Positions 1 to 37,643 of a DNA stretch of 37,643 nt are shown in pieces. Position 1 is the stretch's first letter. The number at the start of each line of letters is the position of its first letter. The stretch is from a virus. The translations under genes and the position numbers were made by a program. The notes beneath the pieces are model-generated. The model was not told where the DNA came from. It did not search any database and saw only the letters and a list, made by a program, of their open reading frames with translations. Where the stretch lies: IMG/VR virus record IMGVR_UViG_3300012683_000007, positions 1-37,643 of that record; one strand, given 5' to 3'.

Positions 1-123
1 AATAGATGCGCATGCTCCGGAAGGGCTCTCATTGACAGACGATCTCCCTGGTTTTACCTGGCATAACTGGGGACAGGCGTACACTTTCTGCATCCTTGGT
101 GAGGACGGCAGGCCGATCTTATC
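1..123. repeat. Terminal overlap, copy 1 (identical to 37521-37643)
   Basis: The first 123 nt and the last 123 nt of the window match base for base. This implies a circular or circularly permuted genome of 37,520 bp. The junction lies inside an ORF, so it is an assembly break rather than a physical end feature. Confidence 0.95.
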
Positions 124-307
124 AACTAGCAAAATATACGCTAAAGCTGCGGAACTCGCCAAAGTGACTGGATTAACTTCCGGATATTACTTTCGGCCGA
201 AGCAGGCTTATTTAGTGCAGATGTCACCTCATAAGACACCAGCGGCAGAATATTCCTTGCAAGAGATTAACAAAGAGATGGAGCGTATGTATGGCAATAA
301 CAAATGA
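1..307 (+). CDS. 3' part of the junction-spanning ORF (37306 -> 307 on the closed circle, 173 aa): M15/VanY/CwlK-like cell-wall peptidase homologue, putative endolysin
   Basis: The frame of track ORF 32..307 stays open back to base 2. It is the same frame as 37306..37643 after subtracting 37,520. The motifs PREQARLWRKGRS and FTWHNWGQA resemble M15 peptidase signatures. Confidence 0.6.
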   Translation, partial: IDAHAPEGLSLTDDLPGFTWHNWGQAYTFCILGEDGRPILSTSKIYAKAAELAKVTGLTSGYYFRPKQAYLVQMSPHKTPAAEYSLQEINKEMERMYGNNK

Positions 308-635
308 TCCATTATTCATCTTTCAGAATCAGACTACTGATTTAACTACAGGCGCCTTCTATTTAGATTACGCCAATAAAGTTGTAGTCCAGGTGCACGG
401 CACTTGGAACGGAGCAACATTAAAGTTACAGCAAGGGATCGTGACCGGAACGGGTGGAACAACTGTTTGGGTAGACATCAATGACAAAATCAATATCCCA
501 TATGACTTCACAGAAAATGATGTGCTAACTCTTACTGAGTTTATCTACAACCAGCCTATTCGGGGCGTATTAACAGGATCAGGCGGCAGCACCAATCTAA
601 CTTGTACTTTGCAAGTGGTGATAGGAGCATCTTAA
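291..635 (+). CDS. Hypothetical 114-aa protein, probably virion/fibre-associated by position
   Basis: Track ORF. Its stop overlaps the fibre start (TAATG at 633-637), indicating translational coupling. No recognisable motif. Confidence 0.6.
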
Positions 636-3343
636 TGGCAGTCTATGATTTTTTGGATCGAGATATTGTAACTGCGTATTCGCAAATAGAGTGGAATGGC
701 GTTGCTTTGCCGCGCCAGACGATTTTAAACTTTATTGCGACGAGCTCAATTACCATAGCTGACAATCCTGGCAATGGCAGTACGGATATTACATTTGCGC
801 CTAATTTAGAGGCTTTAGCAGCCTATAATACAAATGGTTTACTAACTTATACTGGAAGCCATACCTTTGCAGGACGTACTATTACTGGGACTGCGGGAAC
901 TATTACCGTTACTAATGGAGATGGTGTCGCCGGGAATCCAACTATAACTATAGACGCTACTTATGCGGGACAAACTTCGATTAATACTGTTGGTACTATC
1001 ACTACTGGGACTTGGCATGGCAACATACTTACTGGGACTTATGGAGGTACTGGAGTTAATAATGGTAGTAATACTATCACCCTAGGTGGGAATATTAATA
1101 CTGCAGGTCCCCTTACTACTCTTGGTGCTTATGGTGTCACATTTACCTTTACAAACACAACCAGTGTAACCTTCCCTACTAGCGGGACGCTTGCTACAAC
1201 CAGCCAATTACCTACTTTGCCACTTAGTATAGCTAACGGTGGTACCGGCCAAACTACGGCAACCGCTGCCTTCGATGCACTAAGTCCACTTACCACGCAA
1301 GGTGATATTCTCTATTACAATGGCACGCATAATGTGAGATTAGGGCCTGGAACTAGTGGGTATGTGCTCACCACACAAGGCGCTAGCGCTAATCCTATCT
1401 GGGCGGCTGGTGTAGTCACTACGGCATATGAGACCATCCAGAGCAGCACTACACCCCTTACGCAACGTCTAATACTTAACTTCGTAGGTGCGGCTGCAGT
1501 CATCTCTGATAATGCCGGGAATACTAGCACAGACGTTACTTTTAACACCAGTCTAAATCAAATAGCCGGTGGCACGTGGACTGGAGCATCTTCTATTACG
1601 ACTTTAGGCACTATAGTGACAGGTATTTGGCATGGCACAGTAATAGGGTCCACTTATGGCGGCACAGGTATCAACAATGGTAGTAGCACTATAACGCTAG
1701 GTGGTAGCCTTACTACTTCAGGCGCGTTTGCTAGTACTTTCACTATGACCAATACTACTACTGTAACCTTTCCAACTTCTGGGACTTTGGCAACTACTTC
1801 GCAGATTCCTTCTTTACCTTTGAGCCTAGCGAATGGAGGGACGGCTGCAAGCTTAGTGGCTAACACTGGTGGTATAGTCTACTCAGGCGCGTCAGCTTTC
1901 GCTGTGCTTGCAGGGACTGCAACTGCTAATCAGGTTCTTTTGTCTGGTGCCACAGCAGCGCCCACATGGTCTACAGCTACTTATCCAGCTACTACCACTA
2001 TAAACCAACTTCTCTACTCTAATGCAGCTAATGCTATTGTTGGTTTGGCAACTGCAAATAGTGGGGTCTTAATAACCTCTAGTGGAGGCGTTCCATCTAT
2101 AAGCGGCACATTGCCAAGCGCAGTACAAGGTAATATTACTACAGTTGGCACTGTAACTTCTGGTACGTGGAATGCTGGTGTTATTCCTCTGGCTTATGGT
2201 GGTACGAACGCTAATCTTACCGCTAGTAATGGGGGCATTTTTTACTCTACTGCTTCAGCGGGCGCGATATTATCTGGCACCGCAACTGCAAACCAACTAT
2301 TACTCTCAGGCGCTAGTGGAGCGCCAGTATGGTCAACTGTAACGCATCCAGCAACCACTACTATAAATCAGATACTTTATTCAAGTAGTGCGAATGTATT
2401 GGCGGGTCTAGCCACAGCGAATAGCGGCGTCTTAATCACCGATGGGTCTGGAGTGCCATCAATAGGTACAACATTGCCGAGTGGCGTCCAGACTAATATC
2501 ACAAGTTTAGGGACGGTAACTACGGGCACTTGGAGCGCGACAGCTATTGCTGTAACAAAAGGCGGGACTGGACTGACTTCATGTGCGCAAGGTGATATAT
2601 TCTATGGTTCAGCTAGTAATACAATTGCGGCGCTTGCTAAAAGCACTACGGCTACGAACTATCTGTCTAACACTGGCACAACCAACAATCCGGCATGGGC
2701 GCAAGTTAACCTTGCTAATGGAGTTACTGGGAATTTACCTGTAGCTAATCTTAACTCTGGCACAAGCGCCTCATCTACTACATTTTGGCGTGGAGATGCA
2801 ACATGGGCCGCTCCTGCTGCAGGAGCAATGACGCAAATCTCGTCTCAAACGGCATCTTCTAGCGCAACTATAGATTTTACAGGCCTTAGCACCACCTACA
2901 ATACATATGTCATTGATGCAATTAATATTGTGCCTGCAACCGATAATGTAAATCTGTATTTCCGCACCTCTACTAATAATGGCTCTACATTTACTGCCTC
3001 GGCTGGCGCATATTCATATGCGGGGATATATTCTGATAATGCCGGTACTGTAACACCGGTAGGTAATAGTAGTGCTACAGAAATTAGGTTACCGCAAGGG
3101 GGAGGGCTTGGCGCCACTTCGCCTGCAAATTATTGCGCTAGATTTGTTCTATATTCTCCAGATGTTGCCGGTGTAACTACTCAAATATTTGGACAGTCTG
3201 TTGGACTTGATAGTGGTGGAGGCAATAAGACCGCTACTCATTGTGGAACCCGGGCAGTAGCTGAAGCTAATAATGCCATAAGGTTCCTCATGAGCTCAGG
3301 TAACATCGCTTCAGGCACATTTATTTTATACGGAGTAATTTAG
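635..3343 (+). CDS. Large modular tail fibre / receptor-binding protein (902 aa from ATG 635)
   Basis: AGGAG lies 7 nt upstream of ATG 635; the track's TTG start at 602 is less likely. The protein is Thr/Gly/Ser/Ala-rich. It has repeated modules (GTWHG..YGGTG.NNG..ITLGG; [21 protein letters not shown]) that are shared with 3783..5306 and 27427..28173. Confidence 0.85.
1868..2590 (+). repeat. In-frame tandem duplication inside the fibre gene (units 1868-2230 and 2231-2590; 121 and 120 codons), followed by a degenerate third unit
   Basis: Protein units [36 protein letters not shown]... and [36 protein letters not shown]... align end to end. Confidence 0.85.
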
Positions 3344-3604
3344 ATGACAGAAAGATTGCATAAAATGGTTGATGGAGTTCGAGTAGAAATGGCTCGCGAA
3401 GAAGAAGCATTAATACGAGCAGAGTGGGCCGCTAACGAAGAAGTGCAAAAATCTACGCAATATATAGAGCTGCGTAAACAGGCCTATCCCCTTGTTGCTG
3501 AGCAATTAGATATGATGTACCGAGATAGAGTAAATGGCACTAATGAATGGATGAACCGCATTATGGCTATCAAAAATAAATACCCAAAACCTACAGGAGA
3601 ATAA
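3344..3604 (+). CDS. Small helical protein directly downstream of the fibre gene; possible fibre assembly/chaperone protein
   Basis: ATG immediately follows the fibre stop. The C-terminal pattern YPLVAEQLDMMYRDRVNGTNEWMNRIMAIKNKYPKP resembles small proteins found next to phage fibre genes. The function is inferred from position only. Confidence 0.5.
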   Translation: MTERLHKMVDGVRVEMAREEEALIRAEWAANEEVQKSTQYIELRKQAYPLVAEQLDMMYRDRVNGTNEWMNRIMAIKNKYPKPTGE

Positions 3605-3605
3605 A

Positions 3606-3782
3606 ATGAAAAAGAAACATCCAGGATTTAAGTCGGTACAGGCGAGTATTGCTAGTAAAGAAGGGATTTCCAAGGTTAGAGCAGGAGCAATACTAGCTGC
3701 CTCTAGTCGAGGTGCATCAGCCAAGGCTAAGAGAGCTAATCCAGCTCTGAAGAAGGTCAGAATGCCTAAAAAGGGGTACTAG
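3606..3782 (+). CDS. 58-aa basic protein (MKKKHPGFKSVQASIASKEGISKVRAGAILAASSRGASAKAKRANPALKKVRMPKKGY), below the ORF-track size cutoff
   Basis: Read by hand. The ATG lies 1 nt after the preceding stop, and its stop abuts ATG 3783, so it packs tightly in the operon. Confidence 0.5.
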   Translation: MKKKHPGFKSVQASIASKEGISKVRAGAILAASSRGASAKAKRANPALKKVRMPKKGY

Positions 3783-5306
3783 ATGCTAGATAAAATAATC
3801 GGCATGAGTGGCAATATAACCGTTCACCTGAGCGATAGGAGGGAGTATGTTATCGATATCGATACCACATATGGTGGGCAAACCTCTCTCAGTACGCTTG
3901 GCACGGTTACGATTGGCAATTGGCATGCGGCTATTATTAATCCGTCCTATGGTGGAACAGGTGTGGATAATGGTGGCTTTATTATTACTTTAGGTGGCAG
4001 TCTTTACACTACCGGCGCAATAACCTTAGAAAGCGATGAAGGATCGATAGTCTCGCTGCCAGCGAGGGGAAGACTGGTAAATCGAAGCGAGACTATCGAT
4101 CCTGAGCAGAATCTGAAAGATGTTGCTGATATTAGCAAAGCGTATGATAACTTAGCACCAGTTGTGGCTAAGGGCGATATTGTGGTGTTTGATGGAGAAA
4201 GCAATTTTCCATTACCTATCACTGAGGATGGTAAATGGCTATGTATCGATAAGTCTGCCCCGCTCGGCGTAGAGTGGCATGCGTTACCTAGTAGTTATTC
4301 TACTATTACGTACAAAAATATGCAGCTCCCCAAAGAAGAAATATTAAGTTTTCATGGGGACGGTTTTATTATTAAGCCAAACCAAGGGCGCACTGATATT
4401 CAGTTAACTACGCGTTTACAGGCTATAGAAGGACTAACTGCTCCGGGCATTTTAGCTTATGGCCCTCGATTTGAATATGACCCTAATCCTATTCAGCCGC
4501 GTGTATTGTTAGCTGACGACGGTATACAAATTCTAAATGGGTATGGAGAGGATAATCCGGTTATAAAAATACACCCAGAATATAAAGGCCAAAAATCTAT
4601 TACTACGGTAGGGCATATTAAGGAGGGTTATTGGGGCGGAACTATAGTAGATCCTGAGTTTGGGGGCACTGGGAATGCTAATGTGTACGGGATAAGCCTA
4701 GGTGGTCATTTACATACAACTGCGCCATTTAGCGTGATGCAGATGACGCCATATAGTCCAAACGATAAGTTGGAAGGATACTATGTGCAAGAAAATAGTG
4801 TCACTTTGGTTGCCGAAGGTACTACAGAAGTATGGCTGCCTAAAAAGGGCATGCTCGCAACACAAGAAGATAGTTTACAGGTTTGCCATAACCTAGGCGA
4901 TCTCGATAATAAGCTCCAGGCATTTAGCAACATTTCGCCAACTAAGAAGCGCGGGGACATGATAGTCCGTGGCTATGGTGACTATGATACTGTCCTGCAA
5001 ATAGGTGCTATTGGCCAAGTGCTAACTGTAGTTGAAGATGAGCCGGGACTTGTCGAATGGACTGACCCAGTAACCTATAAAGATATCGATCTTCGTATCG
5101 AAGAGCAATTATCCAATATTACGGTAGAAATACGTGAATCTATGGAGCCAGAATCGCAGCTTTTAGGGGGAATGCCTATGGAGACGGTTTTAGAGGCCAT
5201 TCTAATGCAATTCGATTATATGAAGCATGCAGGCACCCTACCGGTCATTAAGGAGCTCAGAACAGTCCTGGATCAGTGGACTAAATCAAAACAGAGGAGA
5301 ATATAA
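3783..5306 (+). CDS. Second tail-fibre / receptor-binding protein (507 aa) lacking the N-terminal ~95 aa of fibre 635..3343
   Basis: Residues ~8-75 align with residues ~100-165 of the first fibre (IDTTYGGQTSLSTLGTVTIGNWH..YGGTGVDNGG..ITLGG). It has a second copy of that module and two KGD..W motifs further on. Confidence 0.8.
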   Translation: MLDKIIGMSGNITVHLSDRREYVIDIDTTYGGQTSLSTLGTVTIGNWHAAIINPSYGGTGVDNGGFIITLGGSLYTTGAITLESDEGSIVSLPARGRLVNRSETIDPEQNLKDVADISKAYDNLAPVVAKGDIVVFDGESNFPLPITEDGKWLCIDKSAPLGVEWHALPSSYSTITYKNMQLPKEEILSFHGDGFIIKPNQGRTDIQLTTRLQAIEGLTAPGILAYGPRFEYDPNPIQPRVLLADDGIQILNGYGEDNPVIKIHPEYKGQKSITTVGHIKEGYWGGTIVDPEFGGTGNANVYGISLGGHLHTTAPFSVMQMTPYSPNDKLEGYYVQENSVTLVAEGTTEVWLPKKGMLATQEDSLQVCHNLGDLDNKLQAFSNISPTKKRGDMIVRGYGDYDTVLQIGAIGQVLTVVEDEPGLVEWTDPVTYKDIDLRIEEQLSNITVEIRESMEPESQLLGGMPMETVLEAILMQFDYMKHAGTLPVIKELRTVLDQWTKSKQRRI

Positions 5307-5476
5307 TGGATATACCGAAAAAAGAGTTGCTCGAAAGAGCGTTGCTATTTGTTGAAGATATGTACGAAGATGCGCAGACTAGGCATCATGATGAGATAAT
5401 GCATAAAATCAGACAGATTAAAAATTTGATAAAAAGGCAACAAATAGTTTTAAAGGCTGCCGACGGCATGATATAA
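5306..5476 (+). CDS. 56-aa hypothetical protein (MDIPKKELLERALLFVEDMYEDAQTRHHDEIMHKIRQIKNLIKRQQIVLKAADGMI)
   Basis: Read by hand. TAATG overlap with the fibre stop. Confidence 0.45.
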   Translation: MDIPKKELLERALLFVEDMYEDAQTRHHDEIMHKIRQIKNLIKRQQIVLKAADGMI

Positions 5477-5503
5477 TTAAACTACATTCATTGGAGAATA
5501 AAA

Positions 5504-5686
5504 ATGAAATCAGAAAAGACCTCACTAAACTTCAGCACGAAGAGAAATATGAAAAGCGGCAAATCTATGGGGAAAACCGATATGGGTATCCCACCTTTCA
5601 CCCAGAAGCCGAAGAATGTGCAGATGATTTCTGCCATTGCTAAGACCTCTAAGGGCAAGATGCGCGGTTCAGATAAATACTGCTAG
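5504..5686 (+). CDS. 60-aa basic hypothetical protein
   Basis: Track ORF with GGAGA 7 nt upstream of the ATG. Low-complexity Lys/Ser-rich sequence, so coding status is uncertain. Confidence 0.4.
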   Translation: MKSEKTSLNFSTKRNMKSGKSMGKTDMGIPPFTQKPKNVQMISAIAKTSKGKMRGSDKYC

Positions 5687-5694
5687 GAGTATAC

Positions 5695-5889
5695 ATGGGA
5701 CGCCATCGCGGCAATAACATAACCTTAACTGTAGCGCTAAGGGGAGAACCGAAGTTCTTCGATAAAGTATGCGAAAAGGCCGTCAAGCATGAGGGCTCAG
5801 TCGCAGCATACGTCATGCGGGTCCTAACAGAGCATGAAATTGCGGATGAAGCCCGGGAAAGGCGGCTAACTCATAAGAGTGCTAGCTAG
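5695..5889 (+). CDS. 64-aa protein, possible ribbon-helix-helix DNA-binding fold
   Basis: AGGAG lies upstream of the ATG. A beta-strand-like ITLTVAL followed by two helical segments fits an RHH layout. The 3' end overlaps the convergent recombinase gene by 8 nt. Confidence 0.45.
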   Translation: MGRHRGNNITLTVALRGEPKFFDKVCEKAVKHEGSVAAYVMRVLTEHEIADEARERRLTHKSAS

Positions 5890-6499
5890 CCTGCATTAGT
5901 TGGCCGATAGATGGCTGTATGTCTACGGCAGATATATTGGCCTTCCTAGCAACTCTATATACCGTAGACTCGCTAACCTTAAACACATTACCTAATTGCG
6001 CAATAGAATATTTACCGCTCCTGTAGTGCTCTAAAAGCATTTCTTCTTTGACCCGATCCAGTACTCTAGGCCGTCCGCCGAATCTCCCCTGCTTATTAGC
6101 TGTCGCCAAGCCGTTTTTAGTACGCTCACTTATATTGTCCCTATCGAGCTGAGCTAGGCCAGCTAATAATGTATACAAGAATCTGCCCATTGGGGTGGTT
6201 GTATCTATTGGGATGCCATTTAGTATCTTCAGCTCTATGTTGCTATCAGCAAACTGCTTACTGAGTTGCATAAGCATCAAAGAGTTGCGGGATATCCTAT
6301 TTAACTCTGTGGCAACCAACAAGTCGCCGGGCCGCAGGAATTCCAAACACGCATTCCATTGTGGGCGATGATCCCAGGTACCCGTATGGTGCTCACTAAA
6401 AATCTTTAGGCATCCAACTGCCTGGAGCTGATCAATCTGCGAATCCAGCTTTTGGTTCTTGTCTTTTGTTGAAACACGGGCGTAACCTATTAAATTCAT
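5882..6499 (-). CDS. Small serine recombinase of the Hin/Gin/Cin invertase-resolvase family (205 aa)
   Basis: N-terminal LIGYARVSTKD contains the catalytic Ser. It also has NRISRNS (a DRLGR-type motif with Asp replaced by Asn), MGRFLYTLLAGLAQLDRDNISERTKNGL, GRFGGRPR, and a C-terminal HTH (SIAQLGNVFKVSESTVYRV). AAGAGG SD upstream. Confidence 0.9.
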   Translation of the reverse strand: MNLIGYARVSTKDKNQKLDSQIDQLQAVGCLKIFSEHHTGTWDHRPQWNACLEFLRPGDLLVATELNRISRNSLMLMQLSKQFADSNIELKILNGIPIDTTTPMGRFLYTLLAGLAQLDRDNISERTKNGLATANKQGRFGGRPRVLDRVKEEMLLEHYRSGKYSIAQLGNVFKVSESTVYRVARKANISAVDIQPSIGQLMQAS

Positions 6500-6533
6500 A
6501 TTAACCTCTTATATTTATTGCAAACCTATCGTA

Positions 6534-6561
6534 TTTATATATAAGTGCGCGTAAATGGCAA
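6534..6561 (-). promoter_or_regulatory. Candidate sigma-70 promoter for the recombinase gene (TTGCCA-16 nt-TATAAA on the minus strand)
   Basis: Hexamers read on the reverse complement: -35 at 6556-6561 and -10 at 6534-6539, about 35 nt upstream of the start codon at 6499. Confidence 0.45.
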
Positions 6562-6571
6562 GCAAAAAATA

Positions 6572-6597
6572 TCTCAAAAACGCTTGCATCTTGAAGT
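6572..6597. promoter_or_regulatory. 26-bp imperfect dyad with hix/gix-like geometry (12 + 2 + 12: TCTCAAAAACGC TT GCATCTTGAAGT). A third related half-site lies at 6620-6631.
   Basis: The half-sites match 8/12 as inverted repeats. GAGTTTTTGACA at 6620-6631 is a 10/12 inverted copy of the left half. The dyad sits 10 nt upstream of the recombinase -35. It could be a crossover, res-like or operator site; no partner site was found elsewhere by eye. Confidence 0.3.
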
Positions 6598-6699
6598 AAA
6601 GACAATTAAGTTATGCGAGGAGTTTTTGACAGCCACGTGCACATCATACATTAATTTGATGGAAGATGTAGCTTGAATAGTATATACGGTCGTATTTGA

Positions 6700-7026
6700 A
6701 TGGATGAAGATAAGGGTGGGATGAATGTTGAGAAAAGTAAGCCTGCTAATATGAAAAAGGCTTATCAGGCACATCTTAGACATGGAATGGCACAAGTAAA
6801 CAAAGCCAGAGATGCTTGTAGAAATATTGGATATTATTTAAGTGTACTTAAAAGAAATATACATATAGTAAAAAGCGCGGCACGCTATCCCAAAGATTTT
6901 GAGCGAAGCGAAAGTTTATTAGAGGTTGCAGGGTCAATACTTGAAGGCACAGAGAATTATTTAAATGATTTAGAGGCAGAGCTCCAAAATGTCAGGTTAA
7001 TAATAAAGAAAGGAGGTCATATTTGA
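6700..7026 (+). CDS. Hypothetical early protein (108 aa; an alternative start at 6721 has a better SD-like GGGTGGG)
   Basis: Track ORF. First gene of a tightly packed plus-strand block. Confidence 0.55.
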   Translation: MDEDKGGMNVEKSKPANMKKAYQAHLRHGMAQVNKARDACRNIGYYLSVLKRNIHIVKSAARYPKDFERSESLLEVAGSILEGTENYLNDLEAELQNVRLIIKKGGHI

Positions 7027-7236
7027 ATGGGTGGATTAAACGATAATAGAGACTTATTTGAGAGGATACATGGAGTGACAGATATAGAAGTCGTACAAGA
7101 ACTTATTCAAGACATAGAGATAATATTAGATGCACAGGCCTCAGAAATCAGAGATGAGATGCTACTCATGTTGTGCGATATGCTAGAACGATATGGAGTT
7201 GATGTCTCCTATAATCCAACAAGAGGACAAAAATGA
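7027..7236 (+). CDS. Hypothetical acidic 69-aa protein
   Basis: AGGAGG SD upstream. The ATG abuts the preceding stop. Confidence 0.65.
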   Translation: MGGLNDNRDLFERIHGVTDIEVVQELIQDIEIILDAQASEIRDEMLLMLCDMLERYGVDVSYNPTRGQK

Positions 7237-7475
7237 GTAATAATCACCCATATGAGTCACCGGAAGATTGGTTTAAAACGTTTAAAGCCAATAGAGAGAG
7301 GGCAAGAATAGCCGGCGAGAAAGAATTTAATACTAGGAGGATGAAAAAATTTCAGACGGCTGATGTTGTACCCGGTCTAATAACTATACTAACAGGTCAC
7401 AACACAGACGATGGCATAATTTATATCGAAGATCTGCATACATATAAATATGATAAAGAGGACAAAAATGACTAA
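7233..7475 (+). CDS. Hypothetical 80-aa protein
   Basis: GAGGA SD upstream and an ATGA overlap with the upstream gene. Confidence 0.65.
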   Translation: MSNNHPYESPEDWFKTFKANRERARIAGEKEFNTRRMKKFQTADVVPGLITILTGHNTDDGIIYIEDLHTYKYDKEDKND

Positions 7476-8295
7476 AGATACAAATACACTAAGTAAAGAA
7501 AGTTTAATGAGGATTTCTTCAGTAGCATTGCTATTTGGGATAGAAATTGATTGGTTTATAGAGTGGAGTGAGTATCCTGATTTTCCTCTACATGCCATAA
7601 AAACGATGCGCGGCCCTAAGTATCTCCAAAGTGAAGCGTATGATGTATTTACAAAAATCTGTAAAAAGGAAATTATCATCCCGCCTCTTTCTGAAGATAG
7701 GCGGAAGATTTTAAGAAAATTTAGAACTACTGCGCGATATGGAGGACCCCTAGTTAGTTATTTAACACAAGAAGAGATTGATGCTTTGCCCACAATACCT
7801 ACAGAAAGGGTAACTTTGACCGATGGGAATGGCTTGCGGTTAGATATAAGTACTGCTGGTAGATGGACTTGGTCATATATGTATCATCTAAGAAAAGGTC
7901 TGAATCAGCATATTTTCCTAGGAGAATATCCTAAAATGTCTTTGGAAGACGCCAGAGCTATAAAGCGAAAGGCTCGGTTAATGATTATGGAAAGGAAGGA
8001 ACCAATAGAGTATTTAAAGAGTCAGGCGCATAAAAAATTACGCGATATTCTGCGTGAGACGCGCATATCTGTTCCATTATCTCCTGCTGTTGGCGAGGTT
8101 ACTACTGCTACTTGGAGGGGGATGATTTTACAGCAAGATCAAAGGCTTCAGAACCAACAAGAAGAAATCGCCCGAGAATTGGCACAGTTTGTGTCCTACT
8201 GGCTCGCTCATTTACCAGAAAACACTCAATTGCTTCAGCTTCTTGATGAGGTGATAATTAAGCATCGTTGGCCTACTGAGGTACCACCTCTATGA
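7450..8295 (+). CDS. DNA-binding protein with an AlpA/excisionase-like HTH plus a P4-integrase-type arm-binding (DUF4102-like) domain and no recombinase catalytic domain (likely start ATG 7468)
   Basis: The N-terminus LMRISSVALLFGIEIDWFIEWSEYPDFP resembles HTH_17/excisionase. Residues ~118-188 (VTLTDGNGLRLDISTAGRWTWSYMYHLRKGLNQHIFLGEYPKMSLEDARAIKRKARLMIMERKEP) match the integrase N-terminal domain pattern. The protein ends about 90 aa later with no R..HxxR..Y signature. Confidence 0.7.
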   Translation: MIKRTKMTKDTNTLSKESLMRISSVALLFGIEIDWFIEWSEYPDFPLHAIKTMRGPKYLQSEAYDVFTKICKKEIIIPPLSEDRRKILRKFRTTARYGGPLVSYLTQEEIDALPTIPTERVTLTDGNGLRLDISTAGRWTWSYMYHLRKGLNQHIFLGEYPKMSLEDARAIKRKARLMIMERKEPIEYLKSQAHKKLRDILRETRISVPLSPAVGEVTTATWRGMILQQDQRLQNQQEEIARELAQFVSYWLAHLPENTQLLQLLDEVIIKHRWPTEVPPL

Positions 8296-8705
8296 GTGAA
8301 AAAGATAGAGTAGCGATAAGCTATATTAATGTCGGGCGTATGTATGCTGGGGACTGGTATGCACCGATAAGTGATACGAAAATAGCGATTAACATGACGA
8401 CAAGAAAAATGACGCAAGCTCTCATATTATTAGAAAGGGTGGAACGCCAGATTAAAGTTGGTCGGCGTAATGTAACGCTAAACACACGGTTATTGCGGCA
8501 TGTACACCCTAGTATGTTCTTAGTGGATGATTATCTTCGCGACAGGTTCAATAGTGTGGAATATCATATACGTTGTATGCAGGATAAATTAAGAGAAGCA
8601 GAGAAAGCGCTCCTCACCGGTAACTTTGATACGCTGCCCTGTCCTGACATTAGCGTGGAAAAATTGATTTCAAAAAAAAAGGGCCCGGGTAATCGGCACA
8701 CTTAA
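8292..8705 (+). CDS. Hypothetical 137-aa protein
   Basis: Track ORF with an ATGA overlap with the upstream gene. Confidence 0.6.
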   Translation: MSEKDRVAISYINVGRMYAGDWYAPISDTKIAINMTTRKMTQALILLERVERQIKVGRRNVTLNTRLLRHVHPSMFLVDDYLRDRFNSVEYHIRCMQDKLREAEKALLTGNFDTLPCPDISVEKLISKKKGPGNRHT

Positions 8706-8887
8706 TCGATACATTAATTGGAACACCTTAATTACTAGTGTACCAATTGTTTCGATTAAACTGAGATGCCGGTAAAATGGGCCTGATAATTGGAACAGTG
8801 TAATTGATACACTTACTTTAGGTGGTTTAGGTACTTTAGGGGTGCCTGGTATTTTTTCATTTCTTCACACCACCTTCATTTCTTCAC
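8702..8887. repeat. Repeat-dense intergenic hub with three repeat types: 11-mer AATTGGWACAC x4-5 in both orientations, TTTAGG x3 at 9-nt spacing, and the 13-mer TTCATTTCTTCAC x2
   Basis: 11-mers at 8716-8726, 8738-8748 (inverted), 8788-8798 and 8802-8812 (1 mismatch), inside a ~58-bp imperfect palindrome at 8702-8759. TTTAGG at 8817, 8826 and 8835. 13-mers at 8856-8868 and 8875-8887. Confidence 0.75.
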
Positions 8888-8970
8888 GTAGCCTGTTGAC
8901 AAAAAAGTTATTTGCGCCCCAGCCACTTTGTAGTATTATTTCAATATATTAATTAAACAAAGGTATCTTT

Positions 8971-9336
8971 ATGTCTGAGGCTCTATATCCAAACTATCAT
9001 TCGCTTACACATAAGTTCATTCAACTTGGCGATTGCTGGTTAAACCTAGATGAAGTGAAATTCGTTAAATATATTTCCAATGAGGAGAAAAGTGTCCATG
9101 GGTTTATCTTTTTTCTTAAAGATAATAGTGAGATACACTGCACGGTGCCTGATATAGCTGCATACATGGATGCAAAGACTGCCTTGAGCAATATCCTGCC
9201 TGTGGTTCGCAACCCTTCCATCCCATATGATGGTCAAATGGCCCCATTGCTACACTCTATAGTCAGACATAAGTCCGAAGATGCTCCGGAACTGCCGAAA
9301 GCTGAGGCTCCAGCAGAAGAATCTGTGGGAGGATAA
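8971..9336 (+). CDS. Hypothetical 121-aa protein
   Basis: Track ORF. First gene after the repeat hub, with a weak AAAGG SD. Confidence 0.6.
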   Translation: MSEALYPNYHSLTHKFIQLGDCWLNLDEVKFVKYISNEEKSVHGFIFFLKDNSEIHCTVPDIAAYMDAKTALSNILPVVRNPSIPYDGQMAPLLHSIVRHKSEDAPELPKAEAPAEESVGG

Positions 9337-9366
9337 AAATAATTAACGCCTCCTGTATAATTATAC

Positions 9367-9394
9367 TTGACATAGTAATTGTCTTGGTTATACT
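9367..9394 (+). promoter_or_regulatory. Candidate sigma-70 promoter (TTGACA-16 nt-TATACT)
   Basis: Consensus -35 at 9367-9372 and near-consensus -10 at 9389-9394, 29 nt upstream of ATG 9423, which has an AAGAGG SD. Confidence 0.6.
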
Positions 9395-9422
9395 ACGCTA
9401 TATAACCAATTAAAGAGGTGTT

Positions 9423-9698
9423 ATGGTAAAAAGATATGACTCATTCAGGTCATTAAATGTGCATCCTAGTGTGATACAACGCATTCGGCTAACCAGTAAT
9501 TATCTGGATAATCTTAGATATTCACAAATCGTGGAAATGGCATTGGATGCCCTGGGCGTTCCTCGTTTATTAGACGATGAAGGGCCAGATGAAAAAGATT
9601 TACTGAAGACGAAGAATATACTGAATACAGACCCAAAATGGGTTGTAGACAAAGGCATCGCTGATTTTTTTAGAAAAGGTAATGCCAATGACAACTAA
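9423..9698 (+). CDS. Hypothetical 91-aa protein, possible ribbon-helix-helix regulator
   Basis: Strong SD. A short beta-like segment followed by helices (SQIVEMALDAL) fits an RHH layout. The fold call is weak. Confidence 0.6.
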   Translation: MVKRYDSFRSLNVHPSVIQRIRLTSNYLDNLRYSQIVEMALDALGVPRLLDDEGPDEKDLLKTKNILNTDPKWVVDKGIADFFRKGNANDN

Positions 9699-10029
9699 CT
9701 ATGAATTCAAACATGCAGATTATAGTAGCGTCTTAATCCAACTAAAGGACGAGACGCTACTATTACCTGAAGAATGGTCCGTCCTGTATTCTCAGACTCA
9801 GTGGGCCTTGGAACGCGAGTGTCATGAGATATTTAGGCAGCTATATGAGGCGATGGATAGCTATCGCGGTGGGCGCTACGACTTCATGGCTAGTGATCCA
9901 ACTAAACTAACGGTGGCATATGAAAATATGCCATTAACTCTTTACAAGCACTTTTCTAGCATCTATCCGAAAGCACAGAGATTGGTGGAGCTACAAGGGT
10001 ACTTGAAAGAACTAAAACAACTAACTTAA
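9682..10029 (+). CDS. Hypothetical 115-aa protein
   Basis: Track ORF that overlaps the upstream gene end. Confidence 0.6.
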   Translation: MPMTTNYEFKHADYSSVLIQLKDETLLLPEEWSVLYSQTQWALERECHEIFRQLYEAMDSYRGGRYDFMASDPTKLTVAYENMPLTLYKHFSSIYPKAQRLVELQGYLKELKQLT

Positions 10030-10049
10030 CAAAATAAAAAGGTATTCGT

Positions 10050-10922
10050 ATGACAAATCAAATAACAACAACCAATTCAGAGATTAGACCATTAGCGCCT
10101 ACAGACTTAATAGGCCTGATAGAATTAGCTAAAATAATGATAGACTCTGGGTTTTTGCCCAAACATATTACCAAACCTTCTCAACTTGTTTTGCTATCTC
10201 AAGCGGGAGCTGCTGTGGGGCTAACTATGCTTCAGTCTGTGCAGGGCTTTATGATGGTGAATGATAAGCCGGCACCGTATGGCGATACTCCTTTATCTAT
10301 CGTGAGAGCTTCTGGAGTGCTTGCGTATATAAAAGAAGAGATTGTAGGTCACGGTAAAGATATGAAAGCTGTCTGTACTGTGTTACGCAAAGGTGAAAAA
10401 CTGCCCATAATACGGGAGTTCTCTGTAGATGATGCAACAATAGCCAAATTATGGGGCAAAGCCGGGCCGTGGAGTCAGTATCCTAAACGGATGCTGCAGA
10501 TGCGAGCTAGGACTTTTGCGCTACGGGACGGATTTAGCGATAAACTAAATGGTATCTCCTATACTGCTGAAGAGCTGCAGGATTCCGTCATGGTAGATGT
10601 CACTCCACATGAAACTGCACCTACGGTGTACGATAATCCACTAGTCGAGTCTATGGCGCCTCCTAGAGAAACCATAATGCTATACGGCACTGAGGAGCAT
10701 CCAGCTAAGGATTTACCTATAACTGAGGTGTATTCGTACATTAGAACTGAGTGCGAGGCGATCCAGTCTGTACAACAATACGATGCATACTACAGCTGGT
10801 GGAGACTCATCTATGTACAGGTCAAAGACATACTCACCAAAGATGAAGTGAAGGAGCTCGGAGAAATATTCTTTCCGAAAAAGAAGCTATACGGTGAGAA
10901 ACCTGTTGCAGAGGCAGCGTAG
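10050..10922 (+). CDS. recT: RecT-family single-strand annealing protein (290 aa)
   Basis: The core GKAGPWSQYPKRMLQMRARTFALRDGFSDKLNGISYTAEEL matches the RecT-type pattern (W..yP..Ml..ra...lr..f.d.l.G.y..eEl). The size and early-region position also fit. Confidence 0.7.
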   Translation: MTNQITTTNSEIRPLAPTDLIGLIELAKIMIDSGFLPKHITKPSQLVLLSQAGAAVGLTMLQSVQGFMMVNDKPAPYGDTPLSIVRASGVLAYIKEEIVGHGKDMKAVCTVLRKGEKLPIIREFSVDDATIAKLWGKAGPWSQYPKRMLQMRARTFALRDGFSDKLNGISYTAEELQDSVMVDVTPHETAPTVYDNPLVESMAPPRETIMLYGTEEHPAKDLPITEVYSYIRTECEAIQSVQQYDAYYSWWRLIYVQVKDILTKDEVKELGEIFFPKKKLYGEKPVAEAA

Positions 10923-10945
10923 TTAACGTACTCTTAATATATAAA

Positions 10946-10983
10946 GGAGGTCGGCTCTTTCATATCTGTCCGAACCGGCCTCC
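10946..10983 (+). terminator. 9-bp stem hairpin after the recT-like gene (GGAGGTCGG ... CCGGCCTCC, one G-U pair, 20-nt loop); no U tract
   Basis: Inverted repeat read by eye. The lack of a T run makes an intrinsic-terminator function uncertain. Confidence 0.3.
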
Positions 10984-11096
10984 AGGCATTCGTATAGTTC
11001 ACTATCTTATCGATAATTATTTATACTCCGAGGATACTATAAATAATCCTGCCTGTGTGCAAGCATTATTTATTATAACAATCTATTTTTATACAG

Positions 11097-11369
11097 ATGG
11101 CAGATAGGCAGACGGAAATGCGCTTTGTAACGGCAAAAATTCTTTACCACATGTGGCGTGGCAAACATATGGATATGGAGTGGTTTACAGTACCAAAACT
11201 ACTGAAACACCTGGAAGACAAGAGCAGGCTTGATATAGAAGAGGTACTGGTCAGATTCTTGAAACTTAATGTGATTGAAGGCAGGCCTGCATATTTACCT
11301 TGCGAATTTAGAATAAAAGGGGAAGAATTAACCGGAATACATCCGAGGGTTGACTTTGATCACTCTTAG
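11097..11369 (+). CDS. Hypothetical 90-aa protein, possible winged-helix DNA-binding protein
   Basis: Track ORF with no clear SD. The wHTH call rests on the segment FTVPKLLKHLEDKSRLDIEEVLVRFLKLNVIEG and is weak. Confidence 0.5.
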   Translation: MADRQTEMRFVTAKILYHMWRGKHMDMEWFTVPKLLKHLEDKSRLDIEEVLVRFLKLNVIEGRPAYLPCEFRIKGEELTGIHPRVDFDHS

Positions 11370-11460
11370 CTAACCCTCAGTTGTATAAGTAACATTGCCC
11401 TCGCCGGTCAAATGTTAAGTCAAAAACGTGCCACGGGGTCTTACCGAGGTCTTAGCGCTT

Positions 11461-11513
11461 TTGCCTTAACTGGTATTATGCATAGTAATACACCAAAGGC
11501 AATCGTATTTTTT
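11461..11513 (+). terminator. Compound stem-loop (TTGCCTT..GTATTA tgcatag TAATAC..AAGGCAA) followed by a T6 run, immediately upstream of the replication gene; possible terminator or attenuator
   Basis: Nested inverted repeats at 11461-11502, with the T tract at 11508-11513. Confidence 0.35.
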
Positions 11514-11541
11514 ACTAACTTACTCTTAAGGAGAATTATTT

Positions 11542-12639
11542 ATGACCAATGAGTCTCAGAAACCGCTAAATACCGTCCCTTATTTATCTTCTTTACCACC
11601 TATTGTAGTGCCCGTAGAGTTACTTACCTTACTTGGGTTTGAAAAAGCATTCTTGTTCCAGCATATCCACTTTTGGATGCACAAGAATGCCGCAAATGGT
11701 CAAAACTATCATGACGGAAGATATTGGACATACAATTCAATTCCAGAGCTGCATAGGCGGTATCCGTTCCTAAAAGAACATCAGATTAAGCATGCCCTAC
11801 TTAAACTACAAGAAATGGGCCTTACTATAGAAGGAGATTATAGCAAAAACAGGTTTAAAAGGAAGACTTATCGTACGATAGATATGGATAAGTATGAAGA
11901 ATTTGTTAACGATAACCAAGAGCGTCTCTTTTCGATCAGACAAAATTGTCTTATCGACGAGAATGACGAAAATAGCGACTCTCAAGAGGAAGGGGGTAGT
12001 GTCCGATCGATTAGACAAAATTGTCTGATGGGCGAGAGAAATTTGTCTGATCATATAACAGTAAAGAAACATAACAGTACTTTAACTTCTTATAAAAAAA
12101 ACGCGCATGCGCGAAGTGAAAATATAAAGGAGCAGGTGGAAGATTTGATTGAGGTTCCTACTGACTGGGATCCAAGCATAGAGTTGGTAGAGAAAATCAG
12201 GGCAGAGGTAAGTAAGTACAAGAAAATTGAGTTGACTGAAGAAGAAATAAACGCAGCTGTGCCTAAATTTAGAGCCTATTATCGCAGCAAAGGTAAAATG
12301 GTTGTCGATATCGATGCCGCCTTCCAATTCTGGTGCAGCAACATGAAGATCAAGAAGATAGAGACTATATCAGTAGTAACCAAAGGCGATAAAACGCCTG
12401 CACAGACCCTCTGGAGCAAAATCTTAGAGTACTGGATAAGCAAAAGTAAACAACTTGAAATGTCGCGATGCGGATTGCTCCGACTCAGCCCCGGCCATTT
12501 GAATGGCGATTATTTGACCGTAGAGGCACCTGAGAGTATAAAAACAGAGCTTGATGTACAGAGGTGCCAAGAGTTTGTAGTCGACGCTTGTAGGTGCATT
12601 AAAAGCCCCGTAAACAGGGTGGAGTTTGTATGGTGCTAA
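11542..12639 (+). CDS. Replication initiation / replisome-organiser-like protein with an N-terminal winged HTH (365 aa)
   Basis: AAGGAG SD upstream. The N-terminus FEKAFLFQHIHFWMHKNA...YWTYNSIPELHRRYPFLKEHQIKHALLKLQEMGLTIEG resembles DnaD/phage O-type HTH initiators. The gene also contains iterons. Confidence 0.65.
   Translation: MTNESQKPLNTVPYLSSLPPIVVPVELLTLLGFEKAFLFQHIHFWMHKNAANGQNYHDGRYWTYNSIPELHRRYPFLKEHQIKHALLKLQEMGLTIEGDYSKNRFKRKTYRTIDMDKYEEFVNDNQERLFSIRQNCLIDENDENSDSQEEGGSVRSIRQNCLMGERNLSDHITVKKHNSTLTSYKKNAHARSENIKEQVEDLIEVPTDWDPSIELVEKIRAEVSKYKKIELTEEEINAAVPKFRAYYRSKGKMVVDIDAAFQFWCSNMKIKKIETISVVTKGDKTPAQTLWSKILEYWISKSKQLEMSRCGLLRLSPGHLNGDYLTVEAPESIKTELDVQRCQEFVVDACRCIKSPVNRVEFVWC
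11932..12048 (+). repeat. Iterons within the replication gene; candidate origin
   Basis: TCGATCAGACAAAATTGTCT (11932-11951) and TCGATTAGACAAAATTGTCT (12007-12026) are 19/20 identical and 75 nt apart. Each contains the dyad AGACAA-AA-TTGTCT. A partial third copy, AGAAATTTGTCT, lies at 12037-12048. An A/T-rich stretch follows. Confidence 0.6.
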
Positions 12640-12902
12640 AAACGAAACTTTTAGAGCTTGTAGCTGAAATGGAGAAGCTGGGATACAGGCTAGTAATAGA
12701 CATACTGATAGACAAGCCGGACTGCCTCCTATTAAAGTGGCGAGATGGTAACAAGCGTTATATTAGGGTACACAAGCTCAACGATAAAGAGTTTGAGTTA
12801 GAGGACTATGCCCAACGCATGGCCAAGTGGCTGTTAGATAGGACTGACGAAATTTTAGTAGTGATGACGTTAGAGGAAGTTGAGGTATTCATTAGGAGAT
12901 AA
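12630..12902 (+). CDS. Hypothetical 90-aa protein
   Basis: Track ORF. Its ATG overlaps the end of the replication gene. Confidence 0.6.
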   Translation: MVLKTKLLELVAEMEKLGYRLVIDILIDKPDCLLLKWRDGNKRYIRVHKLNDKEFELEDYAQRMAKWLLDRTDEILVVMTLEEVEVFIRR

Positions 12903-12928
12903 TATGGGGCTAAAATGTAGGAGTACGT

Positions 12929-13294
12929 GTGGGTATTATTAACAGAGCACAAAATATAGAACTTAGCTTCGACAGAGAAGAGCTGCGCTCGTCTCATTAT
13001 TGCAATGACCCTGCAGTAATAGCAGAGTACAATGCGCGCATTAATACGGTAACTAAAGCATTGGCAACACTCTCCCCTAAGCTTGAGAGGATCATCAGGC
13101 TCTATTACGGATTTAACATAGAAGGCATGATGTTGAAGTGTATTGCCGAAAGCGTGCTCACCTATCATTCTGGTATCGGAATGCATCCTGTATCCAGAAC
13201 AATGATAGGTGAGTTATTAAGAAGAGGGGAACGAAGACTGAGGCATCCTGAAATAAGCAGAAAGATCCTTAGTCGCCTCATGATACGTTACTAG
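12929..13294 (+). CDS. Free-standing sigma-70 region-4-like protein (121 aa, GTG start)
   Basis: LSPKLERIIRLYYGFNIEG...VSRTMIGELLRRGERRLRHPEISRKILSRL parallels the RpoD region 4 pattern (L..rEr.VL.LRfGL....TLeEvG..f.VTRERIRQIE.KALRKLRHPsRS..L..fL). No region 2/3 is present. AGGAG lies 3 nt upstream of the GTG. Confidence 0.6.
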   Translation: MGIINRAQNIELSFDREELRSSHYCNDPAVIAEYNARINTVTKALATLSPKLERIIRLYYGFNIEGMMLKCIAESVLTYHSGIGMHPVSRTMIGELLRRGERRLRHPEISRKILSRLMIRY

Positions 13295-13342
13295 CATGTT
13301 GGACTATACCAGTAAAGGCACTTACTAGTATGTTGCAATATA

Positions 13343-14785
13343 CTACACACTCACCTGATTTGACGCCAATAGGTCTTGATTACGTACCCATTCTTTATCA
13401 ATAACGCTTGCTTCTTTAACAACGATTAGGAAATTAGGTTCATCTCTTTCAGCTACGGAGTTCGCGACAGTGCTAACAGCCGTATGGGATAGGTGTAGCA
13501 TCGCTGACCGTACCATTTCTGTATTAGATGGAGTTGCATCTTTAATTATCTGATTGCCTTCCCGAATAAACGCATCTGGCACATAGTGAGGCCCAGGAAC
13601 CTTAATAGATACAGGCATCTCACTATTCTCAGTTATGTACTTGATTCTAAGGGCAACTGGGTGGTCTTGAGCCGCCTCGATAGTCGGATTATTTCCTCGT
13701 AAGCTTTGGATATACTGTAATTGGTAAGCCACTGTGGGTGCTGGCACTAATCCAGAGCGCCATTCCAGGACCTTACTATAAGCACCTTTAGCTACCTCTG
13801 CTATTGCGTAAAATATGGTATGAGGTAGTCCTGCAAGTGTAAGTTTATGTTGGTCTGCGAAAGCTTTCATGGCATCGAATGCCTTTCCGTCTGCCTTCTG
13901 GTTAAGCGCATCCTGTAGTGCAGCATCAATCAAGTGCTTATCCCGGGCATACGCACGGTCGTCCATGTGCAAGTAATAAAAATATACTGCTGTAGTAGCG
14001 CCCACCGCGATGAGTGCAATACCGCCCATTACAGCAACCACTATCCATCCTGCAATTGGCACTAAGGCCGCTGTAGCTGCAACCCCTCCATACACTGCAC
14101 CTAATTCCAGAGCGCCCATCGTTATCAAGCCTCCTGCAAAGGAAGTGGCTGCACCTCCTATAACAAGCGCAGTTGCTTTACTTTTAGCATTGGACTCTAA
14201 GTATTCTTTTCTAGTTTTAAAGGCGCCCCGCGCCGCTTTTGTATTGGCGCGTATATGTGCATCTAAATCATCTATCCTAACCCTATCGGCTTCCCTCTGC
14301 TCCTTTAGAAGGACTATTTCGTCGTTTTGAGCCAGTACCATATCTTTCTGAGCTACCATCATCTGTTCTAGCCTTTCCAGACGTTCCTCAGTGCTTTCTT
14401 TTTGGCTTATAGCCTTCTTGGTCTTCTTCTCGGCCAGTTTTTTCTCTCTCTCTGCTTGCGCCTTCTCTTTTGCTAACTTATGTGTTTCTTCGATTTGCTT
14501 TTTTAATGCCACGTTAGGCTTGAACTCTGCGGTTATAGGCTCACTAGTATTAGGAGAGGTTCCATTAGTGTGTTGCCATTTAGTAATATCAGCGCGTTCA
14601 TAAGTGTGCCCATCTGACGCTACTACGGGGTCTTTCATTATTTCTTGAGTAATAGGACATACCTGGGTAATCTCCTCCAAAACCCTCTTTTCTTTTTCTG
14701 AGCCAGAGTCATCACTGTCGTACCCAATAAGCGGCTGTTTATCTTCCTTTTCCTTTTCGCGGATAGGTGTTTTTTCGTTGCGCAT
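13343..14785 (-). CDS. 480-aa membrane protein with a eukaryotic-type U-box (E3 ubiquitin-ligase) domain, a coiled coil, a hydrophobic hairpin and an unknown C-terminal domain
   Basis: Track ORF with GAGGT SD. Domain evidence is given in the two sub-features below. Confidence 0.9.
   Translation of the reverse strand: MRNEKTPIREKEKEDKQPLIGYDSDDSGSEKEKRVLEEITQVCPITQEIMKDPVVASDGHTYERADITKWQHTNGTSPNTSEPITAEFKPNVALKKQIEETHKLAKEKAQAEREKKLAEKKTKKAISQKESTEERLERLEQMMVAQKDMVLAQNDEIVLLKEQREADRVRIDDLDAHIRANTKAARGAFKTRKEYLESNAKSKATALVIGGAATSFAGGLITMGALELGAVYGGVAATAALVPIAGWIVVAVMGGIALIAVGATTAVYFYYLHMDDRAYARDKHLIDAALQDALNQKADGKAFDAMKAFADQHKLTLAGLPHTIFYAIAEVAKGAYSKVLEWRSGLVPAPTVAYQLQYIQSLRGNNPTIEAAQDHPVALRIKYITENSEMPVSIKVPGPHYVPDAFIREGNQIIKDATPSNTEMVRSAMLHLSHTAVSTVANSVAERDEPNFLIVVKEASVIDKEWVRNQDLLASNQVSV
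13970..14176 (-). other. Gly/Ala-rich hydrophobic block (aa 204-272), with two to three predicted membrane spans
   Basis: ATALVIGGAATSFAGGLITMGALELGAVYGGVAATAALVPIAGWIVVAVMGGIALIAVGATTAVYFYYL: about 70 residues, one charged (a single Glu, E227). Confidence 0.8.
14480..14674 (-). other. U-box domain-coding segment (aa ~38-102)
   Basis: CPITQEIMKDPVVASDGHTYERADITKWQHTNGTSPNTSEPITAEFKPNVALKKQIEE fits the U-box consensus CPI..E.M.DPV....G.TYER..I..W......P.T...L....L.PN..LK..I. Confidence 0.85.
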
Positions 14786-14892
14786 GGTATACCTCGATGC
14801 TAATTATTTTGGTATAAATAGAATTAACACCGAGGGGGACATTAGGCAATTAGTAATTTATGAATATTTCGATAAGTTCGATGTATGTCATT

Positions 14893-15312
14893 TTATTCCC
14901 CAAGATCGGTATATTCTTCGGTGCCCATGTAAACATGCCGCACTCTAAAGTTACACGCCTCTGTTACTAAAGCTTCCTCGACCTGTACATGCTCCACAAA
15001 TTCATGGAGCCAGGTAAACACTTGACTACTACTATCTGTATCCCAGTCTTCGTTAAGATTCATTTCCAGTATTAGGTTGCCACTCGCTATCCCTAGATAC
15101 ACGTCAATTAAACAGTCCCATTGGCATTTCTTTTCAATGAATTGCTTAAGCTCGAACGCTATGATTGGCGGAGCATTATCTCCGCTAACCATAATGTCAA
15201 ATAGCATGGTTTGTGGTATATTTAAGCTCCTCAAAGTGCCCTTCGGCTCCTCCTCTGCCTTATTGATGCATATTGATTCACCCGTAACTTGGTTTATTAG
15301 TAATGTTCCCAT
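14893..15312 (-). CDS. Hypothetical acidic 139-aa protein, immediately upstream of the U-box gene
   Basis: Track ORF with the conserved AACAATAAAGGA leader. No recognisable motif. Confidence 0.7.
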   Translation of the reverse strand: MGTLLINQVTGESICINKAEEEPKGTLRSLNIPQTMLFDIMVSGDNAPPIIAFELKQFIEKKCQWDCLIDVYLGIASGNLILEMNLNEDWDTDSSSQVFTWLHEFVEHVQVEEALVTEACNFRVRHVYMGTEEYTDLGE

Positions 15313-15344
15313 TGTTTTATCCTTTATTGTTATTAAAATTGTTA

Positions 15345-15608
15345 TTAAAATGGCGCATCGTCAGTATCATCCGAGCTAAACTCATCCGATACTGGCACTT
15401 CTTCCTCTGCTGTCTTTTCCTTGTATCGTTCCTCGAGCTCTGCGGCAAGCTCTATAAGCTTGTAACTTTCAAGCCTAAGCAGTATTTCAACGATCTTGCC
15501 TATTAAATTGCCTCTTAAATACAACGGATTCTCTTCTATTCCTTCAAATAAAAGCTGGTCGTCTTGCTCCTCATAGTCACCACAACCGCATTCGTTATAT
15601 TCACCCAT
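15345..15608 (-). CDS. Hypothetical strongly acidic 87-aa protein (Asp/Glu-rich termini)
   Basis: Track ORF with AAAGGAGAATAA leader. Confidence 0.7.
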   Translation of the reverse strand: MGEYNECGCGDYEEQDDQLLFEGIEENPLYLRGNLIGKIVEILLRLESYKLIELAAELEERYKEKTAEEEVPVSDEFSSDDTDDAPF

Positions 15609-15610
15609 AA

Positions 15611-15817
15611 TTATTCTCCTTTATTGTTGATTTTTTTGTATTGATTTATTAGCATAGTAGTAACTATTGCATCTAAACTTTTATACTTTTCTGTAAGAAG
15701 CTCGATAATCACCGTTTCCAATGTGATAGGCCCAGCGCCAGTCATCTTATTGAGGTCCTCAATTTTATGAATAAAAGTTATTATTTCGTCCGTTAGGTGC
15801 AGCGTTATTGTTTGCAT
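15611..15817 (-). CDS. Hypothetical 68-aa protein
   Basis: Track ORF with AAAGGAGAATAA leader. Its stop lies 2 nt from the next start. Confidence 0.7.
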   Translation of the reverse strand: MQTITLHLTDEIITFIHKIEDLNKMTGAGPITLETVIIELLTEKYKSLDAIVTTMLINQYKKINNKGE

Positions 15818-15829
15818 AGTTATTCTCCT

Positions 15830-15997
15830 TTAATTGTTAATGTATATTGCTATCTGTATTCCCAGCTGCACACCCAATTCAAGCATGATTGCGGCGCAGC
15901 CAAGCATCCTATAGCATAGTTTTGCAAGGATTTGGCCCATAAGCTTTTTATCTTCGATTATCATTTCTGCATATGATGCGTTTTCTAATGTTTTCAT
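15830..15997 (-). CDS. 55-aa hypothetical protein (MKTLENASYAEMIIEDKKLMGQILAKLCYRMLGCAAIMLELGVQLGIQIAIYINN), below the track cutoff
   Basis: Read by hand. It shares the leader motif (AACAAATAAAGG) and fills an otherwise empty gap in the operon. Confidence 0.5.
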   Translation of the reverse strand: MKTLENASYAEMIIEDKKLMGQILAKLCYRMLGCAAIMLELGVQLGIQIAIYINN

Positions 15998-16041
15998 TGT
16001 TTTAGCCTTTATTTGTTATCACACTGGACGTTGTTTAAAAG

Positions 16042-16263
16042 TTATGCTGGCAAAGCTTCTGGATGCGGTATGTTACTTGTTATAGCTCTATCAAAGCAGT
16101 TCCAAGCAACGCGATGTATCTTTTCCAAGCTCCATGCGCCAACAGCAGTTATTTTCATTACACGTGCCTTGTAGTTGTTGTATATCTCAACCTCATATAC
16201 GGTCTTGAACTTACCTTTCTCATAAGCGTATGTAGTATCTTTAATAGTTATAACAGTTCCCAT
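16042..16263 (-). CDS. Hypothetical 73-aa protein, first gene of the minus-strand operon
   Basis: Track ORF with AAATAAAGGA leader, lying downstream of the candidate promoter at 16306-16334. Confidence 0.7.
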   Translation of the reverse strand: MGTVITIKDTTYAYEKGKFKTVYEVEIYNNYKARVMKITAVGAWSLEKIHRVAWNCFDRAITSNIPHPEALPA

Positions 16264-16305
16264 TTTTCTAATCCTTTATTTAGTTGCTTCCCTTCCTTGC
16301 CATTA

Positions 16306-16334
16306 GTTATATCACTCAAGATAATTAGTGTCAA
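16306..16334 (-). promoter_or_regulatory. Candidate sigma-70 promoter for the minus-strand accessory operon (TTGACA-17 nt-TATAAC)
   Basis: Read on the reverse complement: -35 at 16329-16334 and -10 at 16306-16311. Confidence 0.55.
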
Positions 16335-16463
16335 GCATATAATTGTATCGTTCAAGATATTTGTTATTAACTTTATGTTACAAGCTCGCTAATTCTCTGG
16401 TAAGCTGTTAGATATGTTGCATGCCAATATATTATCTATTTAAATATAAATTCTACAATAATT

Positions 16464-16634
16464 ATGTATTCGATTTACTTATTCTTGTTGATTATGTTTT
16501 TATTATCCGTATTGTTATCTTTATGTATTGTTGAAATACTAATGAATATACCAGAGATATGTAATATGATTAACTTTCTTGCGATAATGATGTTAATAGT
16601 TGCGATAATAGCGATATGCACTGCATTAGAGTAG
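16464..16634 (+). CDS. Possible 56-aa two-span hydrophobic peptide (MYSIYLFLLIMFLLSVLLSLCIVEILMNIPEICNMINFLAIMMLIVAIIAICTALE)
   Basis: Read by hand in the AT-rich divergent control region. There is no SD, and it overlaps the antiparallel track ORF 16475..16666. T-rich DNA gives hydrophobic ORFs by chance, so this call is weak. Confidence 0.25.
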   Translation: MYSIYLFLLIMFLLSVLLSLCIVEILMNIPEICNMINFLAIMMLIVAIIAICTALE

Positions 16635-16698
16635 GACTGCAGCCAATAAGGATGTAAGAATGCCACAGCCCTGTTAAGATAGTACCACAGTTTTTATG

Positions 16699-16727
16699 TT
16701 GAATCTGCAGTTAATAAATAGTAGAAT
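16699..16727 (+). promoter_or_regulatory. Candidate sigma-70 promoter (TTGAAT-17 nt-TAGAAT) for the 16785 operon
   Basis: -35 at 16699-16704 and -10 at 16722-16727. Confidence 0.6.
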
Positions 16728-16730
16728 GCG

Positions 16731-16767
16731 ACTGAGCTCAGGCGTATCATGATAGGCACTGAGCTCA
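16731..16767. promoter_or_regulatory. Two copies of ACTGAGCTCA (each containing the 8-bp palindrome TGAGCTCA), 27 nt apart and just downstream of the -10; candidate operators
   Basis: Exact 10-mers at 16731-16740 and 16758-16767. Confidence 0.5.
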
Positions 16768-16784
16768 CTAAATAGGGATAAGAC

Positions 16785-17003
16785 ATGAAACTTGGTAACC
16801 TCATTGAGAAAGCACAGCATATACAAGAGGAGTATGGGGCTATTACGGTGCTTGTCGAGGGTATGGAACCTAACAGTTATTATCTTATCAATGACCTTGT
16901 TAAAGACCCTAGTAAGCCATATGCAGTACTATTAACCCAGTTAACCAAAGAACAGCGTGAGCAGATAGCAGCGCAACAGAAAGCAAAGTGGGAGAAAAGG
17001 TGA
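16785..17003 (+). CDS. Hypothetical 72-aa protein
   Basis: Track ORF with AGGGA SD. Confidence 0.65.
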   Translation: MKLGNLIEKAQHIQEEYGAITVLVEGMEPNSYYLINDLVKDPSKPYAVLLTQLTKEQREQIAAQQKAKWEKR

Positions 17004-17332
17004 GTAAGAGTAAGAAAAAGCCTGTACCTGACACGCATAGGCATCCCTACAGTAGCCCAGCGTTTGATTATAAGGGCCCGTGGAACACTGAGGAAGAGCG
17101 CGACGCTGCAGTTGAGCAGGCTAAAGAAATACTCACACTCACTATAGCAGAGTCTCAGGCCTACATTAATAATAGCATGAGGACAGCAGAGGTGTTGGCC
17201 AGGTTAGAGGTGATAGCCAGTAAGATTGAGGCACGTGCAGAACCACAAACAAAGGTTTATAGTATACTGATTGTCTATACACTTGTTGTGATGCTTATAG
17301 GCGCTATTATCGGGTATTGGGTAGTATTATGA
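17000..17332 (+). CDS. Tail-anchored membrane protein (C-terminal span VYSILIVYTLVVMLIGAIIGYWVVL); GTG 17000 preferred over the track's 16988
   Basis: GGAGAAAAG SD and a GTGA overlap with the upstream stop. Paralogous in layout to 17546..17791. Confidence 0.65.
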   Translation: MSKSKKKPVPDTHRHPYSSPAFDYKGPWNTEEERDAAVEQAKEILTLTIAESQAYINNSMRTAEVLARLEVIASKIEARAEPQTKVYSILIVYTLVVMLIGAIIGYWVVL

Positions 17333-17403
17333 TAGCGCTAGGGATACTGGTTGGATGTGTAATAAGTATAGTATGTGAACGTCATGACTGGTGGGGATAC
17401 TAA
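17329..17403 (+). CDS. 24-aa hydrophobic micro-ORF (MIALGILVGCVISIVCERHDWWGY)
   Basis: Read by hand. ATGA overlap upstream and TAATG overlap downstream. Confidence 0.35.
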   Translation: MIALGILVGCVISIVCERHDWWGY

Positions 17404-17549
17404 TGACTAAGAAAAATACGGATTGTGAATATACATACGAGTTTGAAAAATTATCTTCACAGACAGTGCAGGAGATTAAGGAGCGGATAGAAAAGCTTAA
17501 AATACACTTGGCGGCATTGGAAGAAAAATATCGTGAGGACAACAAATGA
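17403..17549 (+). CDS. 48-aa helical hypothetical protein
   Basis: Read by hand, with overlap coupling at both ends. Confidence 0.45.
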   Translation: MTKKNTDCEYTYEFEKLSSQTVQEIKERIEKLKIHLAALEEKYREDNK

Positions 17550-17791
17550 CTAAGAAAAAGCCTGAGCGCACACCTGATGAGTTGCGCATGGCAGTGTTGG
17601 ATAAATACTGGGCTAGTGTAGCTAACGAAGGCTATAGGCTGCAGAGGATAGGCAATCAGTTACAAGACGTTGTAGAGGCGTTAGAAAGCCGTTATTCACA
17701 TCAGGCGAGGTTTGATAGGTTTCTGCGCTGGGGGCTATTTATATTCACATGTGGCATGATGATATCAGCGTTAGGGCTACGGTACTTGTAA
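17546..17791 (+). CDS. Tail-anchored membrane protein (81 aa; C-terminal span FLRWGLFIFTCGMMISALGLRYL)
   Basis: Track ORF. Its N-terminus MTKKKPERTPDE parallels SKSKKKPVPDTH of 17000..17332. Confidence 0.65.
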   Translation: MTKKKPERTPDELRMAVLDKYWASVANEGYRLQRIGNQLQDVVEALESRYSHQARFDRFLRWGLFIFTCGMMISALGLRYL

Positions 17792-18172
17792 CTTTCCGTT
17801 AGCAAAATCCTTAAGAAAGGTTAGCGCTCCCTGGCTTGTCCAATGCACCGCATACGTGATCCCCATTGCCTCACATTGCTCTTTAAACCATACTTGATTT
17901 GGGCTAAGCTTGCCCTTGGCGTTGCGTTTAAATTCTATGAATGCGACTTTATTCGTTCCTTCGCTAAGAACGCAATAGTCTGCAACGCCGCTCACTAGTC
18001 CCATAGCTTTCAGTGACATTGTATAGCCTTTGCTAGTGTACTGTTCGTTAGCTATGTGAAACAGTATGAGCTTGCGCGGGAAGTAGTTATAGGCCTGCAA
18101 CTGCTGGTACTCCTTGTAGAATGCCATGCAAATCTGCTTTTCGGTCGGCTCTTTAATCTTTGGTTTTATCAT
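17777..18172 (-). CDS. VRR-NUC domain nuclease (131 aa from ATG 18172; the track start at 18223 is less likely)
   Basis: GLVSGVADYCVL...VAFIEFKRNAKGKLSPNQVWFKEQCEAMGITYAV fits the VRR-NUC D...ExK...Q..W pattern. Confidence 0.8.
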   Translation of the reverse strand: MIKPKIKEPTEKQICMAFYKEYQQLQAYNYFPRKLILFHIANEQYTSKGYTMSLKAMGLVSGVADYCVLSEGTNKVAFIEFKRNAKGKLSPNQVWFKEQCEAMGITYAVHWTSQGALTFLKDFANGKLQVP

Positions 18173-18277
18173 TGCAATATAATTGTAACATGGTATACTA
18201 AGTACATCACGTGATTCCCTCACGTGGTAAGTTTTTTTATAGGCGGCCCTAGTTAAGTGGAGTCGCCTATTCTTATA

Positions 18278-18306
18278 TTGACAAATCGCATCATAGCCCT
18301 TAAAAA
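18278..18306 (+). promoter_or_regulatory. Candidate promoter (TTGACA-17 nt-TAAAAA)
   Basis: Consensus -35 and a weak -10, 40 nt upstream of ATG 18346. Confidence 0.4.
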
Positions 18307-18345
18307 GAAGATATCTGAACTAGAACCCAATAATGTGGAGTAAAT

Positions 18346-18609
18346 ATGACAATAGACTACAGTAAAATCCAAGGAGACCTGGATATAATGGAAAAGGATT
18401 TAAGAGAGCACTTGTTTACTGCGGTAAATTCTTTGGTAGATAAGACAATCTCTGGTGATATAAGGATACCAATAGGAGAATATGTCTTTGTGGTACATAA
18501 ATGCACTATAGCAGAGAACCCAACTATGATTGCGTTAATTACGGTTATAGGCCAAAACAATGCCGTATTGCGTGTGTATGAGTTTCATATGCGCTCCACT
18601 GCAGATTAG
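18346..18609 (+). CDS. Hypothetical 87-aa protein
   Basis: Track ORF with GGAG SD. Confidence 0.65.
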   Translation: MTIDYSKIQGDLDIMEKDLREHLFTAVNSLVDKTISGDIRIPIGEYVFVVHKCTIAENPTMIALITVIGQNNAVLRVYEFHMRSTAD

Positions 18610-18611
18610 TT

Positions 18612-18713
18612 ATGCGCATTCGTCTCCGACTACTTGAAATACTTGGTACAACATTCAATGTAGTTGTGCTATTAGCAGGTGCATCGGCTATTCTCTGGCT
18701 CCTTTTCTCATAA
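18612..18713 (+). CDS. 33-aa single-span peptide (MRIRLRLLEILGTTFNVVVLLAGASAILWLLFS)
   Basis: Read by hand. The ATG lies 2 nt after the preceding stop. Confidence 0.35.
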   Translation: MRIRLRLLEILGTTFNVVVLLAGASAILWLLFS

Positions 18714-18777
18714 TTTACCCCTAGATTTCATATAATCACAGTGCTATGTTAAGATAAAGTTAACATGACGGTGAAGC

Positions 18778-19014
18778 ATGCTAGTTGAAGTCAAATCCCT
18801 AGATAAATTAGAACGTAACCTAGACCGCATTATAAAGAACACAGATGCGTTGTGGGAGTTAGCACACATCATTAATGCGACTACTGCCCAAAAGGACCGT
18901 AAGCGTGCCTTATTGTATTGTATGCAGCAGATAAAGGGCCATCAATTCGAACTCACAATGATTAAAGAGGCAATAGAAAAGTTATTGCAGGGGGATGCAT
19001 ATGAGGCGAACTGA
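18778..19014 (+). CDS. Hypothetical 78-aa helical protein
   Basis: Track ORF that overlaps the small terminase start. Confidence 0.55.
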   Translation: MLVEVKSLDKLERNLDRIIKNTDALWELAHIINATTAQKDRKRALLYCMQQIKGHQFELTMIKEAIEKLLQGDAYEAN

Positions 19015-19444
19015 GATTGAGAATCTTGATATGAAGCGCATATTTCCCGAGGTGTTAAAGAACCATATGGGTATTGTGACCTATGCTTGTAATGAGCTTA
19101 AAGTGCAGAGATCGACATATTATTGGTGGTATAACCATGATCCAGAGTTTGCTAAAGAATGTGATGAAGTAATAGAGCACATGGCAGATGTAGTAGAGAG
19201 TGCGCTTTACAATAAAATTATGGCTGGAGACACTGCTTGCATCATCTTTTACTGCAAGACAAAGCTTAAGCATAGAGGTTATGTAGAACGCACAGAGCAA
19301 CTCCATGGGACTGCTGAGTCCTTAAATACAATAAAGTTAACCGAACGTGATAATGAGATATTGGAGCGTGCCTTAGAACGTAGAATGAAAAGGATTAAGT
19401 ATGCAGATACAACAAATATCGAAGAATCTGGAAACGTTCATTAA
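18995..19444 (+). CDS. terS: Putative small terminase subunit (149 aa, N-terminal HTH)
   Basis: It lies immediately upstream of terL. GIVTYACNELKVQRSTYYWWYNHDPEFAKECDEV resembles the HTH of small terminases. Confidence 0.6.
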   Translation: MHMRRTEIENLDMKRIFPEVLKNHMGIVTYACNELKVQRSTYYWWYNHDPEFAKECDEVIEHMADVVESALYNKIMAGDTACIIFYCKTKLKHRGYVERTEQLHGTAESLNTIKLTERDNEILERALERRMKRIKYADTTNIEESGNVH

Positions 19445-19574
19445 AGGTGAGATAACAGAATTATTTCATCAAATGGTTTATGGCGAGTATGCAGAGCAGC
19501 GCCGAAAAGCTGCAATTAAGTTTATGATAGCCTTTGAAAGGGCGGTGCTAGAGAATGTAGTCGATGATAAATAA
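19401..19574 (+). CDS. 57-aa hypothetical protein overlapping the terS end and the terL start
   Basis: Read by hand. AAGGA SD upstream. The 44-nt overlap with terS lowers confidence. Confidence 0.35.
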   Translation: MQIQQISKNLETFIKGEITELFHQMVYGEYAEQRRKAAIKFMIAFERAVLENVVDDK

Positions 19575-21033
19575 ATTAGATGAAACGCAAGCGGCATTAC
19601 GTACAGACTTAGCATCATTTACTGAGAAAGTGTTTTCGCATGTTGATCCTGGTGCTACGTATTTACCTAACTGGCATATCGACCTTATCGCCGAGTATTT
19701 GAAAGCGTGCCAGGAAGGCCAGATCCAACGCCTTATCATCAATATCCCTCCACGGCATCTTAAGTCTATCTCAGTTGCTGTTGCCTTTCCTGCGTGGCTG
19801 CTAGGCAAGAATCCTAGTGAGCAGATAATGTGTGCATCCTATAGCCAGGATTTATCTTTTAAACATTCCATGGATTGCCGTCTTGTGGTACAAAGTGATT
19901 GGTATAAATGGTTATTCCCAGGCACAACTTTGGTGGATGACCAGAATACCCAGCGGAAGTTCGTAACATCGCAACGGGGGTTTCGTATTGCTACTTCCGT
20001 TGGGGGTACCGCAACTGGAGAGGGCGGTAACTTCCTAATAGTTGATGACCCTATATCATCAGCGCAAGCAGATTCAACAGTAATGCGTGAGAATGCCAAT
20101 ATCTGGTTTGATAGAACTTATTCAAGCCGTCTTAATGATAAGAAAAAAGGTTGTATTATCGTTATTATGCAGAGGTTCCATGAAGAGGACCTAACTGGGC
20201 ACTTACTGCAGAAAGGGGGATGGGAACATCTCTGCCTGCCTTTAATAGCTGAAGAAGAATCTATTATTGAGCGCGGAGGAGTGCTCCAAGAGCGTAAAAT
20301 AGGAGATATTCTGCATCCTGAGCGTATAGGATTAGAGGATATAAAGCAGCTTAAAGTTGAGATAGGTGCGTATGGTTTTGCAGGGCAGTACCAGCAAAGA
20401 CCATCTCCAGAGGGTGGTGGTAAGTTTCGTAGGGAGTGGCTGCAGTATTATGACAACATTTATCATGCTGACCTAGTAACATATATGTTGGTTGATCCTG
20501 CCTATACTAAGACGGAGAATAGCGATTATACGGCAATCTGGATTATAGGTGCCGGCCAGGATGGAAATCTTTACGTAGTAGATATAGTGCGGGATAAGCT
20601 TAATGTGCGTGAAAAAGAAGACCTAATATTTGAGTTACATAAGAAGTATACACCTCAGGTGCATTATGAAGCTGGCGGTACACAAAGAGATGCAGATTGG
20701 TTGCGAGAGGCTATGGAAGACAGGAACTATCGCTTCCAGATTATTGAGACTAAGTGCCCACGTAGTTTAAGTAAGACGGATCGTATCTCTAGGCTTGTTA
20801 GGTATTTTGCAGAAGGGAAGATATATTTACCAAGGCAATTATTTAAGACAGATTGGCAGGGGAGATTAGTAGATGTAGTAGAGCAGTTTGTACAAGAGGA
20901 GTACTTGGCGTTTAATGCTGGCAAACACGATGATTTGCTAGATGCGTTATCCCGTATATGCGATATTACAATACAGTATCCAGGCAAGAGTAATATCGAC
21001 TATTACAAGATATATGGGATGAGGCGAGGATAA
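19564..21033 (+). CDS. terL: Large terminase subunit (489 aa)
   Basis: ATPase motifs are present: IPPRHLKS (P-loop-like), FLIVDDP (Walker B) and IVIMQRFHEED. The C-terminal RNase H-like nuclease region reads YMLVDPAYTKTENSDYTAIWIIG...KHDDLLDAL. Confidence 0.9.
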   Translation: MINKLDETQAALRTDLASFTEKVFSHVDPGATYLPNWHIDLIAEYLKACQEGQIQRLIINIPPRHLKSISVAVAFPAWLLGKNPSEQIMCASYSQDLSFKHSMDCRLVVQSDWYKWLFPGTTLVDDQNTQRKFVTSQRGFRIATSVGGTATGEGGNFLIVDDPISSAQADSTVMRENANIWFDRTYSSRLNDKKKGCIIVIMQRFHEEDLTGHLLQKGGWEHLCLPLIAEEESIIERGGVLQERKIGDILHPERIGLEDIKQLKVEIGAYGFAGQYQQRPSPEGGGKFRREWLQYYDNIYHADLVTYMLVDPAYTKTENSDYTAIWIIGAGQDGNLYVVDIVRDKLNVREKEDLIFELHKKYTPQVHYEAGGTQRDADWLREAMEDRNYRFQIIETKCPRSLSKTDRISRLVRYFAEGKIYLPRQLFKTDWQGRLVDVVEQFVQEEYLAFNAGKHDDLLDALSRICDITIQYPGKSNIDYYKIYGMRRG

Positions 21034-21038
21034 TGGTG

Positions 21039-21314
21039 TTATTTCGCTTGGTATATATCGCTTCTATGACCCACTTTTACCACAGTAATAGTGATAGTTT
21101 CTTGTGACACATCATATATAACGCGATAGTTTCCGACTCTATAACGCCAAAGGCCAATATATCTGCCATAGAGTGGCTCTCCAAGCCCTAATGGGTCTAA
21201 TACTAAGTATTTCTCTACCTTTTGAACTATCCTACTCTTTGTTTTTTTATCGAGTTTATGTAAGTCCTTGTTGAGTTTGTTATCCCATGTAATCTTATAC
21301 ATTATTCTCTTCAT
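21039..21314 (-). CDS. RelE/ParE-family type II toxin (alternative start 21302 gives MYKITW...)
   Basis: LHKLDKKTKSRIVQKVEKYL..DP...GEPL.G...GLWRYRVGNYRVIYDV....ITITVVKVGHRSDIY is a clear RelE/ParE signature. Confidence 0.9.
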   Translation of the reverse strand: MKRIMYKITWDNKLNKDLHKLDKKTKSRIVQKVEKYLVLDPLGLGEPLYGRYIGLWRYRVGNYRVIYDVSQETITITVVKVGHRSDIYQAK

Positions 21315-21519
21315 CCTCGAAACTAGCCAATAATTCTTCTGTAGTTAAAAGAATTTGATTTGGATCGCGTAATCTTTTTAATGCTTCCTCGCCATCTTCC
21401 CAATCTTCTATGTAGTGCATTATAGCTTCACGCGCATAGAAAGTCTTAGTTCTATTTGTATTGGCAGCTAAGGCATTTAGTCTATCTTCAAGTTGTTTTG
21501 GCAATCTAATTGTAATCAT
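21295..21519 (-). CDS. Ribbon-helix-helix antitoxin (74 aa from ATG 21519; the track's 21600 start is too long)
   Basis: MITIRLPKQLEDRLNALAANTNRTKTFYAREAIMHYIED is a CopG/ParD/RelB-type RHH. AAGAGG SD upstream. The gene overlaps the toxin start. Confidence 0.85.
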   Translation of the reverse strand: MITIRLPKQLEDRLNALAANTNRTKTFYAREAIMHYIEDWEDGEEALKRLRDPNQILLTTEELLASFEDEENNV

Positions 21520-21533
21520 GTTAACCTCTTTTT

Positions 21534-21567
21534 TTGTATTGTAATACAAAGCATGCATGTATGTCAA
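21534..21567 (-). promoter_or_regulatory. Toxin-antitoxin promoter (TTGACA-18 nt-TACAAT) with an operator-like palindrome TTGTATT-GT-AATACAA over the -10
   Basis: Read on the reverse complement: -35 at 21562-21567, -10 at 21538-21543, palindrome at 21534-21549. Confidence 0.6.
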
Positions 21568-21590
21568 GCTAAAGAATGTGATGAGGAAAT

Positions 21591-21623
21591 AAAAGGGCAC
21601 ACATATGTCAGGTATGCCCTTTT
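21591..21623. terminator. 9-bp stem hairpin (AAAAGGGCA ... TGCCCTTTT, 15-nt loop) that insulates the toxin-antitoxin cassette from the portal side
   Basis: Perfect inverted repeat. The A/T runs on both flanks would allow bidirectional action. Confidence 0.4.
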
Positions 21624-21786
21624 ACACTAGCTGGCCTGTTTCGTAGTGCCATACGAGAGGTTGTATAATGAAAACACAACTTTCTTATTTTATCGTAATA
21701 TCACTAATAGTCTAGTGCTTAGTCATTGTGTAGATGATAGAAATATATTAAAGTAGTAGTTAGGCAAACGTATAATTACTACTTAA

Positions 21787-23799
21787 ATGGATAGTGCATC
21801 CGATATTATCAAGATTGCGCATCAACGCATCAACGACTGTTTATTAGTACAGTCTTGGTGGCGTGCGAATGAAATACGCGATAATTACAACCTTATCGAG
21901 GGAGATCAATGGCTTGAAGAAGCGCTAGATCGCCAGAATAACGATGGTATGCCTCTACGTACCGTTAATAAGTCTGCAGTAGTTGTAGATGCCGTTTGTG
22001 GCTTTGAGATACAGAATCGTAGTCAGGTGAACTACGTAGCTCGGTTACCTACCGATGCGCAGCAAAGCTTTAGTGACATGGTTAATGATGGTGTTAAATA
22101 TATCGAGCAGACCTGTAACGCAGACTTTCAGAACAGTTTATCCTTTAAAGACATGCTCATCTGCGGTGTTGGTGTAACCGATACTCTTATGAGCTATGAC
22201 AATAATCCGGATGGTGAGACGGTTATTGAGCGCGTTTTTCCATATCTTACATTATGGGATGTTTCTGCCAGGGCAAAGAACCTTGAGGATGCCAACTGGG
22301 TTATTAGGGCGAAAGTAGTCGATAAAGACGCTATGGAAGGCTATATCAAGGATGCAATAGATCAAGATGAAGCGGATGCTAACTTTGGCGCCTCAGTAGA
22401 TGCTCGGTTCCTGGATTTCTTTAATACTGTGATGATAACTAAGTCTCTTGGCATCATCTATGAGTACCAGTGGCGTGAAAAAGTGCCATTTTATCGACTT
22501 GAGAATCCACTAGTAGGGTTTGAGGGCGATGCTATGGACCCACATACGCAGCAAATAGTGGCGCTAGCGAAGGCGTTACAAGAGAAATACAAGTTTGATG
22601 TTATCAGAGATAGAGTATTCTCCATCGACTCAAAGGATCGTAGTTCCTTGAAAGAAGCATTTGAGATGCTAGGACTGCCATTTAAGGCTATTAAGCAGAA
22701 GAAGTACAAGTACTATCGTGCCACTGTTGTTGGCAATAAGCTATTTGATAAGGAAGAGAACTTTTCCCAGACCGGATTTACATTAAAGTTTATGACTGGA
22801 AAGTTCTCTGAGGTTAGACAATGCTATTATGGCATGATGCGGGCTATGAAAGAGCCCCAGCGGATGTATAACCAGGCGATCTCAGATTATGAGGGTTTCC
22901 TGCGCACCATTCCTAAGGGTGGGGTTGAGATTGAAGCTGATGCTGTACCAAACATGCAGGCATTCGTTGAGACCTATACTAAAGCCCGCGAGGTAACTAT
23001 CTATAATCCAGGTGGTTTGAATAAGGCGCGTCCCAAAGTTACCCCTCCTATCCCATCCGGTCTCCTTGATATGATTAATTTCGCCTCGACTGCTATGTTG
23101 GAGGCAACTGGCGTAACCCCTCAGTTTATGGGGATTAGCGATTCAAAAGAAATGACTGCTATGCTCAATAGGCAGTTAGTACGCCAGGGACTAACGGTCT
23201 TGAGTGCGTATTTCGACGCTAAGAAATTTTATACGATCTCTCAGGGCCGACTATTCATCGATTGTTTGCGTGTAATGGCCGAGAATGCTGAAGGGCGCTT
23301 AATAAGGGTAATGAATGAGGGGGAAGCTCAGTTCGTCCCATTGCTTAGTGATGGCATTGCAGCGGAATACGACGTCATTGTAGAGGATGTTCCTGAGACG
23401 CCTACCGAGCGTCAGGATACGTTCGAGAAACTCCTCCAGATGGCCTCCCTGCTCGCCAATAAGTCTAACCCAATCGATATCATGCCAATGGTGGTTCAGT
23501 ATAGCCCGCTTAAGGAAAACCAGATTAAGAAGATTACTGAGTTGATGGCTCCCCCTCCACCACAGCCACCAGATCCCGTCACCCAAAACCTACTAATTGC
23601 TGAGACGAAACTCAAAGAGAGCACTGCTGAGAAGAATATGGCCGATGTCGAAAAGATTAAAATTGACTCCCAGTTAAAACTACAGGAGCTCATTAATGCG
23701 GACAACTATGCAAGCGCTGAGATACAGAAACTCTTATCAGATGCGCAATTAAACCAAACGAGAGCATTGAGTGAGGTGAGCAGAACAACAACTCAATAA
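21787..23799 (+). CDS. Portal protein (670 aa)
   Basis: Supported by its size, its position after terL and before the scaffold and capsid genes, and the N-terminal pattern W..NE.RDNYNLIEGDQW...GMPLRTVNKS..VVDAVCGFE, which is typical of podovirus portals. Confidence 0.85.
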   Translation: MDSASDIIKIAHQRINDCLLVQSWWRANEIRDNYNLIEGDQWLEEALDRQNNDGMPLRTVNKSAVVVDAVCGFEIQNRSQVNYVARLPTDAQQSFSDMVNDGVKYIEQTCNADFQNSLSFKDMLICGVGVTDTLMSYDNNPDGETVIERVFPYLTLWDVSARAKNLEDANWVIRAKVVDKDAMEGYIKDAIDQDEADANFGASVDARFLDFFNTVMITKSLGIIYEYQWREKVPFYRLENPLVGFEGDAMDPHTQQIVALAKALQEKYKFDVIRDRVFSIDSKDRSSLKEAFEMLGLPFKAIKQKKYKYYRATVVGNKLFDKEENFSQTGFTLKFMTGKFSEVRQCYYGMMRAMKEPQRMYNQAISDYEGFLRTIPKGGVEIEADAVPNMQAFVETYTKAREVTIYNPGGLNKARPKVTPPIPSGLLDMINFASTAMLEATGVTPQFMGISDSKEMTAMLNRQLVRQGLTVLSAYFDAKKFYTISQGRLFIDCLRVMAENAEGRLIRVMNEGEAQFVPLLSDGIAAEYDVIVEDVPETPTERQDTFEKLLQMASLLANKSNPIDIMPMVVQYSPLKENQIKKITELMAPPPPQPPDPVTQNLLIAETKLKESTAEKNMADVEKIKIDSQLKLQELINADNYASAEIQKLLSDAQLNQTRALSEVSRTTTQ

Positions 23800-23810
23800 T
23801 AGGCATTCGT

Positions 23811-24821
23811 ATGAAAATTGAAACACATAGCGATCTCGCTACGACAGAACCACTAAATAGTGCTGCAACTTTTAGAGCAGAGCTAGATAAACTACAGCAA
23901 GATAATACTGAGGTATCAAATGAATCAGAAGAAACCAATACTGCGGAATCAGAAGAATCAGCTCATGAGCCTGATGATCAAGGAGATTTGCCAGACAATA
24001 CTAGCAGTGATGTTAGTAATGATAGTCTTGATGATGATTTTGACCCTCGTGCCCCCGTACCTGTCAGTAGGCTAAAGAAGGAATTAGCTAAACGGAAAGT
24101 TTTAGAAGAGACCGTAAACCAAGAGCGTACAGAGAGGATAAGAGCACAAACTGAGCTAGACCTGTATAACAGGGCCTTCCAACAGTTACAGACCTCGCAG
24201 CAGTCTCAACAGCAACAGAACCAGAATACCTTTGATCCGTTAGATGAAGAGGCGCATAACTACTACAAGCAGAACTATGTACAAAAAAATGAGTTAGCTG
24301 AAATGCAGCAGGAGTTGGCTAGAGTACAAGCACAGCTTTATCAAGGACAGGTATCTCAGACGCTAGGGCAGCAGCAAAGCATGTTTGAGCGCAGCAAACC
24401 TGATTTTAAGGATGCATATCAGCATTTATTTAAAGCAGAAATTGAGAGTGCGAAATGGGTTGCTGGTAATGAACAGCAGGCAACACAGATGGCAACATCA
24501 AAGTTGCAGAATATGGCTGTAATGCTAACCCAGCAAGGTAAGAATGTTGCAGAAGTTTTCTATCATATGTCCAAGTCTTATGGGTATTCTCCGAAGGCAA
24601 AGCAGACGCAATCCAGAAGCAATCTTGATGCAATCGAGACCAATATGCGTAAATCGAAGGTTGCAGATGTACCAGAGGCGTCTCTAGTGCCAGGTAATGG
24701 TGCGGCTAATTACACGAAGCGAGATAATTTCGAGAAGGTGTATAGCGGATTGCCGAATGAGCGCGAGAAGAATGCAGAAAAATTCCATGAACTCGTTAGA
24801 AAGTTGAGAGAAGGCAAGTAA
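23811..24821 (+). CDS. Scaffolding protein (336 aa; acidic N-terminus, Gln-rich coiled coil)
   Basis: Position between the portal and capsid genes. The composition is helical, Glu/Gln-rich and low in complexity. Confidence 0.7.
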   Translation: MKIETHSDLATTEPLNSAATFRAELDKLQQDNTEVSNESEETNTAESEESAHEPDDQGDLPDNTSSDVSNDSLDDDFDPRAPVPVSRLKKELAKRKVLEETVNQERTERIRAQTELDLYNRAFQQLQTSQQSQQQQNQNTFDPLDEEAHNYYKQNYVQKNELAEMQQELARVQAQLYQGQVSQTLGQQQSMFERSKPDFKDAYQHLFKAEIESAKWVAGNEQQATQMATSKLQNMAVMLTQQGKNVAEVFYHMSKSYGYSPKAKQTQSRSNLDAIETNMRKSKVADVPEASLVPGNGAANYTKRDNFEKVYSGLPNEREKNAEKFHELVRKLREGK

Positions 24822-24822
24822 A

Positions 24823-24844
24823 AAAGAGGGGGCAACCCCTCTTT
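24823..24844 (+). terminator. Stem-loop AAAGAGGGG-GCAA-CCCCTCTTT directly after the scaffold stop
   Basis: 9-bp stem with a G/C core and a tetraloop. The T residues are partly inside the stem, so it may be only a partial terminator. Confidence 0.5.
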
Positions 24845-25169
24845 CCCACAACTTGCATACCGAACTCGAACTGAGAGATAAGCATAAAAAGTATATTGTT
24901 AATATATTAAACATGCAATAAACTAATGATTAGGCATTCGTATGATTTATACAAGATTACATCAAGTACAAATCCCACATCGCTATTCCAAGTCCAGCTA
25001 CGAAAGTGTCTGGCGTGGTTCTTGGCCACGATAAATAAACATTCGTTTCAGCTACGATAGCGGCTGCGCGTTTACTCTTCCGCGTAAATCAAAAGTTCGA
25101 TTAGGCCACGATATAGGCCCTCGTGAATTGGAAAAAATCACTTTTTACTAATTTTAATGAGGGCTTAAT

Positions 25170-26285
25170 ATGGCGGTAACTCAATTTTCTTCCTCAGATA
25201 ATTCAACAGTCAAGCTGTGGTCAAATCGGATATATAAAGATTTTATCACAGATAGCGGCTTACTAGCCTCTATGTTGAAGTCTGGGATCGTCTCTAAACA
25301 AGATAAAACCCAAAACGATGCTGGTGACCAAGTACGGGTCAGCTTCTTACAACGGTTAACTTCACCTGGTCTTATTGGTGACCAAGTAGCTACTGGTAAT
25401 GAATCTGCGCTTACTTACTTCACTGATGACGTTTTAATCAATCAGCTACGTCAGCCGGTTGCTATACCAAACACACAAACAATTAGCCAACAAAGGGTCT
25501 TGTACGATCTTCCAGAAGATACGTATCAAGTTTCTATGGACTGGATGAAAATCCGTGGTGTTGTCGGTGCTCTTTATCAACTAGCAGGCTTCACAGCTAA
25601 TAGCTTTACCTATGATGGTGTTACTTATAGTGGCGCTCAGAGACTAACGCTAACTGGCTTGAATGCAGCTATTGCTCCAACTACCAATAGGATATTCCGT
25701 CCTAACAGTTTGACTACTGACCAAGCAGTTGGTGCAGATAGTACTGCTACCATGAAGTTTACACTTATTGATGAGTGCGAAGCATTGGCTGAAACCGTTC
25801 GTCCATATATCCGTCCGATATCTGAGACAGATGGCGTAAAGTACCATATGTACGTGCATACACGCCAATGGCAGTCGCTTCTTCAAGATACCACCGCGCC
25901 TATCCAGTATCGAGATATTATGGGAAATCTCATAGCATCCGGTCGTGGCGATGGCAGTATTCCTCGGTCAATGGTGTATTCACAAACTGAAATCTTTAAG
26001 ACAGATAAAATGCCAAACGGTGTTGATTCTGGTACCTCTGCAACTGTATCTCATTGTCGTAGAGCTGTGTTCTGCGGACGTGATGCTGCAGTGCTCGCTC
26101 TGGGCCGTGGATACAGCGATGGCAAAGAAACGGTACCAGGATTTTTGATCAGATCTGATGAATATGACATTGGGCAAATTCGCCGGATCGCGATTAATGG
26201 TATCTACGGTATTAAGAAGATTCAGTTCAATGGGCTAGATAACGGCGTAATAGTCGTTCCTACCTATGTGGCACAAACCAGCTAA
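25170..26285 (+). CDS. Major capsid protein (371 aa), resembling the N4 gp56-type HK97-fold family
   Basis: GAGGG SD upstream. The N-terminal pattern TVKLWSNRIYKDF...GDQVRVSFLQRLTSPGLIGDQVATGNESALTYFTDDVLINQLRQPV is typical of that capsid family. Gene order also fits. Confidence 0.85.
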   Translation: MAVTQFSSSDNSTVKLWSNRIYKDFITDSGLLASMLKSGIVSKQDKTQNDAGDQVRVSFLQRLTSPGLIGDQVATGNESALTYFTDDVLINQLRQPVAIPNTQTISQQRVLYDLPEDTYQVSMDWMKIRGVVGALYQLAGFTANSFTYDGVTYSGAQRLTLTGLNAAIAPTTNRIFRPNSLTTDQAVGADSTATMKFTLIDECEALAETVRPYIRPISETDGVKYHMYVHTRQWQSLLQDTTAPIQYRDIMGNLIASGRGDGSIPRSMVYSQTEIFKTDKMPNGVDSGTSATVSHCRRAVFCGRDAAVLALGRGYSDGKETVPGFLIRSDEYDIGQIRRIAINGIYGIKKIQFNGLDNGVIVVPTYVAQTS

Positions 26286-26299
26286 TTAGGAGAATACTT

Positions 26300-26788
26300 A
26301 TGACAGCTTACAATTTTACTTTAATCACTACTACTCCACACTGGTCATCTGGTGACTTGCAGGCAATTACTGCATATTACGATTTGGCGAGTGTAGCATT
26401 AGCGCAGAATGACACGATTACAGCTACTGGGATGATTCCTGGTGATGGCGTGAAAATCTACGACATCTATTGTTCACACACAGAACTTGATTCTAACAGT
26501 ACTCCAACAGGAACCTATCTAATAGGTGACGTTGCAGATCCTGATAGATTCATGCTCTCTGTGCCAATGGGCGTTAATGGTGTTACTACTACTGGCTTTC
26601 AGTTAACCAATAGATCAAACTTCGCTCCTACATCCACTGCGGGTGTAGTAACGACTGGTCTAGGGTATATCTACACTGGCACTACTGCTACCGATCTCGT
26701 CCTTACAGTGGATGGGGCTGTGGCAACTGGTGCTACTACAGGTGTGATATTCCTAACGGTTCTGTATCGGTGCGTCGGTAACAGCTAG
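26300..26788 (+). CDS. Virion structural protein (162 aa), possibly a capsid decoration or minor capsid protein
   Basis: AGGAG SD upstream, directly after the capsid gene, with a Thr/Gly-rich beta-type composition. Confidence 0.65.
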   Translation: MTAYNFTLITTTPHWSSGDLQAITAYYDLASVALAQNDTITATGMIPGDGVKIYDIYCSHTELDSNSTPTGTYLIGDVADPDRFMLSVPMGVNGVTTTGFQLTNRSNFAPTSTAGVVTTGLGYIYTGTTATDLVLTVDGAVATGATTGVIFLTVLYRCVGNS

Positions 26789-26798
26789 GAGCACTAAT

Positions 26799-27425
26799 AT
26801 GGCGGTAACATTCGGTCAACTTGCAGCTAGAATCTTGCGTGAAAGCGCGAGAGACATCTCTTTCCAGACTGCAGCGGAAGATGCGATTATTAGCGCCATT
26901 AAAGAACTCGAACGAGAACAGTATTGGCTATTTGAGACAGAGGCAACTCTAACTCTTGTAGCCAATACCAACTTGGTCGCGTTACCAGATGATTTTGTAG
27001 CCCTGTCTTCTGCAAGGTTACTGGTAGGAACTACCTACTATACTGAGGTCTACGGGTTCGTTCCTGTGACTAACCACCAGATTTTTAATGAGGCACGGAT
27101 TCAGGGTGTGACTGGCATTCCATTTATGTACGCCATCTACAATGACAACATGGTGGTTTATCCATGGGCTGCCGGTGATTATGAGATTGACCTGCATTAC
27201 TTCCGCAAGGACTTGACCTACCCAGTTAACTACGATGATACGAGTCTCTGGTTCGGAGATCTAACTGCCGACCTAACTCGTTATAAGGCGCTAGCAATGT
27301 TCTATAGAGATGAGCTCCAAGCTGAGGAAAAAGCACAGTTTTATGAGACTAAGAGTCTAGATGCAATCACACAACTAACTATTCGTAATAACCAAAGACA
27401 AACTGTTTATAGATTGAGTATATAA
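26799..27425 (+). CDS. Head-to-tail adaptor (T7 gp11-position protein, 208 aa)
   Basis: AGGAG SD upstream. Its size and position before the nozzle-sized gene fit. The function is assigned by synteny. Confidence 0.6.
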   Translation: MAVTFGQLAARILRESARDISFQTAAEDAIISAIKELEREQYWLFETEATLTLVANTNLVALPDDFVALSSARLLVGTTYYTEVYGFVPVTNHQIFNEARIQGVTGIPFMYAIYNDNMVVYPWAAGDYEIDLHYFRKDLTYPVNYDDTSLWFGDLTADLTRYKALAMFYRDELQAEEKAQFYETKSLDAITQLTIRNNQRQTVYRLSI

Positions 27426-27426
27426 T

Positions 27427-28173
27427 ATGGCAACATTAACCGCACATTTTGGCCTTTTGAAACCTGTAGTCAATGACCCCATTGACCAGGATCAGTGGGG
27501 CTATCAGTTAAATACAGACTGGGATAGTGTAGATGCGCTGCATTATGCGTGGTCTACCACCTCTATTGGGACTGTTCGCCCAGACTATGCAAAAGCTGGC
27601 ACTCAATGGATTAATAATACGACTACTCCATGGGTCTGGAATGTTTTTAGTGGTACTACAGATATCGTATTAGGCAATATTGATACAGTAACTAATACTT
27701 TTACCCCCGGTGGTACGGCAGCATTAACTACTAAGGGGGATTTGCTTACCTATTCTACGCAACCTGTTCGACTAGGAGTTGGTACGAATGGACAGGTCTT
27801 AACGGCAGATTCTACTCAAGCAGACGGTGTTAAATGGAGTAGTAATAATAGTATTGCAGCATGGTGTAGTGCAAAACTTACCTTTATTGGGCCCGTAGGT
27901 TCGTTTACAATAAATGCAGGATTTAATATAACATCGATTACCTATACTGAAAAAGGCAAATATGTTGCAATCTTTACCAATCCTCTGCCAAGCGCTAATT
28001 ATGCTGCTTCTGGTATGGCGCAACGTATATCAACGGATAGTGGGGATGAAGTCATTATTTCGTTCCAAAAAAGTGGCAGTATAAGTGCTGGTTCATGTCC
28101 TATAGCGACCAAAGATTCTGCAGGCGACCTTGTAGATGTTAATGTAATCACTCTGATGTTTGTAGGGGGTTAA
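27427..28173 (+). CDS. Fibre-like virion protein (248 aa) carrying the KGDLL...RLGVGTNGQVLTAD...GVKW module
   Basis: It shares this motif with both large fibres. Confidence 0.7.
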   Translation: MATLTAHFGLLKPVVNDPIDQDQWGYQLNTDWDSVDALHYAWSTTSIGTVRPDYAKAGTQWINNTTTPWVWNVFSGTTDIVLGNIDTVTNTFTPGGTAALTTKGDLLTYSTQPVRLGVGTNGQVLTADSTQADGVKWSSNNSIAAWCSAKLTFIGPVGSFTINAGFNITSITYTEKGKYVAIFTNPLPSANYAASGMAQRISTDSGDEVIISFQKSGSISAGSCPIATKDSAGDLVDVNVITLMFVGG

Positions 28174-30777
28174 ATGCCCGCCCTAGGTAAAAAACTCCAA
28201 GTTCAGATACAGCCTGGTGTAAGTCCAAAGGAAGACTTTACGGAGTTGGATAGCTTTACCTATGTGAATTCTGATAAGGTTCGATTTCAGAATGGGCGTC
28301 TGCGGAAACTCAAAGGCTGGGTTAGGTTATTCTCAGATAACTTCCAGCGAATCTATGGGTGTGCTAGGGCAATGTACTCCTATACTCCTGGTGATGGCTT
28401 TGAGCGCGTTTTAATAGGAACCTCAACAAGCCTGTATGTCTTCTATAAAGGGGCTTTCTATAATATCACACCTCTCATAACAAGCACTACGGCTATCGCT
28501 AATGCTCTAGGAACAGTCTATTTGACGGATGCTGGATATAGCGTGAGTACTACTGCAGGTAGTGATATAGCCACTTTCAATATACCAAACTTTTTAAATC
28601 CTGATGATACAGTCAAAATTAGTGGTGTCACTGGTACTATTGGAGGGATTAGTTCAACTAACTTTAATGGCACCTTTACAGTTATTGCAACGCCGAGTTC
28701 TGGGACTTTTCAAGTCCTAATCGCAGTACCCGCCGTTAGTAATGATACGGGGGGTGGCACATCGATTCAGTTTGTTACAAAGCAGCTTTTAGTAACATTG
28801 GTGGACCATGGCTTCGGGAAAGGGGATAGGATTAAAATTACTGGTTCTGCGGCAGTAGGTGGGATCACGGCGCCACATATCAATATGGAGAATGTTGTAA
28901 GTGCGGTCATTTCTCCCGATGTGTTTGCTATAACTACTATGGATTTTGCTACTAGCCTTGTAACAGCTGGCGGTGGAGCGGATGTGCTGATACAAGGTGA
29001 AATTACTGGTGGTCCTTGCGATCAATCCCAGGGCTATGGGTATGGTGGTGGATTATATGGTGTAGGGCTATATGGTGTGCCTAAACTATTTGCTATTGCC
29101 ATTCAGTACCCAAGGGTATGGTCATTTGACCTATTCAATGATGGTATAATCATGTGCCCAGGCAATCAGGGGGGCATTTATCTATGGGCAGGTGATATCT
29201 CAACCGCCCCTGTATTACAGACTAATGCGCCCTTAGCTAATTGGGTATATCAAAGCAATAGTATGGTTGTAGCATTAGGGCCAAATGGTGATAATGGGAC
29301 TTTTGCCAATAGTAATCTAAATGATGCTAATGATTGGGTATTTGATGGGGTTAGTGTAAAACGCTCTTTTGATGTTGCTGGGGCTTCTACTTTTGTATCG
29401 CAGACATCAACCCGTAATGTGGATGTTTTATTTACAAATAATAAGGTATACCAAGTTAGATTTGTAGACCTCCCCCATGTATGGGTAGTTTCAGAATTAT
29501 TTGCTACAGATGGACTGATTGCGCCGAAAGCAAGGGTTAATATTGAAGACTCTGTAGTATGGCAAGGCTGGGGAGACTTTTACGTCTTCAATGGCACGTC
29601 AGTCAATATATTGCCTAAGAATACAATAAAACGATATGTGTACGATAATCTTAACCTTGCGCAATCTGCAAAATTCTTTGCCTGTGCGCAGCCAGACTAT
29701 AATGAGATATGGTTCTTCTATTGTGCTGGACAAGACAATGAGCCAAATAATTATGCGATTAATAATTATAGAGAGCAGCACTGGACTATAGGGACTTTGG
29801 AGCGTACGGCTGCAGCTGAGCCAGCTAGTGGGGTTACGCCGACACTATTGATACAGAGTCATGTAGTAAATACTGTGAAGCTGGCTAATAATCCGCTGTC
29901 TACGAACTTTTATACTCTCGGGACTGATCCGATAACTGCGGCTAATACTAGTAGTGATATCGTTATTACAATAACCGGGCATCACTTAGAACCTGGGGAT
30001 TCAATTGTAATAGCGGGTTCTAGTGCAGTTCACGGCATTACTGCTCTTCAGATTAACACCACGCAAACGGTAACCTCAGTAACGGTGGGTACTATAACTG
30101 TCACTACAGCTGGGACGGCTACTTCTAGTGGAACGGGTGGTGGCAGTAGTATTACAGTTGGCACTCAAATCGTAACAGCAAGTTATACAAATCATTTCCG
30201 GAATAATGATGAGGTGACTATAGATAATGCCACGACCTTTGGTGGTCTTTTAGTTGGCGATTTAAATGGCACATTTAGTGTACGAAGATGGACTGCTACT
30301 ACCTTTGATTTTGCTGTAGGTACTGATTATAGTACATCACAAGCTACTGGAGGTGGCCCAGGGGTCCAGTTATCATATAGTCGCACTGGAAGGTTATTTG
30401 AGCATAATGTGGGAGTGGATGATTATGATGGTGATAACTGCGATATAGGTGATCCAACTACTTGCGTACTACCAATGAATTCCTTCGCAGAGACTAACTA
30501 TGGGCAGATAGGAGAGGGCGATAATACGATGCTAATATACTCGGTAATCCCAGATTCTACTCAAGTTGGCACTATGAATCTGACTGTCACTACTAAGCTT
30601 TATCCGCAAGGAACTCCGATTACCAAAGGGCCATTTCCTATAACTCCAGCTACCATAAAAGTTGATGTACAAATGCTTGGAAGGCAGCGGAAATACAGGA
30701 TTGCAAGTAATGCGCTCGGCCAGGATTTTATTACAGGTAAATGGTTTGAACAAGTTATTGAGAGTACGCCAATATGA
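28174..30777 (+). CDS. Tail nozzle / tubular protein B-position protein (867 aa) with two inserted pairs of ~68-aa repeats
   Basis: GGGGG SD upstream. The size and position match T7 gp12. Repeats lie at about 28531-28998 and 29953-30372. Confidence 0.75.
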   Translation: MPALGKKLQVQIQPGVSPKEDFTELDSFTYVNSDKVRFQNGRLRKLKGWVRLFSDNFQRIYGCARAMYSYTPGDGFERVLIGTSTSLYVFYKGAFYNITPLITSTTAIANALGTVYLTDAGYSVSTTAGSDIATFNIPNFLNPDDTVKISGVTGTIGGISSTNFNGTFTVIATPSSGTFQVLIAVPAVSNDTGGGTSIQFVTKQLLVTLVDHGFGKGDRIKITGSAAVGGITAPHINMENVVSAVISPDVFAITTMDFATSLVTAGGGADVLIQGEITGGPCDQSQGYGYGGGLYGVGLYGVPKLFAIAIQYPRVWSFDLFNDGIIMCPGNQGGIYLWAGDISTAPVLQTNAPLANWVYQSNSMVVALGPNGDNGTFANSNLNDANDWVFDGVSVKRSFDVAGASTFVSQTSTRNVDVLFTNNKVYQVRFVDLPHVWVVSELFATDGLIAPKARVNIEDSVVWQGWGDFYVFNGTSVNILPKNTIKRYVYDNLNLAQSAKFFACAQPDYNEIWFFYCAGQDNEPNNYAINNYREQHWTIGTLERTAAAEPASGVTPTLLIQSHVVNTVKLANNPLSTNFYTLGTDPITAANTSSDIVITITGHHLEPGDSIVIAGSSAVHGITALQINTTQTVTSVTVGTITVTTAGTATSSGTGGGSSITVGTQIVTASYTNHFRNNDEVTIDNATTFGGLLVGDLNGTFSVRRWTATTFDFAVGTDYSTSQATGGGPGVQLSYSRTGRLFEHNVGVDDYDGDNCDIGDPTTCVLPMNSFAETNYGQIGEGDNTMLIYSVIPDSTQVGTMNLTVTTKLYPQGTPITKGPFPITPATIKVDVQMLGRQRKYRIASNALGQDFITGKWFEQVIESTPI

Positions 30778-31034
30778 GTAGTTTTACCACATCTGATATC
30801 GAAGAACGTCTGCGGCGCTTAGAGCAGCAGGTTGAGTATTTGGTTCCTAGTTTGAATTCAGTATATATTATAGGGCGTTTAAGGACTGATCGAAATTCTC
30901 CTGCAAATAGTGCAGATATTGTTGCAGGTGTTGACCTATTATATGATATAGTTAGAGATGCAACATATGAATATATTTTAATAGATGCGGCTGGCACTTT
31001 GGCCTGGCGCAGAATAATAATGAGTTCGTTTTAG
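30774..31034 (+). CDS. Small virion-associated protein (86 aa)
   Basis: Track ORF with an ATGA overlap with the nozzle gene. Confidence 0.6.
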   Translation: MSSFTTSDIEERLRRLEQQVEYLVPSLNSVYIIGRLRTDRNSPANSADIVAGVDLLYDIVRDATYEYILIDAAGTLAWRRIIMSSF

Positions 31035-31044
31035 GAGATTATAT

Positions 31045-31902
31045 ATGCCAAAGTGGTATGAAGTTGGGATACCTGCAGCCACAACAGCGGTGGGATCTTA
31101 TTTTGGGGGACGTACTGGAGGAGCGGCAGGTAATGCTGCAGGTAATGCTATAGTTAGTATGATAGGTGGGAAAAAAGGCAAACAAGAGACCTCTAGTTAC
31201 CAGAATATACCACCAGAGTTATTACAGGCCTGGATGGGCACTTATGTTCCTGCGGCAACGAATTGGTATAACTCTGGTCCTAATGAATATCAGAAGCAAG
31301 CTACTGCTTCTTATGGAGGGGGACTTGCAGGTTTAGAGCAAGAATTACCAGGGTATCAGAAATTTTATGATGATAACCTGAGTAATAGGTATTTACGTCA
31401 ACTTGAGGATGATTCAAACTTAGAAAGAGAAAAAATAAGAGCGCGGTATGCAGGTCGGGGAGGATTAAATAATACATCTGTTGCGGCAGAATTAGGTTTA
31501 TTAGAGAAGAATAAACTAAATAGAGTGGCTGATTATAAGCATGATATGGCAGCTGAGAACTTCGATAAGGCTGTTGGATTACGTAGGCAAACACTAGCAG
31601 ATTTAATGACCGCTGGTGACCAGCCACGCCAGCACATAGATCAGTTAGGGGCATTATTACAGCGATTTCCAACTGGTGCTACGGGGCAGAACTATCAGAT
31701 GCCACAGCAAGTTAATTGGGGCGAAGCGAGTGGAGCTGCAATGGAAAACTTAGGCAAGCTTTTTGATAATCACCAAGGGAATCAAGCAAGTTATGTGCCT
31801 GCCTATGATGTTACTGGATGGAATGATGTAGGTGGTCAAATGCCATGGACAGCGCCAAATTATGGGTATCCTGGACAACCAGGGCAACCCGGTATTTATT
31901 AA
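31045..31902 (+). CDS. Internal virion protein (285 aa; Gly-rich N-terminus, Gln/Gly/Pro-rich C-terminus)
   Basis: AGGAG SD upstream. It sits in the T7 gp13-16-equivalent block. Confidence 0.65.
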   Translation: MPKWYEVGIPAATTAVGSYFGGRTGGAAGNAAGNAIVSMIGGKKGKQETSSYQNIPPELLQAWMGTYVPAATNWYNSGPNEYQKQATASYGGGLAGLEQELPGYQKFYDDNLSNRYLRQLEDDSNLEREKIRARYAGRGGLNNTSVAAELGLLEKNKLNRVADYKHDMAAENFDKAVGLRRQTLADLMTAGDQPRQHIDQLGALLQRFPTGATGQNYQMPQQVNWGEASGAAMENLGKLFDNHQGNQASYVPAYDVTGWNDVGGQMPWTAPNYGYPGQPGQPGIY

Positions 31903-31921
31903 TTAATTATAGGAAAATATT

Positions 31922-32281
31922 ATGCAAAATAATCAACAAATGGGAGGCATGCCGCAACTTGACATGGCTCAATTAAGTAATCTACTGCGGATGTATGGGA
32001 TGGGTCAACAAATACCACAGATGCCTCAACAGCAGATTCCACCTCAAATGTATCAGACCAGGCAAATGCAGCCAGCGGCTATGACTTCAGGTCCATCAAT
32101 GATGTATGGACAGCAACCACAACAGCAGATGCAATCTTCGGCAGGATTACAAATACCTCCGGGATATACTTATGATCCTAGAAATACTCAATACGGCATT
32201 CCAGGTGGCGCTAATAACCTGCAGTATACTTACCCTGGTGGTGTAACAGGCGCAGGAGCTTACCGGCCTCATACTGGATAA
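31922..32281 (+). CDS. Gln/Met/Pro/Gly-rich low-complexity virion protein (119 aa)
   Basis: Track ORF. Paralogous in composition to 32303..32710. Confidence 0.65.
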   Translation: MQNNQQMGGMPQLDMAQLSNLLRMYGMGQQIPQMPQQQIPPQMYQTRQMQPAAMTSGPSMMYGQQPQQQMQSSAGLQIPPGYTYDPRNTQYGIPGGANNLQYTYPGGVTGAGAYRPHTG

Positions 32282-32302
32282 AATCAATAATAGGAGAATG
32301 CT

Positions 32303-32710
32303 ATGCAAGGAACTAATAATATGGGACAGCAGCCAATGCAGGGCGCTCAAAGTAGTCCACAAATGGGACAATACGATCCAACACAGTTGAGTAGTTTAAT
32401 GAGTGCTGGTATGTCACCATATAAGTATAACCAGATGTCAGGACAACTACAGCAACAGTGGTTAGGGCAATACGGGCAGCAAATCATGGGGCAGCCATTT
32501 TCGCCATATCAGAGAGTCATTAATCAGCAGGGCATGCCACAGACTACATATACACAAAATGGAACCTATAGTATGTCTCCTGAGCAACTCAGTAGATTAT
32601 ACCAAGCTGGCAATATTACTGGTATTGGGCAGAATGGTTATACTACTGGGAAAATGTCATTAAATACTTTACCTCAGTATATAACTGCTGGATCAATGTA
32701 CAATTACTAG
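32303..32710 (+). CDS. Gln/Met/Gly/Tyr-rich low-complexity virion protein (135 aa)
   Basis: AGGAG SD upstream; composition as for 31922..32281. Confidence 0.65.
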   Translation: MQGTNNMGQQPMQGAQSSPQMGQYDPTQLSSLMSAGMSPYKYNQMSGQLQQQWLGQYGQQIMGQPFSPYQRVINQQGMPQTTYTQNGTYSMSPEQLSRLYQAGNITGIGQNGYTTGKMSLNTLPQYITAGSMYNY

Positions 32711-32718
32711 GAGCTTTT

Positions 32719-33858
32719 ATGCAAAATAATGATCTCATGTATGATCCCCACTTCTTGGCTAATCTTGCGATAATGCGCGGAACCCCTAGAAATGAGGCTA
32801 TATCACAGGCGGCTATTGATTCTCATAACATGCAGCAAACTAGAATGCAGCAGCAGAAACATGCTCAAGAACAGTTTATGGCTCAACAGCTACCCAAAAT
32901 TCTACACGAATTACAGGGGAAAAATCCATATGAGGCTGCAGAATTATTAGCTCGTGCTGGCTTAAAGGGTCCAGAGATTGGATTATTTTTAGAGAGATTG
33001 GGACTTGGAGGTGGAAAAACTGCAGCATCACAAACATTCACTGGCGCTGATAAAATGCGATATGAACTCTTCAAAGATGAACAAGGCCAAACTATGTCTC
33101 GGCCAATACCTGGGCAAGCTCCTATTAAGCCAAAAGTGAATGCCACAGAACAAAAAGATATAATTAAGATAAGAGAGCGAGCAAAGGCAGCGTTAAATAG
33201 TATACGTGAATTACACACATCAAGAGAGGCGCGCAAGGTCTTGCAAGGACAAACGGATGAGAATACAGGTCCTAATACAGCGCTTGCTAAACTTACAGAC
33301 CCAGATTTGCAACAAGATAGAGGAAAAATAGCGTATGCAGCGGGAGAAATAGCTGATTTTAGTTTATATACACCAGAAGCACGTGAAGCCAAGCAAATTA
33401 TTAGCAAAGTAAATGCTCATTTGATCCAAAATGCAATCAAAGCATTAGAAGGCACAGATACTAGAGCGTCTGTGTTTTTAGAAAAAATAATGAAACAAGG
33501 AACGCCGTTGAGTCATTTGGGAGAAAGGGCTGCAGGAATAGTATTAGATGAGTTTGAAATAATAATGGCTGATAGGGCGATTACAGATACTTTCATATCT
33601 AAGTATGCTGATGCTCATGGAACTACACAGGGGGCCGAAGCAGCTTTAACAGAGTTTAAGAAAACTGTGCCAACTATAGACCCACAAACAGGCTTATTTA
33701 ATGAAAAAGCCATAGAATTAATCCCACAGTTTATCCGTGGTACAACCGGTGGTGGCGAAGACTTTATTCCTGAGTTACAGTCATCCTATGTAGAGCCGCC
33801 TAAATCAGAGTGGGAAATGGCTAGGGATATATTAAGAGAAGATGGTACTATACAATAA
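32719..33858 (+). CDS. Internal virion / ejection protein (379 aa)
   Basis: AGGAG SD upstream; assigned by position. Confidence 0.65.
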   Translation: MQNNDLMYDPHFLANLAIMRGTPRNEAISQAAIDSHNMQQTRMQQQKHAQEQFMAQQLPKILHELQGKNPYEAAELLARAGLKGPEIGLFLERLGLGGGKTAASQTFTGADKMRYELFKDEQGQTMSRPIPGQAPIKPKVNATEQKDIIKIRERAKAALNSIRELHTSREARKVLQGQTDENTGPNTALAKLTDPDLQQDRGKIAYAAGEIADFSLYTPEAREAKQIISKVNAHLIQNAIKALEGTDTRASVFLEKIMKQGTPLSHLGERAAGIVLDEFEIIMADRAITDTFISKYADAHGTTQGAEAALTEFKKTVPTIDPQTGLFNEKAIELIPQFIRGTTGGGEDFIPELQSSYVEPPKSEWEMARDILREDGTIQ

Positions 33859-36098
33859 TGCAAGAAATGAGGAAAAAATCTAAGGCAGAGTTACTGGAGA
33901 TATATAGCCGTGGCCCAGATGGTACAAATACTACTATGCCATCAATCCCAAGAAAACGTAATATGCATGCGGAGAATGAGTTTGATCTAGAGGGGGCGCC
34001 AGAGGCGTTACAAGCATTTGGCAGTGGATATGTGCATGGCGGTACATTTGGCTATGCACCTAAAATTATAGGTGGTGCTGGTGCTGCAGTATTGCCGTAT
34101 GTTCGCCCAGACCTTTTTGGCGAATCTACTTATAAAGACCTATACAAAGAGCTTAGAGATACTGCGAGACAACAGGATCAAGAGCTTGCTGCCAATAGGC
34201 CTGGAGCACACTTTGCTGGCTCTGTAGCTGGCGCTGCAGGCCCAATGACTAGGATAGGTAAATTAGGCGGTAAGTTAGCGCCGGGAGCTTCAAAAGTATT
34301 GCCAGCTGTAGGGACTAAGAAAAGAGCGGCGTTAAGCGGGTTTGGATGGGGAGGATTACAAGGATTTGGGGAAAGTGATAAAGGAGAAGTTGGCAGTATT
34401 GGGCTGGGCAATGTTCTAGATGCCGCTGGGTTTGCGACTACTAGTGCTATAGCTGGCGCAGGCTTACAGTCTCTTTTTAATAATGCATTTGGCAAGTTAA
34501 CGCCAGAAGCTACAAAAGCGCTAGAGAGGGGACAGGCGTACCAAGATGTTAATATTCCTTATCGCAAAAGCCAACTTACCCTAAATCCTCAAGATGCAGC
34601 AAAAGAGGCGGAGTATCTAGCTGGGAAACATGGCAATACAAATGAGACACTTATGCGCAATCATATGGGTAAGCAAGAGGAGGCTTATCATGACTTAGTC
34701 CGTAATGCACGTAATTGGGGTGGAGAGAAGTTTATAGAAAAAGGTAGGCATCTTGGTGAGGCGGTTGATGTTGTAGCTATGCAAGCGAAGAAGGAACAAA
34801 AGGCTGCATCAGCTAATTATGATAAAGCATTCGCAAATGATGTGACTTTGGCGTCTGAAGATTTTCAAAGTCTGCCATTACAAATAGAGCGGGCACTAAA
34901 AAAAGTAGATTTAGACCAAGATATAGTTCCTCAAGCATATTTATATTTAAAAAAGCTTGGCAATAAGTTTAAAAAGCAAGAAAGCGGGCTAGATTTAAAT
35001 ACCAAAGTTACTTCTACTGAAGGGTCAATAATAAAGTCAGGTCGTGAGACCGTAAAGACGATATCTACTACTACTCCTACTAAGAGAATAAGTACTGATG
35101 AGACCCGTATAATTACAAAAGAGCCTAATAGGAAGATTACTGATATTGAGCGCAATAAGCATGTCACTCCAGAATTAGAAGAAGTTACACTAAATGGCAT
35201 AGAGAGATGGCGCCAGACCCTTGGCAAAGCTTTAGAAAAAGCGAAGAAGGATGGTAATGGTAATGAAGTAAATGCCATGATTAAAATACGTGATATGGTT
35301 GATGCACATGTCGATGATCTTCCTGAAATAGCCCCATTTAAGACTGCACGCCAGGTTTATAGGCAGCATATGGATGAGTATCATACTGATAACCCAAAAG
35401 AACTTGGCAAAAGGTTCATCCAAGATGTTGTAAAAAACCGGGCACACTATACTGATGAGATGATAGCAGATATGGTGCTAGGTACCAGTATAAGTGGATT
35501 TGATAAAGGTACTGCTCATATAGTTTACGAGTTAAAAAAGAACTTAAGTCCAATGGATTTTAATAAAATTAAGCTTGAGGCAGCAGATAAGTTGGTTAGC
35601 CCTTTATTGCAGGGCAAAAAGGGCAGCTTAGATGCATATATTGCTAATCTGCAGAATGTAAGAAAACAGTATCCTACCTTAATGAAGCACCTATTTACAC
35701 CCAAAGAAATGGCTGCTTTAGAGTATCTTGGTCATATTGGTAAACAAGTCTTAGCACATCCAAAAGGCCTGGCTGGCAATTCTTTGAAGGAAAAGTCTGT
35801 TAAGTCAGCGCTTTGGTTGCTAGGCAAGAAATTCCCTTTTATAGGAGGGCTAATAGAGGGAGCGCAAGATATAGCAAGTCGGCCACAACTTAACCAAGAG
35901 GCGATACTTAATACTATCCGCAAAGAAGGAATGGTTCGTGGCATGCCCGCGCCTGGCGCACAACAAAGTGCAGCATCGGCATTATTGCGGAAACAACCAC
36001 CTAAAGAGAAAGCAGAAGAACCTAAAGCACGTACAATGGCTGAAATGCGAACTCTCTCTAAAGATGAGTTATTGAGAATCTACACAGGTGTAAAATAG
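33858..36098 (+). CDS. Large internal virion / ejection protein (746 aa)
   Basis: TAATG coupling to the upstream gene. Its size and position match T7 gp15/gp16. No transglycosylase motif was recognised. Confidence 0.7.
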   Translation: MQEMRKKSKAELLEIYSRGPDGTNTTMPSIPRKRNMHAENEFDLEGAPEALQAFGSGYVHGGTFGYAPKIIGGAGAAVLPYVRPDLFGESTYKDLYKELRDTARQQDQELAANRPGAHFAGSVAGAAGPMTRIGKLGGKLAPGASKVLPAVGTKKRAALSGFGWGGLQGFGESDKGEVGSIGLGNVLDAAGFATTSAIAGAGLQSLFNNAFGKLTPEATKALERGQAYQDVNIPYRKSQLTLNPQDAAKEAEYLAGKHGNTNETLMRNHMGKQEEAYHDLVRNARNWGGEKFIEKGRHLGEAVDVVAMQAKKEQKAASANYDKAFANDVTLASEDFQSLPLQIERALKKVDLDQDIVPQAYLYLKKLGNKFKKQESGLDLNTKVTSTEGSIIKSGRETVKTISTTTPTKRISTDETRIITKEPNRKITDIERNKHVTPELEEVTLNGIERWRQTLGKALEKAKKDGNGNEVNAMIKIRDMVDAHVDDLPEIAPFKTARQVYRQHMDEYHTDNPKELGKRFIQDVVKNRAHYTDEMIADMVLGTSISGFDKGTAHIVYELKKNLSPMDFNKIKLEAADKLVSPLLQGKKGSLDAYIANLQNVRKQYPTLMKHLFTPKEMAALEYLGHIGKQVLAHPKGLAGNSLKEKSVKSALWLLGKKFPFIGGLIEGAQDIASRPQLNQEAILNTIRKEGMVRGMPAPGAQQSAASALLRKQPPKEKAEEPKARTMAEMRTLSKDELLRIYTGVK

Positions 36099-36182
36099 CA
36101 CTCCGTCCTTCAAATAAAATGTTTATGCAATATATTAAAATACTGTATACTAATCTCATGCAATCTATTTCATGAGGATTAT

Positions 36183-37292
36183 ATGGGCATGCCGAATACT
36201 GGCTTTATACGGGCCGAAGGAGTACACGTATCAACTGCTAATGGCAGCGATTTAATTCAATTACAGCGGCTGGATACCAGTATTGGCCAATATGCGCCGT
36301 ATCTTATCACAGCAACTAATCTCCTAACTAGCACTCCAGGCGGCTATACACCGGGTGCTGTGTTGTTCGCTAATGGTGCGGGTGATATTGCTGGCGATGC
36401 TACAAACCTGAGTTTCGATGATTCTGGCTTTGTTTTGAGTACGCTAAACTATAACGCTGGCGCCTCTGGCACTGCTGGTAGCCTCTCTATTTTCCCAGCA
36501 ACGGCTTCTAAGGGTAAGTTGCTATTCTCTGCTGCTAACTCTGCTGGCAATACCACTACCACTATTACAAACGCTTCTCAAGCCGGAGCACGCACATACA
36601 CTATCCCTGATGCTGGAGCTAGTGCTAGCTTTGTAATGACCGCTGGTACTCAGACTTTGACTGGGACTACCACGATTACAACGCTGAATACTACAACATT
36701 GAGTGTAGGCGCTTCTGGAACTGCTGGAACTTTGGATATATATCCTACTACCGCTTCTACTGGCAAAACCGAGTTTTTAGTAGCCTCTAATGCAGGTAAC
36801 ACTACCACAACCATTACTAATGCATCTCAGGCTGGTGCTAGAACCTATACGATTCCTGATGCTGGTGCATCTGCTTCGTTCATGATGACTCAGGGTGCTC
36901 AGACAGTAGTCGGCGTTCAAACTTTCAGCGCTATCCCTATAGGTACAGCAAGTGTAGTTCCGCTTTGCTTGGCGACCATCACAGCTCAAGCGGGTGCTGC
37001 TAGAATCATCTTTGTCGCGCCTTATAGTGGCACAATTACTGATGGTAGAGCTGCTATTGATGGGGCTATTACAGCTACTGATATCACTATTGCGCTACGT
37101 ATTAATACTACAGCCGTTACTACTGGTGCCATGACGCTTGCTAACTCCGGTTCCGGTTTTGGTACTAAGGCTAGCTGCGCTCCTTCGGCTGCTAATACAT
37201 TCGTCGCAGGCGATGTGATTAACGCCACCATTACTGGGGGTGTTGGAACTGTGGGTGGTGTAATCAACGTATACGTAACCAGAACAGCATAA
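36183..37292 (+). CDS. Fibre/spike-like protein in the T7 gp17 position (369 aa) with an internal 83-aa duplication
   Basis: GAGGA SD upstream. The protein is Thr/Ala/Gly-rich, and it follows the internal-protein block. Confidence 0.75.
   Translation: MGMPNTGFIRAEGVHVSTANGSDLIQLQRLDTSIGQYAPYLITATNLLTSTPGGYTPGAVLFANGAGDIAGDATNLSFDDSGFVLSTLNYNAGASGTAGSLSIFPATASKGKLLFSAANSAGNTTTTITNASQAGARTYTIPDAGASASFVMTAGTQTLTGTTTITTLNTTTLSVGASGTAGTLDIYPTTASTGKTEFLVASNAGNTTTTITNASQAGARTYTIPDAGASASFMMTQGAQTVVGVQTFSAIPIGTASVVPLCLATITAQAGAARIIFVAPYSGTITDGRAAIDGAITATDITIALRINTTAVTTGAMTLANSGSGFGTKASCAPSAANTFVAGDVINATITGGVGTVGGVINVYVTRTA
36459..36956 (+). repeat. Tandem 249-nt (83-codon) duplication, with units starting at 36459 and 36708
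   Basis: GASGTAGSLSIFPATASKGK...AGNTTTTITNASQAGARTYTIPDAGASASF aligns with GASGTAGTLDIYPTTASTGK...AGNTTTTITNASQAGARTYTIPDAGASASF. Confidence 0.85.
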
Positions 37293-37305
37293 TGGAGTGG
37301 CTTGA

Positions 37306-37643
37306 ATGGACTTTGATGGTCTTAATAATAAGTTTCATGACAAGCTATATGCGTTTATCGACAAGTGTAATGCTCACGAGATCGTTTTAGAGTTCGAAAC
37401 TGGGTTCGTTCACCCACGTGAACAAGCGCGGCTATGGAGGAAAGGCAGATCAGATAGTGAGATCGATGCAAAGATTGCGGAATTCCAGCTTGCCGATGCA
37501 GATTATTTGGTCAAGCTCTTAATAGATGCGCATGCTCCGGAAGGGCTCTCATTGACAGACGATCTCCCTGGTTTTACCTGGCATAACTGGGGACAGGCGT
37601 ACACTTTCTGCATCCTTGGTGAGGACGGCAGGCCGATCTTATC
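37306..37643 (+). CDS. 5' part of the junction-spanning M15-like peptidase ORF (continues at base 124 on the closed circle, ends at 307)
   Basis: GGAG SD 8 nt upstream of ATG 37306. The frame is open to the window end and continuous with 1..307. Confidence 0.6.
   Translation, partial: MDFDGLNNKFHDKLYAFIDKCNAHEIVLEFETGFVHPREQARLWRKGRSDSEIDAKIAEFQLADADYLVKLLIDAHAPEGLSLTDDLPGFTWHNWGQAYTFCILGEDGRPIL
37521..37643. repeat. Terminal overlap, copy 2 (identical to 1-123)
   Basis: Base-for-base identity with the window start. Confidence 0.95.

Follow-up and report, generated by a model that had tools for sequence, protein, structure and literature searches.

We describe a canonical, eukaryote-like U-box domain encoded by a small podovirus-like phage. 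The DNA analysed, hereafter the window, is the whole 37,643-nt stretch of IMG/VR record IMGVR_UViG_3300012683_000007, and the U-box is part of a 480-aa protein whose full-length, ATG-initiated gene (P0001) occupies positions 13343..14785 on the minus strand. To our knowledge, U-box ligases are a hallmark of eukaryotes and are represented on the bacterial side only by secreted pathogen effectors and by the U-box-like NleG proteins of enterobacterial prophages. No report of a canonical U-box in a phage was found in the literature searched. Moreover, no counterpart of the protein was detected in 50,697 GenBank phage records (tblastn), in PHROGs or in 72,556 plasmids. We read the protein as a phage-borne, membrane-targeted E3-ligase effector directed at a eukaryotic cell, a reading that we hold tentatively, at a little under an even chance.

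The U-box spans aa 38-102 (14480..14674, minus strand) and its identity is well past chance. The Pfam profile PF04564 matched aa 42-100 over positions 6-66 of its 73, with E = 1.1e-14 and 54.8 bits where the gathering threshold is 21.4, and is precomputed on every family member. Sequence comparison against the PDB returned plant PUB U-boxes (1e-9), LubX (2.8e-9) and CHIP (1e-4). The AlphaFold (AF2) model of the region (pLDDT 80-87), which has the cross-brace alpha/beta fold of a U-box and no zinc ligands, was superposed by Foldseek on the U-boxes of OsCIE1, GmPUB13, CHIP, E4B and LubX at 1.1-1.9 Å over 60-67 residues with a probability of 1.00, and the superposition targets include U-boxes solved with E2 enzymes. 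The eukaryote-like U-box first recognised in the translated letters is thus upheld by profile, sequence matches and modelled fold. The patch that would bind an E2 is also kept: I45 (the Ile of CPI), W70 in the central helix and P78 in loop 2 are invariant in 9/9 U-box-containing family members. I45 and P78 correspond to the E2-contacting residues Ile235 and Pro269 of CHIP, and I45 also to Ile39 of LubX, the Ile of its CPI motif, which is required for E2 binding. At position 81, the equivalent of CHIP Arg272 and E4B Arg1143, 6/9 members have Arg or Lys and the protein of the window has Ser. Comparison with the orthologue in the sibling phage L002 shows purifying selection along the entire ORF (dN 0.18, dS ~1.7), the U-box being its most constrained part (dN/dS ~0.07).

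The ends of the window share a 123-bp overlap, and the window therefore represents a closed genome of ~37,520 bp. PHROG matches were obtained for the terminase (341 bits), a P22-type portal (243 bits) and the major head protein (137 bits), and RecT and a replication initiator are also encoded. By its gene content the window is a podovirus-like tailed phage with a P22-type portal and a predicted HK97-type capsid and SU10-type adaptor; profile scans of its genes detected no tail-tube, sheath or tape-measure families. PF16510, PF13252 and PF24175 are present in sibling phages. The head and terminase matches, together with the end overlap, bear out the earlier placement of the U-box in a complete, small phage of this type. 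A megablast search gave no match, and the portal is 25-28% identical to those of the best GenBank phages. The absence of a megablast match and a portal identity of at most 28% ruled out an APSE- or WO-like phage. A phage-plasmid was also rejected, PLSDB containing no U-box homologue and no portal relative above 25%; the serine recombinase, with no match above 45% identity, is uninformative on this question. The closest relatives among characterised phages, at 25-34% identity, infect free-living aquatic bacteria and have their hosts in the Proteobacteria and Cyanobacteria. No tRNA genes were found in the window or at the L040 junction.

The U-box gene is the final gene of a leftward cluster of small genes. 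Co-oriented ORFs of 139, 87, 68, 55 and 73 aa (14893..16263, minus strand) lie upstream, beyond a 107-nt spacer (14786..14892, minus strand), so that the ORF list and the sequence both agree with the distal minus-strand position, behind an upstream region of its own, that had been described for the gene. A GAGGT ribosome-binding site is found 5 nt before the ATG. The spacer also contains a weak sigma-70-like match (ATGACA-17-AATATT) which, at 9/12 in a promoter scan, is not above the shuffled background. An identical copy of the 480-aa protein exists in public data on a 37.5-kb contig. Since the nearest U-boxes come from eukaryotes or giant viruses, one might suspect an artefact of assembly or annotation, in which a eukaryotic or giant-virus piece was misjoined to a phage contig. 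We consider the chance of this negligible: the genome closes on itself, GC content is uniform along the gene, the ribosome-binding site is bacterial and purifying selection is ORF-wide. Independent recovery refutes the artefact: the full-length architecture turned up in at least nine separate sequencing runs, on phage contigs that are syntenic with one another.

Approximately ten sequence clusters have the same architecture of U-box, helix, membrane block and C-terminal domain. Members with usable context all belong to one sub-clade of ~37-kb phages, with a single MAG-borne exception. On sequence grounds the U-box gene is not a one-off insertion, being conserved throughout the sub-clade down to 26-30% identity. 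The slot that it occupies is a variable cargo slot, with different genes at the same place in sibling phages. In L002 the gene directly upstream encodes an HTH_3 (Cro/CI-type) protein, an arrangement in keeping with a lysogenic-conversion gene. The related phage L022, on contig SRR17050895_193213, has a second architecture, of U-box and membrane block only (229 aa); the pairing of U-box and membrane anchor is therefore the target of selection. Two further candidates were discarded. P0007 was considered as a natural U-box-less variant, but its ORF is still open at the contig end, and L025, a candidate second U-box phage, is a eukaryotic- or giant-virus fragment.

Outside the U-box, the protein begins with a disordered leader (aa 1-37, 14675..14785, minus strand; pLDDT <50) that is K/E-rich, contains the acidic Ser cluster YDSDDSGSEKE and has an REKEK..K.PL motif and residues S27 and E30 that are invariant in four close homologues. 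The U-box is followed by a long charged helix (14177..14479, minus strand), modelled by AF2 as one continuous helix of ~115 residues (aa 92-206, pLDDT ~77, 43% charged) with an E/K-rich single-helix part and then a heptad-like part. Its sequence is weakly conserved across homologues and its charged character is retained. Because heptad periodicity is only moderate (best register 0.52 vs 0.29), the helix may be partly an E/K-rich single helix and not a coiled coil. Of the Lys/Glu-rich coiled coil in the initial annotation, the charged helix stands, and the coiled coil may hold for only part of it.

The membrane block (aa 204-274, 13964..14176, minus strand) was assessed by 19-residue Kyte-Doolittle windows, the Hessa scale and composition. 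It comprises 71 residues with 41% Gly+Ala, a Kyte-Doolittle peak of 2.4, 11 small-xxx-small motifs and a basic flank on the upstream side, and its residues G234 and W247 are invariant; AF2 confidence over the block is below 50. Across the family the block is glycine-zipper-rich, with a length of 55-90 residues and a Gly+Ala content of 32-43%. In the window's protein, aa 244-262 are the sole strong span by the Hessa scale (dGapp -0.6), and the two preceding segments, at +2.8 and +4.9, are marginal. Membrane anchoring is therefore predicted by both scales; the hydrophobic block had been assigned two or three spans, a number which now becomes one strong span and one or two marginal ones. The block had also been likened to the hydrophobic hairpin of chlamydial Inc proteins. 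Both proteins do have a disordered N-terminus and a hydrophobic block as the one insoluble part of their sequence. However, the Inc block is bilobed, of ~40-60 residues and two spans of ~20 residues joined by a short loop, and with a single strongly hydrophobic span and a length of 55-90 residues in the family an Inc-like hairpin is not established. No chlamydial signal was seen in the phage data, nor any sequence similarity to Inc proteins.

The remainder of the protein forms an all-helical domain (aa 275-480, 13346..13963, minus strand) that AF2 models as eight helices with a pLDDT of 84 and a pTM of 0.81. Searches of Pfam, PDB sequences and Foldseek-PDB (best Foldseek E 0.65, TM <0.3) returned no relative, in keeping with the earlier remark that this region of ~200 aa could not be placed. 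It is nearly as constrained as the U-box (dN/dS ~0.09 against the L002 orthologue), with Y326 and N411 invariant and D275, L317, W342 and P391 almost invariant. The C-terminal tail of the protein is polar and little conserved and, like the disordered N-terminus, is not diagnostic of a secretion signal. The protein thus presents a new membrane-anchored, predicted E3 architecture with a ~200-aa helical domain without known fold relative.

As a eukaryote-directed effector, the gene would be cargo in a clade of ~37-kb podovirus-like phages with an uncultured Gram-negative host (Pseudomonadota). With its Ile45/Trp70/Pro78 surface the U-box would bind a UBE2D/UbcH5-type E2 charged with ubiquitin, the ~115-residue helix would keep the U-box off the membrane and probably dimerise it, the Gly/Ala-rich block would act as the anchor, and the helical C-terminal domain may pick the substrate or partner. 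Since bacteria lack such E2 enzymes, the protein most likely acts in a eukaryotic cell. The target would be a protist, either a grazer of the host bacterium or a cell in which that bacterium lives, reached through a secretion system of the bacterium or by phage lysis within the eukaryote. All characterised bacterial U-box or U-box-like proteins known to us (LubX, GobX, NleG) are translocated effectors. The canonical U-box and its top constraint, the variable cargo slot, the pairing in L022, a copy in a Pseudomonadota MAG and the absence of E1, E2, ubiquitin-like and defence-system matches among the genes scanned argue for this function; the free-living aquatic hosts of the relatives, the lack of a clade prophage and a sole host link to a flagellated Pseudomonadota MAG argue against it. 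The suggestion of a eukaryote-directed effector made at the outset is favoured by the conserved E2-contact residues and by the affinity of the U-box to protists and giant viruses, but it is not established, and the intracellular or amoeba-associated host that it implied was not found.

The last hydrophobic segment, with its negative dGapp, is strong enough to enter the inner membrane of the bacterium, and insertion there would be an obstacle to translocation. The protein may instead act in that membrane within the bacterium, during infection or lysogeny, with the U-box as a dimerisation or binding module devoid of ubiquitin chemistry; superinfection exclusion, membrane remodelling or the anchoring of a phage or host complex would be example roles. 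We regard this as rather unlikely. Conservation of the gene through the phage sub-clade is consistent with it, the single strong span, flanked upstream by basic residues in most members, predicts ordinary inner-membrane insertion with a cytoplasmic U-box, and glycine-zipper-rich blocks are usual in oligomerising membrane proteins. Moreover, the C-terminal domain is conserved like the U-box, with no eukaryotic relative found, and the link between host and eukaryote is putative. However, the invariant residues are exactly the E2-contact set, and a plain scaffold needs neither Ile45 nor Pro78. The U-box is 41-59% identical to those of plant and protist ligases, which points to retention of the ancestral function, and the protein has no match to a PHROG family of known function.

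A cytoplasmic U-box, if the positive-inside rule holds, would equally suit an E3-like factor, anchored in the membrane, that binds an E2-like enzyme of the bacterium and blocks or redirects a ubiquitin-like conjugation defence. Bacteria are known to possess antiphage conjugation systems of the E2-like and ubiquitin-like kind, and the candidates here would be Bil/Bub-type, CBASS Cap2-type or eukaryote-like Ub/E1/E2/RING operons. The protein is phage-encoded and conserved, like anti-defence genes. The neighbourhood of the gene offers no support for such interference, which the initial annotation had raised as its second hypothesis and which we consider improbable. PADLOC gave 0 matches for the U-box protein and seven neighbours, and none of the window genes scanned matched the Pfam families UQ_con, ThiF, ubiquitin or JAB (E2, E1, ubiquitin-like and deubiquitinase proteins). 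The small upstream genes matched nothing in PHROG, Pfam, PADLOC or NCBIfam, and inspection by eye for a ubiquitin- or E2-like partner among them found neither a C-terminal Gly-Gly nor an HPN motif. The U-box is also far closer to eukaryotic ones than to any bacterial family, with no matching model in NCBIfam, and we know of no bacterial conjugation system that has a U-box E3. Interference would further leave the membrane anchor and the 200-aa extra domain without explanation.

The effector reading invites comparison with known bacterial ligases. LubX (LegU2) and GobX of Legionella pneumophila are U-box E3 effectors translocated by the Dot/Icm T4SS. U-box 1 of LubX resembles the phage U-box in both sequence (2.8e-9) and fold, and the CPI isoleucine (Ile39) is conserved. 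However, LubX contains a pair of U-boxes and lacks a membrane segment, whereas the phage protein has one U-box and a membrane block; GobX is also membrane-targeted, but by lipidation and not by a hydrophobic block. Both lack the long helix and the C-terminal domain, neither is encoded by a phage, and their identity to the phage U-box is only ~30%, below that of plant and protist U-boxes. The NleG proteins of EHEC/EPEC and Salmonella are E3-type T3SS effectors that are likewise cargo of phage genomes. They are U-box-like in structure only, form their own Pfam family, and are soluble proteins of ~200 aa carried by lambdoid enterobacterial prophages. The NleG family was absent from the Pfam matches of the U-box protein at E<=1, and tblastn of that protein gave no match in the 50,697 phage records, which are expected to include EHEC prophage-type phages.

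Amongst proteins of other origin, plant PUB12/13/14, CHIP, E4B and giant-virus U-boxes are the best matches (41-46% identity, 1.1-1.9 Å), and CHIP shares with the phage protein a long dimerising helix next to its U-box. The partners of eukaryotic and giant-virus U-boxes are ARM, TPR, ankyrin and vWA domains, none having the phage membrane block or C-terminal domain and, unlike them, the phage gene has a bacterial ribosome-binding site and resides in a tailed-phage genome. A eukaryote-like or eukaryote-directed gene in a variable cargo region of a temperate-type phage is a concept shared with the eukaryotic association module of phage WO and the toxin cassettes of APSE. However, these have no sequence relationship to the window phage, and their bacterial hosts are intracellular symbionts. 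The term 'U-box' has 0 occurrences in the full text of the paper on the WO module (PMC5062602).

The nearest U-boxes outside the family are those of the protist Paratrimastix (59% identity) and of giant-virus MAGs, and another near one belongs to a U-box-vWA-Hint protein of a eukaryotic virus. The most likely source of the U-box is a protist or giant virus. It is quite possible, if just short of probable, that such a U-box was captured and fused to a membrane-anchored protein of the phage, and that the product either arms a protist-dwelling bacterium or drives or subverts conjugation at the inner membrane. If so, no canonical U-box E3 ligase would have been known from a phage before; the former variant would constitute a minimal eukaryotic association module outside Wolbachia, and the latter, more radical one the first U-box-dependent conjugation in bacteria. 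A canonical U-box under strong constraint, conserved through a clade of small tailed phages, would also mean that phages move eukaryote-derived ubiquitin machinery between uncultured environmental bacteria, that phages exchange genes with protists or giant viruses in settings other than Wolbachia/WO, and that the gene could serve as a marker for bacteria in intimate contact with protists.

Lastly, we sought the bacterial host. Two portal-pattern scans of 185,579 species-representative genomes (GTDB) revealed no integrated prophage of the clade, a weak negative given that each scan relied on only two short peptides as patterns and on a single genome for every species. Lysogeny of the clade is accordingly putative. 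Scans of JGI and IMG/VR for a host returned only free phage-sized contigs, and longer contigs (53-64 kb) with related portals held only phage genes in the parts fetched. Amoebophilus and Cardinium, both Bacteroidota, are rich in U-box proteins. However, gene starts in the window are often preceded by AGGAG-type Shine-Dalgarno motifs, and a Bacteroidota host is therefore unlikely. One family copy, cut by the contig end, was found alongside chromosomal genes in an unclassified Pseudomonadota MAG, assembly GCA_018242185.1 (JAFECK01), at a GC content equal to that of the phage. The 11 kb seen of this MAG contain dcw and flagellar genes, and its FtsI and dGTPase, compared with the PDB, are approximately equidistant from beta- and gamma-proteobacterial references. 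As a separate observation, IMG sample 3300042988 also gave a Pedinomonas plastid MAG, which indicates that the sample was aquatic and rich in eukaryotes.

The U-box gene lies on the minus strand at 13343..14785 and encodes 480 aa from an ATG start in the ORF list. A GAGGT ribosome-binding site precedes it, and 107 nt lie between it and the preceding co-oriented gene; both the coordinates and the upstream spacer were found exactly as first annotated. Downstream, a 121-aa ORF with weak similarity to sigma-70 region 4 and ECF sigma factors (12929-13294, plus strand) converges on its 3′ end, with 48 nt between the stop codons. Residues 42-100 match Pfam PF04564 (E = 1.1e-14; score 54.8 bits, gathering cutoff 21.4); matches to related RING-like families were weaker and overlapping, as expected. 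A PDB sequence search retrieved plant PUB U-boxes (1e-9), Legionella LubX (2.8e-9) and CHIP (1e-4). In an AlphaFold2 model built from a ten-sequence family alignment, the U-box was predicted confidently (pLDDT 80-87) and was the sole part matched by Foldseek in the PDB, superposing at 1.1-1.9 Å rmsd on U-boxes crystallised with E2 enzymes (OsCIE1-UBC8, CHIP-UbcH5, CHIP-Ubc13, E4B-UbcH5c and LubX-UBE2D2). Among viral predicted structures, giant-virus U-box proteins alone were matched. Equivalents of the known E2-contact positions (CHIP Ile235 and Pro269, LubX Ile39 and the central-helix Trp) are invariant in all nine family members that include the U-box; the equivalent of CHIP Arg272 (E4B Arg1143) is Arg or Lys in 6/9 and Ser in the window protein. 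The canonical U-box of the initial annotation is thereby borne out: profile, predicted fold and E2 surface all place the domain firmly within the family, with putative ligase activity.

The remainder of the protein begins with a disordered leader (aa 1-37), in which an acidic Ser cluster, YDSDDSGSEKE (window 14690-14722, aa 22-32), is kept among close homologues and is reminiscent of eukaryotic motifs for CK2-type (S-x-x-E/D) phosphorylation or acidic-cluster sorting. Residues 92-206 form a single unbroken helix (pLDDT ~77), 43% of which is charged. Its first third is E/K-rich, like a single alpha-helix, and the remainder has moderate heptad periodicity; the proposed coiled coil is therefore supported only in part. 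The following hydrophobic region (aa 204-274) was modelled at low confidence. It contains 41% Gly+Ala and eleven small-xxx-small motifs, reaches a Kyte-Doolittle 19-residue peak of 2.4, and is flanked by basic (net +3) upstream and slightly acidic downstream sequence. On the Hessa biological scale the last segment alone (aa 244-262, taken to open with the invariant Trp247) is predicted to self-insert (dGapp -0.6 kcal/mol), the two preceding it being marginal (+2.8 and +4.9). In most family members the strongest segment likewise comes last, with weaker ones ahead; across the family the block is 55-90 residues long. Taken together, these features lend good support to a predicted membrane anchor, and do not support the two-span, Inc-like hairpin suggested earlier. 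We do not file the protein with the Inc proteins. The helical C-terminal domain was modelled at high confidence and, as an isolated 209-residue fragment, folded into eight helices (pLDDT 84, pTM 0.81). It has no structural neighbour in the PDB (Foldseek, best E 0.65, TM <0.3) and no Pfam or PDB-sequence relative, even with the family profile, in keeping with its description as a domain that could not be placed.

Full-length relatives are scarce. A collection of 5.8 billion proteins contained just three others sharing words with the U-box protein (71, 68 and 33% identity). When 1.84 billion representatives were searched exhaustively with HMMER, 9,825 U-box matches were obtained and only about ten clusters of full-length family members, the most divergent at 26% identity, all with the same four-part layout. 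Every member with a fetchable contig resides on phage DNA that is syntenic and of one lineage with the window, the complete contigs being ~37 kb (L001-L004, L005, L006/L007 and L008/L009). In these phages the portal shares at least 69% identity with that of the window. More distant clade members (portals 44-68% identical), drawn from 148 portal relatives on 31-40-kb contigs, have different cargo, or none that could be recognised in the fetched parts. The gene occupies a variable cargo slot, and in the sibling phage L002 it is preceded by a Cro/CI-type gene. Other cargo includes an 812-aa fusion of a sodium-solute symporter and a histidine kinase, a CbrA-like sensor (L024 4106-6544), an N6/N4 DNA methyltransferase (L023 5608-6981) and a protein of 168 aa similar to the C-terminal domain of RNA polymerase alpha (L008 2128-2634). 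The related phage L022 (portal 71% identical) encodes a 229-aa U-box protein in place of the 480-aa form. The last 58 residues of this protein comprise a hydrophobic block rich in Gly, Ala, Val and Ile, in which the 'GP.G' turn recurs, and a short polar tail. Therefore, U-box plus membrane anchor looks like a recurrent, selected unit, to which the C-terminal domain looks like an addition. Within L022 1-2025, this gene adjoins one for a 604-aa ribonucleotide reductase. Set against its L002 orthologue, the window gene is under purifying selection, which bears most heavily on the U-box (dN 0.079, dS 1.16) and on the C-terminal domain (dN 0.135, dS 1.52); in the helix and membrane block, composition is retained and sequence is not. 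The gene is not an assembly artefact, since it was recovered independently from many runs and selection acts across the whole ORF.

Beyond the family, the nearest U-box sequences share 45-63% identity over ~60 residues and belong to anonymous metagenome proteins, the sole named source being the protist Paratrimastix. IMG/VR relatives fall in giant-virus MAGs and 50-400-kb contigs. The one small contig, L025, was rejected as a phage relative: it encodes a U-box-vWA-Hint protein beside a GIY-YIG/zinc-knuckle gene and is therefore a eukaryotic-virus fragment. No relative of the protein was found in GenBank phages, PHROG families or plasmids, and no NCBIfam model matched. Literature searches returned NleG effectors carried on prophages and the eukaryotic association module of phage WO, and no canonical U-box in a phage.

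Given the canonical fold, the invariant E2 surface and the strong constraint on the U-box, the best-supported reading, with a chance approaching even, is a phage-borne, membrane-anchored U-box E3 ligase that would use eukaryotic E2~ubiquitin as a lysogenic-conversion-type effector for a bacterium meeting protists. The affinity of the domain to protist and giant-virus U-boxes, the variable cargo slot and the position behind a Cro/CI-type gene in L002 also favour this, as does precedent, since to our knowledge all characterised bacterial U-box proteins are translocated effectors. Counted against this eukaryote-directed function, which the initial annotation had proposed, is that the strongest hydrophobic segment should insert into the inner membrane of the bacterium. 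On the main rival reading, the protein would work at that membrane during the cycle of the phage itself, and its U-box would serve for binding or dimerisation; we consider this unlikely. The second earlier proposal, interference with bacterial ubiquitin-like conjugation, gained no support, as no PADLOC model matched and no E1, E2 or ubiquitin-like partner was detectable by Pfam among the phage genes scanned. The latter absence also favours the effector reading, and we regard interference as improbable. Tested against the NleG family, the protein proved not to be a member. The predicted mode of action of the effector is most similar to that of GobX and LubX, with which it is not classed, and as phage cargo it is conceptually akin to that of phage WO and APSE. 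It differs from both groups in three respects: its gene is carried by a small podovirus-like phage whose host is an unclassified proteobacterium, its anchor is Gly/Ala-rich and its C-terminal domain is novel.

The window ends (1-123 and 37521-37643) are identical over 123 bp and therefore represent a closed (circular or terminally redundant) assembly of ~37,520 bp, agreeing with the genome size first estimated. A large terminase, P22-type portal, major head protein, virion proteins, RecT and a replication initiator are encoded. Siblings have an SU10-type adaptor, and farther out in the clade a virion protein includes a lytic transglycosylase (SLT) domain. This is the podovirus-like plan described initially, and one suited to a Gram-negative host. 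AGGAG-type Shine-Dalgarno motifs precede about half of the window genes. The sole recombinase is a 205-aa serine recombinase of resolvase/invertase type (5882-6499, minus); a 281-aa protein (7450-8295, plus) has Arm-DNA-bind_3 in its middle and no integrase catalytic domain. Between the terminase and portal genes, on the opposite strand, lies a toxin-antitoxin pair (within 21039-21600) of a 91-aa ParE-type toxin (21039-21314, minus) and an overlapping RHH/TraY-like antitoxin (21295-21519, minus), which hints at episomal maintenance or abortive infection. Megablast of the window found no match among 50,697 GenBank phage records, and its portal (≤28%) and terminase (≤34%) are only distantly identical to those of phages of Paracoccus, Rhizobium, Microcystis and Roseobacter and of freshwater-spring viromes; by sequence, the phage is far from any characterised one. 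Short segments of a 913-aa tail-fibre-like protein (602-3343, plus) are 52-60% identical over ~55 aa to Pelagibacter podophage proteins and to a 'carbohydrate-binding' protein of a marine fosmid phage, which fits an aquatic origin.

Lastly, neither of two scans for related portals in 185,579 species-representative genomes turned up a prophage relative; both are weak negatives. The sole host lead is P0007 (MBS0235936.1), a family member at the extreme end of a 70-kb contig (L040) of MAG GCA_018242185.1, labelled 'Pseudomonadota bacterium' by NCBI. Since the ORF of P0007 meets no break before the contig ends, the apparent lack of a U-box is truncation, and we rejected P0007 as a genuinely U-box-less form. 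A dGTPase gene lies ~600 bp past its stop codon, followed by mraZ-rsmH-ftsL-ftsI, a histidine kinase, tRNA-Pro and fliK-flgD. In this junction region (L040 1-1750), a 104-aa two-span membrane ORF without a phage relative lies between P0007 and the chromosomal dGTPase/dcw-cluster genes, and no tRNA or repeat marks the junction. The contig has a GC content of 40-45%, equal to that of the phage. Such a context would be seen if a relative had integrated with the gene at one edge of the prophage, or if the copy is chromosomal; in both cases it points to an uncultured, flagellated Gram-negative bacterium. The IMG sample of one related contig also yielded the plastid genome of Pedinomonas, a green alga, which suggests an aquatic community rich in micro-eukaryotes.
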